Of a stretch of 64,000 bases of DNA, positions 1 to 64,000 are shown piece after piece (position 1 is the first letter of the stretch; each line of letters starts with the position of its first letter). Where the stretch lies: positions 1-64,000 of the IMG/VR virus record IMGVR_UViG_3300021255_002536; one strand, given 5' to 3'. The position numbers and the translations under genes are program-made. This DNA comes from a virus (lineage: Duplodnaviria; Caudoviricetes). The notes beneath the pieces were generated by a model. That model saw nothing but the letters and a program-made list of their open reading frames with translations. It was not told the origin of the DNA and did no database searches.

Positions 1-192
1 GGTCTCGCGTGAGATAGGGGTGTTTTTTTCGTATGGTTCCTCTGATTATCAGAAAGTTACACACAATTTTCGGCAGGGTGCCGCAAAAGAACCTCGCGGA
101 AAGAGCGGAATTTCCCTGATATAAACCAAATTTGGAACGGAGAAAAGAAAAAATTAATTTTTTCAAAGAACCGATAAACATCAAAAAGGAAC

Positions 193-290
193 TTCGTGCG
201 ACAAAACTGCCAGTTCGTGCGACGCATCTGCCATTTTGTGCGACGGGACTGACATTTTGTGCGACGGGACTGCCATTTTGTGCGACGCAA
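193..290. repeat. Five tandem 21-bp repeats (core TTYGTGCGAC)
   Basis: GTGCGAC starts at 196, 217, 238, 259 and 280 (period exactly 21). Confidence 0.9.
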
Positions 291-297
291 AGGAAAA

Positions 298-331
298 GTC
301 ACATGGTACGGGGGCAAAATGCGTAACTTTG
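298..331 (+). promoter_or_regulatory. Phage-type promoter GTCAC-N21-TAACTTTG
   Basis: GTCAC 298-302, TAACTTTG 324-331, ATG at 355. Confidence 0.75.
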
Positions 332-354
332 TAGCGACAAAAAAAGATAGGATT

Positions 355-897
355 ATGGCAGTACAGTTAGACAAACCTCGCAGACCGATAAACGTAGTGC
401 TAAGGTCGTTTGCTCGGCAGGCCGTGCAGCAGCTGGAGAGTGACTTCAGAACGCAGCACATCTACCCCTACGAGATTTACCCTGGCTATAAGCAAGTGAA
501 TGAGCGTCGCAGAATGAAAGCGATGGCAGGCTCAGGCGACTGGTATGCCACCGGACAGGGTATAAACTCGTTTCAGTATGAGGTGATGTCGGCTGCTGAA
601 GGCAACGAGACCATCCGCATCGAGTTTCTTGATCACCTGCGTTTCGTGGATATGGGTACTGCGGGTGGTAAGAAGATTGAGACCATCCAGCGCCAGCGTA
701 AGGCGAAGCATAACAAACGCTACGTGGCTATCTGGGACTCTCGCGGTGGCGACCAGCACCGTCCATCGATTATGCGTGAGGCTCGGCACATCGAGGCACG
801 TATGACCAACTATCTCCAGGACTTCTATGGCCGTGAGGTGCAGGCAGTGGTCTATAAGACCTTCGCAGGCATGAAGGCCATCGACCTAAACGTATAA
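355..897 (+). CDS. Putative tail completion/neck protein (HK97 gp10-like)
   Basis: Start moved to ATG 355, downstream of the -7 box; TG..xSF and F..HLRFVDMG motifs recall gp10-like proteins. Confidence 0.5.
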   Translation: MAVQLDKPRRPINVVLRSFARQAVQQLESDFRTQHIYPYEIYPGYKQVNERRRMKAMAGSGDWYATGQGINSFQYEVMSAAEGNETIRIEFLDHLRFVDMGTAGGKKIETIQRQRKAKHNKRYVAIWDSRGGDQHRPSIMREARHIEARMTNYLQDFYGREVQAVVYKTFAGMKAIDLNV

Positions 898-901
898 GCG
901 T

Positions 902-1219
902 ATGCCAACGAAACAGCCATCTACATCGTATCAGCACATCAGGAATTACACCGAGAAGTTCCAGTGGCGCGATAAGACTACGGGCCTGCTGACCACGGGC
1001 TACAATCCTCCGCTGGGCGCGAAAGAGTTGCAGCGGGTGCCATTCCACATTGTGTATGTCACCAAAAGCGGACGTTTGGAGCGTGGTAACTGTGTGTGTC
1101 TGAAGGTTGACCGTCGTAAAGGCATGCGCATGGTGCAGTTCTTAGAGTCGAACCAATTCCGATGGGTGTATGATATCCTCGTAATCGAAATCGACGGCAT
1201 GCGCTTCTTTGCACACTAA
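902..1219 (+). CDS. Hypothetical phage protein
   Basis: 105-aa ORF 4 nt after the previous gene, ends at a terminator. Confidence 0.7.
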   Translation: MPTKQPSTSYQHIRNYTEKFQWRDKTTGLLTTGYNPPLGAKELQRVPFHIVYVTKSGRLERGNCVCLKVDRRKGMRMVQFLESNQFRWVYDILVIEIDGMRFFAH

Positions 1220-1249
1220 AAAAGCTGCTCGTTAAAGCAGCTTGTTTTT
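1218..1249. terminator. Bidirectional intrinsic terminator
   Basis: A-run, AAGCTGC...GCAGCTT stem, T-run, between convergent genes. Confidence 0.65.
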
Positions 1250-1726
1250 GCGATTGATCTCCATCCAGGGAACCTTTGGGAAATACTTACTGATATTGTC
1301 TTTGGTGATGGGTATCTCTATCCATTCGTCGGTACCCATATACATCACCTGAATCTGGAAGGGGAAGGCCGTGTAGTTGTTACCGGTAACTACTCCACTG
1401 AGCCAGGGCGAAAAGGACTTACCCTTCTCGAATGGGCCAGTACACTCCATGCGCTTCGGTTTAACAAACTCCTGGTCATCAGACTTGATGCCAGTATGCA
1501 ATCCAGAGACTACATCGCCAACAGCATTCACGATGTAGAAATCCACCAACACATACTTCAAATCGCGGTCGGCTGTGACCTTGAACTTGGTATTAAGCAT
1601 CTTACGACCAGGGAAGGCTCCAAAGGGATTGTCCGTAGTCAGCTTGAACTTCGAGAACTCTACCTGAGCCGAGGCAGAGGTGACAGCAATAGCCATCAGG
1701 AGAAAAGAAATAATTAGTTTTTTCAT
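1232..1726 (-). CDS. Exported protein with Sec signal peptide (possible moron or superinfection exclusion)
   Basis: MKKLIISFLLMAIAVTSASA-Q signal peptide; directly downstream of the HTH regulator. Confidence 0.7.
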   Translation of the reverse strand: MKKLIISFLLMAIAVTSASAQVEFSKFKLTTDNPFGAFPGRKMLNTKFKVTADRDLKYVLVDFYIVNAVGDVVSGLHTGIKSDDQEFVKPKRMECTGPFEKGKSFSPWLSGVVTGNNYTAFPFQIQVMYMGTDEWIEIPITKDNISKYFPKVPWMEINRKNKLL

Positions 1727-1753
1727 AAACGTATGAATTAATGAGTTAATGAA

Positions 1754-2125
1754 TTAATCATCGGGTAATTGTGTGACTTTGAGTTTTGCGCCACAGTCAG
1801 GACAATGGAAAATAATGTTTCCATCATCAGAAATCACAGGGGCCTTTGAACCATCATTGAGACTGTCGCCATGGTTCGTACTGCTTTGCTTCATCAGTTC
1901 GAGATCGAAAAAGTCGGTAAAGGGGATGCCAGTAGCGACGGAGAGCTGATAGACACGATAGACGTTGGGCGTATAGTTGACCATATCGTGAATAGAGGTA
2001 ACAGAGCACTCCAGCAGCTCTGCCAGACGCTCGTAACTGAAACCATAGGCACGGAGCACACGCTTTGCAATGTACCAGGCAGGGGTAAACTCCTTATCCT
2101 TTGTTGATAACTTTGTCTTTGCCAT
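1754..2125 (-). CDS. XRE/Cro-CI-type HTH regulator with C-terminal CPxC knuckle
   Basis: GFSYERLAELLECSVTSIHDMV...LSVATGIPFTDFF HTH; FHCPDCG tail. Confidence 0.75.
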   Translation of the reverse strand: MAKTKLSTKDKEFTPAWYIAKRVLRAYGFSYERLAELLECSVTSIHDMVNYTPNVYRVYQLSVATGIPFTDFFDLELMKQSSTNHGDSLNDGSKAPVISDDGNIIFHCPDCGAKLKVTQLPDD

Positions 2126-2159
2126 AATCGGGAATAAATAAATATTTGAATTTCGGGGG

Positions 2160-2191
2160 CAAAGATAAGAACAATTTGCGATATTTGCAAG
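2160..2191 (-). promoter_or_regulatory. Host-type sigma promoter for the HTH regulator
   Basis: Minus strand CTTG-N20-TATCTTTG; no GTCAC element. Confidence 0.55.
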
Positions 2192-2243
2192 AAAAAGCGA
2201 AAGAATTTTAGTAAAAGGCGAAAAATTTAACGAAAAAGGGGAT

Positions 2244-2285
2244 AAAAACCCCGCTCAGGAACGTTGTGGGTTCGAGAGCGGGGTT
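2244..2285 (-). terminator. Intrinsic terminator ending the leftward structural unit
   Basis: CCCCGCTC/GAGCGGGG stem followed by a T-run on the minus strand. Confidence 0.7.
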
Positions 2286-2317
2286 GGTGTCAATCCGCAT
2301 ATAGTTGTGAGCAACAA

Positions 2318-2956
2318 CTATGGGTTTCCAGCATCGGTGTCGGTACCAGAGCCAGAGGGCTGTTGTGGGGTGGCAGGCTCGGCGGTGGGTACGGTGTATT
2401 GGTCGGTGTTGATGCAGTTGAGATTGCGGGGCTGGTTCTGCTCAATGGCGAGTGCCAGGACATTCCAACCGCTGTACTTCGTGGCGAGGCTGAGCCAGTT
2501 GGCCTTATCCAACTGGAGGCCAGCGAGGGCCTGCATGGTGGCAGCATCGTAGGTCTGACCCGTGATGGGACATTTGCCGGTATGCTTCAGTCGGGCGAGG
2601 TAGGCGAGAAGATCCTGCACGAACTCATCCATCGCCATCTGCACATTCATAAACTGTTCGTCATCCTGACGGGCGCTCTTGGCGAGGGAGGTCTGCTTGG
2701 AGCGCATCAGGAAGTAGATGGTGTGCTCGTAATTGACAACGAGATTGTTGGTGCCCTCTGCATCAATCAGGATGCTGTAAGCCACGCAGGGCGACTTAGC
2801 GGTATTCTGGTTGCGCACAAACTCATTGTCCTCATTGATGGCACGAATAAGGTAGAAGGCTTTCTCCTTCTTACCGTCCTTTGACTTGCGATTGTGACCG
2901 ATGGCATCGTAGAGTTCGGCCCATCGTTCAAGAATTACACTCAGGTTTGCTTTCAT
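2318..2956 (-). CDS. Putative tail terminator/virion protein
   Basis: 212-aa ORF at the end of a structural operon; function inferred from context only. Confidence 0.45.
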   Translation of the reverse strand: MKANLSVILERWAELYDAIGHNRKSKDGKKEKAFYLIRAINEDNEFVRNQNTAKSPCVAYSILIDAEGTNNLVVNYEHTIYFLMRSKQTSLAKSARQDDEQFMNVQMAMDEFVQDLLAYLARLKHTGKCPITGQTYDAATMQALAGLQLDKANWLSLATKYSGWNVLALAIEQNQPRNLNCINTDQYTVPTAEPATPQQPSGSGTDTDAGNP

Positions 2957-2972
2957 ATCTGATGCGGTTTGA

Positions 2973-2991
2973 GTTGCTGTGGCACAGCAAC
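2973..2991. repeat. REP-like 19-bp palindrome, copy 1
   Basis: GTTGCTGTG-G-CACAGCAAC just past the holin stop codon. Confidence 0.8.
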
Positions 2992-3001
2992 ATGCTTAAC
3001 A

Positions 3002-3583
3002 CTATTCCATATCCATAGGTTGCTCCATAGGAGGCATTGGGGCCTTCGGCTTACGGGGACGGCGATGCTTCTTTTCGGCCTCCTTGCCCTTCAGGATCTC
3101 TTCAAGTTCGCCTGGTCGCATATCGATGTGGCGCTCTACCTTGGAGCATACGATTTTCTGTACGACACGCGCCCATGTGGATGAGTTGCACGATGACTCG
3201 TTTTCGAGAATCGAGACGAAGGTACAGAGCACGAAGATAGCTGCTATGTACTGACCAAGGTGTAGCCCTCCGAAATGGCCTAAGAGGTGGTTATCGACAC
3301 CTTGTGCCAACAGAATACAGAGCCAGACAACCGCCAGGTCGGAAATCATCTTGAACATGTGGGCACTTTTCAGTTTACCATCAGCGCCACCTTCGGGCAC
3401 CGTGCGACGGATGCGACGGTTTAAGCGCCATGCCGTGAGGCAATCAACGATGACGGCAAACACACACATAAGGGCGTAGGGAAGCGTCGGTTCCATCCAC
3501 GCCCAGACGATCCCCAATCCCATGGCAATCCAGCGAGGGATGGAACTGAAGAAGTTCTGGAAGAATGTAAAGATACTGTTCAT
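3002..3583 (-). CDS. Phage holin (Phage_holin_4-like)
   Basis: Several TM segments, D.LTA and SILENE motifs, basic C-terminal tail. Confidence 0.75.
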   Translation of the reverse strand: MNSIFTFFQNFFSSIPRWIAMGLGIVWAWMEPTLPYALMCVFAVIVDCLTAWRLNRRIRRTVPEGGADGKLKSAHMFKMISDLAVVWLCILLAQGVDNHLLGHFGGLHLGQYIAAIFVLCTFVSILENESSCNSSTWARVVQKIVCSKVERHIDMRPGELEEILKGKEAEKKHRRPRKPKAPMPPMEQPMDME

Positions 3584-3619
3584 TGTTTCATTATTTCATT
3601 AAATCATTAATTCATTGAG

Positions 3620-3638
3620 GTCGCTGTGGCACAGCGAC
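3620..3638. repeat. REP-like 19-bp palindrome, copy 2
   Basis: GTCGCTGTG-G-CACAGCGAC, compensatory change relative to copy 1. Confidence 0.8.
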
Positions 3639-3641
3639 ATA

Positions 3642-4679
3642 CTAAACCGCTAACGAGGACAGTGGCGAGCCGTTGATGTCGAGACGGACGGAAAACTCGA
3701 TTTCGATGAGCGAGGCATTGGTGCGGTCGGGGCCTTTGACCGTATCTTCGGGTACGATGTGGCAGGGGATCCAGTGACCGGCAATCATTATCCAGGCGAA
3801 CCTCGCCATCAGGAACTCGTGCATGAACCACGCAGCCCACGCTTCATCGAGCGGGCCGGAGGTGAGTTTCCACGTCTCATAGTCATTCTTCTTAGTGACC
3901 AAGCCACGCGAGAACTGACCGAAGGATTCCTGAATGGAACGGATGTATTGCTCCTGGTTGACGTTCATTTCAGTCTCACGCATGGAGCGCACACTGACGG
4001 ATTCGAGACAGCCCAAGCCGTTGACAAAGCGGAACTGATAGCGGTCGGGCTGTCCGGCAGCCACGGCATAGATCTGACGGCCATTGACGGTCTGGAGTCC
4101 GGCGGTGGTTATATTGACTACTTGTGAGGTTGGCCCGACAGTGACATTGCCGCTGCTGACGGGTGAAGCGAATGACAGCGGGCAAACCATAGATTCACCC
4201 ACCATCACCACTTCTGGTTGTGTAGAAGGCTTGCGAGAGAAGTGCTGGGCGAGTTTACTGCCAGAGCTGAGAAGTCGCTCCAGGTCGGTATAAGCACCCA
4301 TGATGCAATACTGCGTCGTAGAGAGCGTGACCACGCCCACATTGTCGTGTACCTCACCATTCTGCATGTATTCGTCGCAGGCAGAGAGGGTGTAACCGAT
4401 GCGGGGGTAGGAGGCAGGAGGCGTGACGGTGTACTCATACTTATCGGCCACGGCACGGAGGGCGCTGCTGATGTCGAAGTACAGGATTTCGCCACTCTCA
4501 GCAGGTGAAGCAAGCGTAAGCGCCTGACTTGCGAGGTCAACACCTTCGAGGAAGCACGTCACCGTGAGTTTTACACGGTGGAAAGCACACGCCCCACTGA
4601 TGACAGCGGCCTGCACCTTATAGGTGATGGGTGAGCCTACGAGCGGCGATGCGCCTTGTATGAGTAAACCTTGTGCCAT
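3642..4679 (-). CDS. Virion structural (tail-associated) protein
   Basis: Beta-rich 345 aa; FDISSAL and F.F.N..G..ES motifs recall Bacteroidetes phage tail proteins. Confidence 0.55.
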   Translation of the reverse strand: MAQGLLIQGASPLVGSPITYKVQAAVISGACAFHRVKLTVTCFLEGVDLASQALTLASPAESGEILYFDISSALRAVADKYEYTVTPPASYPRIGYTLSACDEYMQNGEVHDNVGVVTLSTTQYCIMGAYTDLERLLSSGSKLAQHFSRKPSTQPEVVMVGESMVCPLSFASPVSSGNVTVGPTSQVVNITTAGLQTVNGRQIYAVAAGQPDRYQFRFVNGLGCLESVSVRSMRETEMNVNQEQYIRSIQESFGQFSRGLVTKKNDYETWKLTSGPLDEAWAAWFMHEFLMARFAWIMIAGHWIPCHIVPEDTVKGPDRTNASLIEIEFSVRLDINGSPLSSLAV

Positions 4680-4712
4680 TCTAATTGATAATTGAGAATT
4701 GAAAATTGAAAA

Positions 4713-6566
4713 TTAACTCTTTTGTTCATTCGGATTATCGGTGGTGACACCGGTCTTAGAGCGGTCGAGGGTGGTCATCGCCTCGCGCTGCACCTGCCAA
4801 ACGAGGTGACGATCCCACTGGTTGAAGCGGGAGAGCACTTCGAGAGGTTTGAGCATGATATTCAACTGCGGCGATTTGAGTATCTGGCGCAGCAGAAAAC
4901 GTTCGCGGATGTCGGTACCACCATTGGAGCCTACCAGTGAGAGGGGCGACGAACCAAGCAGACGGGCATCGAGGCCGAGGGCCATGAATACCACGCTGGA
5001 GAGCTCGGCAGTCTCTTTCTCGTTGGCTGCTACGGCATCCTTCGAGTTGGCTTCTATCTCCACAATCTCAAAGCTCTTATGCTCCTTCTGGTCGTTGCCC
5101 GTGAAGGTGAAGGCCAACAGCGACTGTCCGGCATTGTTGCGATTGGCGAGCCACTGGTTAATCTGCGTATAGAGTTTGTCGCGGATTTCAGCCTGTTTCT
5201 TAGCATCAGACTGTGCCTTGGCCTGGATAAACAACTGTTGCATGTAATCGTTATTCAGGTAGATCACGCGCCCGATGACATTGCTGTTACGCTTGCGCGA
5301 GAGGCGGTCGGAGAATATCGTAGTGATATACTCGTAGATGTCGCCACCAAAGATGGAGTACCAGGCTGGAGTCGGGTAATAGGGACGGCCAGCGGTGGGA
5401 TAGACAGTAGGTAGTACGAAGCGGGTGGGGCGTTTGTTGACGCTGACATTCTTCAGACGGGCCTCGCGTACTTTATCCTCCAGGTCGGCCAATGGTGACG
5501 GCACGTAGAGCGACGGCACGGCATTGACTGGAGCATTATTCTCAGCACCCTGTTCGATGAAGTACTTATCGAGCCAACGGTTTGAGCAATACACGAAGTT
5601 GATCTTACCATAGTCATCCATGCGCTCCATGCGGGTAGTGTGACAGGAGCGGTGGGCGATACCCGTAACCTTGGGTTGCCAAACCGTTGTAGATACCTCC
5701 TTGCCGTCTTTGTCGAGCTCGTGCTGATTCAGCAGCAGCTCAGGGAAGGAAATGCCAAAGAGTTCCTGGTCGAGGACTAAGGAGAGCCACGTCTGGGCGA
5801 GGTTGTTACGGTCTAAGAACTCCTGTACCTGCGGGTCGGTCTTAGTCCATTCTTCAAGGGCCGATTTCAGTTCGGCAATCTGCTCGTTGATGGACGTTTT
5901 GAGCGCGTCGAAAGTATCAGAGGCGGGGGTGGTCGTAGCACGACCACTTACTGCACCGGCAATGGGCGAACCATTGCCCACTGTGCCTTCGCCTTCATCG
6001 TTAGGAGCGCTCTGCTTCTGCTCCAGATTCAAAAGCTGGGTCTGAAGGTCAATAATTCGACCGCGAAGCCACTGGCCTGCGTCTTTGTAGCGGATGAACT
6101 TCTGGGTGATGTTACCACCGACGTATTGGGTAGTGTCGTACATCGGCTGTGGCCCAAGACCGGCGCATAGGTCGGCATTGAACTTGATACCGGCAGCCGT
6201 GTATGGCAGCATGTGGGTAAGGAGTGCCACGAGGTTAGGCAGGTTGTTGCCAAAACCCCACTCAATCCATCCCAGACCCTCAGTGCCTTTACCGTCAGCA
6301 CCTTGCATCGACTCGTTGCCGCTGCTGAAATAGAGCGTCGGTATCTGCTTGCGCTGCATCTTACCGTTCTGCTGGGTACCAGCACGCAGTTGTGCGCCGA
6401 TGAAGTCGGCCCATGTAATGTCGCCAGGGCCATCCATATTATAATAAGAACGGTCGCCAGGCATCAGGACAGAATAGCCTTTGCTATGCAGGTCGGCAGC
6501 CTTACGGATGAAGTCGCCTGCCTTTACGCGGGTGATGACTTTGGGTGTTTGATTCTTCTTTGCCAT
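4713..6566 (-). CDS. Portal protein
   Basis: W..WG..NNLP, GRPYYPTPAW, N.NNAGQ, GGTDIRE and PLE motifs of Bacteroidetes phage portals; start placed at ATG 6566, downstream of the -7 box. Confidence 0.75.
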   Translation of the reverse strand: MAKKNQTPKVITRVKAGDFIRKAADLHSKGYSVLMPGDRSYYNMDGPGDITWADFIGAQLRAGTQQNGKMQRKQIPTLYFSSGNESMQGADGKGTEGLGWIEWGFGNNLPNLVALLTHMLPYTAAGIKFNADLCAGLGPQPMYDTTQYVGGNITQKFIRYKDAGQWLRGRIIDLQTQLLNLEQKQSAPNDEGEGTVGNGSPIAGAVSGRATTTPASDTFDALKTSINEQIAELKSALEEWTKTDPQVQEFLDRNNLAQTWLSLVLDQELFGISFPELLLNQHELDKDGKEVSTTVWQPKVTGIAHRSCHTTRMERMDDYGKINFVYCSNRWLDKYFIEQGAENNAPVNAVPSLYVPSPLADLEDKVREARLKNVSVNKRPTRFVLPTVYPTAGRPYYPTPAWYSIFGGDIYEYITTIFSDRLSRKRNSNVIGRVIYLNNDYMQQLFIQAKAQSDAKKQAEIRDKLYTQINQWLANRNNAGQSLLAFTFTGNDQKEHKSFEIVEIEANSKDAVAANEKETAELSSVVFMALGLDARLLGSSPLSLVGSNGGTDIRERFLLRQILKSPQLNIMLKPLEVLSRFNQWDRHLVWQVQREAMTTLDRSKTGVTTDNPNEQKS

Positions 6567-6587
6567 AATAACAGCTTTTATTTTTGG

Positions 6588-6624
6588 CAAAGTTAGTCAA
6601 AAGGGATTTTGAGGTCGTGACAAA
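6588..6624 (-). promoter_or_regulatory. Phage-type promoter TTTGTCAC-N21-TAACTTTG (portal unit)
   Basis: + strand caaagtta 6588-6595 and gtgacaaa 6617-6624. Confidence 0.8.
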
Positions 6625-6635
6625 TGAGTTTTGGG

Positions 6636-6654
6636 GTTGCTATGGCATAGCAAC
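6636..6654. repeat. REP-like 19-bp palindrome, copy 3
   Basis: GTTGCTATG-G-CATAGCAAC. Confidence 0.8.
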
Positions 6655-6658
6655 ATAC

Positions 6659-7726
6659 TTAACCCTTTTTGCGGGACTTCAATTTGGCGTTGAGCTTTTC
6701 AGTCTCTTCATTGCGGCGGGTGATATCTTCGAGTTGCTGAAGGATGGTGGTGTAGGGCTCGCGGTCGATGTCGGAAGCCGTCGCATGGAGATACTTTTCG
6801 AGGGTGGCCGTCGTGCGGGTGTAAAGTTCGAGGGGGTTGACACGCTTTTTCTTCTTATCCTTGGCCACGGGCTGCATCTTAAACACCTTCGGATAGGTCT
6901 TGGCGAGGTAGTGCATCATGCCCTGCCACCAAAGCGTGACTATCTGCCAGTCGCGGTCGGGGAAGTTGCGGAAGTACTGCGCATTGTCGCTATGCTGGTT
7001 GGACTGGTAGCGGAAATCGCGCTTGGTCTTACCAGTGGTCTCATCGACGAAGGCAATCTTACGGCAGAAAATGGTAGCGAGAAACATCGCCTTGGCGAGA
7101 TCCACGGCCTTGTATGCCTTCAGGAGGTCGCGAGGGAGTACCTTTTTGCCCAGCTGCTGCATCTGCAAGAGGTGATTTGACTGGTTAGAATACATTTCCA
7201 TGTAGTCCTGGGCAAAACGAAAACGTTTCCAGGTGAAGCCGTCCATCAATGGTGACGGGCCTTCGAAGGTAACAGAGCGAAGGCAATAACTACGACGGCG
7301 GGAAATACGCTCGAAGGGGAACAGCAGGAGGTTATCTTTCGACTCCGGAGAGAGCCAGTCGAGCATGCCAGGAATGGTTGCACCATTGACAGGATTCTTT
7401 CGCGGCGAGAGCCAGGAATGGATCTGCCATAGGTAGAGAGCAAAAGGCTCAGACTTAGTTGAAAATTGATAATTGAAAATCGAAAATTTAGGGGTACGAA
7501 TGCGGACGGTGTAGTACTGATCTTCGACGGCAGCAACGGGATTGAGACCTTGTACGATTTCGAGGTTGGTGAGGGCAAAGAACACGCCCACCTTCACCTC
7601 CAGCATGTCGAAGGGGTGATACTTATCAGAGCGCATGGCACAGTCCTGTAGCACTTCGGCAATAGCACGGAGTTGGGGGAGCGTGCAGCGGTTCCAACTG
7701 GTAGGGAGGGAGAGATTGATATTCAT
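6659..7726 (-). CDS. Hypothetical morphogenesis protein (possible tail assembly chaperone)
   Basis: 355-aa ORF with LPTSW..CT..QL N-terminus; function from context only. Confidence 0.5.
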   Translation of the reverse strand: MNINLSLPTSWNRCTLPQLRAIAEVLQDCAMRSDKYHPFDMLEVKVGVFFALTNLEIVQGLNPVAAVEDQYYTVRIRTPKFSIFNYQFSTKSEPFALYLWQIHSWLSPRKNPVNGATIPGMLDWLSPESKDNLLLFPFERISRRRSYCLRSVTFEGPSPLMDGFTWKRFRFAQDYMEMYSNQSNHLLQMQQLGKKVLPRDLLKAYKAVDLAKAMFLATIFCRKIAFVDETTGKTKRDFRYQSNQHSDNAQYFRNFPDRDWQIVTLWWQGMMHYLAKTYPKVFKMQPVAKDKKKKRVNPLELYTRTTATLEKYLHATASDIDREPYTTILQQLEDITRRNEETEKLNAKLKSRKKG

Positions 7727-7742
7727 AGACTGAGGATTTTAG

Positions 7743-7761
7743 GGTGCTGTGGCATAGCAAC
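7743..7761. repeat. REP-like 19-bp palindrome, copy 4 (degenerate)
   Basis: GGTGCTGTG-G-CATAGCAAC. Confidence 0.7.
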
Positions 7762-7766
7762 AGACA

Positions 7767-10409
7767 CTACAAGACATAGAACTCTACTTCGAGGTTGTTG
7801 AGACCATCTTTGGCAGAGACGTTATAGGATAGTTTATTGATGAAACCCACGAGGCCGTTGATGCGGAAGCGGCGCGTCCAATGGTTTGGCACGTCGGCCA
7901 CCTGAGCGGCAGAGCACTCAATGCGGATGCGGTACTTACGACGCTTCAGAACGAAGTTCATCAGTTCGGACATGAAGGTATCGCAGAGACCACGCGACTT
8001 GATTTTCTTCTCTATCTTTCCCGTAGTAGGATTGACCACATCCGGATTGATAAGCGGTGCTTTGGCCCACTCAGGCTGTTTCCACGAACGAATTTTCAGA
8101 CTGAAACGTTCGCCATCGCCAATACCTTCGTGTGTGCCGTTATAGTCGAACTCATTACCCCACATATCGAGCGAGTCGGAAGCGAGGGCATAGAGACCGG
8201 CGACGGTACGCCACTTGGAATTGCAACCGAAACCGTCGTAGTTGAAATCGTAGGTCTGAAGGGTAGCGTTGGTACCGCCACCACGCATGAGGGCGATAGC
8301 CAGTCCCCAATCCATTTCTTGCAGCGGAGAGTTACCATCCTCGGTATCGCTGGGGTCGTAGTTCTCTATCAGTTTCAGTACTTCGTCGGCATAGCACTCC
8401 ACGAACTCAGAGCCGATGGACTGGCGTATCTTCTGCTCGATAAACTCATGTTCCATATCTTCATCGATGAAGGCCGCGAGGATGGGCTGCTGCTTCTGCT
8501 GCTGATTGAGCGTCACAGTATTGCCGCTGGAATCGGTATGCGTACCACTGGCCTGCTCGATCTCCACCTGATAGTTGACATCGTTGAAAGTGACAGGCTG
8601 GAAGTCGCTGACGTATTCCTCTACAAAGTCATCGTTAAGCTCAGAGCAATCACCCATTTCCACACCCTTATACTGACCCACCTCGAAGAGTGCCGGTTTC
8701 CAATCGCTGCTACTGGTAGCATCGCCATTCACCTTGATACGATAGGCATTGCCAGTGGTGAGGTCGATGTAGCACGTCTTATCGCGGTCGCCACCATACG
8801 CTTTCGGCGCACGGAAGATCTGCTCGTAGGTCTTAGAGGTGTCTGTTGACTTCTGAGGATAGTCGATATAGTCATAGTCCGTATCGTAATCCTTTACACC
8901 ATTCTTCACGTTGGCACGCTGTTCCTTGGCATCAGATTCAGCCGAGTACTTCATGCGGACACCCGTAATTTTCTCAGCCACCTTGTGCATGCTGATGACC
9001 TTACCTGGGAAGTCAATGGGTGCCTCGTTGGAACGGAATACCTCACGAACGAAGTAAGCCGTAACATGGCGCTTCTCATAGTCGTAGTGGAAGCGGATGC
9101 CGAAAGAAGCCCAGAGCGAGTCGAGCACCGTCTGTACCGATTCATCAGGGAAATTGTCGCTGTTGGCATACATCAGCATGATATCTGCCTTCATGGTCTC
9201 ACCTGTCTTGGTACCTTCTACGGTGATAGAAGTGACACCATTCTGACCGACAGAAGCATGACCATCATACGTCTTGTGCCTCAAAGGGTCGTAGTAATGG
9301 TAATCGCAATCGTCGAGCTGCTTACCCTTCACGTCAGATATCTCAAACTGACCACCACAACCACGAGAGTCGAGCCATTCATTGATCTGCTGCTTGTTGG
9401 TGAAGAAACTATCGATGTCGGGGTATTTCTTCTCTTCATCGTACTTACAATGGGTGGTGAAGAAACACAGGTGACGCATGTCCTCAATCTTCAACAGTTC
9501 GGAGTTATCCCACGATACATCGAGGTAGTCAAAGAGACAGTCAAGGAAATAGAGGACGTAGAAGCAAATACCCGATTGCTGACGGTCGGCCTCCAGCACC
9601 CAATAAGGCCAGTGATCGTTTGGGCCTAACTTCTGTGCCTTGGGTGAGACGGTGGTAGTGGTTTTACCATCATCATCGATACCATGGTGCGTATAGGCAA
9701 TGCGGGCATTACAATACTTCGCATTGGGATATGGTTCTGACACATTGATATACGACTGAGCCACACGCGGCTTCTTAACCACGTTGCCATTACCATACGA
9801 CACCTCTTCCTTCAGGGCAGCCTTCTCTTTGCTATTGGTAGTCTCACAGCGTCCAGGGAACGAGAAACCGAGTGCCTGTGGCGTAAATTCAGCCTCACTG
9901 GTGCGGTTGGAGGTGATGGAATGGTTTTCGTCTGGCTTTTTGCCGTCGTAGGTGATTTTGATATTGAAGTCATAGTTGACCGTACACTTCACATTACCAA
10001 TCTTCTCACCAATGAGTATCTTATCCTTTACGGGGATGTCGCGGCAGTTTAGCTGACCGATGAGATCCTGCATGGAGTGCTCAGAGGCAGAGATATTCAT
10101 CGTAAGAGCGTTGTCAATCTCTTCATCCTCAGAGGTCACAAGCGTACCAGAACGGAAAGGTTGGTTATCCACGACGATACGCATCTTCGTATGCTCCAGA
10201 TTTACGGGACGGTCGATATTCGTCGGGTCATCAATATTACCCAACAGAAAGCGATTGCCCTCCATCGGCATTCGACAGGGGTAAGAAAACATTTCGTTAT
10301 CGTTAAACAACGGATTCTGGTCGTCGATATCTATCGAGAAATCGTCGGGGAGGTTCAGCGGGCGCTGCTTACCATCCTTCAGAGCGGTAATGGCAATGTG
10401 GCTGTTCAT
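7767..10409 (-). CDS. Tail tip/baseplate hub-like protein
   Basis: 880 aa; N-terminal L.LP.D.SI..D.QNPLF...FSYP...P...N motif typical of Bacteroidetes siphovirus tail proteins. Confidence 0.6.
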   Translation of the reverse strand: MNSHIAITALKDGKQRPLNLPDDFSIDIDDQNPLFNDNEMFSYPCRMPMEGNRFLLGNIDDPTNIDRPVNLEHTKMRIVVDNQPFRSGTLVTSEDEEIDNALTMNISASEHSMQDLIGQLNCRDIPVKDKILIGEKIGNVKCTVNYDFNIKITYDGKKPDENHSITSNRTSEAEFTPQALGFSFPGRCETTNSKEKAALKEEVSYGNGNVVKKPRVAQSYINVSEPYPNAKYCNARIAYTHHGIDDDGKTTTTVSPKAQKLGPNDHWPYWVLEADRQQSGICFYVLYFLDCLFDYLDVSWDNSELLKIEDMRHLCFFTTHCKYDEEKKYPDIDSFFTNKQQINEWLDSRGCGGQFEISDVKGKQLDDCDYHYYDPLRHKTYDGHASVGQNGVTSITVEGTKTGETMKADIMLMYANSDNFPDESVQTVLDSLWASFGIRFHYDYEKRHVTAYFVREVFRSNEAPIDFPGKVISMHKVAEKITGVRMKYSAESDAKEQRANVKNGVKDYDTDYDYIDYPQKSTDTSKTYEQIFRAPKAYGGDRDKTCYIDLTTGNAYRIKVNGDATSSSDWKPALFEVGQYKGVEMGDCSELNDDFVEEYVSDFQPVTFNDVNYQVEIEQASGTHTDSSGNTVTLNQQQKQQPILAAFIDEDMEHEFIEQKIRQSIGSEFVECYADEVLKLIENYDPSDTEDGNSPLQEMDWGLAIALMRGGGTNATLQTYDFNYDGFGCNSKWRTVAGLYALASDSLDMWGNEFDYNGTHEGIGDGERFSLKIRSWKQPEWAKAPLINPDVVNPTTGKIEKKIKSRGLCDTFMSELMNFVLKRRKYRIRIECSAAQVADVPNHWTRRFRINGLVGFINKLSYNVSAKDGLNNLEVEFYVL

Positions 10410-10411
10410 AT

Positions 10412-11074
10412 TTACTGCTGTTTATAGTACAACTTAGCATTGGCTTGCACGGTGATGCGACGGTTGGTGAAGGAATAGACCATAGCATCGCCAGAAGCGA
10501 CAATCTCCATGTGGCCATGGTCATCGAGACGGCCACCATTGACGTAGAGGGTAGCGGCATCGTAGCAGATGATGTTGCCCTTACCAGAGACAAAGGCAAA
10601 GTCGCGGGCGGTGAGCTTACCCTGTTCGATGACGGCACGGGCATGACCTTTGACAATAACATCAGCACGGTCGGATGCGACATGTACTGAACAGTTATCA
10701 TCGACGGTCACGGGCATATCGCCGAGGACATAGACACGATGACGGCCCGTGATGACCACCGGATTGACGGCCACGCCTTCGGGCTTATCGCCCACGAGTA
10801 CCATACCACCAGAATTAGTGATAGGCGACTCGTTATAATAGACACCGGCACGGATAATATCGGAGCGATAGACGGGATATAGTTTCGAGAAGGCCGTGAT
10901 GACCTGCTCAGGCACCTCATGGAGCACACCAGCCCAGAAGCGTTGCCAGGCTGCCACCAGTTCGGGGACAGACTTGGCTTCACGGAACATGTTCTGCGAC
11001 TCCTGGCAGTTACCGCTCTGCGCGAGAATATCTATACACAATTCTTGAAATCGAATGAAATATTGCTTATCCAT
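10412..11074 (-). CDS. Hypothetical protein with C-terminal beta-solenoid-like repeats
   Basis: Short degenerate repeats (DNCSVHV, GHARAVI, DAATLYV, GDAMVYS). Confidence 0.6.
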   Translation of the reverse strand: MDKQYFIRFQELCIDILAQSGNCQESQNMFREAKSVPELVAAWQRFWAGVLHEVPEQVITAFSKLYPVYRSDIIRAGVYYNESPITNSGGMVLVGDKPEGVAVNPVVITGRHRVYVLGDMPVTVDDNCSVHVASDRADVIVKGHARAVIEQGKLTARDFAFVSGKGNIICYDAATLYVNGGRLDDHGHMEIVASGDAMVYSFTNRRITVQANAKLYYKQQ

Positions 11075-11091
11075 ATATATCGAATTAAAAA

Positions 11092-13596
11092 TTAGAATGA
11101 CACTATATTAGGGATTTCGAGACCGTCGTAGGTGGCGGTGACGATGAAGTTCACCTTGGCGCACATAGGCCAGGTAGGAGGCATGTCGGCATTACGGATG
11201 CGGATGGTTCGCGTCATAGGCTGCTCAGGCCAGTGGGCATTGCGCCATCCCTGGTCACTCTGTTTGTCGGCAGCCGTGCGGGTATCGGTTTCTTCGCCAT
11301 AGTTGCCGGTATAACGCTCCCACGCCCAATCAGAGTCGGTGAGTTGCGAAGTGATGTCGAAGTTACCACAGAACAAACGCGGATCGAGATAGAGGTCAAC
11401 CTGTCCTGGTATCTGTGCGGAGGTGGTGATGAGTTGGGCATTGGCATCGTAAAAACGGATGGTAAGATCGGCCACGCCATAGAGCATCTTCCAAACAGAT
11501 GAGCCAGGATAAGGTTCATCGTTAGTACTGGAATTAGCATTGAGATACCACTTGCAACCACCATAAGTAATAGTAGGATAGGCGCGAGAGGTGCGGGTGT
11601 ACGTGACCGTCGAATCCCATTCGCCCATGAATACCTCATGGATGACTGCACGGGTCAACAGGAACGAGGCAGAGGTGGTATATACCTGGTCGCCATCCTC
11701 GGTATGGATAGTGCGCGAGGCAGCCACCACGAATACGGCACCCAGCTCAGGCACATCGGAGTAACGGAAGTAGAGCGCCGACGGAATGCCATCGGGATAT
11801 TGCTGGGCAATGGCAGCGTCCCATGCGGCATCGGCAGCGGAGTTGCCAGACTGACGGGTGATGGTCATCTGATAGCCGGACTGAATGACCTGACCACTGA
11901 CATCCTTCAACACGAAGTCGGCACGGATCTGTTCGTCGGAGGAAATGGTACCATCAGGATTAGACAGTACGATTTCTACCTTATCAGAGAAGCGGGTGAG
12001 CTGTTCGATGACACCATAGATATAAGCATCCTTGGTAACAAACGACTCACCATTGAACTCCTTGCGGTGAATGGTCTGACCTTCATCATCGGTCACAAGC
12101 ATGGTGAAGCCGGTAAGGTCGCCCCAACCTCCCATAAAGCAATGATCCTCCCATTCCCAAGTGTTGACACCTTGGAATCGGGCCATGTAAGTAGTGGTAT
12201 AAACGAAGAATGCCTGACGCTCCGGATGATTGTTGTCGAACGAGCCAGAGACACTGAGCACGCTCCACTGTTCGGGTGCGGGCGACCATACTTCAGGTTC
12301 GCCTTCCTCGGTGTCGAACTTACGCATCACAACGGTTACGAGACCATTCTGATAGATCTTATCACCATCCATCGGTGAATAGCGGGCATCCTTAGCGATG
12401 TAATAGGTTGTATCATCGATGACGCGCTCCACCACGTCGCCTACGGCCTGCACACGGCAATAGATAGACATGAAGCCAGCACGCTGGATATTACCGTGAT
12501 GGTCGTCGCTGTTGGCAGTTGCATTTTTCGAACCATCCATATTCGACCAGAAGCCACGCAGGATATCACCAATGATAAACTCACCAGGTTCTCCATCGTT
12601 CAAGTCGAGCACGAACTGGCAGGTGTGGTTGGCCTGATTGACATCGATAATCTCCTTCACACGGCCCTTACCGGCAGAGTCCCATCGAGTACCAGAGAGC
12701 ACTTCAATTTGGTTGTATTTGATGGTAGGAACTGACAGCGACTGCGACAGTTCGAGCGAACGGGCGATAATGGTACCATCCGGCAGGATGCGGGCTCCAT
12801 CACGCGAACCGATGCCCACCTGGATATCTTTCTCGAAGTTGCCGACGGTAACGGCCTTCAAAATGGTAATGGCACCCTGAGCAGTATCATCATGGGTACG
12901 CGACAGGTAGCGCGTACCAGCCCATTTTGGAGTAACAACGGCTTCCTCTGAATCATCATCAGTATCATCGCCTGCAACGAACTTCAGCGTCTTACCACCA
13001 AGTACGAGAGTAGTGATAGAAGCCCACGATGCGGTCAGCTTCTCAAAAACAGCCTCGGAGATTGTTTTGATGAACTTCACCATATTGGTGGTGGCGTTGT
13101 ACTCCCACCAGGTGCCTTCACCTCCGGAGGCAATGGCTTCGTCAGAAGCCAGCGAACCATTGTTGAACTGCTGTTCCCAGGTGCGGTCTTTGAGTACACC
13201 ACCATCAGAGGATGCAGAGATAATACCCTGAGTATAGATGTAATAGAAATCAGCGGGGCCTACCTGTGTACCTTCTTCGTTCTGTCCGTAAAGGTCAATT
13301 TCCTGTGGCGAGAATACCACCTGAGCCTGAGCATCGGCAGCCGTGCTCTTTGGGATGGCGATATAGACCCAGCGTTTGTTGTTATCATGGAACACCGTCG
13401 GCGAAGCAATGAGCGGCCAACGGCGGTAGTTGTGGGCATTATCATACTCCAAGCCAGTGATACCCTTCATGTAGCACATGACCATGGAACCGCTGGCGCA
13501 GTTGGCATGGATGTAGTTACGATCACCGGCAGCGTTGAGCTGGATGAAAAGGGCGCTGGGCGACACCCAATAGTTAGTGGGCTGGGCTTGGGTCAT
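11092..13596 (-). CDS. Tail/tail-fibre structural protein
   Basis: 834 aa; YLSR..DD.A.G.I motif, L..P...YN, and a C-terminal G.W....Y...V.YGG..W...P..W module. Confidence 0.65.
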   Translation of the reverse strand: MTQAQPTNYWVSPSALFIQLNAAGDRNYIHANCASGSMVMCYMKGITGLEYDNAHNYRRWPLIASPTVFHDNNKRWVYIAIPKSTAADAQAQVVFSPQEIDLYGQNEEGTQVGPADFYYIYTQGIISASSDGGVLKDRTWEQQFNNGSLASDEAIASGGEGTWWEYNATTNMVKFIKTISEAVFEKLTASWASITTLVLGGKTLKFVAGDDTDDDSEEAVVTPKWAGTRYLSRTHDDTAQGAITILKAVTVGNFEKDIQVGIGSRDGARILPDGTIIARSLELSQSLSVPTIKYNQIEVLSGTRWDSAGKGRVKEIIDVNQANHTCQFVLDLNDGEPGEFIIGDILRGFWSNMDGSKNATANSDDHHGNIQRAGFMSIYCRVQAVGDVVERVIDDTTYYIAKDARYSPMDGDKIYQNGLVTVVMRKFDTEEGEPEVWSPAPEQWSVLSVSGSFDNNHPERQAFFVYTTTYMARFQGVNTWEWEDHCFMGGWGDLTGFTMLVTDDEGQTIHRKEFNGESFVTKDAYIYGVIEQLTRFSDKVEIVLSNPDGTISSDEQIRADFVLKDVSGQVIQSGYQMTITRQSGNSAADAAWDAAIAQQYPDGIPSALYFRYSDVPELGAVFVVAASRTIHTEDGDQVYTTSASFLLTRAVIHEVFMGEWDSTVTYTRTSRAYPTITYGGCKWYLNANSSTNDEPYPGSSVWKMLYGVADLTIRFYDANAQLITTSAQIPGQVDLYLDPRLFCGNFDITSQLTDSDWAWERYTGNYGEETDTRTAADKQSDQGWRNAHWPEQPMTRTIRIRNADMPPTWPMCAKVNFIVTATYDGLEIPNIVSF

Positions 13597-13632
13597 TTTT
13601 CAAATTGATAATTGAAAATTGAAAATTGAAAA

Positions 13633-14724
13633 TTAAGACAATGCAGGGGTGACGAACATCACAGAGCCTTCGGCGTTGTTTTGGAACTCAGGTTCGTAGT
13701 CATCGCCTGCTGACGCTTCGGGAGTAGCGGGGGCCACGTAGAGAGGAGAATCTTTGAAGGCTTTCAGAGCCTTTTCGTTGAGGTCGGGCTGATGCGTCTG
13801 AAGATACTCTGAGAGGTCGGTCACACAGCGCACAGCCTCGTTGTGGGCAGCCGTGCGACGGGCATCATCGACCTTAATAACCTTGGTACGCTCTTCGAGG
13901 TGACGGGCCACACATTTGCGCAATTTATGAATTAATCGATTCATCAATTTATCATCGGTGCCCTTGGTGGCCACCTCTATGAGATAGTCGATGAAGTCCT
14001 CACCAAAGATAGGCCCTAAGACATCCTCCTGAATGGTACGGAGGTCAGGGAGCATCTGAATGAACTTCTCGCGGGAGTCGTAGATATCGAGATATTCCTG
14101 AAGCACGGTGGCAGAGGGGATGGCGAGACCGGCTGCGAGATAGAAGAAACGACTCTCCTTCCATTTCTCGGCTATCTCTTTCTTCTCGGCAGCTGCAACG
14201 GCTTCGGGTGAGTCAGCATCATCAGGCAACGGATCGGGTGACGGGTCGGGCATGGCAGCAACATCCTTCGTCCACTGTTCCAGGAGCACCAACAAACGAT
14301 TAACGGCAGCATGGGCCTCCGTGATGCAAGTGGTTTTATAGTCGCGCACGGCTTCGCGGTCGGCCTTACCATAGTCATCAGCAATAGCCATATTCACACC
14401 AGATCCATTAACGCTAACAGCCTGGATATTTACGCTTCGGCCCAAAGCATCAAAAGTGACGACACGCTGGGCAACTGTCAGCAGACGGGCGTAGGGTGGG
14501 AGTGTAGCGCCGTCGGTCACTTGCTTAATGAACTCAGAGATACCATCATCGCCACTGCGAAGCGTCTGGTAATACTCCACGAGGGAGTCGTAGAGTGGCT
14601 GACCCAACTTCTCTAAGAGGAAGTCCTGTTCGCTACTATCGAGAAAACCCATAATGGACTCGATGTGATCAATCGCGTTGGCCGGAGAATAGAGACGGAG
14701 CTCTTCGGTGGTAGATATTAACAT
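13633..14724 (-). CDS. Putative head-tail adaptor (DUF6712-like, two-fold internal repeat)
   Basis: Repeated L...LG..LY / L.PIFGEDF units; start set at ATG 14724, downstream of the promoter. Confidence 0.55.
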   Translation of the reverse strand: MLISTTEELRLYSPANAIDHIESIMGFLDSSEQDFLLEKLGQPLYDSLVEYYQTLRSGDDGISEFIKQVTDGATLPPYARLLTVAQRVVTFDALGRSVNIQAVSVNGSGVNMAIADDYGKADREAVRDYKTTCITEAHAAVNRLLVLLEQWTKDVAAMPDPSPDPLPDDADSPEAVAAAEKKEIAEKWKESRFFYLAAGLAIPSATVLQEYLDIYDSREKFIQMLPDLRTIQEDVLGPIFGEDFIDYLIEVATKGTDDKLMNRLIHKLRKCVARHLEERTKVIKVDDARRTAAHNEAVRCVTDLSEYLQTHQPDLNEKALKAFKDSPLYVAPATPEASAGDDYEPEFQNNAEGSVMFVTPALS

Positions 14725-14747
14725 GATATAAAACGTTTTATTTGCCA

Positions 14748-14783
14748 CAAAATTAAAAAGTCACGGCCATAAGGTCGTGACAA
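14748..14783 (-). promoter_or_regulatory. Phage-type promoter TTGTCAC-N21-TAATTTTG
   Basis: + strand caaaatta 14748-14755 and gtgacaa 14777-14783. Confidence 0.8.
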
Positions 14784-14807
14784 TTTCAAATGCGAAAGCC
14801 CGATATT

Positions 14808-15494
14808 TTACTTCTGGAGGTACTTCAGGATGCCTTCGACATGGAGGCGTTCGATGGCATGCTTACCAACATCGGACAATAGAAACTCCACATCGCGCTT
14901 GTTATCCTGGAAAAGATTTTCCGTCAGGACTGCGGGACAGTTGGTGTGAGTAAGCACGTAGAGGTTGGCTTCGTAGTCACGATCCCCATCGCTCTTATCC
15001 ATACGAATAGGAGTCTGGTTCTGTCCGTACTCGCCACGCAGTTTACCATTGCTGACAATCTGCACATACTCGCGAAGGTTGGTGATGGCAGCATCATAGA
15101 GACATTCAGCGAGGTTGTCGGCCTTCGTCTTACCAGGCGACGTATAGGCAGCCCAGCCACCGGCACCATGCCACTTACCATCAGCACCAGCGGCATTGAG
15201 GTGGACGCTCACATAGATGCAATCATACTGCTTACACAAATCGTTGACCAGGCGGCAGCGCAGGGAGAGCTCACGCGACTGTTCGAGTCTGACATCCTTC
15301 GTCTGGAGATTCTGAGGCAGATAGCCGTCCTCATAGTCGATGGCAACATTGTAACCATAACTGCGTAACTTAGCTGCTATGCCTTGGATCCTCTCACGGC
15401 AATAGACTGCCTCGCGGATGGAACCATCTGGCGCACACTTGCCAGGTGTACTGAGCAAGTGCGGCGTACCGAGAATAATCATTGTTTGTTTCAT
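14808..15494 (-). CDS. Endolysin, N-acetylmuramoyl-L-alanine amidase (Amidase_3)
   Basis: PH...TPGK..PDG..RE, VSVHLNAAG and CPAVLTENLF zinc/catalytic motifs. Confidence 0.9.
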   Translation of the reverse strand: MKQTMIILGTPHLLSTPGKCAPDGSIREAVYCRERIQGIAAKLRSYGYNVAIDYEDGYLPQNLQTKDVRLEQSRELSLRCRLVNDLCKQYDCIYVSVHLNAAGADGKWHGAGGWAAYTSPGKTKADNLAECLYDAAITNLREYVQIVSNGKLRGEYGQNQTPIRMDKSDGDRDYEANLYVLTHTNCPAVLTENLFQDNKRDVEFLLSDVGKHAIERLHVEGILKYLQK

Positions 15495-15514
15495 ATATTG
15501 ATGAATTTATGAAG

Positions 15515-15844
15515 TTATGAATTTTGTTTTTTCAACCAGGCAAATGGTTTACGCTTTTCGAGATAGTCCGCTTCGTGAGCATGAGCATAGGCTTCGCGCT
15601 CAAAGCAGACATTACAATAGGCATCATCCCATTTTAACCGTTTCAGGAATTGCCAGACAAACGACAGGATATAGATAGGCAGGAAGAAAATGTAGAGACA
15701 TTCCTTCCATTGGAGAGAGTGAATCATTTCATGCCGGATGTTATAATCATACATCACAGCATTCTTACGGACAAAGCACAGATTACCTATGCACATCGCC
15801 TTATATCCCTTAAACGGGATGATATTGTTATAAATGAACTTCAT
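15515..15844 (-). CDS. Small HExxH-containing phage protein
   Basis: RHEMIHSLQW...FEREAY. Confidence 0.7.
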   Translation of the reverse strand: MKFIYNNIIPFKGYKAMCIGNLCFVRKNAVMYDYNIRHEMIHSLQWKECLYIFFLPIYILSFVWQFLKRLKWDDAYCNVCFEREAYAHAHEADYLEKRKPFAWLKKQNS

Positions 15845-15846
15845 AC

Positions 15847-16131
15847 CTATTCCTCCTTATTTTCAGGTTCAGGTTCAGCCAACATTTCAGCAATAGCATC
15901 AATGTAACAGGGAGGAAGATCACTACTATAAATCTTTATGAGTTCAACCTCCTCCGGTGTATATTCCGTTTCATTATTGCCCTTAAAAATCTTGTTAGCA
16001 AGAGCACGAGCCAACACACCACTCTGCTGTGTATAGATAAAGTCGGCAAATGCCTTTCTAATACTCTTAATCTCTCCATGTGTTCTGGCCACATCAGAGA
16101 AAATCATCACTTCATCAAAATTAATCTTCAT
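15847..16131 (-). CDS. Small tail-fibre-associated protein
   Basis: Likely start MKINFDE at 16131, after the tail fibre stop. Confidence 0.65.
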   Translation of the reverse strand: MKINFDEVMIFSDVARTHGEIKSIRKAFADFIYTQQSGVLARALANKIFKGNNETEYTPEEVELIKIYSSDLPPCYIDAIAEMLAEPEPENKEE

Positions 16132-16147
16132 AATCGTATCGTTTAAA

Positions 16148-19100
16148 TTAATCCAAATGTCCCATGATATATGCGTAGAAGTTGGTACCATCATAGGTAA
16201 TAAGCACATGACATGTATCTGCCTGTGCCATACCTAAACCTCCTGTCATATCCTGATCAGAATCCGGATTCCTCATGTGAGGACAACTGGCACCATACGA
16301 TGAACTGCGATAACCATACAAAGTGAAAGAAGCACCAGAAGCGCCTACGATATACAAATCAAAAGCGAACTTCGTCGAATCACTAACACCAAGGAATGTG
16401 CGACACGTTGACAAAGTGGGCAAATAGCATGTACCGTAAGTACCTCTTACCAACACATATTTACCCTTATTCGGATCAATAGTATTCACAGAACTTGACG
16501 GTGTAAAATCGTTCAGCTGATGGCCCACAATGTGACCGTTCAACACACCATGACCAGTACCAGCATAAGCATAGTTCCTATCTGCATTCTTTGCAGAAAG
16601 AATCATTGCATAGTTCGCTCCAAGGCCCCAATAGTTATTCTGATCTTCATTTTCAAAACGAGCAACCGCACGTAAACCAGAAGCAGCAGGAAGAACATTA
16701 CCACCAATACCTGCAAAGGCTTTTCGTGCATCATTACGGAAGATAATGTAGGCATCATTCGTAAACGGGTCGTTGGTCAAACCAGTACCACTAACTTTAA
16801 ATCCCGCTATAGTTCCACTTTGAACCGTGATATTATTAAACGTACCAGCATTACCTGTTATATTACCTTCAGCATCAATGACAAAAGTATTGTTTTTGCT
16901 ATGTATCTGAGTTGGGATCAAATTCTCAACAATAATCTCTTCAGCCAACAGCAAATCCGTAGCTACGAACTTCAAATAGTTTGCCTTTTCCCAATGAGAT
17001 GTGTCATTATATGGCTGAGTAGTAGATGTATATCCTGCACTCGAAGTACGTTTTTTCATACGCCAATACGTCATAGAACCTGATGCAGACTCTTTTGCAC
17101 GAACGACATGACGAACACCCGTACCACCGCCATAATAATAGGTAGTACCACTAACCCAATTACCAACATACACATGCTGGATGTCATCTGCCATACGGTC
17201 GTCAGAATTTTCGATCCATTCCGTCGCCATAGAATTACGCTCCAACTTTGGCATACAAAGCCAAACCTGGTTATACGACGTGTTAGAACTCTCCGGACTC
17301 AAGCGGAACAATACTTTTTGCTCTGCACTTATACTTGACTTTGTACGGAAAGTAACACTATGGCGTACCCACGAAGTCGTAATCTTTACTTTCCAATTCA
17401 CAGCACCATCAGAAGGTGTTGACGACTGTAATACGCCATCAATATAGAAAGCCTGGTTGGTATCAATACAAGAGGGATAGATGTATGTTATCAAATTACC
17501 ATAACCACTGGTATAACCTTTTACATAAAACGAGAAAGTGTACCACTGGCTCGTAGTAATCTTTTTAATACCATCAGAAGCTGTCTGATAGATAATCTGC
17601 TGAAGAATCTCTTTATATGTCAACTTATCCGTACCATAAGCAGTCTTGTCATAATATGAATTTTGACCATCCAATGTTACGTTAGTTTTTATCTCACCAG
17701 CACCACTTTCAGCAGGCGTACTCTGACCACTAACAGGCGAATACTGGTTTCTAACCGTCCAAGCCTCCATCTGACCATCAGAAGCAAATGCAGTGTCTTG
17801 AAGAAGGTTGGCACAAACACCCATATCTATTTGTGCTACCAATTTGATTTCTACAGTCGTAGAATTGGTTTTAGTATAAGAAGTTACTTTCTTTTCCCAA
17901 AGATAATTTTTTGGAGGGTTAGATTGACTACTAAGTTTTTCTGGAACGTAAGTAGTATTACCATCCGTATAAGAAGCCCAGCTGCTATCACTTGAAGAAG
18001 GTGCGCTAAAAGTCGGCGTAAACATACGATAAAGCGAAACAGTCTTAATACCATTACCTTCATCGCCTTCTTCACCATCATGGGTATGGCTAACACAAGT
18101 ACCAGTAATAGAGTTGGCACTTACACTGGTACATTTATAGATAGCCGTATGCGAAATACCGGAATCACTCGATGTACCAGAAACAAGGAAATAGTCACCT
18201 ACACGACAGGCAGCAAAATCACTATCTCCCGTTCTCTTAGAATAAGTCTCAGAATGTCCTAACTCGGCGTATGTATTCCAGTCGGCATCAGTATAAAGGT
18301 TGTTTCTAATCAGCGTCAGAGCAATACTATAACCAATATTACCATCACTGCCATAATAACCAATACATTGACCTGCCTCTGATGGTATATAGGTAGAACC
18401 ACCACCACTATATGTCAATTTGGTACGAGTCCAAAGATATTTACCTTTCTCTGCTGCTGGAGGAGTGTTATCCTGCCATGTGCCTGTAGCTGCTGATGCA
18501 GTACCAAGCGCATACTGCTCAGTGATAGAAGCAAAATCGCTGACCTTACCCAGGCATTGCTTACCCGTGTACTTGGTAGTCTTGTTGGAAAACACCATCT
18601 TCGTCGCCTGCCAGACATACTTAGAAGCATTCGCAGACTTGATATCCAAATCAACAAAGTCGGTTTTCCACCCTGCATCATCGGCAGGGGCAGTAGAACC
18701 GCTATCGCTCAGGACAAACATAATGTCAGCCGAGCTAATACTAACGCCATCCTCTACAAGTTTGCTAACACTACTCCACTCAGTATGGAGAATCTGATCG
18801 TGCGTACCAGTACCAATGGCTGTAGCCTGGATGACATAGCAAGGCTTACCATCATCCGTTGGAATATTACGTTTCCAGCCGTTCAAATCAGTAATAACAG
18901 TGGCGCTGGAACCCGTGCCATTATAGAGTTTACCATCAGCAAACTTATAATAGACATTATCCGACGTGATACCATGTGCCGTAATAGCCGTAGCACTACG
19001 CTTAAAGAGAAAGATGGTGGCAGCATTCGTATTTCCCGTATAGAGTACAGGCGTTGACCATTCACTTGCAGCGATGGTGTCAGATGTCTCGGTGCTATAC

Positions 19101-19351
19101 GCCGTAGCAGCCGTGACATAGACAGGATCGGTACCGGCAGGCACTTTATTCAGCGTCCAACCTGAAGGTGTAGAGCTGAGTGACTGACTGGCAAAGTTAT
19201 AGGTCAGCGCATAGTTCCAGTCTATCGCCGTGATGGGAGTGGCACTACGCTTGAATAAGAAGAGGGTCGCGGTGTTACCACCTGGCGTACCATCGTCACC
19301 CTGCTTGATAGCAGTGAGGGAAAAAGTGTTTGATATGACTGGTTTTGACAT
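16148..19351 (-). CDS. Large tail fibre/adhesin with carbohydrate-binding-like domain
   Basis: 1067 aa, S/T/G-rich; GKYLWTRT repeat; NLL...WYTFSFYVKG...W.RHSVTF...PKLE CBM-like module. Confidence 0.75.
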   Translation of the reverse strand: MSKPVISNTFSLTAIKQGDDGTPGGNTATLFLFKRSATPITAIDWNYALTYNFASQSLSSTPSGWTLNKVPAGTDPVYVTAATAYSTETSDTIAASEWSTPVLYTGNTNAATIFLFKRSATAITAHGITSDNVYYKFADGKLYNGTGSSATVITDLNGWKRNIPTDDGKPCYVIQATAIGTGTHDQILHTEWSSVSKLVEDGVSISSADIMFVLSDSGSTAPADDAGWKTDFVDLDIKSANASKYVWQATKMVFSNKTTKYTGKQCLGKVSDFASITEQYALGTASAATGTWQDNTPPAAEKGKYLWTRTKLTYSGGGSTYIPSEAGQCIGYYGSDGNIGYSIALTLIRNNLYTDADWNTYAELGHSETYSKRTGDSDFAACRVGDYFLVSGTSSDSGISHTAIYKCTSVSANSITGTCVSHTHDGEEGDEGNGIKTVSLYRMFTPTFSAPSSSDSSWASYTDGNTTYVPEKLSSQSNPPKNYLWEKKVTSYTKTNSTTVEIKLVAQIDMGVCANLLQDTAFASDGQMEAWTVRNQYSPVSGQSTPAESGAGEIKTNVTLDGQNSYYDKTAYGTDKLTYKEILQQIIYQTASDGIKKITTSQWYTFSFYVKGYTSGYGNLITYIYPSCIDTNQAFYIDGVLQSSTPSDGAVNWKVKITTSWVRHSVTFRTKSSISAEQKVLFRLSPESSNTSYNQVWLCMPKLERNSMATEWIENSDDRMADDIQHVYVGNWVSGTTYYYGGGTGVRHVVRAKESASGSMTYWRMKKRTSSAGYTSTTQPYNDTSHWEKANYLKFVATDLLLAEEIIVENLIPTQIHSKNNTFVIDAEGNITGNAGTFNNITVQSGTIAGFKVSGTGLTNDPFTNDAYIIFRNDARKAFAGIGGNVLPAASGLRAVARFENEDQNNYWGLGANYAMILSAKNADRNYAYAGTGHGVLNGHIVGHQLNDFTPSSSVNTIDPNKGKYVLVRGTYGTCYLPTLSTCRTFLGVSDSTKFAFDLYIVGASGASFTLYGYRSSSYGASCPHMRNPDSDQDMTGGLGMAQADTCHVLITYDGTNFYAYIMGHLD

Positions 19352-19378
19352 ATACTCTATAGGAAAAAGTGAATAATG

Positions 19379-20488
19379 TTACTGTGCGGTTACGATACCG
19401 TTGATCTTATAGCCATTGGCAGCGATGAACTGATAGGTGACATCCATCGTGGCCTTGTTGTTGGCGACGGTTATCGTGGGCAGACCGGTGGTAATCTCCT
19501 GCTGGTTGCCATCATAGAACTGCACCGTGAAGTTCGTATAGGCTGTATTGATAGCCGTAGGATCTTCCATCGTAGCCACCCACATGGTGACAGTACACGT
19601 CTCACCACTATCCAACTGTCCGCTGTTATCTCCGTCAGAGCCATTGAAACTGACATAGAGGTATTCAGGATCGGTGGTATCGTCGATAGAGGCAAAGGCC
19701 GACGTGATACGGTTCTGCATGGCGCTGTCAATGAAGAAGTCACAACGGATGATCAGGTTGTCAGTAACATCGGCCTCTGTAATAGTGACAGACTTTGCGC
19801 CAGAGGCGACGGTAATCTGCTGACCTGTACCAGCGTTAAAGAACTTCACATAATAGGTGCTTACGGCAGTACCATCCTCACCATATAGTTCGGCATTGAT
19901 GGTAACACTGCTACCAGCTCCGCTCTTGGCAGAAATTATAGCACTCTCAGGCGACAGCAAACCGAGATAACCCTGTGTGGTCATCTGGGCAATCTTCACG
20001 TCGAGCGAGCAACGTGGGAAGTCCACGAACTTACCGTTAAGCTCTACCTGACCCTCATAGCCGATGGTATCGACATCGAGATTGGTAGGAGAGGCGAGGT
20101 TAGAAATAATAGTCAGGCAGGGGACAGTATAAGAGTCGCCAGCGAGAGGAACCGTCATCGTGCCTTCCTCAAAGAGCGGATGATTGTCTGCATCCTTGAA
20201 GTTGGTGGACTGATGGGTCTCACTGTCGAAGATAATCTCCGCATCGTTATAGAACCACTTACCGGCATGGATGGCAGCAGCACCGATATAGACACCACCC
20301 TTACGAATGACTGGATAGAGCTTCGGACGTTTGGCGGGGGTAGCGTACCAGTCGGGAATGCACTTGCCAGTACCAGCAGAGTAATTCTGCGACAATGTGC
20401 CTGCAACACGCAGAGAGCCTTGAATAGTCAAACCGTTCTGAAGGGCCGTGAGCGTGAAATGATTGGATATTGTGTTTGGAGTAGGCAT
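19379..20488 (-). CDS. Tail-fibre-associated structural protein
   Basis: Beta-rich 369 aa; L.Q.Y....G..IPDW.....P motif; N-terminus resembles that of the fibre (ISNHFTLTA vs ISNTFSLTA). Confidence 0.6.
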   Translation of the reverse strand: MPTPNTISNHFTLTALQNGLTIQGSLRVAGTLSQNYSAGTGKCIPDWYATPAKRPKLYPVIRKGGVYIGAAAIHAGKWFYNDAEIIFDSETHQSTNFKDADNHPLFEEGTMTVPLAGDSYTVPCLTIISNLASPTNLDVDTIGYEGQVELNGKFVDFPRCSLDVKIAQMTTQGYLGLLSPESAIISAKSGAGSSVTINAELYGEDGTAVSTYYVKFFNAGTGQQITVASGAKSVTITEADVTDNLIIRCDFFIDSAMQNRITSAFASIDDTTDPEYLYVSFNGSDGDNSGQLDSGETCTVTMWVATMEDPTAINTAYTNFTVQFYDGNQQEITTGLPTITVANNKATMDVTYQFIAANGYKINGIVTAQ

Positions 20489-20512
20489 AAGTTACAAATT
20501 GAGAATTGAGAA

Positions 20513-21019
20513 TTAAAAATTGAAAATCAGACTACCATAGAGGGAGGCATAGCAGATGGCTTCGCTGATAAATACGGCCTTATGGTCGTACCAACGGGGA
20601 CTGTCGCCAGCCGCGATACCGTCGAGCAAGCACCACACCAACAGCAGCCAGAGCGCGAGGAACCAGGGGCAGATAAAAAGTACACACACCTGCGATAGGA
20701 TGCCAGCAGCGATGGCCAATGCGTAGTGGGTACGAATCTGATCCTTCAGGAACAACGGCATAGCACCCGTGAAGGCAAGACATGCCATCGTAAAGAATCC
20801 GAACACCTCCAGGCTTTTCGCGCTAAGAGCCTCGATAGCAGGGATGCACGTCAGCAGCGCCACCGCCCAAAGCCATACCGTCCACAGCCAGCGCCACCCA
20901 CCTTCGGGCAGCACATAGACCATCGACGATATGCTATCGGGCAATGCACCAAGCCTCCATGTGGCCACGCCCACGTAGAGCGTGACCAACAGGAGAGACA
21001 GTATCAGCAGCGTTACCAT
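20513..21019 (-). CDS. Multi-pass membrane protein
   Basis: Five or six hydrophobic helices; P.SIS..Y motif. Confidence 0.7.
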   Translation of the reverse strand: MVTLLILSLLLVTLYVGVATWRLGALPDSISSMVYVLPEGGWRWLWTVWLWAVALLTCIPAIEALSAKSLEVFGFFTMACLAFTGAMPLFLKDQIRTHYALAIAAGILSQVCVLFICPWFLALWLLLVWCLLDGIAAGDSPRWYDHKAVFISEAICYASLYGSLIFNF

Positions 21020-21022
21020 GGT

Positions 21023-21559
21023 TTACTCGCCGGTTTCGTCAGTAGCAAACAGCGCCTCGTAAGGAGCCCAATCAATAGCATCCTTCTGCTGCCAGCCCTC
21101 AGTGAGGCACTGGTTGATGAAGGCAAATGCCGACATGTAGAAGGCATTCAGCTCTTCGATGGTCTGGAAAGTGTGATAGACGGGAGTACCATCCTCTGCC
21201 TCGCCGAGCTTGAAAGTCAGCGGCAGGATTTCAGCGTTGCCAGAAGCGATGCGCTGTGCCTCAGAGAAGTTGCGCTGGTTCTCGTTAGAGAGCCACACAT
21301 TGATGGCGTTACCACCTTCAGGAGTCCATACGAAGCCTGACAGGATCTTTTCGTCGGTATGGGCGTTGATGTCACCCAAGATTGCCTCCTTCACGTCGGC
21401 CAGAGTAAGGGCGTTGCGCTGCTTCTTATACAGATGCACCTCAAACCACTCATAGAGATCCTTACTGAGCTTGGTCAGACCATAGCTGATAATGATACGA
21501 CTGGCATCCTCGCGTACTGGCGAGAAATCTGCCTTTGTTCCAGAATACTTGTTGTTCAT
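21023..21559 (-). CDS. DUF4376-like tail-fibre-associated protein
   Basis: IN..TDEKILSGFVW...VWLS.ENQ.NF...GW..KD.IDW..Y. Confidence 0.6.
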   Translation of the reverse strand: MNNKYSGTKADFSPVREDASRIIISYGLTKLSKDLYEWFEVHLYKKQRNALTLADVKEAILGDINAHTDEKILSGFVWTPEGGNAINVWLSNENQRNFSEAQRIASGNAEILPLTFKLGEAEDGTPVYHTFQTIEELNAFYMSAFAFINQCLTEGWQQKDAIDWAPYEALFATDETGE

Positions 21560-21596
21560 AATCGTAATTTTTTAAAAGGGTTATTATTATTGTGAA

Positions 21597-22775
21597 TTAA
21601 AAATCATACAGTTCGAATTTAGTCACGGCGCTGTCAAAACGTCCGACAGAGAGGAATTTCGGTGTAAGGAACAGTTGGCACCGGATATTGAAAGAGGCAT
21701 AGTGCGAGAGAATACCCAGGAATGAATTGACGGAGTGGAATACCGCCTCCTTATCCTTCATATCCAAATCGTTGATGTTCCTGATCATCCGATTCAATGA
21801 AGCATTACTGATATAGGTCACGTCGGGTTTGATGAATGCACCCAGAAACTCCACGCCATGACGGGCATCGTGGATTTGTATCTTTCCCTGATTCAGTTCC
21901 AGTCCGAGCTCTTCACCAAGGAAATCCTCGATGGAAGGAATCAGCGCATTCAGACGGGCCTTGCTCTCATCGACCACAAAAGAGTCATCGACATATCGGC
22001 CATAGTGCTCACAGTGCAACACACGCTTCATAAACTGGTCGAATGGATTCAGATTGACATTCGAGAAAAGTTGTGAGGTAAGATTACCGATAGGCAGTCC
22101 GCGACCGTCGATGGTGTAGAAAAGGCTCTTTGCATGGTCGAGACCATCCCAATCGTGTACCGAGCCAGCGATACGGCAATTCTCCTTCGGATTAAGCAAG
22201 GCGATCTCGCTGGTCAGCCAAAGTGCGAAGTCAACATCTATCACGTCACCCCATGTACGGGCCACACTTCCTGCACGACGTACCGACATTTTCTTAATGG
22301 AGTCGCAGGCGATGTCTGCCAGACGCTTACGGTCGATGTGCATAAAGTAGCCGCGCTTATCGAGTTTCAGCACATGGCAGTGTCTCTGGTAGCCGTGACT
22401 ACACTTGCGGATGTGCTTCTTCAGCCGCTCAATGCCGAAATGGGTACCACGTCCAGGAATGCAGGAATAGCAGTCGGCAATCAGGGTGCGCTCGTAGAGC
22501 TGATGCAGCATGTTATAGTAGAGGTGATGCACTACACGATCACGGAACTGTGCTGCGAAAACCTCACGCTTCTTTGGATGCTCAACGATGAAACAGGTAG
22601 AGGGTTCGGGTATGTAATTACGATTCCATAAATCATCACAAAGGCTGTCAAGATTCTCATCCAGACGTTTTGCAAACTTCACCACATACGGTTTCTTACT
22701 CTTGTGCTGCTTTGCGCAGACAAAAGCCGAATGCAGTTCCAGTCTTAAATGATCCTTTGTTAAATGATATGCCAT
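21597..22775 (-). CDS. DGR reverse transcriptase
   Basis: PKKRE.FA..FRDRVVHH, GLPIGNLTSQ (DGR-type SQ), RYVDD and G.EFLG motifs; no intron X/En domain. Confidence 0.95.
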   Translation of the reverse strand: MAYHLTKDHLRLELHSAFVCAKQHKSKKPYVVKFAKRLDENLDSLCDDLWNRNYIPEPSTCFIVEHPKKREVFAAQFRDRVVHHLYYNMLHQLYERTLIADCYSCIPGRGTHFGIERLKKHIRKCSHGYQRHCHVLKLDKRGYFMHIDRKRLADIACDSIKKMSVRRAGSVARTWGDVIDVDFALWLTSEIALLNPKENCRIAGSVHDWDGLDHAKSLFYTIDGRGLPIGNLTSQLFSNVNLNPFDQFMKRVLHCEHYGRYVDDSFVVDESKARLNALIPSIEDFLGEELGLELNQGKIQIHDARHGVEFLGAFIKPDVTYISNASLNRMIRNINDLDMKDKEAVFHSVNSFLGILSHYASFNIRCQLFLTPKFLSVGRFDSAVTKFELYDF

Positions 22776-22822
22776 ATTACATTTTGTTTTTCTCTTTTTG
22801 TTTCATACTGTAAGCCGATAAG

Positions 22823-23009
22823 TACTGAACGGGACGAACAGAGAAGCCGTTGAAACGGTTGTTGTTGTTCTGTGGATTGACACCACCCGAATTGAAGTTG
22901 AGGTTGCGCCCGTTCGTAGCCGAATTGAGTGACGACGACCAGTAGTTGCCGTTCGTGCCGCGATTATTCCACGACAATCCATTCCCGTTGCCGGAGGCGG
23001 GGAAGAACA
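22823..23009 (-). repeat. DGR template repeat (TR)
   Basis: Aligns gap-free with 23937-24123; carries 17 AAY codons. Confidence 0.95.
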
Positions 23010-23219
23010 TCCCGAACTCCAACCGAAAAGTCAGTTATCACCTGCCTAACGTAAGGAAAGAACCGGCGCTGACTGATCAGTGGAGCGGAGCCATCCTATG
23101 TTTTTCCTAAATTTTTCCACCACCCCAAAGGGTGACAGACGGATAACCTATGAATTTAGGGGCGAACAGTAATTAAGTCAAAGAACGAACCGCCAAAGCG
23201 AGAGGTTTATATCACAACA

Positions 23220-23795
23220 CTATAGTAAGCTCACAACCTTACGTTTCATGCTTCTAATAAATTCTATATTCTGTTCGGCTGTACTGGATTCCAGTGGATA
23301 GCCGAGAACTTCAGAGACGATAGAGAACAGACCACTACGTGCTAACATCGTTTGCGGGCTTGCGCCCTGCGTGATACGGTTTCGATTGGCAGCCTGCTCA
23401 TGCAGAGGACATGAAGCCTTCCAGTCGTTAAAAGCCTTATTCAAGGCCCCACCGGTGGCATCCTCTCCGAACATGTTGATATCAATGGTAATCACGAGAT
23501 TGTTACCATCCAAACTATCCATGCTCTTATATGCCGGAACGAACTTAGAAAGAGACTCTACTGGAAATCCTACAAGTACATACTCACCATTCTTTCCGTT
23601 ATATCTTTCTGACTTGATGATATCCTTATCTCCGCGACCACGCTGAAACTCCTCAGTACATACATATTTCTTTATCAGGAAGGCACTCACCTCGAAAGCA
23701 TGATAGAACTTTCCTTCCTTATAAAGGAATATCTTTGAGAAGTCATCCACTGAGTTGCGGACTTTCTCTTTTTCTAACTTTTCATTCAGATTCAT
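23220..23795 (-). CDS. MutS-N-terminal-like (MSL) DGR accessory protein
   Basis: IFLYKEGKFYHAFEVSA and VGFPVESLSKF resemble MutS domain I (G.FYE...A; .G.P...L..Y); sits in the Avd position. Confidence 0.75.
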   Translation of the reverse strand: MNLNEKLEKEKVRNSVDDFSKIFLYKEGKFYHAFEVSAFLIKKYVCTEEFQRGRGDKDIIKSERYNGKNGEYVLVGFPVESLSKFVPAYKSMDSLDGNNLVITIDINMFGEDATGGALNKAFNDWKASCPLHEQAANRNRITQGASPQTMLARSGLFSIVSEVLGYPLESSTAEQNIEFIRSMKRKVVSLL

Positions 23796-23837
23796 ATTTT
23801 TTACCAAACAATTTAAATTAAACCGATAATCTTAGTA

Positions 23838-23922
23838 TCTCTGCCATCCGTTTCCCTCGCCTGTGTCGCGCCGCCTTTCGGCGGCTGTAAGCGACACAAG
23901 CAGGGCAAACGGGTGTCAGAGA
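23838..23922 (-). promoter_or_regulatory. Long hairpin/cruciform 3' of VR with GCCGCC-GAAA-GGCGGC core
   Basis: Core 23870-23885; arms extend through TGTGTCGC/GCGACACA, CCCT/AGGG, CCGTTT/AAACGG and TCTCTG/CAGAGA. Confidence 0.8.
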
Positions 23923-23935
23923 GTGCGCCCCTAAA

Positions 23936-24994
23936 TTACTGAACGGGACGAACAGAGAAGCCGTAGAAACGGTCGTAGATGCTCTGTGGATAGACACCAC
24001 CCGAATCGAAGTAGAGGTAGCGCCCGAGCGAAGCCGAATAGAGCGACGACGACCAGTAGATGCCGCTCGTGCCGCGACTATTCCACGACAATCCATTCCC
24101 GTAGCCGGAGGCGGGGAAGAACAAAATCTTTCCATTCAACTTCGACTTAATGCGCAATCCCGTGATACCATTCACTGTTGTACGTTTATCAGTCGTAGCG
24201 GCATCGATAGTGGCACCCGAAGCATCGATATAGTCGATGTTGTCGAACAGCTCTTTAAACTCGTTGGTGGTCGGCATACGCCATGGTGCTCCCAGGTTCA
24301 CACGGGCTGCATCAAACGACGGGCTAATGTGACCGGTCAACGTTGCGCCAGGAGTGTTGGCATAGGGGCCATCGTTGGCAGAGCCAAAGTCATAGTCGAA
24401 GGCACTGTTGCTGATTGGGTTGTGTCCCTGAGTGTTACCCCAAGAGAAGAAACTGCACTCATACTGGAACTCAGAAGCAGCGAAATGGTCGGCCTGAGAG
24501 AGGTCGATGTTCTTCTTAGCCCAAAGCAATCCGCTGGGCAGACCCATATCCACATACAGCTCATCGTCGCCACCACTCTGTTCGAGACCCATCAGCGATA
24601 CGATATTGTAGTGTGTGCCATCATACTGAAGCAGGGCTGTCATACCTGGGCGAATAACGCCTGGCTGAAGGGCTGCATCATCGATATACAATGGCTTGGC
24701 ACCCGTAGAACTGATGTTCAAGGTAGCATCGGCCACCTTCACTGCATTGGTGAAGCGGATAGCCACAAAGCTATTCTTGATCAGCAAGAAATTAGAGATT
24801 GTAGCCGTCTTTGCTGCTGTTGTGGCAGCCGTCGAGCAAGTACCCTTGGCAAAACCAGCCTTGGCCATGTCGGAGAAAAGTCCGAGGTTGCCAATCTCGC
24901 TGGGCAATGCCTCATACACATTGTTGTTACTGGTGATGGCCAGGATCTTGGCAATGGTTTCACCAGAAGCAAGAGAGGTTTTTGATTTAATCAT
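23936..24994 (-). CDS. DGR target protein, probable receptor-binding protein with C-terminal CLec-type domain
   Basis: YVDMGLPSGLLWA, WRMPT..E..EL, FFPASG, YWSSS and GFSVRPV motifs; VR encodes the C-terminus. Confidence 0.9.
   Translation of the reverse strand: MIKSKTSLASGETIAKILAITSNNNVYEALPSEIGNLGLFSDMAKAGFAKGTCSTAATTAAKTATISNFLLIKNSFVAIRFTNAVKVADATLNISSTGAKPLYIDDAALQPGVIRPGMTALLQYDGTHYNIVSLMGLEQSGGDDELYVDMGLPSGLLWAKKNIDLSQADHFAASEFQYECSFFSWGNTQGHNPISNSAFDYDFGSANDGPYANTPGATLTGHISPSFDAARVNLGAPWRMPTTNEFKELFDNIDYIDASGATIDAATTDKRTTVNGITGLRIKSKLNGKILFFPASGYGNGLSWNSRGTSGIYWSSSLYSASLGRYLYFDSGGVYPQSIYDRFYGFSVRPVQ
23937..24123 (-). repeat. DGR variable repeat (VR)
   Basis: 18 mismatches to TR, all at TR adenines (11 A>T, 6 A>G, 1 A>C by manual alignment). 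Confidence 0.95.
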
Positions 24995-25020
24995 AATACT
25001 ATTTTTTAATGAGTTAATAA

Positions 25021-26208
25021 CTATGTACGGATGGCGAATGTCTCACCAAAGGAAAGTTCGATGAGCTCACCACTGTCACGGAACGATACACCGTCGTAAA
25101 CGCCACGCATGCCTACATTCGGGTCAGGAATGAACTTCTGACCGATCTCGCTATAAAGCATCGAGTGAGGTATCTTCACCTCCACGTCGGCACAGCCTAC
25201 GTTGGTAGGAGCAAGCTGAGATCCCTGTCGGCGTACCTGCCAGTTGCACAACAGCCAATGGCGCTGCATAGCCAGCGACATATCATCATGCTTAGGCACA
25301 TGCACCAAGAGACCGAACTTCATACTACCTTCCTCCGGACTCACACGGTTGCCACCATAGCTGACCACCTGCGGCTGGATCTTCGGCCAGCGCCATGCGA
25401 TGCTTGCCGTAGCCTCATTTGGTTTGTCAGGAGCGGCAGTAGAAGTACCGCTGCCTACACCAATGCGGGCGCGAACCATCAGATTATCCACATAGTCGAT
25501 ATCTATGCGAAGCGTCTTACCATTCTTACCTGACACATACCACAGACAGTTACCATCAATAGTTTTCCACGTCTGGCCCATATTGTCGGAGTAGTCCCAG
25601 AACCAAGCCACCTGGTTAGACTTATCGGCATTACCCAGACGGGCTTCAGCCTCGAAGTCGTAAAGGGTCGTCGGTGCATAGAGCGGGAAATGCTTGCGCG
25701 TGCGGTCAGACAGAATATTGATAGCCCACTGCTCATCAGCAAAGAGCACAGCGTTTAACGCGATGCTGTCGGAGAGTGTGACGGGCTGGTTATTACGGGG
25801 GTCGGTAAAGCGTACATCACAGGTAATGTTGGCACCCGTCAGATGCGTGTAGTTCTTACGGACATAGAGCAAATCATCCACCAGATAGAAGTCAGCCGTC
25901 GGATCCTCGCTCATCACCTGCACATCATCGACAAACCAGTAAATCTGAGGAGATAAATCCTCCATCGTTACCTGATTGTCGGGATCCTGCACAGAGTAGT
26001 CCATACACAGGCGCAGCGGGCCTTCCTTCTGTGAACCGTCGGTATTCCAGGCTATCGCAGCACTATGGTTTGGTTTCCACTCATTTGCCGTCTGACGATA
26101 GAACTGAGTAGTGGAATATCCACCCAGCGCCACAATTTTCCGTGTCGTATTCAACGGACGGAAAATGGTCGAGACGGTCAACGGTTGCGAGTTATTGACT
26201 TTCTTCAT
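25021..26208 (-). CDS. Tail-fibre-associated structural protein (Ig-like)
   Basis: Beta-rich 395 aa upstream of the DGR target. Confidence 0.55.
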   Translation of the reverse strand: MKKVNNSQPLTVSTIFRPLNTTRKIVALGGYSTTQFYRQTANEWKPNHSAAIAWNTDGSQKEGPLRLCMDYSVQDPDNQVTMEDLSPQIYWFVDDVQVMSEDPTADFYLVDDLLYVRKNYTHLTGANITCDVRFTDPRNNQPVTLSDSIALNAVLFADEQWAINILSDRTRKHFPLYAPTTLYDFEAEARLGNADKSNQVAWFWDYSDNMGQTWKTIDGNCLWYVSGKNGKTLRIDIDYVDNLMVRARIGVGSGTSTAAPDKPNEATASIAWRWPKIQPQVVSYGGNRVSPEEGSMKFGLLVHVPKHDDMSLAMQRHWLLCNWQVRRQGSQLAPTNVGCADVEVKIPHSMLYSEIGQKFIPDPNVGMRGVYDGVSFRDSGELIELSFGETFAIRT

Positions 26209-26224
26209 AGGTCAGCGATTCTGT

Positions 26225-26587
26225 TTAAGCCGGTTTGTCGCGGGCGATGAGATCGTAGGTCAACAGTTCCTCAATCACATACTGCACAATCTCCAACGGC
26301 GTGATACTACATGGCTGTCCGTTGGTATCAATACACAAAATACGATTCACGAGAGCCGCGTTATGCGTCTGAGGACTGGCTGGGCCTGTTGCAGCCGCGA
26401 TAGCCTCACTCAGATCATAATGCAAGTTCCACCACTCGGTATCGGTCACAGCGTGTCCGATATTGTTGGGCTTCTTCGATTCATACAATGCAGGGCCCTG
26501 CTGCACGATATCGAGGATATCATACTGCTGGGAAGCACTGTAGGCACCCTTGCTTTTCTGTAAGATTCTTGCGATGTTTAAAGGCAT
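26225..26587 (-). CDS. Small virion protein with ChtBD3/CBM5-12-like module
   Basis: KGAYSASQQY..LDIV.....Y.S...N.G...TD..WW. Confidence 0.55.
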   Translation of the reverse strand: MPLNIARILQKSKGAYSASQQYDILDIVQQGPALYESKKPNNIGHAVTDTEWWNLHYDLSEAIAAATGPASPQTHNAALVNRILCIDTNGQPCSITPLEIVQYVIEELLTYDLIARDKPA

Positions 26588-26599
26588 ATCATTATCATT

Positions 26600-26866
26600 T
26601 TAAGAGTTTCCACTTGCAGGTGCGGGCGTGAAGGTCAAGTAACCTGTCTCGTAATCCACACCGAATGTACCATTAACAGAGCCGGTCTGCACGAGCATGC
26701 CGGTATCATAGTCAACAGACAGCATGAAACTACCGTCGTCGGCCTCCAGTTGGGTCACGCGGTCGCTCAATGCTGCATGTGCGACATTAGTAGCGAACTT
26801 GGCCACGGCCAGTACTGACATCTTCTTCAGCAACAGACCAAGTGGACTTAATTTCTTCTTTGCCAT
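26600..26866 (-). CDS. Small hypothetical virion protein
   Basis: 88 aa; internal VDYDTG/VDYETG repeat. Confidence 0.65.
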   Translation of the reverse strand: MAKKKLSPLGLLLKKMSVLAVAKFATNVAHAALSDRVTQLEADDGSFMLSVDYDTGMLVQTGSVNGTFGVDYETGYLTFTPAPASGNS

Positions 26867-26964
26867 AGTTTCTTTCTTTTTGCATTACAGCAAACGACTT
26901 TCGGTAGGCGAGGGTGCCAGGATAACAAGGAACACCCTCGCCACCGTCAGTCATTCATCACGGA

Positions 26965-27783
26965 TTACTCGTCCTCGATGGAGTCGTCGCTTACAGCAGG
27001 CAGAGTGGTAGTAACCATAGTGCTGTCAGAAGCGTAACCGAACCAGCTACCGATCTCAGCGTCAGAGCAGAGAGCGATGTTCAGCTTGTTCAGGTTCTCC
27101 TTGTCCTGAGCGGACATAGCACCGTTAGTACCACCGACACCATCGGTAGAAGGAGTAGCCAGAGCGAGCTTCAGACCAGCAGAGGTCAGAGCCAGACCGT
27201 TAGCATTGCTGCTGTCGATCTTGATGGCCAGCTTCTTAGCGCCATCGGTAGAACCAGTGAACTCCAGACCGCCGTTAGCGTCGAGGTCGATGGTGATGAC
27301 GTTGTTCGTAACGTCGATACCATTACCACCGGTGTAAACGTCGATGAGCTCGCTCAGGTTCACGCTCAGGTATTCGTCAGTTGCAGAACCGCTCTTCACG
27401 TTGATGGTGAACAGAGCCCAGATACCAGCAGCGTTGATAGAAGAAGGAGCCTCGTAAGGTGTAACGGCTGTACCGTTCTCAGATACGATCACCCACTTGC
27501 CTTCAAGGGCACCAGTACCGGCTTCGACGGTCACGCGCTTCACAGCTGTTACCAGGAAGTCCTTCGGGATGTTGACCTTACCGATCAGGTTGTCCTGAGT
27601 AACCTCAGACTCCGACGTTACACCCTTTGCGAAGATGTAAGTTTTCAGATAGCCACTCTCGGCAGTTCCCTGCTCGATGATGTGAACGGCGTTAGCAGCA
27701 ACCTGCTCATCCGTGTACGTCTTGGCGACAAAACCAAGTTTTTTGAGGATCAACTCAAGTTCAGATAACTTTTTCTTTGCCAT
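26965..27783 (-). CDS. Fibre/whisker-like structural protein
   Basis: VNIPKDF, YTGGNGI.V.NNVI and G.MSA.DK..L fibre motifs; start MAKKKLS at 27783. Confidence 0.6.
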   Translation of the reverse strand: MAKKKLSELELILKKLGFVAKTYTDEQVAANAVHIIEQGTAESGYLKTYIFAKGVTSESEVTQDNLIGKVNIPKDFLVTAVKRVTVEAGTGALEGKWVIVSENGTAVTPYEAPSSINAAGIWALFTINVKSGSATDEYLSVNLSELIDVYTGGNGIDVTNNVITIDLDANGGLEFTGSTDGAKKLAIKIDSSNANGLALTSAGLKLALATPSTDGVGGTNGAMSAQDKENLNKLNIALCSDAEIGSWFGYASDSTMVTTTLPAVSDDSIEDE

Positions 27784-27855
27784 AATGCTTGAAAAATTTG
27801 GGGTTAATAAAAAATGTGAACTATTCTGATGGCGCAAGCGCCGTTTCAGACTTAA

Positions 27856-28503
27856 TTAGGGTTGCTCCGGACTTTCGGGTGTTTCCGGAGTCTCAGGCGT
27901 TTCAGGATTCTCTGGGGTCTCTGGATTTTCAAGAGTCTCAGGATTTTCCGGTGTCTCAGGGTTCTCAGGCGTTTCGGCGTTTTGGTTCTGATTGTCATCA
28001 CTACCTTCATCGTCGTCATCGCCCGTATCAGGAGCATTACCATCAGGGAAGAAGATATCCTCAATATCCTGTTCGGTCAATCCGATATTATTCATTTCGT
28101 CAAGACCAGCCAGGACATCCTCAGAGAGATCTTCACGCTTGATGGTGCCATCCTGAATAGAGTCGCTATTCACGGTGTCCTTTGGAATGGGTACGCCTGG
28201 TGTGATGTCAGAACCACCACCACCACCGCTACTCTTGATAGGCTCCACTTCACATGTTACGGGACGCGCATCACAACGTAGGCGATACTGCTGACCACTG
28301 GCAGATCCAGTCAGAGAAAACTCGTTCTTGGTTCCAATGGGGAAGGAACGCAGTTTGCGCCAAACATCGTTCTCATCCGCACGGGTATCTACATGAACCA
28401 AATTCAGGGCCTCACGGTCGAAGGCCATACTCACTTTGCTGTCGCCTTCGAACACCGTCGAGACAAAGCTGGGATAATCGTAAGAGAAATCAAGACTTGT
28501 CAT
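27856..28503 (-). CDS. Hypothetical protein with acidic tail and PE(T/N) repeats
   Basis: Start MTSLDF at 28503, downstream of the promoter; PENPET repeats at about 27860-27975. Confidence 0.65.
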   Translation of the reverse strand: MTSLDFSYDYPSFVSTVFEGDSKVSMAFDREALNLVHVDTRADENDVWRKLRSFPIGTKNEFSLTGSASGQQYRLRCDARPVTCEVEPIKSSGGGGGSDITPGVPIPKDTVNSDSIQDGTIKREDLSEDVLAGLDEMNNIGLTEQDIEDIFFPDGNAPDTGDDDDEGSDDNQNQNAETPENPETPENPETLENPETPENPETPETPETPESPEQP

Positions 28504-28530
28504 ATCTTTCCGTTTTAAAATTTCTGCAAG

Positions 28531-28567
28531 CAAAGTTAGCAAATGACTTCTTCGACTACGTGACAAA
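28531..28567 (-). promoter_or_regulatory. Phage-type promoter TTTGTCAC-N21-TAACTTTG
   Basis: + strand caaagtta 28531-28538 and gtgacaaa 28560-28567. Confidence 0.8.
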
Positions 28568-28591
28568 CTGATTATCGGGGTACGGAAATAA

Positions 28592-30574
28592 TTAGCCAGG
28601 AATAGGCAGACACATACCCGACATGGCCGTAAGATGATAGCGGCAACCGATATAAAGCGAGTCGAAAGCATCAGTGCCATCGGTGCGGTATTCCAGTCGT
28701 ACTGCATCGTCAGCGTCCTCACTCAGTTTCTCACCACTCTTACGTTTGCGGAAACCCTTATAACCGATTTCCACCTCTGCTGTCTGCATGGCCACAATCA
28801 GCGCCTCGTTATTCTCGCGGTTGATACGGATAGCGGGATAACTCACACCAGCCAACGACTCATTGATATCGGCATACTTTTTTTCGTGACCGAGAGGCGA
28901 TCCCATATCCACAGGTCGTACATTCCAACCGTAACGGGTCAATTCATTTATCACCACATCCTTAAAATCCTCCATGCCCTCGATGGCATAGCCCTTGAAC
29001 TTTGCCGTAGCATCATAGAAATACACCACATCCTTACATTTCGACATCTTAGGCTTATAGTAGTGGTTCCAGTCGGCCATCAACTCACGCAGTTTGCGCT
29101 CATGCTTCACATACATAGAGGAAAGCACATTGAGGCATTCCTGATTGTCGCGCTTATAGAGTTGGCCCGTAACGACCCAGTTGATATTGGCGTTGTAGTC
29201 CATGCTGATATACAGAGGGGCAGCATCCACCACATCACCATCGAGCGTACAATCCTTAATGGTCTGGAGGTCGCCAAAGTTAGGTGTCTCGTATTCCTCT
29301 TGCTCCATCGTACCACCCACGATGCCCGTCGCCATACGCTTGGTAAACGAGTTGTCGATAGCCGGACAGTCATCAGGAATATAGCCGTGAATATTCTCGA
29401 TATCGAGATTGGAATAGAAGCCGTCGTTGCTCTTAGCCACCTTCTTATTCAGAATAGATATGGCGAATACGACCGGCGGCAGGTCACGAGCCATACGAGC
29501 TATGTACGACTCGCCAACAATATCGAGATTGTCTAAGGTAGAAACACGCCAGAAGGCAAAGGCATTGCACTGTAACTCACGGATCTTCTTTGCATACGAC
29601 TTCGACTGATAAATCATCTGCATGTCGAAGTCCTGTTCTGGGGTAATGAGATACTTATGACAGAAAATCAATTCCGCTTCTTCAGGCGTGATGAGTTTGT
29701 AGTTTACGGCCATGTCGAGCATCGCTTTGTTAATGCGCTTGCCGTAGTTAGGAAGAATCTTAAACGGCCCTTCGTGGTTCATCATGGCTTCTGCCTTGGT
29801 GCGGATTGCCTCTATATCCTCCGGACGCAGTACGATAGGCACACACTTATCTTTCTCGGCTGCATCCATCAGGTCGTTGTAGTAGATGACGCGCTCGGCA
29901 TACGCCTGCAATTCCTCCTGGATTTCACGATAGGTCTTATCCACCAACGGGCCTGTGTCCGGATGTGCGTCGAGCTTATCCTCCTCCTTTTCGAGCCAGT
30001 TGCCCTTGCTGGTCAATGAGGCATCAGAGGCAAAGAAAGTGCTCTTGAACATCGGGTTATCCTCGGTGTAGCCCAGATTGCCGTAGGGGTCAACAATACC
30101 CGACAGGGCAGGCATTACCTCACCATCGATTTTCGATTTCGACATGAACTTACACTCATCAGCCACAATGGAATTGGCTGTAATAGAGTTGGCAGATCCG
30201 GTGACGGCGAGTGAAATGAGTTGCCAAAGTGTACCATTGGCAAACCAGATGCAGTTATCCCAGGTCTTTGGCTTAATAATCGGCGACTTCACCCAACGAG
30301 GCGGTTTGCCCCATCCGAAATGACGGCCCTCCTTCAGTCCGAAGAAACGCTCAATAGCTGCTATCGTACCTGGCACGGTACGGGTGTATAGCTGCTTGCG
30401 CGAGTTACCAAGCCAGATGTTCGTAGCACGGGGCATGGACTTCGACACCCGATAGATGCGAGGGCCTAACGTGCCATCAGTCTTACCGAAACGACGGGCA
30501 CCAAGTAAGCGTCCGTCGCGCACGTTCATTAAATATATAAGGTATTGCTTATAATTTAAATAAACCTTCCTCAT
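28592..30574 (-). CDS. terL: Terminase large subunit
   Basis: Walker A GARRFGKT, Walker B IVADE, nuclease ISMDYN ... TDGTDAFD. Confidence 0.85.
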   Translation of the reverse strand: MRKVYLNYKQYLIYLMNVRDGRLLGARRFGKTDGTLGPRIYRVSKSMPRATNIWLGNSRKQLYTRTVPGTIAAIERFFGLKEGRHFGWGKPPRWVKSPIIKPKTWDNCIWFANGTLWQLISLAVTGSANSITANSIVADECKFMSKSKIDGEVMPALSGIVDPYGNLGYTEDNPMFKSTFFASDASLTSKGNWLEKEEDKLDAHPDTGPLVDKTYREIQEELQAYAERVIYYNDLMDAAEKDKCVPIVLRPEDIEAIRTKAEAMMNHEGPFKILPNYGKRINKAMLDMAVNYKLITPEEAELIFCHKYLITPEQDFDMQMIYQSKSYAKKIRELQCNAFAFWRVSTLDNLDIVGESYIARMARDLPPVVFAISILNKKVAKSNDGFYSNLDIENIHGYIPDDCPAIDNSFTKRMATGIVGGTMEQEEYETPNFGDLQTIKDCTLDGDVVDAAPLYISMDYNANINWVVTGQLYKRDNQECLNVLSSMYVKHERKLRELMADWNHYYKPKMSKCKDVVYFYDATAKFKGYAIEGMEDFKDVVINELTRYGWNVRPVDMGSPLGHEKKYADINESLAGVSYPAIRINRENNEALIVAMQTAEVEIGYKGFRKRKSGEKLSEDADDAVRLEYRTDGTDAFDSLYIGCRYHLTAMSGMCLPIPG

Positions 30575-31299
30575 GGCAATGGATCTTCGTCAAACACATC
30601 CTTTTCAGGTTCTTTGTCGCCCTCTTCGTCAGGCATTTCCCAGGTGCCGTCACTGTTCTGAATCATGTCAATCACCTGTTTGTCGGTCAGACCATAGCGA
30701 CGGGCCAGTTTTTTGCGCTCTTCGTCGGTGTAGTTCACACGGTCACGTTTCACGACAGAGACATCATGCGTCAGCACAATATCCGAGTCAGGCATCTGCT
30801 CCTCCGCATCATCCTTTTCCTTGAAGCCGTTGTAGAGATCCATCTTCAGGTCTGCACCTGACTTCACACTTCTTGGGTCGCCCATTTTCATGCCCTCGCG
30901 AATAAGCCAGTCGGAGGCATCCTGCACCTTCGCACGTTCAATGTTATCCATCGGCACCTCAAAGCGTCCGATGATATGATTGAAGAGTGCGAGATCGTTA
31001 GATATCTCGGTCGGTGTACGCGGAATGCCAGGGCGCACATTCATAGCATCGACATACTCCTGGGCCTTTGCGTCACCTTCGGCAGCACGACGGAGTAGGA
31101 TAGGGTACTCACGGGCCGCAATATTACGGAGCACATCAGAGGCACGTAGCTGCTTATCCTGAAGCCATCGCTGATAGACCTCATAGGCGAGCATGGCACG
31201 GAAACGCTGGTCGGGCGACATCACCATCTTTTCGATGGAAATGCCACCTAACAGCCAACGTTCGACCTTATCAAAGTATTTCTCAGAGGGCTTCGACAT
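30571..31299 (-). CDS. Putative terminase small subunit
   Basis: Helical 242-aa ORF overlapping the terL start (ATGA). Confidence 0.5.
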   Translation of the reverse strand: MSKPSEKYFDKVERWLLGGISIEKMVMSPDQRFRAMLAYEVYQRWLQDKQLRASDVLRNIAAREYPILLRRAAEGDAKAQEYVDAMNVRPGIPRTPTEISNDLALFNHIIGRFEVPMDNIERAKVQDASDWLIREGMKMGDPRSVKSGADLKMDLYNGFKEKDDAEEQMPDSDIVLTHDVSVVKRDRVNYTDEERKKLARRYGLTDKQVIDMIQNSDGTWEMPDEEGDKEPEKDVFDEDPLP

Positions 31300-31661
31300 T
31301 ACGCAATACCTTTGGCAATATGCTTACGTTTGCGCTTATTATACTTATCCTTACCCGTGCGCATCAGGTACTCGCCATATTCCTTGGGCGACATGCCGTA
31401 GTTACCGGCGATACGCAGACCACCGCCACCAGGGATGGTGGGATTCTGAAGATATTGCTGCACCGTCTGACCAGGATTGGCACGCTGTGCCTGCTGGCCC
31501 TGCTGATTGAGGTAACGCTGCGGAGCCTGTTGTGTGACTTGCTGGCCTTTGACCTGCTGCATAGACTGTTCAGCCAACTGCTGACCCGATGGTGATGATA
31601 CCAAACCCAGAGCACCGGCAGCCATAGCGCCGAGCACTGTCATAACTTTACTCTTCTTCAT
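31299..31661 (-). CDS. Gln-rich small protein with N-terminal hydrophobic segment
   Basis: Start MKKSKV at 31661; Q-rich middle and basic tail. Confidence 0.65.
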   Translation of the reverse strand: MKKSKVMTVLGAMAAGALGLVSSPSGQQLAEQSMQQVKGQQVTQQAPQRYLNQQGQQAQRANPGQTVQQYLQNPTIPGGGGLRIAGNYGMSPKEYGEYLMRTGKDKYNKRKRKHIAKGIA

Positions 31662-32799
31662 TGTTCTTTGATTTTTTGTTATTAATAGTATAATTTTCCG
31701 CATCCTTACGGGCTGCTTCCAAAACGGGATAGTAGTGTTTTGCCTCTTCCTCACCAGCCAGTTCCACCAGCTGCTGATAACGCTCCTCCATTGTCTTTAC
31801 ACGTCGAGGGGTGTTGAGCTTATCCTTACGGGTGAGATACTTAATGAGGTCGGCGATTTCCTTCTTCTTCTTTTCCTCGGCCTCGCGGATCTTTGCTTGC
31901 TCAGGGTCGTTACGCTTGATATCGTCGATAACCTGCTGTTTGATGGTCGCCTTCTGCTGGTCATCAAACTTATCCCAATACACGCGGAGTTTGCTACGCC
32001 ATTCCTGCGGGTCGGCCTTAGCAGCCTGGATCTTCGCGATATAGGTGGTATCTTCCTTCAGACGCACATAGACATGAGCCAGTTCGCTATCCACATGTTC
32101 GTAGATACTCTCGTACTGCTGCTTATACGTCACGGCATCTTCAGAATAAGGTGCCACCTCTTCCTCCGGCTTACCAGCCAGAGCAAGCGCCTTTGCCGTT
32201 GCCGCACAGTCGGATTCCTTCTGGCGCAAATCACGCACAGTCTCTACGGCCTCTTGAAGGGCAGGGGAGAGCAACCACTTGATTTCATCCAGGCGAAGCA
32301 GCGTGCCACCACCCATCGAGCCAGAAACCGATTCCGTGTCGGGTGTCTCTACAACGGGGATGTCACTCTTCTTACCAAACAGTGTCTCTTCCTTTTCCTC
32401 CTGTTTCTGACGCTCCTTCTCGGCCTGCAACTGACGGGCAGCCTGTTCATCCTTCGTAGGACGGCCCACATGGGGAGTCAGAAGATTGGGATCGTTAAGA
32501 TCCACGGTTTTCATCATGCCTATCATACCCTGTACCTCCGTGGCCACCTTATCGGCATAGCGACGGAGCAACTTACGACGGGCTCCATAATCCTTAAACC
32601 TGAGAGATTCCTGTACGAACGCACGGCAGTAGGCAAATGGCTCCATCATGTGAAGGCCGCGCTCAAACTCCGCTTTCAATTCGCCGGTCACGCCCTTCTG
32701 CTCAATCTGTGGCAGAGTGGCGGCATACCATTTTTGAAAGTCGGCCAGCCAGGAACTACGCTCCTGCTGCGACATCTGATTGAATAATTTTTTTTCCAT
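31648..32799 (-). CDS. Hypothetical coiled-coil phage protein
   Basis: 383 aa, first gene of the terminase unit; GRPT motif. Confidence 0.7.
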   Translation of the reverse strand: MEKKLFNQMSQQERSSWLADFQKWYAATLPQIEQKGVTGELKAEFERGLHMMEPFAYCRAFVQESLRFKDYGARRKLLRRYADKVATEVQGMIGMMKTVDLNDPNLLTPHVGRPTKDEQAARQLQAEKERQKQEEKEETLFGKKSDIPVVETPDTESVSGSMGGGTLLRLDEIKWLLSPALQEAVETVRDLRQKESDCAATAKALALAGKPEEEVAPYSEDAVTYKQQYESIYEHVDSELAHVYVRLKEDTTYIAKIQAAKADPQEWRSKLRVYWDKFDDQQKATIKQQVIDDIKRNDPEQAKIREAEEKKKKEIADLIKYLTRKDKLNTPRRVKTMEERYQQLVELAGEEEAKHYYPVLEAARKDAENYTINNKKSKNNEEE

Positions 32800-32838
32800 A
32801 CTTTTACTTTCGATGTTCGATATTCAAATTCACGTAAG

Positions 32839-32875
32839 CAAAGGTAGGAAACCTATCGGGGAAGTACGTGACAAA
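32839..32875 (-). promoter_or_regulatory. Phage-type promoter TTTGTCAC-N21-TACCTTTG (terminase unit)
   Basis: + strand caaaggta 32839-32846 and gtgacaaa 32868-32875. Confidence 0.8.
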
Positions 32876-32887
32876 AATCGGGGACAG

Positions 32888-32923
32888 AAAAAGCCCACAT
32901 CGGGGATAGTCCTCGGTGCGGGC
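32888..32923 (-). terminator. Intrinsic terminator after the tail tube gene
   Basis: GCCCACATCGGGGA/TCCTCGGTGCGGGC stem with T-run on the minus strand. Confidence 0.7.
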
Positions 32924-32947
32924 CTTATGATTGTAAACGAAACGCGC

Positions 32948-33520
32948 TTAGGGGTTCGTAGATGCTGGCTGTGCAGAAGCCAGCAGCGACTCCCAACCAC
33001 CCTTATCAGGAGCGGTCACGTACAGGTTCTGATACAGAACACCGTTCAAGTGGAACTCCAGTGTGGTCTGGCGGTCGTCAGAAGTGGCAGCGCCGGTGTC
33101 AGAAGCGATACCGCCCTGCTCTACCTTCACGCGATGGTTGGGGTCGTACATGATCTGGGTGTCGCCGGTCTGACCATCAGGAACGATGATACAGATGTCG
33201 AGGTTGTTCAGCGCACGGCTCAACTCAGCAATACGTTTGTTGACGCTCTCAATGGTAGCATTGTAGGTGAGGTTGAAACCACCGTTGTTACCCTGGCTCT
33301 CGCCCTTGATCTGCTGTGTCTCATCCTTCAGGTCGAACTTATACAAGCCCTTACCGCTCTTGAAGGTAGGAGTAGAGTAGATGCAACCGCTAAGAGTCAA
33401 TGGAGCAGCGAGGTCGCCCTTCACGAAGTAATATGCTACAGCCGATGTACCACCGATGTTTTCGAGGCAGTTCTCTTCGTTCAGGTAGTCGGCCAGCTCA
33501 GGACAATTAATATTTCCCAT
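32948..33520 (-). CDS. Probable major tail (tube) protein
   Basis: 190 aa, beta-rich; C.EN.GG and D.G....DDR.T motifs; follows the capsid gene with highly expressed-looking codons. Confidence 0.6.
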   Translation of the reverse strand: MGNINCPELADYLNEENCLENIGGTSAVAYYFVKGDLAAPLTLSGCIYSTPTFKSGKGLYKFDLKDETQQIKGESQGNNGGFNLTYNATIESVNKRIAELSRALNNLDICIIVPDGQTGDTQIMYDPNHRVKVEQGGIASDTGAATSDDRQTTLEFHLNGVLYQNLYVTAPDKGGWESLLASAQPASTNP

Positions 33521-33596
33521 ATTCTTACTCTTTTTAATAGTGATTACTTAATGCAGAAAGGAAAAAGCGGAAGGGCTTGCGCCCTCCCAGACTTTT

Positions 33597-34880
33597 TTAC
33601 TCGAAGAAGGCGGTGATAGCCATTGGCATACCGGTAGCGGTGATGGTGATCTCCTTATCGGTCTTACCATTGCTCCACTGCTTGAATACCTTATGACCGT
33701 CGGCAGTGCCTTCAACAGCCTTCAGGGTGATCAGAGCGTTAGGAGCGAACTCTGCGGGCTCATCGTAGTCCTCGCCATTGACCTGTACCTTAGCGGCAGC
33801 GTCGGCACCATCGAGAGTTACAACCAGCTTAGAGTTGGTGTAGTCGCCATTGATGACGTTCTCAGCAATCGAGCCATCGCTCATCACGAATGCGCTGGGG
33901 AGCGGATTCATAATGCGTGTGCCTTGGATCGACTGGATCTGGAAAATCACATCCTGAGCGTCCTCATCCGAACCAAACTGAGTCTTAACAAAAGTCTGGT
34001 TGTTTTCAGAATCCACGCCATACTGGAGGTTTCCAGGAATAGTGGCCATCATACGAGTACCAACACCCCAAGCGTCAGAGGGACAGAACTCTACGCGAGG
34101 CATTTCAGGCACGGTGAAGTTGCCGTTAGGCAGGTAGTTCACCTTAGAGTTGCCGTGATACTTGTTGCTATAACCCTGAGCGATGTAGAGACCGCGCAGG
34201 ATGTCAACATGCAGCTTCACGAGCTTCTGCTGACGGAGGCGACCATCCCACTTGGTGTACCACTCCAGAACGGTGTCGAACGGAGTAGAGTCGTGAGCAT
34301 CAACGGGAGCGGTGATAGCGTCACAAGCAATCAGGTTCTTGTTCTGTACGCTGATAATGCCATCGGCAATATCATGGGCCATGTCAGTATGGAAACCATC
34401 GTACAGAGAGAGCTTCTGCTTGTCCTCATCAGCACTCTCCTCATTCTCCATGTCGCCAAAGAAGAGGTTGGACTTCAAATCCTCAGCATAGCTCTTCAGG
34501 ATTGCCTCTACTGCTACAGTTGACATGGGGTATTCGCCACCAGGCTTACCGTCTGTACCAAAGACAGTCTCAACGTAGTTGTCGATGTTGTCTTTATAGC
34601 GGTTCCATGTCAGCTTCGCAATCAGGGTGCGCTCCTTCAGGAAGCCAATCTTGTTTTCTACAGGTGTACCAACCTTCTTACGGCGAGTGGTACCACCCTT
34701 ACGAACCAACAGGTGATCAGTCTTTTTGAACTGTACGCCTGAAATCACACTAATACCAAGACGGTCGAGCAGTTCAGGATCCTCGTAAGCGGGGCCCATA
34801 ATGATCTGCTTACCAACTTGCTCGGCTACGTGGGTCAGCGCCTCACGTCCGATGAACTCTGGAGCTTTGTTGTCAGCCAT
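33597..34880 (-). CDS. Major capsid protein with C-terminal Ig-like extension
   Basis: Follows protease/scaffold; LFFGD...YDGF motif; C-terminal ITLKA...F.QWSNG....ITA.F domain. Confidence 0.7.
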   Translation of the reverse strand: MADNKAPEFIGREALTHVAEQVGKQIIMGPAYEDPELLDRLGISVISGVQFKKTDHLLVRKGGTTRRKKVGTPVENKIGFLKERTLIAKLTWNRYKDNIDNYVETVFGTDGKPGGEYPMSTVAVEAILKSYAEDLKSNLFFGDMENEESADEDKQKLSLYDGFHTDMAHDIADGIISVQNKNLIACDAITAPVDAHDSTPFDTVLEWYTKWDGRLRQQKLVKLHVDILRGLYIAQGYSNKYHGNSKVNYLPNGNFTVPEMPRVEFCPSDAWGVGTRMMATIPGNLQYGVDSENNQTFVKTQFGSDEDAQDVIFQIQSIQGTRIMNPLPSAFVMSDGSIAENVINGDYTNSKLVVTLDGADAAAKVQVNGEDYDEPAEFAPNALITLKAVEGTADGHKVFKQWSNGKTDKEITITATGMPMAITAFFE

Positions 34881-34918
34881 AATTCTAATGTTTTTAAAGG
34901 GTTAATAATTGGAAATAC

Positions 34919-36532
34919 TTAAACTTGGTGAGCCTTCTTCCATGCCTCACGAATCTCCTTATTCTCCTTTGGAGACTTAGAGTGGTCGTAGGCAGGCATA
35001 CCACCTTCCTCAGCAGCGGGAGCTTCTGCGCCCTGGCCATTGTTGGCAGGAGAGCCACCCTTCTCAGAAGCGGGAGCGGAAGTCATAGCCTCGATCTGGC
35101 CCTTCTGGTCGGCGATAATCTGATTGGCTTCGTCGAGCTTTGCCTGGAGGTCTTTTGCTTCACCCTCGGCTTTCTCGCGTGCATCCTTCTCCGTCTGGAG
35201 AGCTTTAGTGTGCTCAGTGTTGAGCTTTTCGATGGCCTGGTTGTGCTCCTCATTGAGGTTAGCAATGGCCTGCTCGTGAGCTTCGTTCAGTTCCTTCTCA
35301 CGGTTAGCGACAGCTTCCTCACGCTCAGTCTGGGCGTTGTCAACCTGTCCCTGAAGGGTCTGAATCTTTTCCTCAGCAGCAGCCTTTTCAGTGGCATGCT
35401 GTTCAAGAGTCTGGTCGAGCGCGTCAAGCATTTCAGGTACGAAATGTGCGCCTTCCTCGGTCTGTACCAGTTCCTCTACACCGCAAGCGGTGGCAATGTT
35501 CTTGTACTCTTTCATACTGTTGTTATTATTTGGGGTTAAAGAATTAGCATTAGCGGCTGGTGCGGGGTCATCCTCTGGCACGTCATCCTCCGGAGCCACC
35601 GGCTTTACACGAGTGATAGGCTCGGCAGAACCGTTAGCCACCTCAAAGGCACGGGTAATCACTTCACCCAGCGTCATTTGTCCGTCACACAGGATGCCAG
35701 TCACCTTATCAGCCTCGAACACCTTACCATGGATGTGCTCTTCCTTAGCAGCAGGGAAGGCAGCCTGAATGTCCTTACGGAACTGTACGCCATCCTCCTT
35801 CAACTCTTCGATGAGCACCTTATCATTCTTCGGGTCATCGGCGAGGTCACGATACCATTTGTTTTTGTCATAGGACTCAGGATCGTAGAGCTCATGGAAG
35901 GTCTCATTGGTGTACTTGTTTGTAGTACCATTCTTCTCGGTGTAGAACACAGCCATCACACCGATAGAGCCAAACAAATCTTTGGGGTGCATGTAGTACA
36001 CTTCATCACAGACAGAAGCGAGATACATAGCTGCTGATGCACACAGGCCGTCAACAAAGGCATACACCTTCTGACCACGCTCATGCGCATACTCGATAGC
36101 CTGTTTAAAGTCATTGATAGCCCAAGCGGAACCACCAGGGGAGTTGATGACAAAGACATGTGCCTTGCAGAACTCGTTATTAGCAGCCTCCATGAGCCAG
36201 TCGCGCAGATCCATAGAGCCATAAGAACAGGCACCACCTTCGCGAGTGATAGGGCCAGCCACCGGCATAACATTGACAAAAGGCGCATCCATATCCTCCA
36301 TCCACCAGCGCGACTCTACCTTACCTTGCTCCGTAACCTGATACTCCTTGATTTCAGGAGCTGCATCCTCGGCAGACTTGATGAGTTGCATGACGTATGG
36401 CTTTTTCTTTTTGTCAAACTCCAAACCGATATGACCATTCAAATTTTGTTCCCACATCGTGCGAGAACCATGAACATACTCAGGCATGATCATCCACTTC
36501 TTCGTTGACAATATTTCCAGTAATCCGTTCAT
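34919..36532 (-). CDS. S49/ClpP-type prohead protease fused to coiled-coil scaffold
   Basis: INSPGG, GLCASAAMYLAS and GSIGV motifs; acidic coiled-coil C-terminus. Confidence 0.88.
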   Translation of the reverse strand: MNGLLEILSTKKWMIMPEYVHGSRTMWEQNLNGHIGLEFDKKKKPYVMQLIKSAEDAAPEIKEYQVTEQGKVESRWWMEDMDAPFVNVMPVAGPITREGGACSYGSMDLRDWLMEAANNEFCKAHVFVINSPGGSAWAINDFKQAIEYAHERGQKVYAFVDGLCASAAMYLASVCDEVYYMHPKDLFGSIGVMAVFYTEKNGTTNKYTNETFHELYDPESYDKNKWYRDLADDPKNDKVLIEELKEDGVQFRKDIQAAFPAAKEEHIHGKVFEADKVTGILCDGQMTLGEVITRAFEVANGSAEPITRVKPVAPEDDVPEDDPAPAANANSLTPNNNNSMKEYKNIATACGVEELVQTEEGAHFVPEMLDALDQTLEQHATEKAAAEEKIQTLQGQVDNAQTEREEAVANREKELNEAHEQAIANLNEEHNQAIEKLNTEHTKALQTEKDAREKAEGEAKDLQAKLDEANQIIADQKGQIEAMTSAPASEKGGSPANNGQGAEAPAAEEGGMPAYDHSKSPKENKEIREAWKKAHQV

Positions 36533-36564
36533 ACTTTTTCGCTTTTAGTTTTAAAATTCTATCG

Positions 36565-36598
36565 CAAAAGTAATGAAACGTGCGGGCGAGGTCGTGAT
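36565..36598 (-). promoter_or_regulatory. Phage-type promoter ATCAC-N21-TACTTTTG (capsid unit)
   Basis: + strand caaaagta 36565-36572 and gtgat 36594-36598; shares gaggtcgtga with the portal promoter. Confidence 0.7.
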
Positions 36599-36643
36599 GT
36601 GGTTTTCCTTAGTATATTAGGGTTTTAGGACGTTTTAGGGCAT

Positions 36644-36680
36644 AAAAAAGCCCCGACAGCGTTTCACAACGTCATCGGGG
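36644..36680 (-). terminator. Intrinsic terminator (TTCACA-loop hairpin)
   Basis: CCCCGA...TCGGGG stem with T6 on the minus strand. Confidence 0.7.
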
Positions 36681-36755
36681 ATGGAACAATTACTGTTATT
36701 TACGTGGTTAGATTCAATATACCTTATTATATATAGAGGTGGTTTATGTGGTCGG

Positions 36756-37235
36756 TTATGCCAGACGGATGAGGGCCGACATGGACTGCAACTTGATTTT
36801 CAGAGTGGTCACACTGTTGTTACTCTGCGTCTCATCGATAGTGGCCATCGACGCATTAGGCAGGGCGTAGGACAAATCCTTAACGCCATTATTGCGGGTA
36901 TAGACCACATTAAAATCCTTGCCGTTCAATGCTTCAACAGCCGATTCTACCTGCTGTCGAGCCAGTTGCACAGCGGCCTGCAAGTCATGTGTATAGACGT
37001 TTCCAGAGGCTTGGCGGGCATTCTGTACCTTCAGCGTCGGCACATCCCGCATCGGCACGTCATCACCCAGCGGCAATGTCAGCGTCAGCACCGGAGCACC
37101 CGTAAAGAGATTGCTATTCACAAACTGCACGCTGTTCACTTGGGCAGGAACAGGCATGCTGCACTGCGAGGCCAAATAGACATCCACGCGCACGATGTCA
37201 TCCTGGCGAAGTTCCAAACATAAATTCTCGTTCAT
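36756..37235 (-). CDS. Hypothetical phage protein
   Basis: Likely start MNENLC at 37235. Confidence 0.65.
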   Translation of the reverse strand: MNENLCLELRQDDIVRVDVYLASQCSMPVPAQVNSVQFVNSNLFTGAPVLTLTLPLGDDVPMRDVPTLKVQNARQASGNVYTHDLQAAVQLARQQVESAVEALNGKDFNVVYTRNNGVKDLSYALPNASMATIDETQSNNSVTTLKIKLQSMSALIRLA

Positions 37236-37360
37236 AATCTTATATTTTTTGATGGTTATTACTCTAACGTTAGAGGTGTGACAGGGGTGTGACAAAAAAA
37301 TATCGAAAATACCTCATTATTTAACATCTTTTCGCAGTCGATTTTGACCTTTTTTACAAT

Positions 37361-38092
37361 TTACTCATATTTCGGTAATCCACCCCTTAATTCGTACTCA
37401 TCCACTCGCGTAATCTCAGCATCGCCTATCACGTCGGCTTCATTCGCCATACGCTTACCTTCCTTGCGCCAGCGGAATATCTGGCGACGCAGGTGTTCAC
37501 GCTCTTTGTTATCATGCGACACTGGAATATCCCACTTCATAAAGAAACGCTCCAGGATCTCTACATCCGTGCGATCGATACGCTGCTCACGGCACCAGTC
37601 ACGCTGTCGCTCTTCAAAGTAAAGGTATTCTCGGATGAACCTATGCCTAAAAATTCTACGAAGCTGGTTGGCAGCCGACGTATCGAGGGTATGCGAGCTG
37701 CTGACCAGTTCTATACGACCATCCACATATATCTCCCTGGGCAGGGCAATACACAGAAACTCGTAAGCCTCGCGACGGGTCTTGTTAGGCAGACGCTCCA
37801 ACGTACACACCTCGGCGTAGGTCAGGTAATCCTTCGGGTCGCGCTGAATGATCGGTTTACCACCTTCAGGCAGACGACCACGCAACATGTTATTCCAGGC
37901 AGACTGAGAATAGCAGCAGGCACGACGCTGTTGTGTCTCAGGTACGATGCGAAGGCTATGCACCATCACAGCATATTCATCAGAACATTGCGACAGTTGG
38001 ATAGGTGTCTGTTTTGAGATAGAGTTTCCATTACCATCGGCACGCATAAAGCTACCGACATACTTAGATACACGCAGATAAATTTTAGGCAT
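37361..38092 (-). CDS. Hypothetical basic protein (candidate late transcription factor)
   Basis: 243 aa with Arg-rich helical C-terminus; role inferred from position only. Confidence 0.6.
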   Translation of the reverse strand: MPKIYLRVSKYVGSFMRADGNGNSISKQTPIQLSQCSDEYAVMVHSLRIVPETQQRRACCYSQSAWNNMLRGRLPEGGKPIIQRDPKDYLTYAEVCTLERLPNKTRREAYEFLCIALPREIYVDGRIELVSSSHTLDTSAANQLRRIFRHRFIREYLYFEERQRDWCREQRIDRTDVEILERFFMKWDIPVSHDNKEREHLRRQIFRWRKEGKRMANEADVIGDAEITRVDEYELRGGLPKYE

Positions 38093-38101
38093 AGTTCTCT
38101 C

Positions 38102-38425
38102 TTACTTACTATAGTCTTTATTCAGGTTTTCAATTTTCCAAAATTCAGCAAATGCACTTTCGAGCTTTGCACCACGAGAGTAGTCCCACATGGGGAGTTT
38201 CAGGATAGCATCACAACCATGCAGCTTACAGATATCAATAAGTATCTGGAGTTGGTAGGGCAGGCGACGAAAGAGCCAGTTCCACCATCCCCACATCTTC
38301 AACGGATTAACGGGACGGTGGCCCAAGCCTATTAGATTCTTCTCAGCCCTCGCAAACTGCGATTCTACCCATTCAGGATCACAGCCGGTTATCGGCCCAG
38401 AAATATACACTTTCTTAGATGTCAT
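38102..38425 (-). CDS. DUF4406 (nucleoside deoxyribosyltransferase-like) protein
   Basis: KVYISGPITG...F..AE...PVNP...CDAI..L..W..S.GA.LE. Confidence 0.85.
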   Translation of the reverse strand: MTSKKVYISGPITGCDPEWVESQFARAEKNLIGLGHRPVNPLKMWGWWNWLFRRLPYQLQILIDICKLHGCDAILKLPMWDYSRGAKLESAFAEFWKIENLNKDYSK

Positions 38426-38859
38426 TACTTCACACCAGTATGTCCGTAACCACCTTCACCACGTTCTGTCTCATCGAGGACATCAACGGGAATAAACTCT
38501 GCATGCTCATGGCGGGCAATGACCATCTGGGCAATACGCTCACCATCCTCAATGGTAAACGGCTCATCACTGAGGTTAATCAGTATAACGCCCACGTCAC
38601 CACGATAATCGGCATCCACAGTACCAGGTGCATTCAGCACCGTTATACCCTTCTTTAGGGCCAGGCCACTACGCGGACGTACCTGTGCCTCGTAACCGAC
38701 AGGCAAAGCGATATGCAATCCCGTTGGTACCAAACGACGCTCCATAGGTTTGAGCACTATCGGCTCATCGATGTTTGCACGCAGATCCATACCGGCTGAC
38801 AGCTCAGTAGCATAAGCGGGTAGGGGATGGTGCGACTTGTTTACAATCTTAATCTTCAT
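38425..38859 (-). CDS. dut: Trimeric dUTPase
   Basis: All five motifs: [37 protein letters not shown]. Confidence 0.97.
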
Positions 38860-39248
38860 ATATTCAATTCTTTTAATTTTTGTTCTGCTTCCATTTGTTC
38901 TACTTCGTATGGGTCGATAAGGTCAGAAAGGGCAACCAGGCGAATACGACCACCACCGGCATTACATACCAAGACTTTGTGCTCCAAATCTATCTGCAAC
39001 ACACACAGCTCATCAGCCATCATCTGCCGAACCATGTCGGCTGCCTTATTCATATCCATTACCACCTTCGATTTCCTTTTTAATAAATTAGATAAGACCC
39101 ATCTTCTCGGATGCCTCTGAAGATCCAGAATTTCTTTCCGGACTTCATTACAAACCCAGACGATTTGCTCCCTCGTAAACCCATGCTCTGATGCGACCTG
39201 AGCATAGCGTTTGAAGCCGTCCATTATCAGATTCACCTTCGACACCAC
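38856..39248 (-). CDS. Hypothetical protein
   Basis: Translationally coupled ORF in the operon. Confidence 0.6.
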
Positions 39249-39535
39249 TATTCGTTTGAGTCCTGTTCGGCGATTTGTTCTTTCGCCTTCTTAAATTCCT
39301 TCATCATATCAATCACCATAGCATTCAGAGCGGCTTCTGCGCCCGTCATCATATAGGAGATAGCGCCAACCATCGTTATCAAGTGATTCAACCGTTCGTA
39401 CTCAGGTTCAGTTTTCTTATACTTCTGCTGGCACACTTGCATATTCTTCAATGTCTGTGCAATAATGCTCTGCGTCATCGGCAACTCTTTTGCTGCCATC
39501 GAGAGCGACACACCCCAAAGCGATTCTTCTACCAT
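39248..39535 (-). CDS. Hypothetical protein
   Basis: Tightly packed ORF. Confidence 0.65.
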   Translation of the reverse strand: MVEESLWGVSLSMAAKELPMTQSIIAQTLKNMQVCQQKYKKTEPEYERLNHLITMVGAISYMMTGAEAALNAMVIDMMKEFKKAKEQIAEQDSNE

Positions 39536-39536
39536 A

Positions 39537-39869
39537 CTATTCTTTTCCCTCCATTTTGTTACGCATCAGGATTTGAAGGGCTTCGTCACCTCGGCCCATC
39601 TTATTCATCAACAGTGCCACGTTCGTATCGAAGTCGCGACTCTGCACTATCAGGAGGGCAATCAATGCCAGGTGTTTCAACTGATTCGACTGGATAGCCG
39701 TAATCTCGATCACCTTATCCAACATACCCTTCTCAGTCCAACCACGTTCACGAAGCTGTGGAAGGTTCTGCATGAACTTATCCGATGCCATAATCATATT
39801 CACCAGATACTCCAGGAGTCCACGCTTATCCTTCAACAAATTCGCTATGTCAACATTCATATTTGCCAT
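39537..39869 (-). CDS. Hypothetical protein
   Basis: Tightly packed ORF. Confidence 0.65.
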   Translation of the reverse strand: MANMNVDIANLLKDKRGLLEYLVNMIMASDKFMQNLPQLRERGWTEKGMLDKVIEITAIQSNQLKHLALIALLIVQSRDFDTNVALLMNKMGRGDEALQILMRNKMEGKE

Positions 39870-39870
39870 A

Positions 39871-40104
39871 CTATAATTGCTCTACAAAATGATCAATATT
39901 TACTATTTCAGACTCCACCAGCTTATACATAAGGGCATTGAAAGTTTCCTCATGGATGCTTGCGGTCTTTTTAGTGGTACCCATATTCACAACCACATGC
40001 ACCTCTGCCTGCGTCACATACGAAGAAAGAAGTTCCTGTATTGCTACCAACTTCTTACGCTTCTCAGCAAATCGCGCTGCTGTGTCTAAATTCTCTATCT
40101 TCAT
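39871..40104 (-). CDS. Hypothetical protein
   Basis: Tightly packed ORF. Confidence 0.65.
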   Translation of the reverse strand: MKIENLDTAARFAEKRKKLVAIQELLSSYVTQAEVHVVVNMGTTKKTASIHEETFNALMYKLVESEIVNIDHFVEQL

Positions 40105-40670
40105 CAGTCTATCTTCTGTAAACGTTCATCAATAAATTCGAGATCATCATCATGGTAGGTCATACCATTCTCAGTATTATGCCACATGTTATAATACGAT
40201 GTGCCAAACTGCACGATGGGCTGGTCATCCACCATCACCTCCTCGCCGGTATCAATCACACGGGCCTTAATCTTCGGCCATTCCTTCTTATGGGCCATGT
40301 GATACATCCAATCTTCATGCTTCTGTCGAATAGACTCCGGATTACGATACTTGCATTCGTCACAATGGTAATGACCCATACCATCACACATACCTGATGC
40401 CTCGCCACGCTCAAAATCATCACAGTCGAGGTCAGGATCCACGCCAGTCTTTATGCGCTGATTATCCTTACCATACGTCGGCTGCTGCATACACATCACC
40501 TTTGGAGCCAACTTACTGACACCACCCAAAAAATCGGTCATCATCGGCAACGGCATAGGCTCATTCGACATTCGCATCACGTTCACCTGAGCGAGTGAAT
40601 TGCCTTCATCCTCCGTTATCATATCGAGAGCCATATATACGCGATATCTTTTCTTCTTCTCTTCAGCCAT
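40104..40670 (-). CDS. Hypothetical protein with Cys/His motif
   Basis: C.GMGHY.C.EC. Confidence 0.65.
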   Translation of the reverse strand: MAEEKKKRYRVYMALDMITEDEGNSLAQVNVMRMSNEPMPLPMMTDFLGGVSKLAPKVMCMQQPTYGKDNQRIKTGVDPDLDCDDFERGEASGMCDGMGHYHCDECKYRNPESIRQKHEDWMYHMAHKKEWPKIKARVIDTGEEVMVDDQPIVQFGTSYYNMWHNTENGMTYHDDDLEFIDERLQKID

Positions 40671-40707
40671 ACTTGATATTTCTAAATTATCAATATTTTA
40701 TTAGATT

Positions 40708-41199
40708 TTACACATTCAACACCACATATTTGCCTTCAATCTTACACTGACGAAGGCGACGGTCACACTCATGGCCAAAAGCAACGAGTACAGAAACAAA
40801 GAACGGCGAACCGGTAACACCTTCGGGTGTGAAAAACTTAATGCGATGCCGCATAAAGAGCATCGAGGCTGCCTTAGTAAAGATGACCTCCTGGAACAGC
40901 AAATTATCCACCTGATTCTTCAGCAGCGCAATACCATTGCCATGCTTGGCCAGTTTCTCCACAAACGGACGAAGCAAAGGACGGCTATAAGGTGGGTTCA
41001 TAAACACAACAGCAGTATCGGGCCACGTCTGACTCAATCCATCCTGCTCCTGATTGAACGACAACGGCGCAATCTCGTATGGAGGTTGCATAGGCGCACA
41101 AGGATCGAGGTCAAACGGGCCGAGTTCATCAATCACCCAACGAGGGGTGTACCACTCATCAGAACTGACTATTGGATTCTGCTGTGTTCTATTTGCCAT
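40708..41199 (-). CDS. Phage DNA N6-adenine methyltransferase
   Basis: SDEWYTP, FDLDPC, MNPPYS and RIKF motifs. Confidence 0.88.
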   Translation of the reverse strand: MANRTQQNPIVSSDEWYTPRWVIDELGPFDLDPCAPMQPPYEIAPLSFNQEQDGLSQTWPDTAVVFMNPPYSRPLLRPFVEKLAKHGNGIALLKNQVDNLLFQEVIFTKAASMLFMRHRIKFFTPEGVTGSPFFVSVLVAFGHECDRRLRQCKIEGKYVVLNV

Positions 41200-41200
41200 A

Positions 41201-41524
41201 CTAATCTACTCTAATTCCTAAATCACATTCACCAGTAAAAATACTGGAACTATTATAATGCGAACAATCATGGCACATGTCACCATCTTCATCAGGGAAC
41301 GGACAGCCAAGAGACGCAAGATCCTTACGCTTAATGCCAGGGTAGGGGTCAATACCTTTACTATTGATGCAATGCTGTGTAGCTGGGTCATTAGCAATCG
41401 TCTCATCAGCACAATGGCTACAAAGCTCGTGCGTATCATCTACCCACCAACAGTTACCATATTCCGGATTAAAACACGGGTCATTATCCGTACAGCCACA
41501 TACTCTACATACTCCGTAAGGCAT
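41201..41524 (-). CDS. Cys-rich zinc-finger-like protein
   Basis: CRVCGC...PC...CWWVD...LCSHC and CHDC. Confidence 0.7.
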   Translation of the reverse strand: MPYGVCRVCGCTDNDPCFNPEYGNCWWVDDTHELCSHCADETIANDPATQHCINSKGIDPYPGIKRKDLASLGCPFPDEDGDMCHDCSHYNSSSIFTGECDLGIRVD

Positions 41525-41527
41525 ACT

Positions 41528-42343
41528 TCATCCCTCCTTTTCCAACTGTTCACGAATGGCCTGCTGAAGCACAGGCAGAACGTACTTTGCATGACGCTTT
41601 GCAGCAGCAGCTACTTTTGTTGGTGCCGTATTCCATTCCACCTCACAAAGTTTATTAGCAAAGTAGCCATCGCTAATACCAAGCATAAACTTACGAATAC
41701 CATCCTTACCTGGAGCGGCAAAGTATTGGAAGAAATTGCCCCATTCAGAGTAGGACATATAGACACCATCAGAAGTAAGGAAACAACGGGCCAGCCAACT
41801 GCCATTATCATCCTTCAGGTCATACATGAACACCTGCACACCAGGTTTATTTGACAGACAGCATGTATTACCAATAAGTTCACGCTGACCATGGAAATTT
41901 TCTTCAGCACCAGGTTCAAGTAAATCTCTATTGTCATAAACATTTCCGACAATCTCCATACGATTATAGTCTGGCACCTCACCTATAACCGATGGTAACA
42001 GGCAATTCTTTCCCCAAGTAAAACACCATCCGCTAATCTCCACCGGATTGCCATCAGAAACAAAATCCTTCAATGCTGCCAGATGTCTTACCTGGCGTTG
42101 CCACTCTACGATAAAAAGTCGAGTAGTGCCATCAGGAATAGTCAATACAAGAATATCATCCTCAAAAATTGGTTTACCCTTTTTATCAAACCAACCTGTA
42201 AACCTTCCAATGGTGTTAGGATTAACTCTAACAGATTCCAACGGAGAAATATGAATATGCGGAGTTGAGCACATAGTATGTGGCTCACCTACCACCCAAC
42301 GGCCATCATCTATGGCCTTTGCACGAAATATATTACTATTCAT
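41528..42343 (-). CDS. YopX-family protein with extra C-terminal domain
   Basis: FRAK....WV.G, TG..DK.GK.IFE.DI and EIVGNVYDN motifs; start at 42343. Confidence 0.8.
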   Translation of the reverse strand: MNSNIFRAKAIDDGRWVVGEPHTMCSTPHIHISPLESVRVNPNTIGRFTGWFDKKGKPIFEDDILVLTIPDGTTRLFIVEWQRQVRHLAALKDFVSDGNPVEISGWCFTWGKNCLLPSVIGEVPDYNRMEIVGNVYDNRDLLEPGAEENFHGQRELIGNTCCLSNKPGVQVFMYDLKDDNGSWLARCFLTSDGVYMSYSEWGNFFQYFAAPGKDGIRKFMLGISDGYFANKLCEVEWNTAPTKVAAAAKRHAKYVLPVLQQAIREQLEKEG

Positions 42344-42350
42344 AACTCTA

Positions 42351-42680
42351 CTAATTTGTATTCTGAGGGTTTTCGTTCTGAGCCTGCTTTTCCTGTCTGC
42401 GAAGTTGTGCTGCACGACTATTACGGGTCTTAAACAACACTTCCTTTGCACGCTCTTTCAATTTCTTAAAGAATGGGAATACATAATGCTCCATCTTCTC
42501 ATCAGTCATCCACTGCATACCAACAAAGATCTGCATCAGCATTTCTGCCAGAATTTCTATCGAGAGGTTTGGATCGCAATTATGCTTCTTAAACACCTCA
42601 GACATTTCAGCAAGGATTGCCGATTTCTCTTTCATGTACTCCTGTTCAGGAGTCAACTGTTCTTTCTTTTCTTCAGCCAT
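42351..42680 (-). CDS. Hypothetical protein
   Basis: 109-aa ORF in the operon. Confidence 0.65.
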   Translation of the reverse strand: MAEEKKEQLTPEQEYMKEKSAILAEMSEVFKKHNCDPNLSIEILAEMLMQIFVGMQWMTDEKMEHYVFPFFKKLKERAKEVLFKTRNSRAAQLRRQEKQAQNENPQNTN

Positions 42681-42684
42681 AATC

Positions 42685-42933
42685 TTATTTTAATATCAGT
42701 TGCAAAGCGAATCGGGCATTACCAGCATCGCCTACGCGAACTACTTCATTATATACCTGTTCAAGACTACGAGGATTCACCTCTTTAAACTTATTCATTT
42801 CTGGAATAGTCAGTTTGTGACCTGCCAGCGTCGCTATTTTAAATAGCATGGCGGTACGACTCAGACCGTTTCCTCTGAAGGGCGATTTTACCCCCCCCTG
42901 TTTCACTCCAACATTAGATCTGCCAATTCTCAT
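42685..42933 (-). CDS. Hypothetical protein
   Basis: 82-aa ORF in the operon. Confidence 0.6.
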   Translation of the reverse strand: MRIGRSNVGVKQGGVKSPFRGNGLSRTAMLFKIATLAGHKLTIPEMNKFKEVNPRSLEQVYNEVVRVGDAGNARFALQLILK

Positions 42934-43131
42934 ACTTTCAATTATTCAACGTTCAATTATTACATTAAAACGACACAGGCCCGATGGTTTTCAACAGCGT
43001 CAGGAACAAAAACGATAACCAGAGCAAAATCCACGACAGCACATGTCAAGATCAAGATCATAACCTACGGGAATCAACCCATCAACGGTTAATTTTTGTG
43101 CCACCATGTAAGGCTTTGTAAATACACTTGC

Positions 43132-43279
43132 GTTCTAACCACTGAACTATTTGTGAAAGCGTCACAAAACGGGAGTTGAACCCGCGACTTCAAGTACCAA
43201 TTCAATACATCGACCAAAACGACGCGCGTCTGCCAATTCCGCCAATTCGCCATGAGGCGAATACAGGACTCGAACCTGC
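43132..43279 (-). ncRNA. Tandem circularly permuted tRNA-like elements
   Basis: Two units of T-arm, then 7-bp acceptor hairpin, then U8-R9 and D-arm; TTG anticodon-like arm in unit 1. Confidence 0.7.
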
Positions 43280-43392
43280 ACATTTTCATTGTTTGTTGCT
43301 TTTGCAAGCGAAGCCATTTCTGCCATCGGTACGCCACAGTTTCACAGTCATAACCTTCAGTCTGCGGCTACCCGTGTCAATATTTCAAAGAA

Positions 43393-44544
43393 CTATTTTC
43401 CCAAGCCATTAATACGCTCATAAATACTGAGCAATTCGTTAGGGATAATGATACCAAGCGATGCAATGCGCTTTGCCTCTGACAATTTCCATGCTTCAAG
43501 ATCGGCACATAGCTGTTTATGCTGGTTCTGCTGCTCGGTAATCCATGCGTCATATTCAACCTGATATTCACTCATGCGCTTGCGCTCGTCAGTCATATAG
43601 GTTTCAAGTTTTTGCTGCAAAGAGGAAAGTTCACGAGAGTAAGCAGCCTGAGCCTCCTGCCATTCAGCTGCCTTTTTCTGTTTGTCTGTCTCAATGGTAC
43701 GGTCACGCTCTGCCAGCAATCCGTTCAACTCAGCCTGGATAGCACGATGCTCGGCAGCCAGACGGAAAAACAATGCTTCCACTTCATCATGTGTAACAGA
43801 CGGCTCATAACGTCCCAGCAGCATATTAGCACCCTCACCTTCCTTATAAACAGGATGGGCCAATGTCTGACGGAACAGTTCGCGCTCCTTATACAGATGA
43901 CCATTTTCATGGATATACTTTCCAATAGCCGATGCTTTGGCACCAAGGGTAAGAATACGGTTACGATCCTTCACCGACAAAGTAGCCATATATTGATCCT
44001 CAGTCATGGATTCTTCCTTCTTTGGCTGGGTAGGCATGGTGAGACCGAACTTCTTACAATAACTCTCAGTACGAGAAACGACATTACCAAGGAGACGATT
44101 TGTAGTAACACCAGGGAACTCACCATTAATATCCGGAATAGAGTAACCGCGATTTTCCATCCACTGAAGGATATTTACGTTCGGCTGTGGCAATTCAACA
44201 CCTCCAAGGATATCTCTACAATAACCTTCCAGGGTCATTTCCTTTACCTCTGCCAGCAAACGCTCACGAGCCTTGATAGCTTCACGAAGCCAAGCAATAA
44301 GAGCATTAGCCTCGCCAACAGTTTCCAACGACTTCAAAACACCGTCCAGTTGCTCACGAGTACTACCAATCTTTGCCTGCTGTGGCGTACCACCACTAAC
44401 CAGGCTTATTGTCATACTGTAGAAACTAATAGCCTCCAGTTCACAGGCGACATTCTTAATACTTTCCTTCGCCATGTTCGCCACATGATTCGCGGAGGTG
44501 TTCGTCAAGCCGTTTTCACCAAAATAAATGTAATCTGCTTTCAT
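43393..44544 (-). CDS. Coiled-coil hypothetical protein
   Basis: Start MKADYIYFG at 44544; GLT.TSANH.AN.AKE motif. Confidence 0.7.
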   Translation of the reverse strand: MKADYIYFGENGLTNTSANHVANMAKESIKNVACELEAISFYSMTISLVSGGTPQQAKIGSTREQLDGVLKSLETVGEANALIAWLREAIKARERLLAEVKEMTLEGYCRDILGGVELPQPNVNILQWMENRGYSIPDINGEFPGVTTNRLLGNVVSRTESYCKKFGLTMPTQPKKEESMTEDQYMATLSVKDRNRILTLGAKASAIGKYIHENGHLYKERELFRQTLAHPVYKEGEGANMLLGRYEPSVTHDEVEALFFRLAAEHRAIQAELNGLLAERDRTIETDKQKKAAEWQEAQAAYSRELSSLQQKLETYMTDERKRMSEYQVEYDAWITEQQNQHKQLCADLEAWKLSEAKRIASLGIIIPNELLSIYERINGLGK

Positions 44545-44548
44545 ATCT

Positions 44549-45280
44549 TTACACCTTCTCAGGATCAACCAAAACCCAATCGTCGGCCAACATATCGGTC
44601 TGCGATGCCAGCCAACCATTCACGATAGAACCATCAGCAGCCTTCATACAGATATACTGAGTGAAGAAACGCTCCTTACGCTCATTAGGATGGTTCTTAA
44701 CCCACAGCTTGAAGTTGTAGGGCAACGACTTCACAGTATCGATGATAAAGTCATCCTTCAACATGTCAAACGGACGCATGAATAAAAACATGCCCTTACC
44801 ATTCCAACCTTCACGGGCCACCAGAAAACCATGCTTCAGCGAACCGATAGCCTGGCCAAAGCTACCACTCTGACCAACCTGTAACACCTGCGACTCCGAG
44901 GCACCCGTCACATAACATGTTTCCATGTCACCACGAGTAAACTTGCCATCAAAATCTTTGTTTTCAGTCTTTTTCTGAGTCTCTACTGCGCCAAGATATT
45001 TCTCGGCCATTTCGTCTAAATTCATCATAATAATACCGTGTTTAAATAAATATTTCGATAACAGTTTTCCTAACCAGTCAGTCCAATCTAATACCACGAA
45101 TAACGCCCAGAAATAGTTGTAACCTGGAACAAACATCATCAGTTGCTTCTTCAAAGCACTACTGCAATAGCGTTTACCAGTCCAAGCATTACGGCATGTC
45201 ACCACCAGGAAGTCAATAAACAAGATGACTACCGGCACCAAGTAACCGTATATGATTGTGGCATCAATGAGCTTATCCAT
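44549..45280 (-). CDS. DUF2829 (Tad2-like anti-defence sponge) domain protein with N-terminal membrane segment
   Basis: FGQAI..LK.G..VAR.GWNGKGMF ... GWLASQTDMLADDW; possible internal start at 45028. Confidence 0.8.
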   Translation of the reverse strand: MDKLIDATIIYGYLVPVVILFIDFLVVTCRNAWTGKRYCSSALKKQLMMFVPGYNYFWALFVVLDWTDWLGKLLSKYLFKHGIIMMNLDEMAEKYLGAVETQKKTENKDFDGKFTRGDMETCYVTGASESQVLQVGQSGSFGQAIGSLKHGFLVAREGWNGKGMFLFMRPFDMLKDDFIIDTVKSLPYNFKLWVKNHPNERKERFFTQYICMKAADGSIVNGWLASQTDMLADDWVLVDPEKV

Positions 45281-45281
45281 A

Positions 45282-45899
45282 CTATTCTAAAAATTTGGGA
45301 TAAAGATCGATCAGTTTGAAGGCGTAGGCATAGACTTCGGGATTGGAGTCCCAAGTGCCTTTGCCACATACATGGTCGATCATGTCGATAAAGCACTCAC
45401 GCAGATTGCTATGGATGTTATGGCGAATGCTGACATGATACTGTCCGTTAGGGAGTTTCTTACGCTTGATGTCGAGCCAGGTAAAGTCACCCGTTTCCTT
45501 CGTCTTGATGTCCGTTGCGCTCATAATACCATGGAAAATACCCTCACGCAACATGTCGGCCTCGGAGATATCCTGAAGGTGCTCACAACGTTTCTCGGTA
45601 ATCTCTATCTGGTACTGCATCAGCTCCGGACGGACAAAGAGTTTGTTTTCCCACGCGGGCAACTGCATAGGATGCTCCACACCCAACTCACGCTGCAAGC
45701 GATGGATAAACCTGATCTTATCGCCAGGAGTGGGCAGACTACGCCAGATAAAGCCATAACCTTCGGCGATGGCCACCCGTTCGCCCACCTCATACTGTCG
45801 GCGGTCTGTGGTCAACCGGCGGGTCATATCCTTCTTACCCTCTGTAACCAGCGTAGTAAGCCCCTGCGTAAAGCGGATGATCTGCGACTTATCCATCAC
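45282..45899 (-). CDS. ASCH/PUA-like phage protein
   Basis: G.K..TRR, E.LQDISE.D...EG and W..NP.V..Y.F motifs. Confidence 0.7.
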   Translation of the reverse strand: MMDKSQIIRFTQGLTTLVTEGKKDMTRRLTTDRRQYEVGERVAIAEGYGFIWRSLPTPGDKIRFIHRLQRELGVEHPMQLPAWENKLFVRPELMQYQIEITEKRCEHLQDISEADMLREGIFHGIMSATDIKTKETGDFTWLDIKRKKLPNGQYHVSIRHNIHSNLRECFIDMIDHVCGKGTWDSNPEVYAYAFKLIDLYPKFLE

Positions 45900-46384
45900 T
45901 TTTTTGGTTTCTCTACCTTCAGCGTAGCCTTCTTTGCCGTGTTCACAGTAGCCCTTACTGCTGGCTTCTTTTTCTTACGGGAATGCTTGACTTCCTCGGC
46001 TGCTTTCGCCATACGCTGCACGAGCACGGCATCCTGCATGGGTTTATACACGGGCAACAATTCATTGAAGGCATCGAGTGGAGTGATACCCTTCATGTCA
46101 CCCAACTGCTCAACCATAAAGAGGATATCGCACGTACTGATGCAGGCTGCCATCAGCAGGGCAATCGAGGTATGCTTCTGGAGCAAGTCGCTCTGAATGA
46201 TATAACCTCCAACGAGTGCGGTCAGTTGTGTTTCCAGACCCTCTACCTCTTTTTCCAGAGCCTTCAACTCCTGAAGTTCCTCTTTGGTCTTAGGCTCATG
46301 CTGTTTCATCATCACTTCCATTGCAATGCGGACAAAATCGCCCTTCTTCAATGGACGCTGCTTAGTTTCTTTCTTTTCTGCCAT
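45896..46384 (-). CDS. Hypothetical protein
   Basis: Coupled ORF with basic tail. Confidence 0.65.
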   Translation of the reverse strand: MAEKKETKQRPLKKGDFVRIAMEVMMKQHEPKTKEELQELKALEKEVEGLETQLTALVGGYIIQSDLLQKHTSIALLMAACISTCDILFMVEQLGDMKGITPLDAFNELLPVYKPMQDAVLVQRMAKAAEEVKHSRKKKKPAVRATVNTAKKATLKVEKPKK

Positions 46385-46386
46385 AA

Positions 46387-47163
46387 TTATTCTGGTTTTT
46401 GTTCATTATAAAATTTCTTGATACTATCCTTCCAAACGACCTTAAAGAAACCGTTCTCGCGCTGGAGTTTGTGAACGGCATCCATGAAACGGTCACACTG
46501 TTGCCAGTCGTAGCGGTTCTTAGAGTAAGGCGACAGGAGGCCGATGCGGTATTCCTCCACCAGTCCGGTAGTGTTCAGAATACACGTCAGCGACGACTCG
46601 AAATCAATCACTGGCTCCAACGATACCCAGATATGGAAACCCATATCATGCAGGCGACGAATGAAGGTGATGCGGTCGGCATTGCTGGGCGCATAAGGCT
46701 CCTGTTCATTATGACCCGTCAGCGTAAAACCAATGTGCAACAAATCGCGATACTCCCAAAGGAATTGGGCATTACGGTACCACCATGTCGTTTTGGTCAG
46801 CAGCCACACAGGAACACCATGCTCCAGAGCGTAACGCGCACAGCGATATGTCAGGTTCCACTGTTCCTGAAGCAAGGGGTCAGTACTGAAAGAGAAGAAA
46901 ATGCCACCGTCAGTCTTAAACTGCTCCTGGTAGGCATCCACTTCTTTACAGAAGCGTCGGTAAGCCTTCTCTTCAGTACCACCCACTTTCTTCTCAATCT
47001 CAGGCACAGCACCACCGAGCTGCTTTCCCATCGGGCCACGACGCAAGTAGCAATAAGTACACTGATGACGACAACCTTTATACAGATTGCAACCCCATAC
47101 GGCATACTCCGCTGCGGGGCCTTCCGGCTTATAAATGGCACGATGGGCGAGAGGTCGTTTCAT
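46387..47163 (-). CDS. Radical SAM protein (SPL-like)
   Basis: GCRHQCTYC, F.TDP, LTK, TLTG...EP and SLEP motifs. Confidence 0.85.
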   Translation of the reverse strand: MKRPLAHRAIYKPEGPAAEYAVWGCNLYKGCRHQCTYCYLRRGPMGKQLGGAVPEIEKKVGGTEEKAYRRFCKEVDAYQEQFKTDGGIFFSFSTDPLLQEQWNLTYRCARYALEHGVPVWLLTKTTWWYRNAQFLWEYRDLLHIGFTLTGHNEQEPYAPSNADRITFIRRLHDMGFHIWVSLEPVIDFESSLTCILNTTGLVEEYRIGLLSPYSKNRYDWQQCDRFMDAVHKLQRENGFFKVVWKDSIKKFYNEQKPE

Positions 47164-47184
47164 ACCTATTTATCATAATTATTA

Positions 47185-48078
47185 TTATAGCAATGTCGAG
47201 CTTTCACCGCCATAGACCCGCATCTGGGGTAAAATGACATCGTGGATCTGCTGTGCAGCGATGTGAGCATTGGGGTGCGGTTTACCGGTTTCACCTGTCA
47301 GACGCAAACGCATGATATTGCGCCACTCAAACACATTGTAAGTGTAAGCCACACGGGTAGCGGCATCGAGACAGAGGAACCCACGCGCATCCTGTGCTGG
47401 CAGTCCCAGACGGAGGCCCAGCATATAGCACCATTCCGACATCTTCCAACCGACACGCGCAAGCAGCTTCTTCGACCAGTGCGCACACTCATACCAATGC
47501 GGCAGACAGATGGTGATGCCACCACGCTTGCCGAAGTTGACATAGCGCGTCGATTGCTCGGCGATATTGTTTGGCGAAGTGCGGTTCAGCTCTCTCGAAG
47601 TAGATATCTGTGTAGTCACACAGACGGTATAACGAATGAGTGCGAAGGCCGTCGGGAAATTCAACTCCTTAGCCTTGGCCACAAAATCCTGGAGTGTCAC
47701 CTCGTAGGGTTTCAATTCCTTGGCGATGGCCTTTGCATCCATCAGGAAATGACGGTTAGTAGAGACAAAGAAGGTACGCTCCTTTTTCTTCTTATCCTTA
47801 TGGTAGCGGATGCACACATAAGGGGTGTTATTGAGGGCCGTAATGAGCCACAATGGAAACACGCTGTTGTCGGGTTCACCCTTCACAGTAAAGACGAAAT
47901 AGGCGCTGCCATGTCGGAACATCGACAGGTGCTTACGCTTCAGCAACATGTCGCAAAAATCCTCTGCGCTTTTCTGGCCACCCTCGGAGGCGTAGCACAG
48001 ACGGGCAGCACGAGCCACCTGTTCCTGCCATACCTCCGGAGAGGGCCAAAGTTCAACTGTAGGTTTTATTAATTGCAT
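47185..48078 (-). CDS. thyX: FAD-dependent thymidylate synthase-like protein (divergent active-site motifs)
   Basis: AARLCY, H.S.F.H, RELNR.....AEQSTRY and QDARGFL; canonical RHR replaced by RTS. Confidence 0.75.
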   Translation of the reverse strand: MQLIKPTVELWPSPEVWQEQVARAARLCYASEGGQKSAEDFCDMLLKRKHLSMFRHGSAYFVFTVKGEPDNSVFPLWLITALNNTPYVCIRYHKDKKKKERTFFVSTNRHFLMDAKAIAKELKPYEVTLQDFVAKAKELNFPTAFALIRYTVCVTTQISTSRELNRTSPNNIAEQSTRYVNFGKRGGITICLPHWYECAHWSKKLLARVGWKMSEWCYMLGLRLGLPAQDARGFLCLDAATRVAYTYNVFEWRNIMRLRLTGETGKPHPNAHIAAQQIHDVILPQMRVYGGESSTLL

Positions 48079-48094
48079 ATCAATCGTTGAAAAG

Positions 48095-49126
48095 TTAATA
48101 TCCTCTGAGAGTTATTCCCGCATCCTTACAGCGGGCAAAGAAATACGCTATCGAGATCTTATCCGGACTGGAATTGTACTTGAACTTTTCTTCCACATCC
48201 TTTGCATTATACTTCGACACATTGATACGGCTCACGCGGTCAAAGAACTCGAAGCCGTAGGGTGCCGGAAGGTTGGCCAACGACAGGCCCACACGAAACC
48301 ACACATCGTAGTCATTCACAATGTCGGTATTGGTACGCTCCAGCAGCTCTACCATCCGACGCACACGCTCAACCAACTGGTCGTCACTCTCGCCACTGCT
48401 GCTATACACCGCTGCCTTCGGAGCCAACACCTGTTCGCTGGTCTCTAAGCACACACCGGCATAAGCCAGGGCATGTTCATTGATATAAGGATCTGAGTCA
48501 TACGAAGCAAAGCGTATGCGAGTCACGTCACCACACTTACGGTCTATCTGGATGCCCAGCGCCGAGTACTCGCGCAACAGGGCCTTGAACTGTTCCTTAT
48601 GGTATTGCGGATAGAGCAACGGAATGAGAGCGAAGTAGCCGGTACCGCTGCACGACTTCATCAGCAGCGCCACTTCAGGACGGTGGCGAAGGGTACGCAG
48701 GATGCTCTTCATATCGCCCAGGCTCTCGTTATCCTGATGATCGATGTCTATGCAGAGGAATCCCGTATGCTGTGCCAGATGCGACCCACGACGCGACACC
48801 ATTTCCTTCACTATGAACTTCTCACCCGTCCGGCGGTTGGTCTTTTCCACCTCCACCTCTCGCGGCTCAAAGAGTCCGGAGAGTGTAGCGCCTGGAAGGA
48901 ACTGCTTGGTCTCGCGGTATTCGTCAGATGCCTTCGCAGCCTTCTCGCCCATCGTCTCTACCATGCCACGCAACTTCTCAACCACAGGCTGCCAGCGATC
49001 CGTCATACAGAACTCGCGGATGGTCATCGACTGGATGATCTCACCCGTTTCCATATCTACGAAGCGCCCGACGTTATCTTTCGCGTCGGTATAGACAGAA
49101 CACATGCGGTCGAAAATGGAGTCCAT
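48095..49126 (-). CDS. VirE-N (BT4734-like) plus PriCT-2 primase-associated protein
   Basis: K..LP..T.SG.F, TG..CIDID, S.SG.G, D....D.TR..F.SYD; YD.W..VG..L PriCT-2. Confidence 0.8.
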   Translation of the reverse strand: MDSIFDRMCSVYTDAKDNVGRFVDMETGEIIQSMTIREFCMTDRWQPVVEKLRGMVETMGEKAAKASDEYRETKQFLPGATLSGLFEPREVEVEKTNRRTGEKFIVKEMVSRRGSHLAQHTGFLCIDIDHQDNESLGDMKSILRTLRHRPEVALLMKSCSGTGYFALIPLLYPQYHKEQFKALLREYSALGIQIDRKCGDVTRIRFASYDSDPYINEHALAYAGVCLETSEQVLAPKAAVYSSSGESDDQLVERVRRMVELLERTNTDIVNDYDVWFRVGLSLANLPAPYGFEFFDRVSRINVSKYNAKDVEEKFKYNSSPDKISIAYFFARCKDAGITLRGY

Positions 49127-49129
49127 TAC

Positions 49130-49522
49130 CTATTTATTATTATAATAGTTGTAATAGTTATGCCACTTGGCCCAGGCCCATTCCACCAGAATATTGATAA
49201 GCCATGCCAGACAGAAACCGAGGCCCATCAGCCAGAAGCCACGCCAGAACCAATACGACAGAACAAAACACAGGGTACCAAGAAACAGGTGTACCAATGT
49301 CTCTACAGGATAATCCTTATGGAAATAACCCTTGCGCCATTTCCAGTCTTTGTCGGGCGACTCATCCTTACTGTACTGATAGGATATCAGACCGGCGGTA
49401 GCCATCGAACCAATGAACATGCCGACAGGTAACGTCCAACCACCACCGAGAATGCCCAGCGCGATCACCGTCAACAGCGACATCAACAATACCCAATTCA
49501 GGATAACGAGATAGATTTTCAT
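49130..49522 (-). CDS. Four-TM membrane protein
   Basis: Hydrophobic helices; first gene after a host-type promoter. Confidence 0.7.
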   Translation of the reverse strand: MKIYLVILNWVLLMSLLTVIALGILGGGWTLPVGMFIGSMATAGLISYQYSKDESPDKDWKWRKGYFHKDYPVETLVHLFLGTLCFVLSYWFWRGFWLMGLGFCLAWLINILVEWAWAKWHNYYNYYNNK

Positions 49523-49559
49523 AAGCGTTTCACCTTATATGATATTTGTTATTCGCGGA

Positions 49560-49590
49560 CAAAGTTAAACATAATATTTGAATAGACAAA
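49560..49590 (-). promoter_or_regulatory. Canonical Bacteroidetes promoter TTTG-N19-TAACTTTG (early/middle operon)
   Basis: + strand caaagtta 49560-49567 and caaa 49587-49590. Confidence 0.75.
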
Positions 49591-49599
49591 ATAAAAATC

Positions 49600-50210
49600 T
49601 ATTTAATTTCTTATATCGTGTAAGTTTTAACATTTGAACACAATCGGAGCCACCAAATAATCCGTTTTCGAGGTCGAGGAAATTTTCTCCCTGACCAGGG
49701 ATATTTTCTCCTTTTAAACCTCAAAACTACTTTTTGCAGCCCGAATCCCCAATTTCTGTAAAGTTAAAAACGGGGAAAAAAGTTATCGAAAGTTCTGAAA
49801 AGATTTCAAAAGGAGATTTTGAAATCGCTTTAACTCACTGAAAATCAGATATAAACATTGGTAAAAAGTTATTTTTACCTTTTTTCTAAAAAACTTAGTA
49901 CACACGGGAAAAAAAATAGAAAACGGAATTTATGACAAAAATTCCATGAAAACCGCTCGCTTTATGCCACCTCCCCTCGCCCCCAAGTATCTGATAATCA
50001 AAGGAGAAAGTGGAACTTTCGCTTTGTTGCTCAATTCCTTTTAGGGTACGGGATTTCTATCTCTATCAGAGAGAAATTTTTTCTCAAAATATATATGAGG
50101 TATGCGAAAAACCATCATTTTCTCCTTTTGACCCTCTGGAAATGCCCAGAAACGCCCTAAATAGAGGGAAAGGAGAAAAATATTAATTCATCCTTAAAAT
50201 TTCCTTGAAT
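49600..50210. other. AT-rich non-coding region with repeated TTTCTCCTTT motif (candidate replication origin)
   Basis: Six motif copies in both orientations and several palindromes; no ORF. Confidence 0.45.
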
Positions 50211-50214
50211 ATCT

Positions 50215-50246
50215 TTTGGTAGTTTCAGGGATTTTTCGTACCTTTG
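50215..50246 (+). promoter_or_regulatory. Canonical promoter TTTG-N20-TACCTTTG with no downstream ORF
   Basis: tttg 50215-50218, tacctttg 50239-50246. Confidence 0.55.
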
Positions 50247-50316
50247 TACCCAGTATTAAATTGGGGTATTATGCCCTAATTACATTAGGTCAGAGGGGTG
50301 GCGATGCTACCATTTT

Positions 50317-50407
50317 GATTACTACCGTAGGTGCGGAGTAAGATTACTACCGTAGGTGCGGGAAAACGCGAGATTTAGATTACCTTGGTGGCGGGAAAGC
50401 CGCGAGA
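50317..50407. repeat. 20-bp direct repeat, two exact copies plus a degenerate third
   Basis: GATTACTACCGTAGGTGCGG at 50317 and 50342; variant at 50378. Confidence 0.8.
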
Positions 50408-50583
50408 GGGATATATGACAAGCGAGGGCCGTGCTTCACAGCACAGCCCTCGAACGATTACTATACATAAACAGATGTATGTAATACAAGATTTTACTAA
50501 TACTTAACCTAAAACTAATCTACTAACTACTAACTAAAAAATTCAAATATCATAATGAAGAATGCCCATCCGCTGATGGTGCA

Positions 50584-51828
50584 TTAAGGTTTCGAGATAA
50601 TGATAGAACTGTTGGTGCCACCGAAGCCGAAGGCGTTACACAACACATGATTGATATTAGTGACTATCGGCTTGGTTGGGATATTCAGACGTGCGGCTGC
50701 TGGTTCCGGCTGTTCCAGATTGATATGCGGAGCCACAAAACCGCCCTGCATCTGGATAAGTGCATAGACCACCTGTGATACACCAGACATCCAGCACTCG
50801 TGGCCTGTCAAACACTTCGTAGAGACCACGAAGGGATTGCCGATAGGTTTCCCTACCCCACATGTATATTTCGGCAGCCAGAGCGACAACGACAGCAGCG
50901 CATCGGCTTCAGCACGGTCGCCATCCTGCGTTGATGTGGCATGTGCCATAATCATCGATAGCTGCTCCGGATTGATGTCGGCATCCTGAATGGCATTGCT
51001 CATGCAGCGAAAGATACTCTCTGCTGAAGGCGTAACGATGTCGGGCGACGTACAGAAGCCATAACCGCGAACCGTGGCCATGGGCTTACGATTACCCATA
51101 GCGGCATGCTCGGCGCTCTCCAGAATAACACAGGCAGCGCCACCGCTCGGCACCAGACCGTCGCGGGCTGCATCGAATGGACGGCTTGCCTTCTCAGGAT
51201 CATCGGCACGCTGTGAGAAGATACCCAGCGCATCAAAAGATGTATAGGCATGCAGCCCCACCTCCTGAGCACCCACCACGATACACGCATCCACCTGTCC
51301 GCTACGAATGAGCGACAGCGCCAGTCCAACGGCATGACCACCACCGGAACAAGCGGCAGAGACCGTCAGCGAGATACCACCAATACCGAAGATAGAGGCC
51401 AGCGCCATTGATACCGTTGAGTTCAGCGAACGGAACACCGCGCCAGCACCCAGACGGCGCGAGTCGTGATGTAAACGCATGATATCCTCCACCTCTGCCA
51501 GTTCACAGGCCGTTGAATCGTTGCTGACTATCAGCCCTACCCGATGGCGATCAGTGATAGGCGCTTGCTCCAGGGCCTGTTTCACGGCCATATACGCATA
51601 GCGGCCTGCCTCCGACAGACACATACGCTGCGAACGGCGCAAGCCTTCATGCGACAGATCCGGCACAGGCACGATACCCGTCAATGGCGACTGGTAGCCG
51701 TACTCCGTGCGTCGTGGGTCAGCACCGATGCCAGAACGTCCCAGACGTAGCGACTGCTCCACAGCCTTCACATCCTCGCCGATACAGCTCCAGATGCCCA
51801 TGCCGGTGATGACTACTCTCTGTTGCAT
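50584..51828 (-). CDS. Beta-ketoacyl-ACP synthase (FabB/FabF family)
   Basis: RVVITGMG, SAAC160S, RPFD..RDG, AH296ATST, TGH343 and N.FGFGGTN motifs; triad intact. Confidence 0.95.
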   Translation of the reverse strand: MQQRVVITGMGIWSCIGEDVKAVEQSLRLGRSGIGADPRRTEYGYQSPLTGIVPVPDLSHEGLRRSQRMCLSEAGRYAYMAVKQALEQAPITDRHRVGLIVSNDSTACELAEVEDIMRLHHDSRRLGAGAVFRSLNSTVSMALASIFGIGGISLTVSAACSGGGHAVGLALSLIRSGQVDACIVVGAQEVGLHAYTSFDALGIFSQRADDPEKASRPFDAARDGLVPSGGAACVILESAEHAAMGNRKPMATVRGYGFCTSPDIVTPSAESIFRCMSNAIQDADINPEQLSMIMAHATSTQDGDRAEADALLSLSLWLPKYTCGVGKPIGNPFVVSTKCLTGHECWMSGVSQVVYALIQMQGGFVAPHINLEQPEPAAARLNIPTKPIVTNINHVLCNAFGFGGTNSSIIISKP

Positions 51829-52076
51829 GCGTCAGGGTTTAAGGTGATGACAGCCTGCACCAGGTCTCTCAGGGTGCGGGTATTCTTGGCATTGTTCATG
51901 TCGAGCTTCACGCCAAACTGCGTTTCCACAGCCAGGATGAAGTCAAGAGTGTCGAGAGAGTCGAGATTCAAATCCTCCTGCAATCGCGTATCGAGGGTTA
52001 TCTCCTCCTGGGGAGGCATCGTGTCGAATAGTTTGATTAGCAGATCGACAATGTAAGGGAAAAGTTTTTCTTCCAT
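51813..52076 (-). CDS. Acyl carrier protein
   Basis: 87 aa, acidic; DLNLDS40LD phosphopantetheine site and E..FG.K. Confidence 0.92.
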   Translation of the reverse strand: MEEKLFPYIVDLLIKLFDTMPPQEEITLDTRLQEDLNLDSLDTLDFILAVETQFGVKLDMNNAKNTRTLRDLVQAVITLNPDACNRE

Positions 52077-52107
52077 AAATTCATCAATTCATTAAAACAT
52101 TAATTCA

Positions 52108-55100
52108 TTACTTTTTCTTATTCCACAGACGGGAGCCAGAATAGCGGCCCATAAACTGAGCACCGTCCTCGGCTTCCTCGGCAATACCGCCACGTCCGTA
52201 CTTATTCACATGCAAGCCATTCTTCTGCAACAGCAACATCATAGCCGTAAACTCAGTGATGGCTCCGCGCAACTGCTGCACATCCTCCTGGGAGAGCGAG
52301 GGAGCGGCGGCGGCATCAGTACCGGCCATGCCCTCTGCAAAATCGGCGAGGTTGCCCTCATCATACATGCGATAGTGCATACCTGAGCGGTTCTTATCGA
52401 ACTTCACGATCTCGTTCATCAGGTCGGGTCTGTTCATCATCATCGCCTGAGTGGTCTCACGTCCGATGACCATTTCAGGGCCTTTTTCGCCCACGACGGC
52501 GGGCTGTCCGTTTACCATAGTCGATATAGGCTTAGTCACCAGGCCCGTCGAGAGCTTATCCACATGCTGAGTCTGATATACGTTACCATCGTTGCCTACC
52601 ACCGTCTGCGTCTGTCCCTGCTGACCGCCACCAAACGACTGCACATTACCGCTGTCATAGGTCAACATACCCGTCGCGAGTTTCACGTTCTGACCGGATG
52701 CTTCAGCACCACTATCGCTACCACCAAGGGCAGCAGAGATAGCCCACGAAAGCAATCCCATCAGCAAGGCACTGATGACGGCAATCAGAGGAATACCCCA
52801 GAAACCGAGAGTACCAATGATCTTAGCGGCACCACCGGCGATACCGAGACTCACCTTACCCGTCGTAGCTGCTGCTTCCTCCGAGAGTTCAGTAGCGTTG
52901 GCCGTTTGATGCTGTGCCAGTCTGGTAGCATCGCTCGTAGCCTGTACCGTCTGCATGATAGTGGCGAAAGCCTGCTGGATTTGCAGCATGGTAGCCTGGT
53001 GCTGGGTCTCATCGGCTTCCTCCTGACGATAGTACAACTGGCGCTTCACACGGCGGGTCAAGTCCTCGGCAATCATCTGAATGGTCATCTTCGCGTAGGC
53101 TTTCAGCATATCCTTCGCGAGATCACGCAGTTTGATGTTCGAGTCCTCAGTCTCGGCAATCATGTTACCCAACTTCTCACCTACCCCTTCAGCAAAGGTA
53201 GCCAGAGGCTCAGAGAACGACTGCAACAGTCCGATGCGCTCCTGGAACTTCGCGGCCACCTTATCAGCCATCGCATTCTGAGCGTCCATCATCTGACGTT
53301 TAGCCTCCGTCAGCTGCTGCTCTGATATCTTATCCTGCTGACGCAGGCGATCCATTTCCTCATAGTAGAGTTTCGCACGCTCTGCCAACAAACGATAGCG
53401 CATCACCTCTGGGTCACTCTCCATATTCCATGTGAGGCCCATCTGCTGTGCCACGCTCTTATCCGTCTCAAATCGCTGCACATAACTGCTCTCATCGGAG
53501 AGTGTCGTTGTGGTCTGGTCGATTTGCTGCACATCGGAGCGGTTATTAAATACGAAGTCGGCACGGCGCTTTGCTTCGTCGTAGGCTTTCTTTTGAGCAT
53601 CGGTATAGGCATCCGACATTTCAATGAGCTTCTGATAGAACACCTGCCACTGCTGCAAGTCCATATTCAGGATGCCAGCCAACCACGAGCCACCAACATT
53701 TTTCTCATAGTCTGGGCCAAAGAGCAATGTAAGCATAGCCTTCTGGCCTTCCTCGGTCGAAACATCGGTAGCGAACACATCGACGATATGCTCACGGGCA
53801 TTCAAGAATGCCTCCTGCCACATCTTACTACGCTCGGCCACGGCAGTCTGAATACCAGCCTTATTGCCATCCTTCGAGAACTGCATCAAGTTCTGCGTCT
53901 GTCCGGAAGTCAGTTCAGCCAATCCCAGCTGCTCCATCTGACCCTCATAGTCCTTATTCACCTTGCCGGTATAGTTCTTTTCCAGCAAGAGCTTCTGGCG
54001 CTCCTGATAGGCTTGGTTTTCCTTCTTCGCATTCTGGAGTTCATTCTCGGTAGCCTTACGCCATATCTGATCGAGCAACACCGAACCATTCTGGCCCAAC
54101 TCCTTCGAAAGGGTCGTAATCATTTCCTTCAGTTTGTCGATGTCGTTATGGATTATATCATCCAGCAGCTGTGTGCTCTGGTTGGTACCATCATCGCCCA
54201 ACGGCTCGTAGAGATCCTGAATCATCGTCTCACGGAACTGCTGCCACTCGTTTTCAGTACCGGCAATAGCCTGACGCACATTAGCCAGGGCCGAGTTCAT
54301 GCGGATGGTCATGCCGTCCACAAGTTTCTTCTGCAACTGCGGATCCATACCACCCTCAGTAGCCATTTCCGTAATAGCGGTGATTTGGCGCTCATAGTAA
54401 TTCTTTACATTATCTATAATCGCCTTGGCCTTACCCTGTTCCTCCTTCATTTCAGCACGAAGGGCCTTGCGACGCTCTGCCTCTTCACGCTTACGACGGG
54501 CTGCCTCTTCCTTATCGGGTGCCTCATTGTCGAGTGTGCCAGGCGACTCATCAACAGCTTTAACAATATCCTCTTGGAATGGTTCCCACTTCTTATTAAC
54601 CTTATCGAGAGCATTGGCAGTAGAATAAACCTGTGCGGCATAGCGGGTAGCAGCATAGAGCATCTTTTCCTGCTGTGTCAACTGACGGGAATTGTTCCTT
54701 ACAGCACCAGCATCCGGCTCCATACCGAAACCTATCTGTGATTGGGCCGTCTTAGCATCGAAATAGGTCGTAGGCGATTTCTGGCTACGCTTGTTATACG
54801 CATCCTGGGCAATCGTACTATTGACACCAAGTTTCTTGGCGAGTTCGCGATTGATTTCCTCTACAGACTTACCAGCCTCGCGCATATCATCGACATACGC
54901 TTTCAGCCATGTACCATTGTAAGCCGTACCACCTGCCTGCTGGTCGTATTCAGTCAGTCGGTCGGCCTGCCAACCGATACGCGGTGCCACCTGCTTCTCA
55001 ATGTCCTTTTCCTTCATCTGGAGGGCGATCTTCGCACGCATCTGCTTCACTACCTCCTTATAGGCGTTGGCCACATCTTCGGCTGTCGATTTTTCAGTCA

Positions 55101-57849
55101 ACATCTTCGAGAGATACTGACCATATTCCTTATTGAAGTTACGAATGGCAGCATGACGCTGACGGGTGCCCTCCCCTGCTTCATCAATGGCTTTCCTGAA
55201 GCGGTCGAGACGGGCATTGGCAATGGCAGACTCGCGATTGAAGTCCGACATCGTAGTATTGAAGCCCTCCATCCACTTCGTAGCCTTCTGTGTCTTACCG
55301 ATAACATCGGCAATGACCATGGCCAGGGAGGTAAGCAAGGTGATTACAACACCGATAACATTAGCCTTCTGTGCCACATTCAGGGCCTTCCATGCAGCTA
55401 CGAGTCCATTGGTGCGAAGTGTGGCAATTACAGCGTTCTGTCCCATCAGACCTATCGAACTTGCCACACCAGTAATAGCTGCTGCAACACCCTTGAACAT
55501 CAGACCTGCGAGGATGGCAGGTAGCATGTAAAGCAATATCTTCAGTTCGCCGATTATCAGGGCCAACACACCCTTCATCACGCCCATGGTAACGACATTG
55601 TTCGTCATCGTCTGACTCAGGTCATACCATGCCTTTGCCAGCTGCTTCACGCTGTCAACACCATCAGGATTGACAAATGCCTTTTCCCAGATGTTACCTG
55701 CACGCTCCATGAGAGCGTTTGCCGTTTCCTGCTGGATAGCGTACTCTTTAGAAACAGCCGTAGCCTCCTGGAAGGCTTCTTCTGAGGTTGCCAGGTGCTC
55801 CTTCAGCATATCCACATTCTTCGACATTGTGACCATCACGTTCACCAGTCGGGCACCCTCAGAACCGAGATCCTTAAACACGCTTTGCAGGGCATTCATA
55901 TTTCCCTTCTCACGCATTTGCTCGAATACCAATACCATCGCATCCACAATCTTACCGGCAGAATACAGACGGTTGATGGTACCAGGCTCAATGCTCAATT
56001 CCTTCTCAATCAGGTTGTGCTTTGTCTGGAGGCTCGTTATGAACTTGTTAAATGCCGTAGAAGCCACTTCAGGCATCAAAAACATCGAGTCGGCTGCTGA
56101 TCCCAAACCTAAGAGCTGGTCAGTCGTGATACCTGCGGTGCGGGCCATACCGGTGAGTCGTTTCGAAAACTCCACGATATTGCCTGCGGTGGCGGTAGAG
56201 GTTGCAGCCAACTGGAACATAGCAGAACCGGTGGCCAACATCGATTTCTCTACTCCCATCTTCGGTATCAGACCCATTACCTCGGTAATCTTCGAGAGAG
56301 CTGTCAGTGCATCAGCTCCCAGATCTTCTTTCAGGGCTACGTTTACCTGGTTGGCAGCACGAGTGAAACCTTCAAGTCCCTCGATACCATATTTTGCCAT
56401 ACCGAGTTTTGCACCGGCATAGGCGATTTGGTTCAATTCCTGAATAGTGGTACGTGTATCGAGTTTTGCCAAACGGACAGCCAACTCATCAATAGACTTC
56501 ATGGCTAATCCTGACACCTTACGAATGTCTGCCAACTGGTCACTGAAGGCGAAATTATCCTTAAACACCTTCGTCACCTTACGGATGGCGATAGAGAACA
56601 TCTGGAAGGCACCGAAGTAGGCGGTCATATTCTTCAGCGTCGTACCCCAAGCGGATGACTGTTGCTGTACGGCACCCGTCGTTTTGTTAATCTCAGCACG
56701 AAGAGCGGCCAACTGCTTCTGCTTACTGGTAAACTCACCCGTGCGACGGGTCATGGTGGCAATCTCCTGCTCCAACTGTTTTGCAGCCTGCTTCAATTTC
56801 TCCAAGGGTGTGGTTTTTAGGTTGGCCATAACCTTGTTGATATCGATAGCTCTCTTATCCACGTTGGCGAGGGCCGTTTCCAGTTGCTTGGCCCACTGCA
56901 CCCATGCCTTACGGCGAGGATCGCCAGTACCCATCTTATCCAACTGAGCACGACAGGCTTCCAAGCCCTTACGCAGTTGCTCCGGAGTGGCGGCATTCAG
57001 ATTCTTGGTGAGTGCATTTACACTCTTAGCCACCTCCTTCGTTGTAGGGATGGCTTCTTTCTCCTTACCGGCTATCTTATCCAGTTCTAACTCCGTCTGC
57101 TTCAACAGCGCATTGATCTGTTCAATCTCTTTTTTCTTAGCCTCTGTAGTAGGACTGATAGTGTCACGCTTGGCCAACAGAGCACTACGGGCATCACGCA
57201 GTTGGGCAGCACTGGCACCACCGGCAGTCATTGTCTGTACGGCGGTGGCGTAGTTAGCATTGATGGTATTCATCGACCTTGCAGCCGTGCGTTTTGCCTC
57301 TTCTGCCTCTAACTTTTTCAGTATGCCTACCTGCACCTGGTACTCATGGTTTTGTTTGTCGATCGAGGCGATATGCGTCTTTTGCTGACTGATAGCTTTG
57401 GAGAGCCAGGAGTCAGTGCGCGACGACAAATCATTGATATGCTTACCGATGTTGACGTATGTACCCTCCAGCACCTTTATCTGGTCGTTGATGGCCTTAT
57501 ACTTCTGACGCAGGGAGTCCAGACGCTTCGAGTTCTCGCTGGTCGAGCTCATTTCCTTCTTCACCTGAGCCAGGGCCAACTTCAACTGACGCAATGACGA
57601 ATCAGCAAGGTTCTGTGTCACCTTGCTTACCTTGGTCATATCTGCCTCGGTATTCTTGATGGCTGCTCGCAGGTCTTTGATGTCCTGGAGCATATTCTTT
57701 GCCTTGGCGGTTCCAGCCTTACCAGCGTTATTCAGTTGCTCGTAAGACTTCGTGAGCTTATCCAACTCCACTTTCATGGCCCTTACAGCGGCCTTCGGTT
57801 GGGCGCTGTTACAGGTAATGACGATCTCAGCTTTCTTATTCGATGGCAT
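52108..57849 (-). CDS. Tail tape measure protein
   Basis: 1913 aa, coiled-coil and Ala-rich; FSD.LADIRKV.G TP901-like core; hydrophobic segments; GE.GPE.V C-terminal motif. Confidence 0.9.
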   Translation of the reverse strand: MPSNKKAEIVITCNSAQPKAAVRAMKVELDKLTKSYEQLNNAGKAGTAKAKNMLQDIKDLRAAIKNTEADMTKVSKVTQNLADSSLRQLKLALAQVKKEMSSTSENSKRLDSLRQKYKAINDQIKVLEGTYVNIGKHINDLSSRTDSWLSKAISQQKTHIASIDKQNHEYQVQVGILKKLEAEEAKRTAARSMNTINANYATAVQTMTAGGASAAQLRDARSALLAKRDTISPTTEAKKKEIEQINALLKQTELELDKIAGKEKEAIPTTKEVAKSVNALTKNLNAATPEQLRKGLEACRAQLDKMGTGDPRRKAWVQWAKQLETALANVDKRAIDINKVMANLKTTPLEKLKQAAKQLEQEIATMTRRTGEFTSKQKQLAALRAEINKTTGAVQQQSSAWGTTLKNMTAYFGAFQMFSIAIRKVTKVFKDNFAFSDQLADIRKVSGLAMKSIDELAVRLAKLDTRTTIQELNQIAYAGAKLGMAKYGIEGLEGFTRAANQVNVALKEDLGADALTALSKITEVMGLIPKMGVEKSMLATGSAMFQLAATSTATAGNIVEFSKRLTGMARTAGITTDQLLGLGSAADSMFLMPEVASTAFNKFITSLQTKHNLIEKELSIEPGTINRLYSAGKIVDAMVLVFEQMREKGNMNALQSVFKDLGSEGARLVNVMVTMSKNVDMLKEHLATSEEAFQEATAVSKEYAIQQETANALMERAGNIWEKAFVNPDGVDSVKQLAKAWYDLSQTMTNNVVTMGVMKGVLALIIGELKILLYMLPAILAGLMFKGVAAAITGVASSIGLMGQNAVIATLRTNGLVAAWKALNVAQKANVIGVVITLLTSLAMVIADVIGKTQKATKWMEGFNTTMSDFNRESAIANARLDRFRKAIDEAGEGTRQRHAAIRNFNKEYGQYLSKMLTEKSTAEDVANAYKEVVKQMRAKIALQMKEKDIEKQVAPRIGWQADRLTEYDQQAGGTAYNGTWLKAYVDDMREAGKSVEEINRELAKKLGVNSTIAQDAYNKRSQKSPTTYFDAKTAQSQIGFGMEPDAGAVRNNSRQLTQQEKMLYAATRYAAQVYSTANALDKVNKKWEPFQEDIVKAVDESPGTLDNEAPDKEEAARRKREEAERRKALRAEMKEEQGKAKAIIDNVKNYYERQITAITEMATEGGMDPQLQKKLVDGMTIRMNSALANVRQAIAGTENEWQQFRETMIQDLYEPLGDDGTNQSTQLLDDIIHNDIDKLKEMITTLSKELGQNGSVLLDQIWRKATENELQNAKKENQAYQERQKLLLEKNYTGKVNKDYEGQMEQLGLAELTSGQTQNLMQFSKDGNKAGIQTAVAERSKMWQEAFLNAREHIVDVFATDVSTEEGQKAMLTLLFGPDYEKNVGGSWLAGILNMDLQQWQVFYQKLIEMSDAYTDAQKKAYDEAKRRADFVFNNRSDVQQIDQTTTTLSDESSYVQRFETDKSVAQQMGLTWNMESDPEVMRYRLLAERAKLYYEEMDRLRQQDKISEQQLTEAKRQMMDAQNAMADKVAAKFQERIGLLQSFSEPLATFAEGVGEKLGNMIAETEDSNIKLRDLAKDMLKAYAKMTIQMIAEDLTRRVKRQLYYRQEEADETQHQATMLQIQQAFATIMQTVQATSDATRLAQHQTANATELSEEAAATTGKVSLGIAGGAAKIIGTLGFWGIPLIAVISALLMGLLSWAISAALGGSDSGAEASGQNVKLATGMLTYDSGNVQSFGGGQQGQTQTVVGNDGNVYQTQHVDKLSTGLVTKPISTMVNGQPAVVGEKGPEMVIGRETTQAMMMNRPDLMNEIVKFDKNRSGMHYRMYDEGNLADFAEGMAGTDAAAAPSLSQEDVQQLRGAITEFTAMMLLLQKNGLHVNKYGRGGIAEEAEDGAQFMGRYSGSRLWNKKK

Positions 57850-57879
57850 ACTTCACCTATTATATTATTATTACTGCCA

Positions 57880-57916
57880 CAAAATTACGAAATCCGGAGG
57901 CTGACCTTGTGACAAA
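57880..57916 (-). promoter_or_regulatory. Phage-type promoter TTTGTCAC-N21-TAATTTTG (tape measure-ACP-KS unit)
   Basis: + strand caaaatta 57880-57887 and gtgacaaa 57909-57916. Confidence 0.8.
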
Positions 57917-57927
57917 GGGGTATGCAG

Positions 57928-57966
57928 AAAAAGTCCGGAGCGGGTCATCGCGACAGGCTCCGGACT
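57928..57966 (-). terminator. Intrinsic terminator
   Basis: AGTCCGGAGC/GCTCCGGACT stem with T-run on the minus strand. Confidence 0.75.
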
Positions 57967-58015
57967 ATCTGATTTATTCAGAAGTTGTTTGTCAATTAGA
58001 AAAAGACCATATTCA

Positions 58016-58588
58016 TTACTTTTGTTTCGCGTTATCGATAGCCAGTTTCACATCATCCCAGGCAGCCATGACGAAGTTCTCGGTGTCGGGATTATATTCG
58101 CCCACGTAGGTAATGGCAGCTTTTGCATCACCCTCTACATGGTCGTTGATCACGAAAAACTCGAAGGGTTCAATCTTCGGCGGCTGCACAGCGTCGGACT
58201 CTATCTGTTCACGCACGGCGCGACGGATGCGATCCAGTTCGCCAGGGTTCACCTTCACGCCCTGCTCAATCCTTGCATTCACGGCCTTGCGCTGTTCATC
58301 ACGCACATGTTTATCCCACGCTTCGGCCATCAGCTTATTCATCAGATAGAGGTAGGTGTTATTCAGGAAGCGTTGCCAGTGGTCGGCACCACGTCCCAGC
58401 ATGACAATGGCCAACGGCTCGGCCACGTACAGACGGCGCTCCTGCTGGTTCCATGCCAATAGGCCCTTCGTCATCAGTGTTTCCAACGAACCGAAAACCG
58501 ATGCCGTCTGATGCAGATCTTTCAGGTCAGCCTTACGCTTCCTGTGTTCCCTCCACGCTTTCAGCGGGTTCTTCAGTCGTATCTTCAT
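58016..58588 (-). CDS. Hypothetical protein
   Basis: 190-aa ORF ending before the terminator. Confidence 0.7.
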   Translation of the reverse strand: MKIRLKNPLKAWREHRKRKADLKDLHQTASVFGSLETLMTKGLLAWNQQERRLYVAEPLAIVMLGRGADHWQRFLNNTYLYLMNKLMAEAWDKHVRDEQRKAVNARIEQGVKVNPGELDRIRRAVREQIESDAVQPPKIEPFEFFVINDHVEGDAKAAITYVGEYNPDTENFVMAAWDDVKLAIDNAKQK

Positions 58589-59195
58589 GCTCTACGGGTT
58601 TTTCGTTATTATCTTCGGGCTGTTCGGCAGCGGCCTCCGACGGCTTCTCATCCGTTTCCTCAGCGGCTTCCTTGCCCTTCTTTCCACCTTTTCGACCTGC
58701 CAGACGGAACAGCGACCATGCCGACGATACCAGCATGTCGATGCGCTCCTGGTCGGTGCCTACATAAGTGGTATAGTGATACTGTCCTGGTGTGACCACA
58801 CTCAGCAAAGCACCCTGCACGATGACGGTGGCTTTCTCACCCTCTATCACCAGCAGCGACTCCACCACCGAGTCATGGTGTCTCGCAGTCAGCGGGAAGT
58901 CCATGCCCAACTGTGAGCGCATCAAGGCCGTCTGGTCGTCTTTGGTCAGGATGGCCACCTCTTTCAGCCACTCGCGCTGGCGATACCAGAGCAACAGTCT
59001 TAGCATTGGAATATCTATCGTCGGGATGACGATCTTCACGGTCAGAGAGTTGCCTGCCAGACAACTAATGGCTTTCATCAGTTTATCGAAGGTCACATCA
59101 CCATTCGATTGCCACGTAGCAAGCGGATACTTTTTCAGCAGCTGCGGCAACTGGTGCCCTATGCAGCACGGCTCCATAATAGAAAACGTTTCCAT
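58533..59195 (-). CDS. Hypothetical protein with acidic tail (possibly degenerate PLD-like fold)
   Basis: 220 aa; no intact HKD motif. Confidence 0.65.
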   Translation of the reverse strand: METFSIMEPCCIGHQLPQLLKKYPLATWQSNGDVTFDKLMKAISCLAGNSLTVKIVIPTIDIPMLRLLLWYRQREWLKEVAILTKDDQTALMRSQLGMDFPLTARHHDSVVESLLVIEGEKATVIVQGALLSVVTPGQYHYTTYVGTDQERIDMLVSSAWSLFRLAGRKGGKKGKEAAEETDEKPSEAAAEQPEDNNEKPVEHEDTTEEPAESVEGTQEA

Positions 59196-59226
59196 ACTAT
59201 ATACCTTTTTAAATATTAATACGCCA

Positions 59227-59263
59227 CAAAGTTAGGAGTAAAACGACGTAACCATGTGACAAA
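59227..59263 (-). promoter_or_regulatory. Phage-type promoter TTTGTCAC-N21-TAACTTTG
   Basis: + strand caaagtta 59227-59234 and gtgacaaa 59256-59263. Confidence 0.8.
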
Positions 59264-59302
59264 CATTTTCGGGGAACCACGAATTTCACGAATTACACGA
59301 AT

Positions 59303-59431
59303 TTACACTGCAATACGATTTTCTTTCGCCAGACGATAGCATAAAGCCTCGCAAAGCACACGGGCATACTCTACACCTGTAGAAGTACCTCCAACCCCAC
59401 AAAACAAATCAATATATAATAGCTTTATCAT
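59303..59431 (-). pseudogene. Internally deleted C5-cytosine DNA methyltransferase remnant (42 aa)
   Basis: MIKLLYIDLFCGVGGTSTGVE-YARVLCEALCYRLAKENRIAV: motif I joined to a terminal-helix-like segment. Confidence 0.75.
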
Positions 59432-59748
59432 AGCGTCAATAATAATATCATAAGGATTAGCAACAATAGCTGCTGAAGAAGGGATAGACGGAAGCGGATA
59501 TCGGCACGGATGTAGGATCTGCTGTGCCAGGGATGACCGTCGTACACTTTATTATAAATATCGTTGGGGTCAACACTCAAAATCCGCATAATGTTATGCC
59601 CAATATCGGACGGATGGATAGGATGCCACCAACCACCAGCATCACCGGCTCCGATACATACATTCCGGATAACACGGTGTAGCCTGGGCGAGTTATGACA
59701 CTGCCCATTATGCCGGTTATGGCGCTGGAGTATGAGGTTAGCTTTCAT
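59428..59748 (-). CDS. His-rich small protein with C-terminal TM helix
   Basis: Likely start MKANLI at 59748; LLQQLLLLILMILLLTL tail. Confidence 0.55.
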   Translation of the reverse strand: MKANLILQRHNRHNGQCHNSPRLHRVIRNVCIGAGDAGGWWHPIHPSDIGHNIMRILSVDPNDIYNKVYDGHPWHSRSYIRADIRFRLSLLQQLLLLILMILLLTL

Positions 59749-60100
59749 CGGAATGGTTCGACTGTTTATCACTCCACTGGAGGTTGGTCACGTCGTTGTT
59801 TTCCTTATTGCCATCGATATGCAACACGTAGGGATAATCACATGGATTAGGGACGAAGTGGGTAGCCACAAGGCGATGCACCTTATACGTCTTACCTTCA
59901 ATCCGGACACGGCGATAACCCTTACCATTATACGATGCTATCACACGCCACGTCTTAGGATCTGACAGTACGTTACGTGTCGAGCGCACAGTACCGTCAT
60001 CGAATATGAAGTAGAAAGTGTGGCCCGCTGTCTGAAAGAAGCAGGCGCACTCTCTACGAGTATTCATATCATCAATTATGGCTTTCTTTGTTTCACTCAT
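59738..60100 (-). CDS. HNH endonuclease
   Basis: GY.RV...VHRLVA..F.PNP....V.HIDGNK.NN...NLQW. Confidence 0.9.
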   Translation of the reverse strand: MSETKKAIIDDMNTRRECACFFQTAGHTFYFIFDDGTVRSTRNVLSDPKTWRVIASYNGKGYRRVRIEGKTYKVHRLVATHFVPNPCDYPYVLHIDGNKENNDVTNLQWSDKQSNHSDES

Positions 60101-60101
60101 A

Positions 60102-61250
60102 CTAATTCAACTGCATGGGCATGGTGAGCTCAGTAAGTACGGAATTGTCGGCATCCTCTTTGAACAGGATGGGCTTCGAGTTAGAAGTGAGTTCCAGGCG
60201 CACATTGTCGGTACTGATGTTACACAGCAATTCGATGATATGCGCACACTTACAACCGATACTGAAGCCGTCGGGGATATTCATGGCATCCTCCACCTCG
60301 GCGAGTACCAGATTCTCGTTGGCAGCCTTAGAAAAATCGTTATCCTCGGCAGAGAGATTCAGGAACATGCCTTCCTTAGTCAGTCGTACCATATTCGACG
60401 ACTCCGAGGCCATCAGCGACACACGACGGGCAGCACCTATCAGGTTCGAAACGGGCAGGATAGCATGATAGGGGCATTCCGACGGGATAACTGAATTGTA
60501 GTTGGGATATTTACCTTCGATATCGCGGATGGTAAAGGCGATGTCACCAGACTCGATACACATGTGCTTACCATCGTGGGTCACAGTAACGGTTTCCAGA
60601 CCGGCGAACGGTGCGGAGAGGGTACCGATGAGCGAGTTGTGTATCAGGATGACACGCTTCTCACCCGTCAGGAACGGAAGGCCATGCTGGTAGGCATACT
60701 TATAAAGTTTATGACCATTGGTAGCCACGAAGATAACACCCTCATCCTGCACATCGAGACATACGGCACTGAATACGGGACGCAAAGGATCGTCAGGCGT
60801 ACAGCACGAGGTGGCAGCCTTCATCGCGGGGAACAGGATTTTTGTCTCTATCTCGAAACTGGTGGTCGGGGTGGTCATCTTTGCCACAGCGGGATATTCA
60901 TCGGCACGCTCTACGGGGACGCTCACCATACCAGTGGCATACTTGAACTTCGCCACCAATGCCTGCATATCCACATCGATCTCCACAGGCTGCTCAGGCA
61001 GTGAGCCCAACAGTCCGATGATATCATTACACTGGAGGCAGAACTTCTCAAAGTCCGTCTCGCTGTCGAGCGTCAGATTGATAGGCATGCACAACGAGTT
61101 TTCCTGTGATGAACCAGTGATAAAGAATTTACCATCACGCTCGGTAAAGAGGTGGTCGAGCAATATCGGCAGCGAACACTTCTTCTGCATCACGGCTCCA
61201 GTGGCCTTCAGCACACGGAGCAATTCTTTTGCGGAAACATTAAACCTCAT
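60102..61250 (-). CDS. dnaN: DNA polymerase III beta sliding clamp
   Basis: LPIL, RPVF..V, VATNGH.L, I.GKYPNY..VIP and MPMQL motifs. Confidence 0.93.
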   Translation of the reverse strand: MRFNVSAKELLRVLKATGAVMQKKCSLPILLDHLFTERDGKFFITGSSQENSLCMPINLTLDSETDFEKFCLQCNDIIGLLGSLPEQPVEIDVDMQALVAKFKYATGMVSVPVERADEYPAVAKMTTPTTSFEIETKILFPAMKAATSCCTPDDPLRPVFSAVCLDVQDEGVIFVATNGHKLYKYAYQHGLPFLTGEKRVILIHNSLIGTLSAPFAGLETVTVTHDGKHMCIESGDIAFTIRDIEGKYPNYNSVIPSECPYHAILPVSNLIGAARRVSLMASESSNMVRLTKEGMFLNLSAEDNDFSKAANENLVLAEVEDAMNIPDGFSIGCKCAHIIELLCNISTDNVRLELTSNSKPILFKEDADNSVLTELTMPMQLN

Positions 61251-61270
61251 AACTCAATTTGTTTAATCCG

Positions 61271-61888
61271 TTAGAATGGCAGATCGTCGGGTGCTTCTTC
61301 GCCTCCGAAGGGGTCTGCATAGTCTGTTGGTGCCTGGGTAGAGTAGCCAGTCACGCCCTGAGCGACGGGTGCGCTGCTGTTACGTGGCTGCTGCTGGGTG
61401 TTCTGTTCCTCGATGAGATACGAGTCACCCATCTGGAAGGGCATCAGCGTAGAGATAGCCTTTGCCAGGTCGGTGCCCTGCGTGTCGGTCTGGTTAGCCA
61501 ATTCCGGATGCTCGGCAATCACACGTTTGGCGAGGACGGCACGGATCTTGGCACGCTTCTCTTCGGGCAACGTGTAGCATACCGAATAGGCAGGCACGTT
61601 ATAGGCGGTAATCTGTTCGCCCTCACGGGTCAGACGGTCGCGAATGGTCTGGATATACTTACCACTCAGTCCACGATGTACGAAGGTGAGGAAGGCACGG
61701 AAACCGCTGGCATTGCGCTTGCCTTCATCGCGGGTATCGGCCTTGATGTCGATGCCGTTGATACCGGTGGGAATGAAAATACCAGGAATCTTCACCTTAC
61801 CTTTGCCGTCGGCGGTTGGAAACTCCGGCTCAATGTAACGGGCTCCAGTGAAAATGCCCGCGTCAATAGAAAAACGATACTTTGACAT
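61271..61888 (-). CDS. Putative single-stranded DNA-binding protein
   Basis: GIFIP...N.I core, low-complexity linker, C-terminal DDLPF. Confidence 0.55.
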   Translation of the reverse strand: MSKYRFSIDAGIFTGARYIEPEFPTADGKGKVKIPGIFIPTGINGIDIKADTRDEGKRNASGFRAFLTFVHRGLSGKYIQTIRDRLTREGEQITAYNVPAYSVCYTLPEEKRAKIRAVLAKRVIAEHPELANQTDTQGTDLAKAISTLMPFQMGDSYLIEEQNTQQQPRNSSAPVAQGVTGYSTQAPTDYADPFGGEEAPDDLPF

Positions 61889-61926
61889 ATTACTATATTT
61901 TAAAGTGAATAATTATCAATTCTCAA

Positions 61927-64000
61927 TTAGAAGGGAAGATCTTCCTCTTGTGGCTGCTGTGTGGCAGCGGTCTCTACGGTTCCCGTCGCTTGGGGTGCGG
62001 GGTTGGTGGCGGTGCGCTTACGCTGCTTGGCATCGAGGTATGAACGCCAGCGGTTCTGTTCCTCTTCGGTCAGTCTCACCTCATTACCATTGTCATCACA
62101 GATAGGTGCGGGGTCAGGGGCATTCAGAAACGAGGTATATACCTTCATCAGTTCGTCATTGTTGGCGGGGATGCTGTCTTTGCCCTGACGGTAGAAATAC
62201 ACGGCATGCTCGGTACGCACGAGTTCACGGATCTGCTTCGGTGCGATGGTCGCATCATCCTCCCACTCACGGCCCTCGAAGTAACGGCGCGTACACCATG
62301 CCTGGTGCGCGAAGTAGTTGGTCTGCTCGGCCTTCTTCAGCACCTTACCATCAGCACGCCTGAAGAGTTGTGGCGGGTTCATCACAATACCGGCTGTCTC
62401 GCAGTAGTCCAGAATACGACGCTTGAAGGCTTTGGGCGAGAACGAGTCGGTCTTGTTTTTCGAGGCTTCGGCGAAGTCGCTCTTGTATTCCTCCAACATC
62501 GAGTCGAGATCCACGGGGACACCATAGACATGCTCCTGGGCAAAGAACACACGGGCGAAACGCAGGAAGGCTTCGCCCAACGACTGCGTGAGGGTACGCT
62601 GCTCCATGTATTTCTTCTGGGCATCGACCTTCTCATCATAGCGCATCACAAACTGCACGGCGAGCGCACAGATCATCGCTATCTGATTGCGCGAGGTGGC
62701 CGACAGCTTATCAGGCGACACAGCATTGAAGTCGGGCATGATATCCGAGATATAGCGGGCTGCCTTATTCTTCATAATATTCTGACCACAGAAGCGGTGC
62801 GAAAAACCTCCCATGCAGACACGACGCATGGTAGAGTCGTCGAGGTCATGCAGCGGATAGTTCGATGTGACCACATGCCCAGGGCCTTCGCTCAATGGGA
62901 TGGTGATACGATCCTTATACATATAACGCACGCTGAAATCACCAGTGGTCAGGTTGTAGAGCTTACCGAAATCGAGCGAGGCATCCACATCCTCCCAATG
63001 CACCACGCGGTGCTTATGGTGCTGGTACTCGGCGAGGTTGGCCGAAAACTCTTTATTGCTTATCAGGTCGCGTCCGTTGATGTTCAGGATATGGGCCGCA
63101 CAACCGGCAAAGATACGCACGAAGGTACTCTTTCCTGAGCCACCTTCTGCACGGTTGGCTGCTGATACCACATTCTCGATAAGATAACTGATGCAGTTCG
63201 ATTTAGAGTCACGATAGCGCCAGAGCATACGACCCAGACAGAAGATAAGATTGGCAAAGCGACAGTCGAGTTCCATCTGTTCCTCGCTGCTGAATTGCTT
63301 ACCATCGTGAAGCAGCTGCTGTTCCTGTTCCCATTCCTCATTGGCAAAGCCACGGATGACGCGCAGGGTGGGCCACATTTCATCTTCGTGCTTACCCTTC
63401 CAGTCCACAATCCACCGGTGACTCTGCGCCCACAATGCCAGTTCGTTCTTTTCCTGCTCCAACTGCACCAGCGTATAGAGCGGTTTGCCCAAGTCATCCT
63501 TTTCATTCTGCTTACGGGCAATGGCGCTCAAACGCTCCTGGTACTCCGGATTCTCTGAGATAGAGAACGGCAATTCCTTCAATGGCTGGATGTTCCAATG
63601 CAACTTCTCGGCACGCTCCACATTGAAGTCTATCTGGTCGTAAGGCAACAGGGTTATCTCATTGTCGGTAATCCTGAGTGCGCCATTCTCATAGAAGAAA
63701 TGCTCAATGTGTCGGCCATAGCCTTCGTTATAGTTCAGCTTCACGCTGGGCAGCGAGGCAATGGTCTTTTCGTTGATCTCCTTATTGGCTCTCAACACGG
63801 CCTGCACCATCAACTCGTATTCGTCGGGCATACCAGGACGGCTATCGTTCAACTGACGGGCATACGCCTTCAACTGTTCGATGGTGGCCTGCACCATAGA
63901 GGATGGTTCCAGTTCGTCGGCAAACGGGCCGTCAATATGAACAAAGCGGCCTATCTTATCCGCTTCGTCTGGGCGCACGTCACGGGCATAGCCAGCCGAT
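61927..64000 (-). CDS. Primase-helicase C-terminal P-loop domain (5' end beyond the window)
   Basis: Walker A GGSGKST, VHWED, and VTSNY...DDST.RR (SF3-like); frame open to the window edge. Confidence 0.8.
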   Translation of the reverse strand, partial: SAGYARDVRPDEADKIGRFVHIDGPFADELEPSSMVQATIEQLKAYARQLNDSRPGMPDEYELMVQAVLRANKEINEKTIASLPSVKLNYNEGYGRHIEHFFYENGALRITDNEITLLPYDQIDFNVERAEKLHWNIQPLKELPFSISENPEYQERLSAIARKQNEKDDLGKPLYTLVQLEQEKNELALWAQSHRWIVDWKGKHEDEMWPTLRVIRGFANEEWEQEQQLLHDGKQFSSEEQMELDCRFANLIFCLGRMLWRYRDSKSNCISYLIENVVSAANRAEGGSGKSTFVRIFAGCAAHILNINGRDLISNKEFSANLAEYQHHKHRVVHWEDVDASLDFGKLYNLTTGDFSVRYMYKDRITIPLSEGPGHVVTSNYPLHDLDDSTMRRVCMGGFSHRFCGQNIMKNKAARYISDIMPDFNAVSPDKLSATSRNQIAMICALAVQFVMRYDEKVDAQKKYMEQRTLTQSLGEAFLRFARVFFAQEHVYGVPVDLDSMLEEYKSDFAEASKNKTDSFSPKAFKRRILDYCETAGIVMNPPQLFRRADGKVLKKAEQTNYFAHQAWCTRRYFEGREWEDDATIAPKQIRELVRTEHAVYFYRQGKDSIPANNDELMKVYTSFLNAPDPAPICDDNGNEVRLTEEEQNRWRSYLDAKQRKRTATNPAPQATGTVETAATQQPQEEDLPF

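What the first reader, a model, noticed from the sequence alone, without database searches (positions are those of the whole stretch)
23153..23937. DGR RNA leader carries a perfect 12-nt complement of the sequence immediately 3' of VR
Seen: on the sense (minus) strand, the non-coding leader between MSL and TR reads CGCCCCTAAATT (23164 to 23153). The target's stop codon and 3' flank read AATTTAGGGGCG (23937 to 23926), and the match extends to 14 of 15 nt. This flank is where VR and TR homology ends. The same leader segment can alternatively pair locally with AATTTAGG (23113 to 23106). Known: in BPP-1, target choice depends on IMH plus a DNA hairpin; I know of no RNA guide in that system. Inference: a possible RNA-guided target-recognition or priming step, a long-range mRNA fold looping out MSL, or inverted repeats of an invertible MSL cassette.
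Basis: partly seen in the sequence, partly recalled or inferred. Interest (0 to 1): 0.75.

Follow-up and report, generated by a model that had tools for sequence, protein, structure and literature searches.

The report
Upstream DGR primer matches target flank
In this gut phage's diversity-generating retroelement and its relatives, a short RNA strand placed before the template repeat co-evolves to stay complementary to the DNA just after the variable repeat, which supports a published but untested idea that the RNA primer itself steers the mutated DNA copy to its target, here in a rearranged RNA layout.

Summary
The match is exact but unremarkable alone: about 15 such 12-mer inverted pairs lie in the window. 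Relatives settle it. In 64 distinct DGRs the leader strand before an invariant CA is complementary to the DGR's own VR flank (longest run 9.8 vs 4.35 non-cognate; 0/20000 permutations), with 18 compensatory changes among 25 on independent branches. Remote VRs on the opposite strand keep the match, MSL is never inverted (0/201), and the local alternative pairing is not conserved. The strand also pairs, more weakly, with the TR 3' flank, in the geometry of BPP-1's template:primer duplex, and is followed by a covarying stop-like helix, a stem-loop and an A-run. Best reading (0.72): it is the cis primer of a DGR RNA whose spacer lies 5' of TR rather than 3', and it anchors the cDNA at the VR flank. 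Priming is inferred, not shown. The scan noted the same on other DNA (e1-5914571).

The parts
23936..24994 (-). DGR target gene, 352 aa, C-terminal CLec-type domain; stop codon TAA at 23938-23936
   Evidence: ORF; Pfam Fib_succ_major E 0.002 and Lcl_C E 0.003, both under their cut-offs
23939..24123 (-). Variable repeat (VR), ending in the last codon CAG
   Evidence: 18 mismatches to TR, all at TR adenines; all 26 listed VR differences in contigs of four runs map to TR adenines
23926..23937 (-). VR 3' flank (IMH-like site), perfect complement of the leader strand
23838..23922 (-). Long DNA hairpin/cruciform after the flank, with an inner GC stem and GAAA loop at 23885-23870
   Evidence: inverted repeat I1; DNA fold -35.1 kcal/mol; no terminator-like T run found here
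23220..23795 (-). MSL (MutS-like) accessory gene, 191 aa
   Evidence: Pfam MutS_I in 8 of 60 family members at E<=0.05, best 2e-4; AlphaFold model pLDDT 90; the top 28 VIA-align rows are MutS/MSH domain I, best Z 5.4, rmsd 3.5-4.3, 78-87 residues; Foldseek top hit Taq MutS, E 0.21
23153..23164 (-). Guide / inferred primer strand of the DGR RNA
   Evidence: covariation with VR flank; weaker pairing with TR flank
23151..23152 (-). Invariant C-A, the inferred priming site (C pairs with TR G22825)
   Evidence: CA in 74 of 74 representatives; C:G pair in 59 of 59 at register 0; priming itself is inference
23142..23148 (-). Helix P1, 5' strand (GGTTATC), cPRT-stop-like
   Evidence: 98.2% of 440 cells paired, 101 two-sided changes vs 35 shuffled, 0/500; coordinates
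23112..23138 (-). Variable stem-loop P2 followed by a conserved unpaired A-run (GGAAAAA)
   Evidence: alignment A3; hairpin z below -1.5 in 38 of 63, median -1.73
23040..23105 (-). Long stem with interior loops (P3), candidate RT-binding element
   Evidence: RNAalifold consensus pairs at columns 147-158 with 185-197, 14-26 two-sided changes at most pairs; role is inference
23033..23039 (-). Helix P1, 3' strand (GATAACT), just upstream of TR
22825..23009 (-). Template repeat (TR)
   Evidence: no TR differences listed in contigs of four runs (23 weaker rows not shown)
22813..22824 (-). TR 3' flank (IMH*-like), imperfect partner of the guide; the whole TR-to-RT spacer is only about 50 nt
   Evidence: register pattern; duplex -12.7 vs -21.1 kcal/mol for the VR flank, RNA parameters
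21597..22775 (-). DGR reverse transcriptase, 392 aa, YVDD at 261
   Evidence: Pfam RVT_1 E 1e-12; PHROG 1423 E 2e-81; motif

Best explanation
An active phage DGR (target-VR-hairpin-MSL-leader-TR-RT, no avd) whose structured RNA lies 5' of TR. The elements that BPP-1 carries in its 140-nt spacer 3' of TR (primer strand, stop helix, stem-loop, unpaired adenosines, long RT-binding stem) occur here in the same order upstream of TR, a circular permutation of the DGR RNA. Step 1 (pairing shown by covariation, role inferred): the strand ending in UUCA folds over TR and pairs imperfectly with the TR 3' flank. Step 2 (inferred by analogy): RT primes in cis from C23152 or A23151 and copies TR with A-to-N errors up to helix P1. 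Step 3 (complementarity shown, role inferred): the RNA primer, now joined to the cDNA 5' end, leaves the mismatched TR flank for the perfectly matched top strand of the VR flank, next to the hairpin; primer and cDNA then form one nearly continuous antisense strand, in most members with the T of the stop codon unpaired. This fixes target identity and TR-to-VR direction. Step 4 (inferred): primer and the first 12 or so cDNA bases are removed before ligation. MSL's role is unknown; binding the mismatched RNA-cDNA/DNA junction is a guess.
For: Cognate guide:VR complementarity and fixed register (+1 in 48 of 64, 0 in 8). Branch-disjoint pairs, 23 of 37 used (both members at register +1): 18 compensatory Watson-Crick double changes, 2 double changes without pairing, 5 flank-only, 0 guide-only; control positions 4 of 105. 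Second VRs in 4 clade loci all keep runs of 7-11 nt, three of them 7-11 kb away on the opposite strand; L169 and L263 remote flanks share downstream sequence yet differ in the first 9 nt, each matching its own guide. G-U is rare in the guide:VR helix (7 of 512) against helix P1 (25 of 440), as expected for RNA:DNA. Two of the weakest cases (L099, L102) and L091 have split guides with a hairpin looped out that still pair with the VR flank. Guide:TR pairing is above null (dG -8.4 vs -5.4; the distal guide prefers TR, -8.9 vs -5.6, and not VR, -6.1 vs -5.7), VR beats TR in 55 of 64, and the U.C mismatch then C:G pair repeat BPP-1's U54.C120 and C55:G119. No complement downstream of TR (910 and 4847 of 5000 permutations) and the spacer is only 20-92 nt. 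TR adenines 2-12 nt from the anchor are never changed in VR (0 of 64 and 0 of 13; 13 of 32 at 16-21 nt), like BPP-1's co-conversion boundary. BPP-1 Sp48-56 pairs 9 of 9 with VR IMH and with one mismatch and a wobble in 8 with TR.
Against: No RNA-cDNA junction was seen; only contigs could be laid. A nucleotide profile of the leader core does not find the BPP-1 spacer, so the match to BPP-1 is one of architecture, not detectable sequence homology. Guide:TR covariation is weak on independent branches (12 paired double changes, 13 unpaired, 13 guide-only, 22 flank-only) and part of it may reflect the likeness of TR and VR flanks. The invariant A faces an A in TR (59 of 59), whereas BPP-1's A56 pairs with U118, so the priming base is uncertain. 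A remote VR can inherit its flank by duplication (L221's two flanks are alike beyond the guide). 8 of 64 have runs under 8 nt. The 23 tree pairs were chosen for sharing the best register.
Confidence: 0.72

Rival explanations
1. The strand is a target guide but not the primer: it forms an R-loop on the VR flank to dock the RNP, and cDNA is primed elsewhere (target DNA nick, or another RNA end).
For: All guide:VR evidence fits equally; guide:TR covariation on independent branches is weak; A faces A at the supposed primer end.
Against: Fixed guide:TR register in 59 of 64 with an invariant C:G pair, TR-specific pairing of the distal guide, no other primer candidate downstream of TR, and the adjacent stop-like helix. 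BPP-1 cDNA synthesis is target-independent.
Confidence: 0.13
2. RNA:RNA pairing inside a read-through transcript (target-MSL-leader-TR), looping out MSL and sequestering the strand, as regulation of priming or of MSL expression.
For: All parts lie on one strand 670-840 nt apart; no terminator-like site follows the VR hairpin, so read-through RNA may exist and would pair.
Against: Remote VRs on the opposite strand cannot pair in cis yet keep the match; G-U is four times rarer than in the true RNA helix P1. It may still occur as a side effect.
Confidence: 0.1
3. Inverted repeats of an invertible MSL cassette, acting as DNA.
For: The two copies are inverted repeats that flank MSL.
Against: MSL is on the RT strand in 201 of 201 loci with an MSL hit; no strand-changing joint in contigs of four runs (contigs drop rare forms); the repeat sequence differs freely between lineages, is split by a hairpin in some and occurs singly at remote VRs.
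Confidence: 0.02
4. Chance inverted repeat.
For: About 15 perfect 12-mer inverted pairs within 2 kb exist in the window.
Against: 0 of 20000 permutations; compensatory changes.
Confidence: 0.005

Closest known systems
Bordetella phage BPP-1 DGR RNA: Sp47-56 primer strand, template:primer duplex and cPRT Stop (Handa et al., bioRxiv 10.1101/2023.10.23.563531)
   Same: Primer-like strand ending UCA with a U.C mismatch and C:G pair to the TR 3' end; then a short linker, a helix with the segment just upstream of TR, a stem-loop, unpaired adenosines and a long interior-loop stem.
   Different: Here these elements lie 5' of TR and the TR-RT spacer is only 20-92 nt; no avd; no detectable sequence match to the BPP-1 spacer; the terminal A faces A, not U.
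Primer:IMH integration model (Naorem et al. 2017, PMC5703328)
   Same: [quoted passage not shown]
   Different: Proposed from one element and not tested there; here the pairing covaries across 64 distinct DGRs and at remote targets, and the paired site starts in the stop codon outside the TR/VR repeat.
MSL-containing DGRs (Architecture D of Wu et al. 2018, PMC5758913; Bacteroides DGRs of bioRxiv 10.1101/2024.11.15.621889)
   Same: MutS-like accessory gene between target and TR; CLec-type target; Bacteroidales context.
   Different: Those were reported always to carry avd as well; this clade has MSL without avd (0 of 1 and 0 of 20 records).
RT-10 RNA motif (Weinberg et al. 2017, PMC5737381)
   Same: A structured RNA beside a DGR RT gene, suggested to act as primer.
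   Different: RT-10 lies between TR and RT; no Rfam family matches this leader or 20 related loci.

Membership tests
Diversity-generating retroelement | DGR-type reverse transcriptase | tested here: met
   RVT_1 and PHROG 1423 hits, YVDD
Diversity-generating retroelement | TR/VR pair differing only at TR adenines | tested here: met
   18 of 18; 26 of 26 listed differences among isolates
Diversity-generating retroelement | VR at the 3' end of a CLec-type target | tested here: met
   VR ends at the last codon; Fib_succ_major/Lcl_C hits are below cut-off
Diversity-generating retroelement | IMH/IMH* difference and hairpin downstream of VR | tested here: met
   flanks diverge after CAG; hairpin with GAAA loop; GRNA loop rule from PMC3240598
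BPP-1-type DGR RNA (spacer 3' of TR, Avd-bound) | Primer strand in a ~140-nt spacer downstream of TR | tested here: not met
   spacer 20-92 nt, no complement downstream
BPP-1-type DGR RNA (spacer 3' of TR, Avd-bound) | avd gene | tested here: not met
   PF22296 absent from G000 and 20 related records, 10 of them at least 90% complete; found beside RT in more distant loci
BPP-1-type DGR RNA (spacer 3' of TR, Avd-bound) | Template:primer duplex next to a stop duplex, stem-loop and unpaired As | tested here: met
   met as architecture, in permuted order; sequence homology not detected
BPP-1-type DGR RNA (spacer 3' of TR, Avd-bound) | Covalent RNA-cDNA primed in cis | not testable with these tools
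   only assembled contigs were available
MSL accessory proteins | Small protein resembling MutS domain I | tested here: inconclusive
   consistent but sub-threshold: Pfam below cut-off for the window protein, VIA-align Z 5.4 with MutS domain I in the top 28 rows; G-x-F-Y motif kept (F in 53 of 60)
Invertible DNA cassette | Both orientations found | tested here: not met
   0 of 201 loci inverted; no joint in contigs

The most novel reading that the evidence does not exclude
A large second class of DGRs (Bacteroidota phages, and also Avd-bearing Bacteroidota, Patescibacteria and Treponema elements) uses a circularly permuted RNA in which a free-standing 9-18 nt primer/guide upstream of TR alone sets the integration site. 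In this clade it works without Avd, so RT plus a reprogrammable guide and TR would be a compact RNA-guided, site-specific hypermutagenesis tool whose address is separable from its template.
Probability: 0.4. Interest if true: 0.85.

Novelty: new variant of a known kind. Interest (0 to 1): 0.7.

Why it matters
How DGR cDNA finds and enters VR is still called poorly understood. The primer:IMH model rests on one alignment in BPP-1. Natural compensatory changes in dozens of lineages, and at remote targets, are comparative evidence that pairing to the VR flank is under selection, and they name the bases to swap in a decisive test. The upstream layout explains how DGRs with almost no TR-RT spacer, and without Avd, could prime, and it gives a way to predict true targets of multi-target DGRs and perhaps to retarget them.

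Tried and rejected
Local alternative pairing with 23113-23106: not conserved. Inversion: rejected. A bridge-RNA-like left guide (leader GTTC resembling the VR end), an early idea: dropped, because the distal leader is better explained by pairing to the TR flank; not tested separately. 'Permutation caused by loss of Avd': rejected, since Avd-bearing relatives also have short spacers and upstream complements. Sequence homology of the leader to the BPP-1 spacer: not detected (the shuffle control in that script crashed because the real spacer gave no hit). Rfam: no family at the window (four chance hits) or in 20 loci. Single-sequence folding of the leader was uninformative (z -0.5) and did not give the covariation-supported fold unaided. 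A second VR in the window's own record: none. MSL as reader of a T bulge: weak, since 8 of 64 have no bulge. RNA-library contigs cover the locus but cannot show transcription or junctions. Minerva preprint and DGRec preprint: no such result in the passages seen.

Full report
OBSERVATION. One such match means little: the window has 23 perfect 12-mer inverted hits within 2 kb, about 15 separate places.

ANATOMY. On the minus strand: target gene 24994-23936 with a weak CLec-type C-terminal match; VR 24123-23939; flank; a long hairpin 23922-23838 with a GAAA-capped inner stem; a 191-aa ORF 23795-23220; a 210-nt leader; TR 23009-22825; about 50 nt; RT 22775-21597. TR and VR differ at 18 places, all TR adenines. 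Contigs of the same phage in four runs differ across VR, and all 26 listed differences face TR adenines, so the element diversifies. The record is a 101-kb virus record; the closest genome loci are in Prevotellaceae and other Bacteroidales bins. The accessory ORF resembles MutS domain I by profile and fold, always below firm thresholds. No avd was found in the own record or in 20 related ones.

COVARIATION WITH THE VR FLANK. I gathered loci with RT and MSL queries. The first 11 loci with TR and VR already showed a 7-13 nt complement with different sequences. To avoid circular choice I located the strand with a profile of the 60 nt downstream of it, built from 24 seed loci. Of 240 loci with an RT start, 64 lacked this core, 24 lacked an adjacent VR, 1 had no anchor; 151 remained, 74 under 90% RT identity, 64 with distinct guide/flank (one search was a first pass with some wrong anchors). 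Longest perfect run: 9.8 cognate, 4.35 non-cognate; 8 or more in 56 of 64 against 252 of 4032; 0 of 20000 permutations. The register is fixed: the guide's last base faces the second base after the final CAG in 48 of 64 and the first in 8. On an RT tree, 23 of 37 branch-disjoint pairs shared that register; they gave 18 compensatory double changes, 2 non-pairing double changes, 5 flank-only and 0 guide-only changes, against 4 of 105 at control positions. Eight members have runs under 8; two of them (L099, L102), and L091, which the profile missed, have a split guide with a hairpin looped out and still pair over 9-16 nt.

WHICH MOLECULES PAIR. Four clade loci hold a second VR; all four flanks match the guide over 7-11 nt, and three lie 7-11 kb away on the other strand, where no shared transcript is possible. 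The L169 and L263 remote flanks share downstream sequence but differ in the first 9 nt, each fitting its own guide; L221's could be a recent duplicate. G-U pairs are 7 of 512 in this helix but 25 of 440 in the leader's own helix P1, which suits an RNA:DNA hybrid (inference). MSL is never inverted (0 of 201) and no contig changes strand. The local alternative pairing is peculiar to the window (1 of 64) and is broken in near-identical copies.

THE STRAND ALSO PAIRS WITH TR. The guide pairs with its own TR 3' flank better than with others (dG -8.4 vs -5.4; 0 of 20000), at one register in 59 of 64, with C:G in 59 of 59 and mostly a U.C mismatch beside it; its distal part prefers TR and not VR; VR is the stronger partner in 55 of 64. 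This pairing is loose: perfect runs average 4.7 against 4.0, and independent contrasts are mixed (12 paired, 13 unpaired double changes, 35 single changes). Downstream of TR there is no complement to either flank and the spacer is 20-92 nt.

THE REST OF THE LEADER. In 63 aligned leaders (one over-long leader left out) the bases after CAUA pair with the segment just before TR: 98.2% of cells, 101 two-sided changes against 35 in shuffles, and slid controls at 20-75%. A variable stem-loop, an A-run and a long interior-loop stem follow. No Rfam family matches.

COMPARISON WITH BPP-1. In the cryo-EM study (bioRxiv 10.1101/2023.10.23.563531; parts 1-3 of 5 read, and passages) Sp47-56 pairs with TR117-129 and A56 primes; two bases later Sp59-70 pairs with the segment upstream of TR, then come a stem-loop, unpaired As, a single-stranded ring and a long stem with interior loops. 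That is the order seen here, moved to the 5' side of TR. On the BPP-1 record the primer pairs 9 of 9 with VR but with a U.C mismatch at the third pair with TR. Naorem 2017 (PMC5703328; passages and whole Discussion) says this and proposes that primer:IMH pairing drives integration, leaving it open. A profile of the leader does not find the BPP-1 spacer, so I claim shared architecture, not proven homology. TR adenines within 12 nt of the anchor are never changed in VR (0 of 64, 0 of 13) while those at 16-21 nt are (13 of 32), like the BPP-1 co-conversion boundary.

SCOPE. Among 34 distinct DGRs outside the core-motif clade (36 with clean repeats, 2 duplicates; 3 more skipped), upstream complements to VR and TR ends exceed non-cognate pairs (0 of 5000 each) and downstream ones do not (4969 and 1932 of 5000). 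The effect is modest (8.2 vs 7.7 of 10) and includes near relatives of the clade, but also avd-bearing loci and Saccharibacteria loci with 12-14 nt runs. So the layout is probably wider than this clade and not caused by loss of Avd; which layout is older I cannot say.

LITERATURE. Searches found no report of an upstream DGR primer or of guide/flank covariation. I saw passages only of PMC5758913, 10.1101/2024.11.15.621889 (13), PMC12875486, PMC6182149, PMC3240598, PMC5737381, 10.1101/2025.03.24.644984 (92) and 10.64898/2026.09.22.753630 (16). Subscription journals are not searched, and supplements that could bear on novelty (Handa's Table S3 and Fig. S18; Weinberg's RT motifs) were not seen. 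An earlier AI note of this scan, e1-5914571, reached the same reading on another genome; I found it after my own analysis and do not count it as support.

VERDICT. Real, selected feature; most likely the cis primer of a permuted DGR RNA that also addresses the cDNA to VR (0.72). Shown: complementarity, covariation, leader structure, absence of inversion and of avd. Inferred: priming, hand-off, processing, MSL's role. New variant of a known kind; interest 0.7.

Noticed in passing
L153:786-880 region, L156, L157 (Saccharibacteria bins; TR on the strand opposite RT): A segment about 100 nt upstream of TR is a 12-14 nt perfect complement of the VR 3' end and flank, with different sequences in the three loci; no MSL hit.
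   Followed up: partly
L103, L104, L114, L118, L119, L120, L123, L129, L131, L135, L158, L159, upstream of TR: More distant DGRs, most with avd, have short TR-RT spacers and an upstream strand ending in C that fits the TR/VR end, followed by a strand that can pair just before TR; several share a GCCRGAAT...GGTYAAGGC element 5' of it, a candidate Avd-binding stem.
   Followed up: partly
L099:4272-4315, L102:925-968, L091:1646-1684: Split guides: a hairpin is looped out when the strand pairs with the VR flank, and one arm of that hairpin is complementary to the TR flank, suggesting a conformational switch.
   Followed up: partly
L042 and L081, VR 3' ends: Small indels in VR exactly at the final CAG codon, the inferred RNA-cDNA junction.
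   Followed up: no
window:23220-23795: MSL occurs without avd in this clade, contrary to the statement that MSL DGRs also carry avd; it has a separate C-terminal helical part (146-191) of no assigned fold.
   Followed up: partly
L124, L127, L128 (Odoribacter bins), upstream of RT: Arrays of 7-12 TR-like repeats with mostly non-adenine differences beside a DGR-type RT.
   Followed up: no
L061/L181, leader: The invariant CAYAGG motif is altered while the rest of the core is intact, and the VR match is only 6-7 nt; possibly a decaying element.
   Followed up: no
window:27865-27975: Nine-base tandem repeat encoding a PETPEN-type run in a 288-aa ORF.
   Followed up: no
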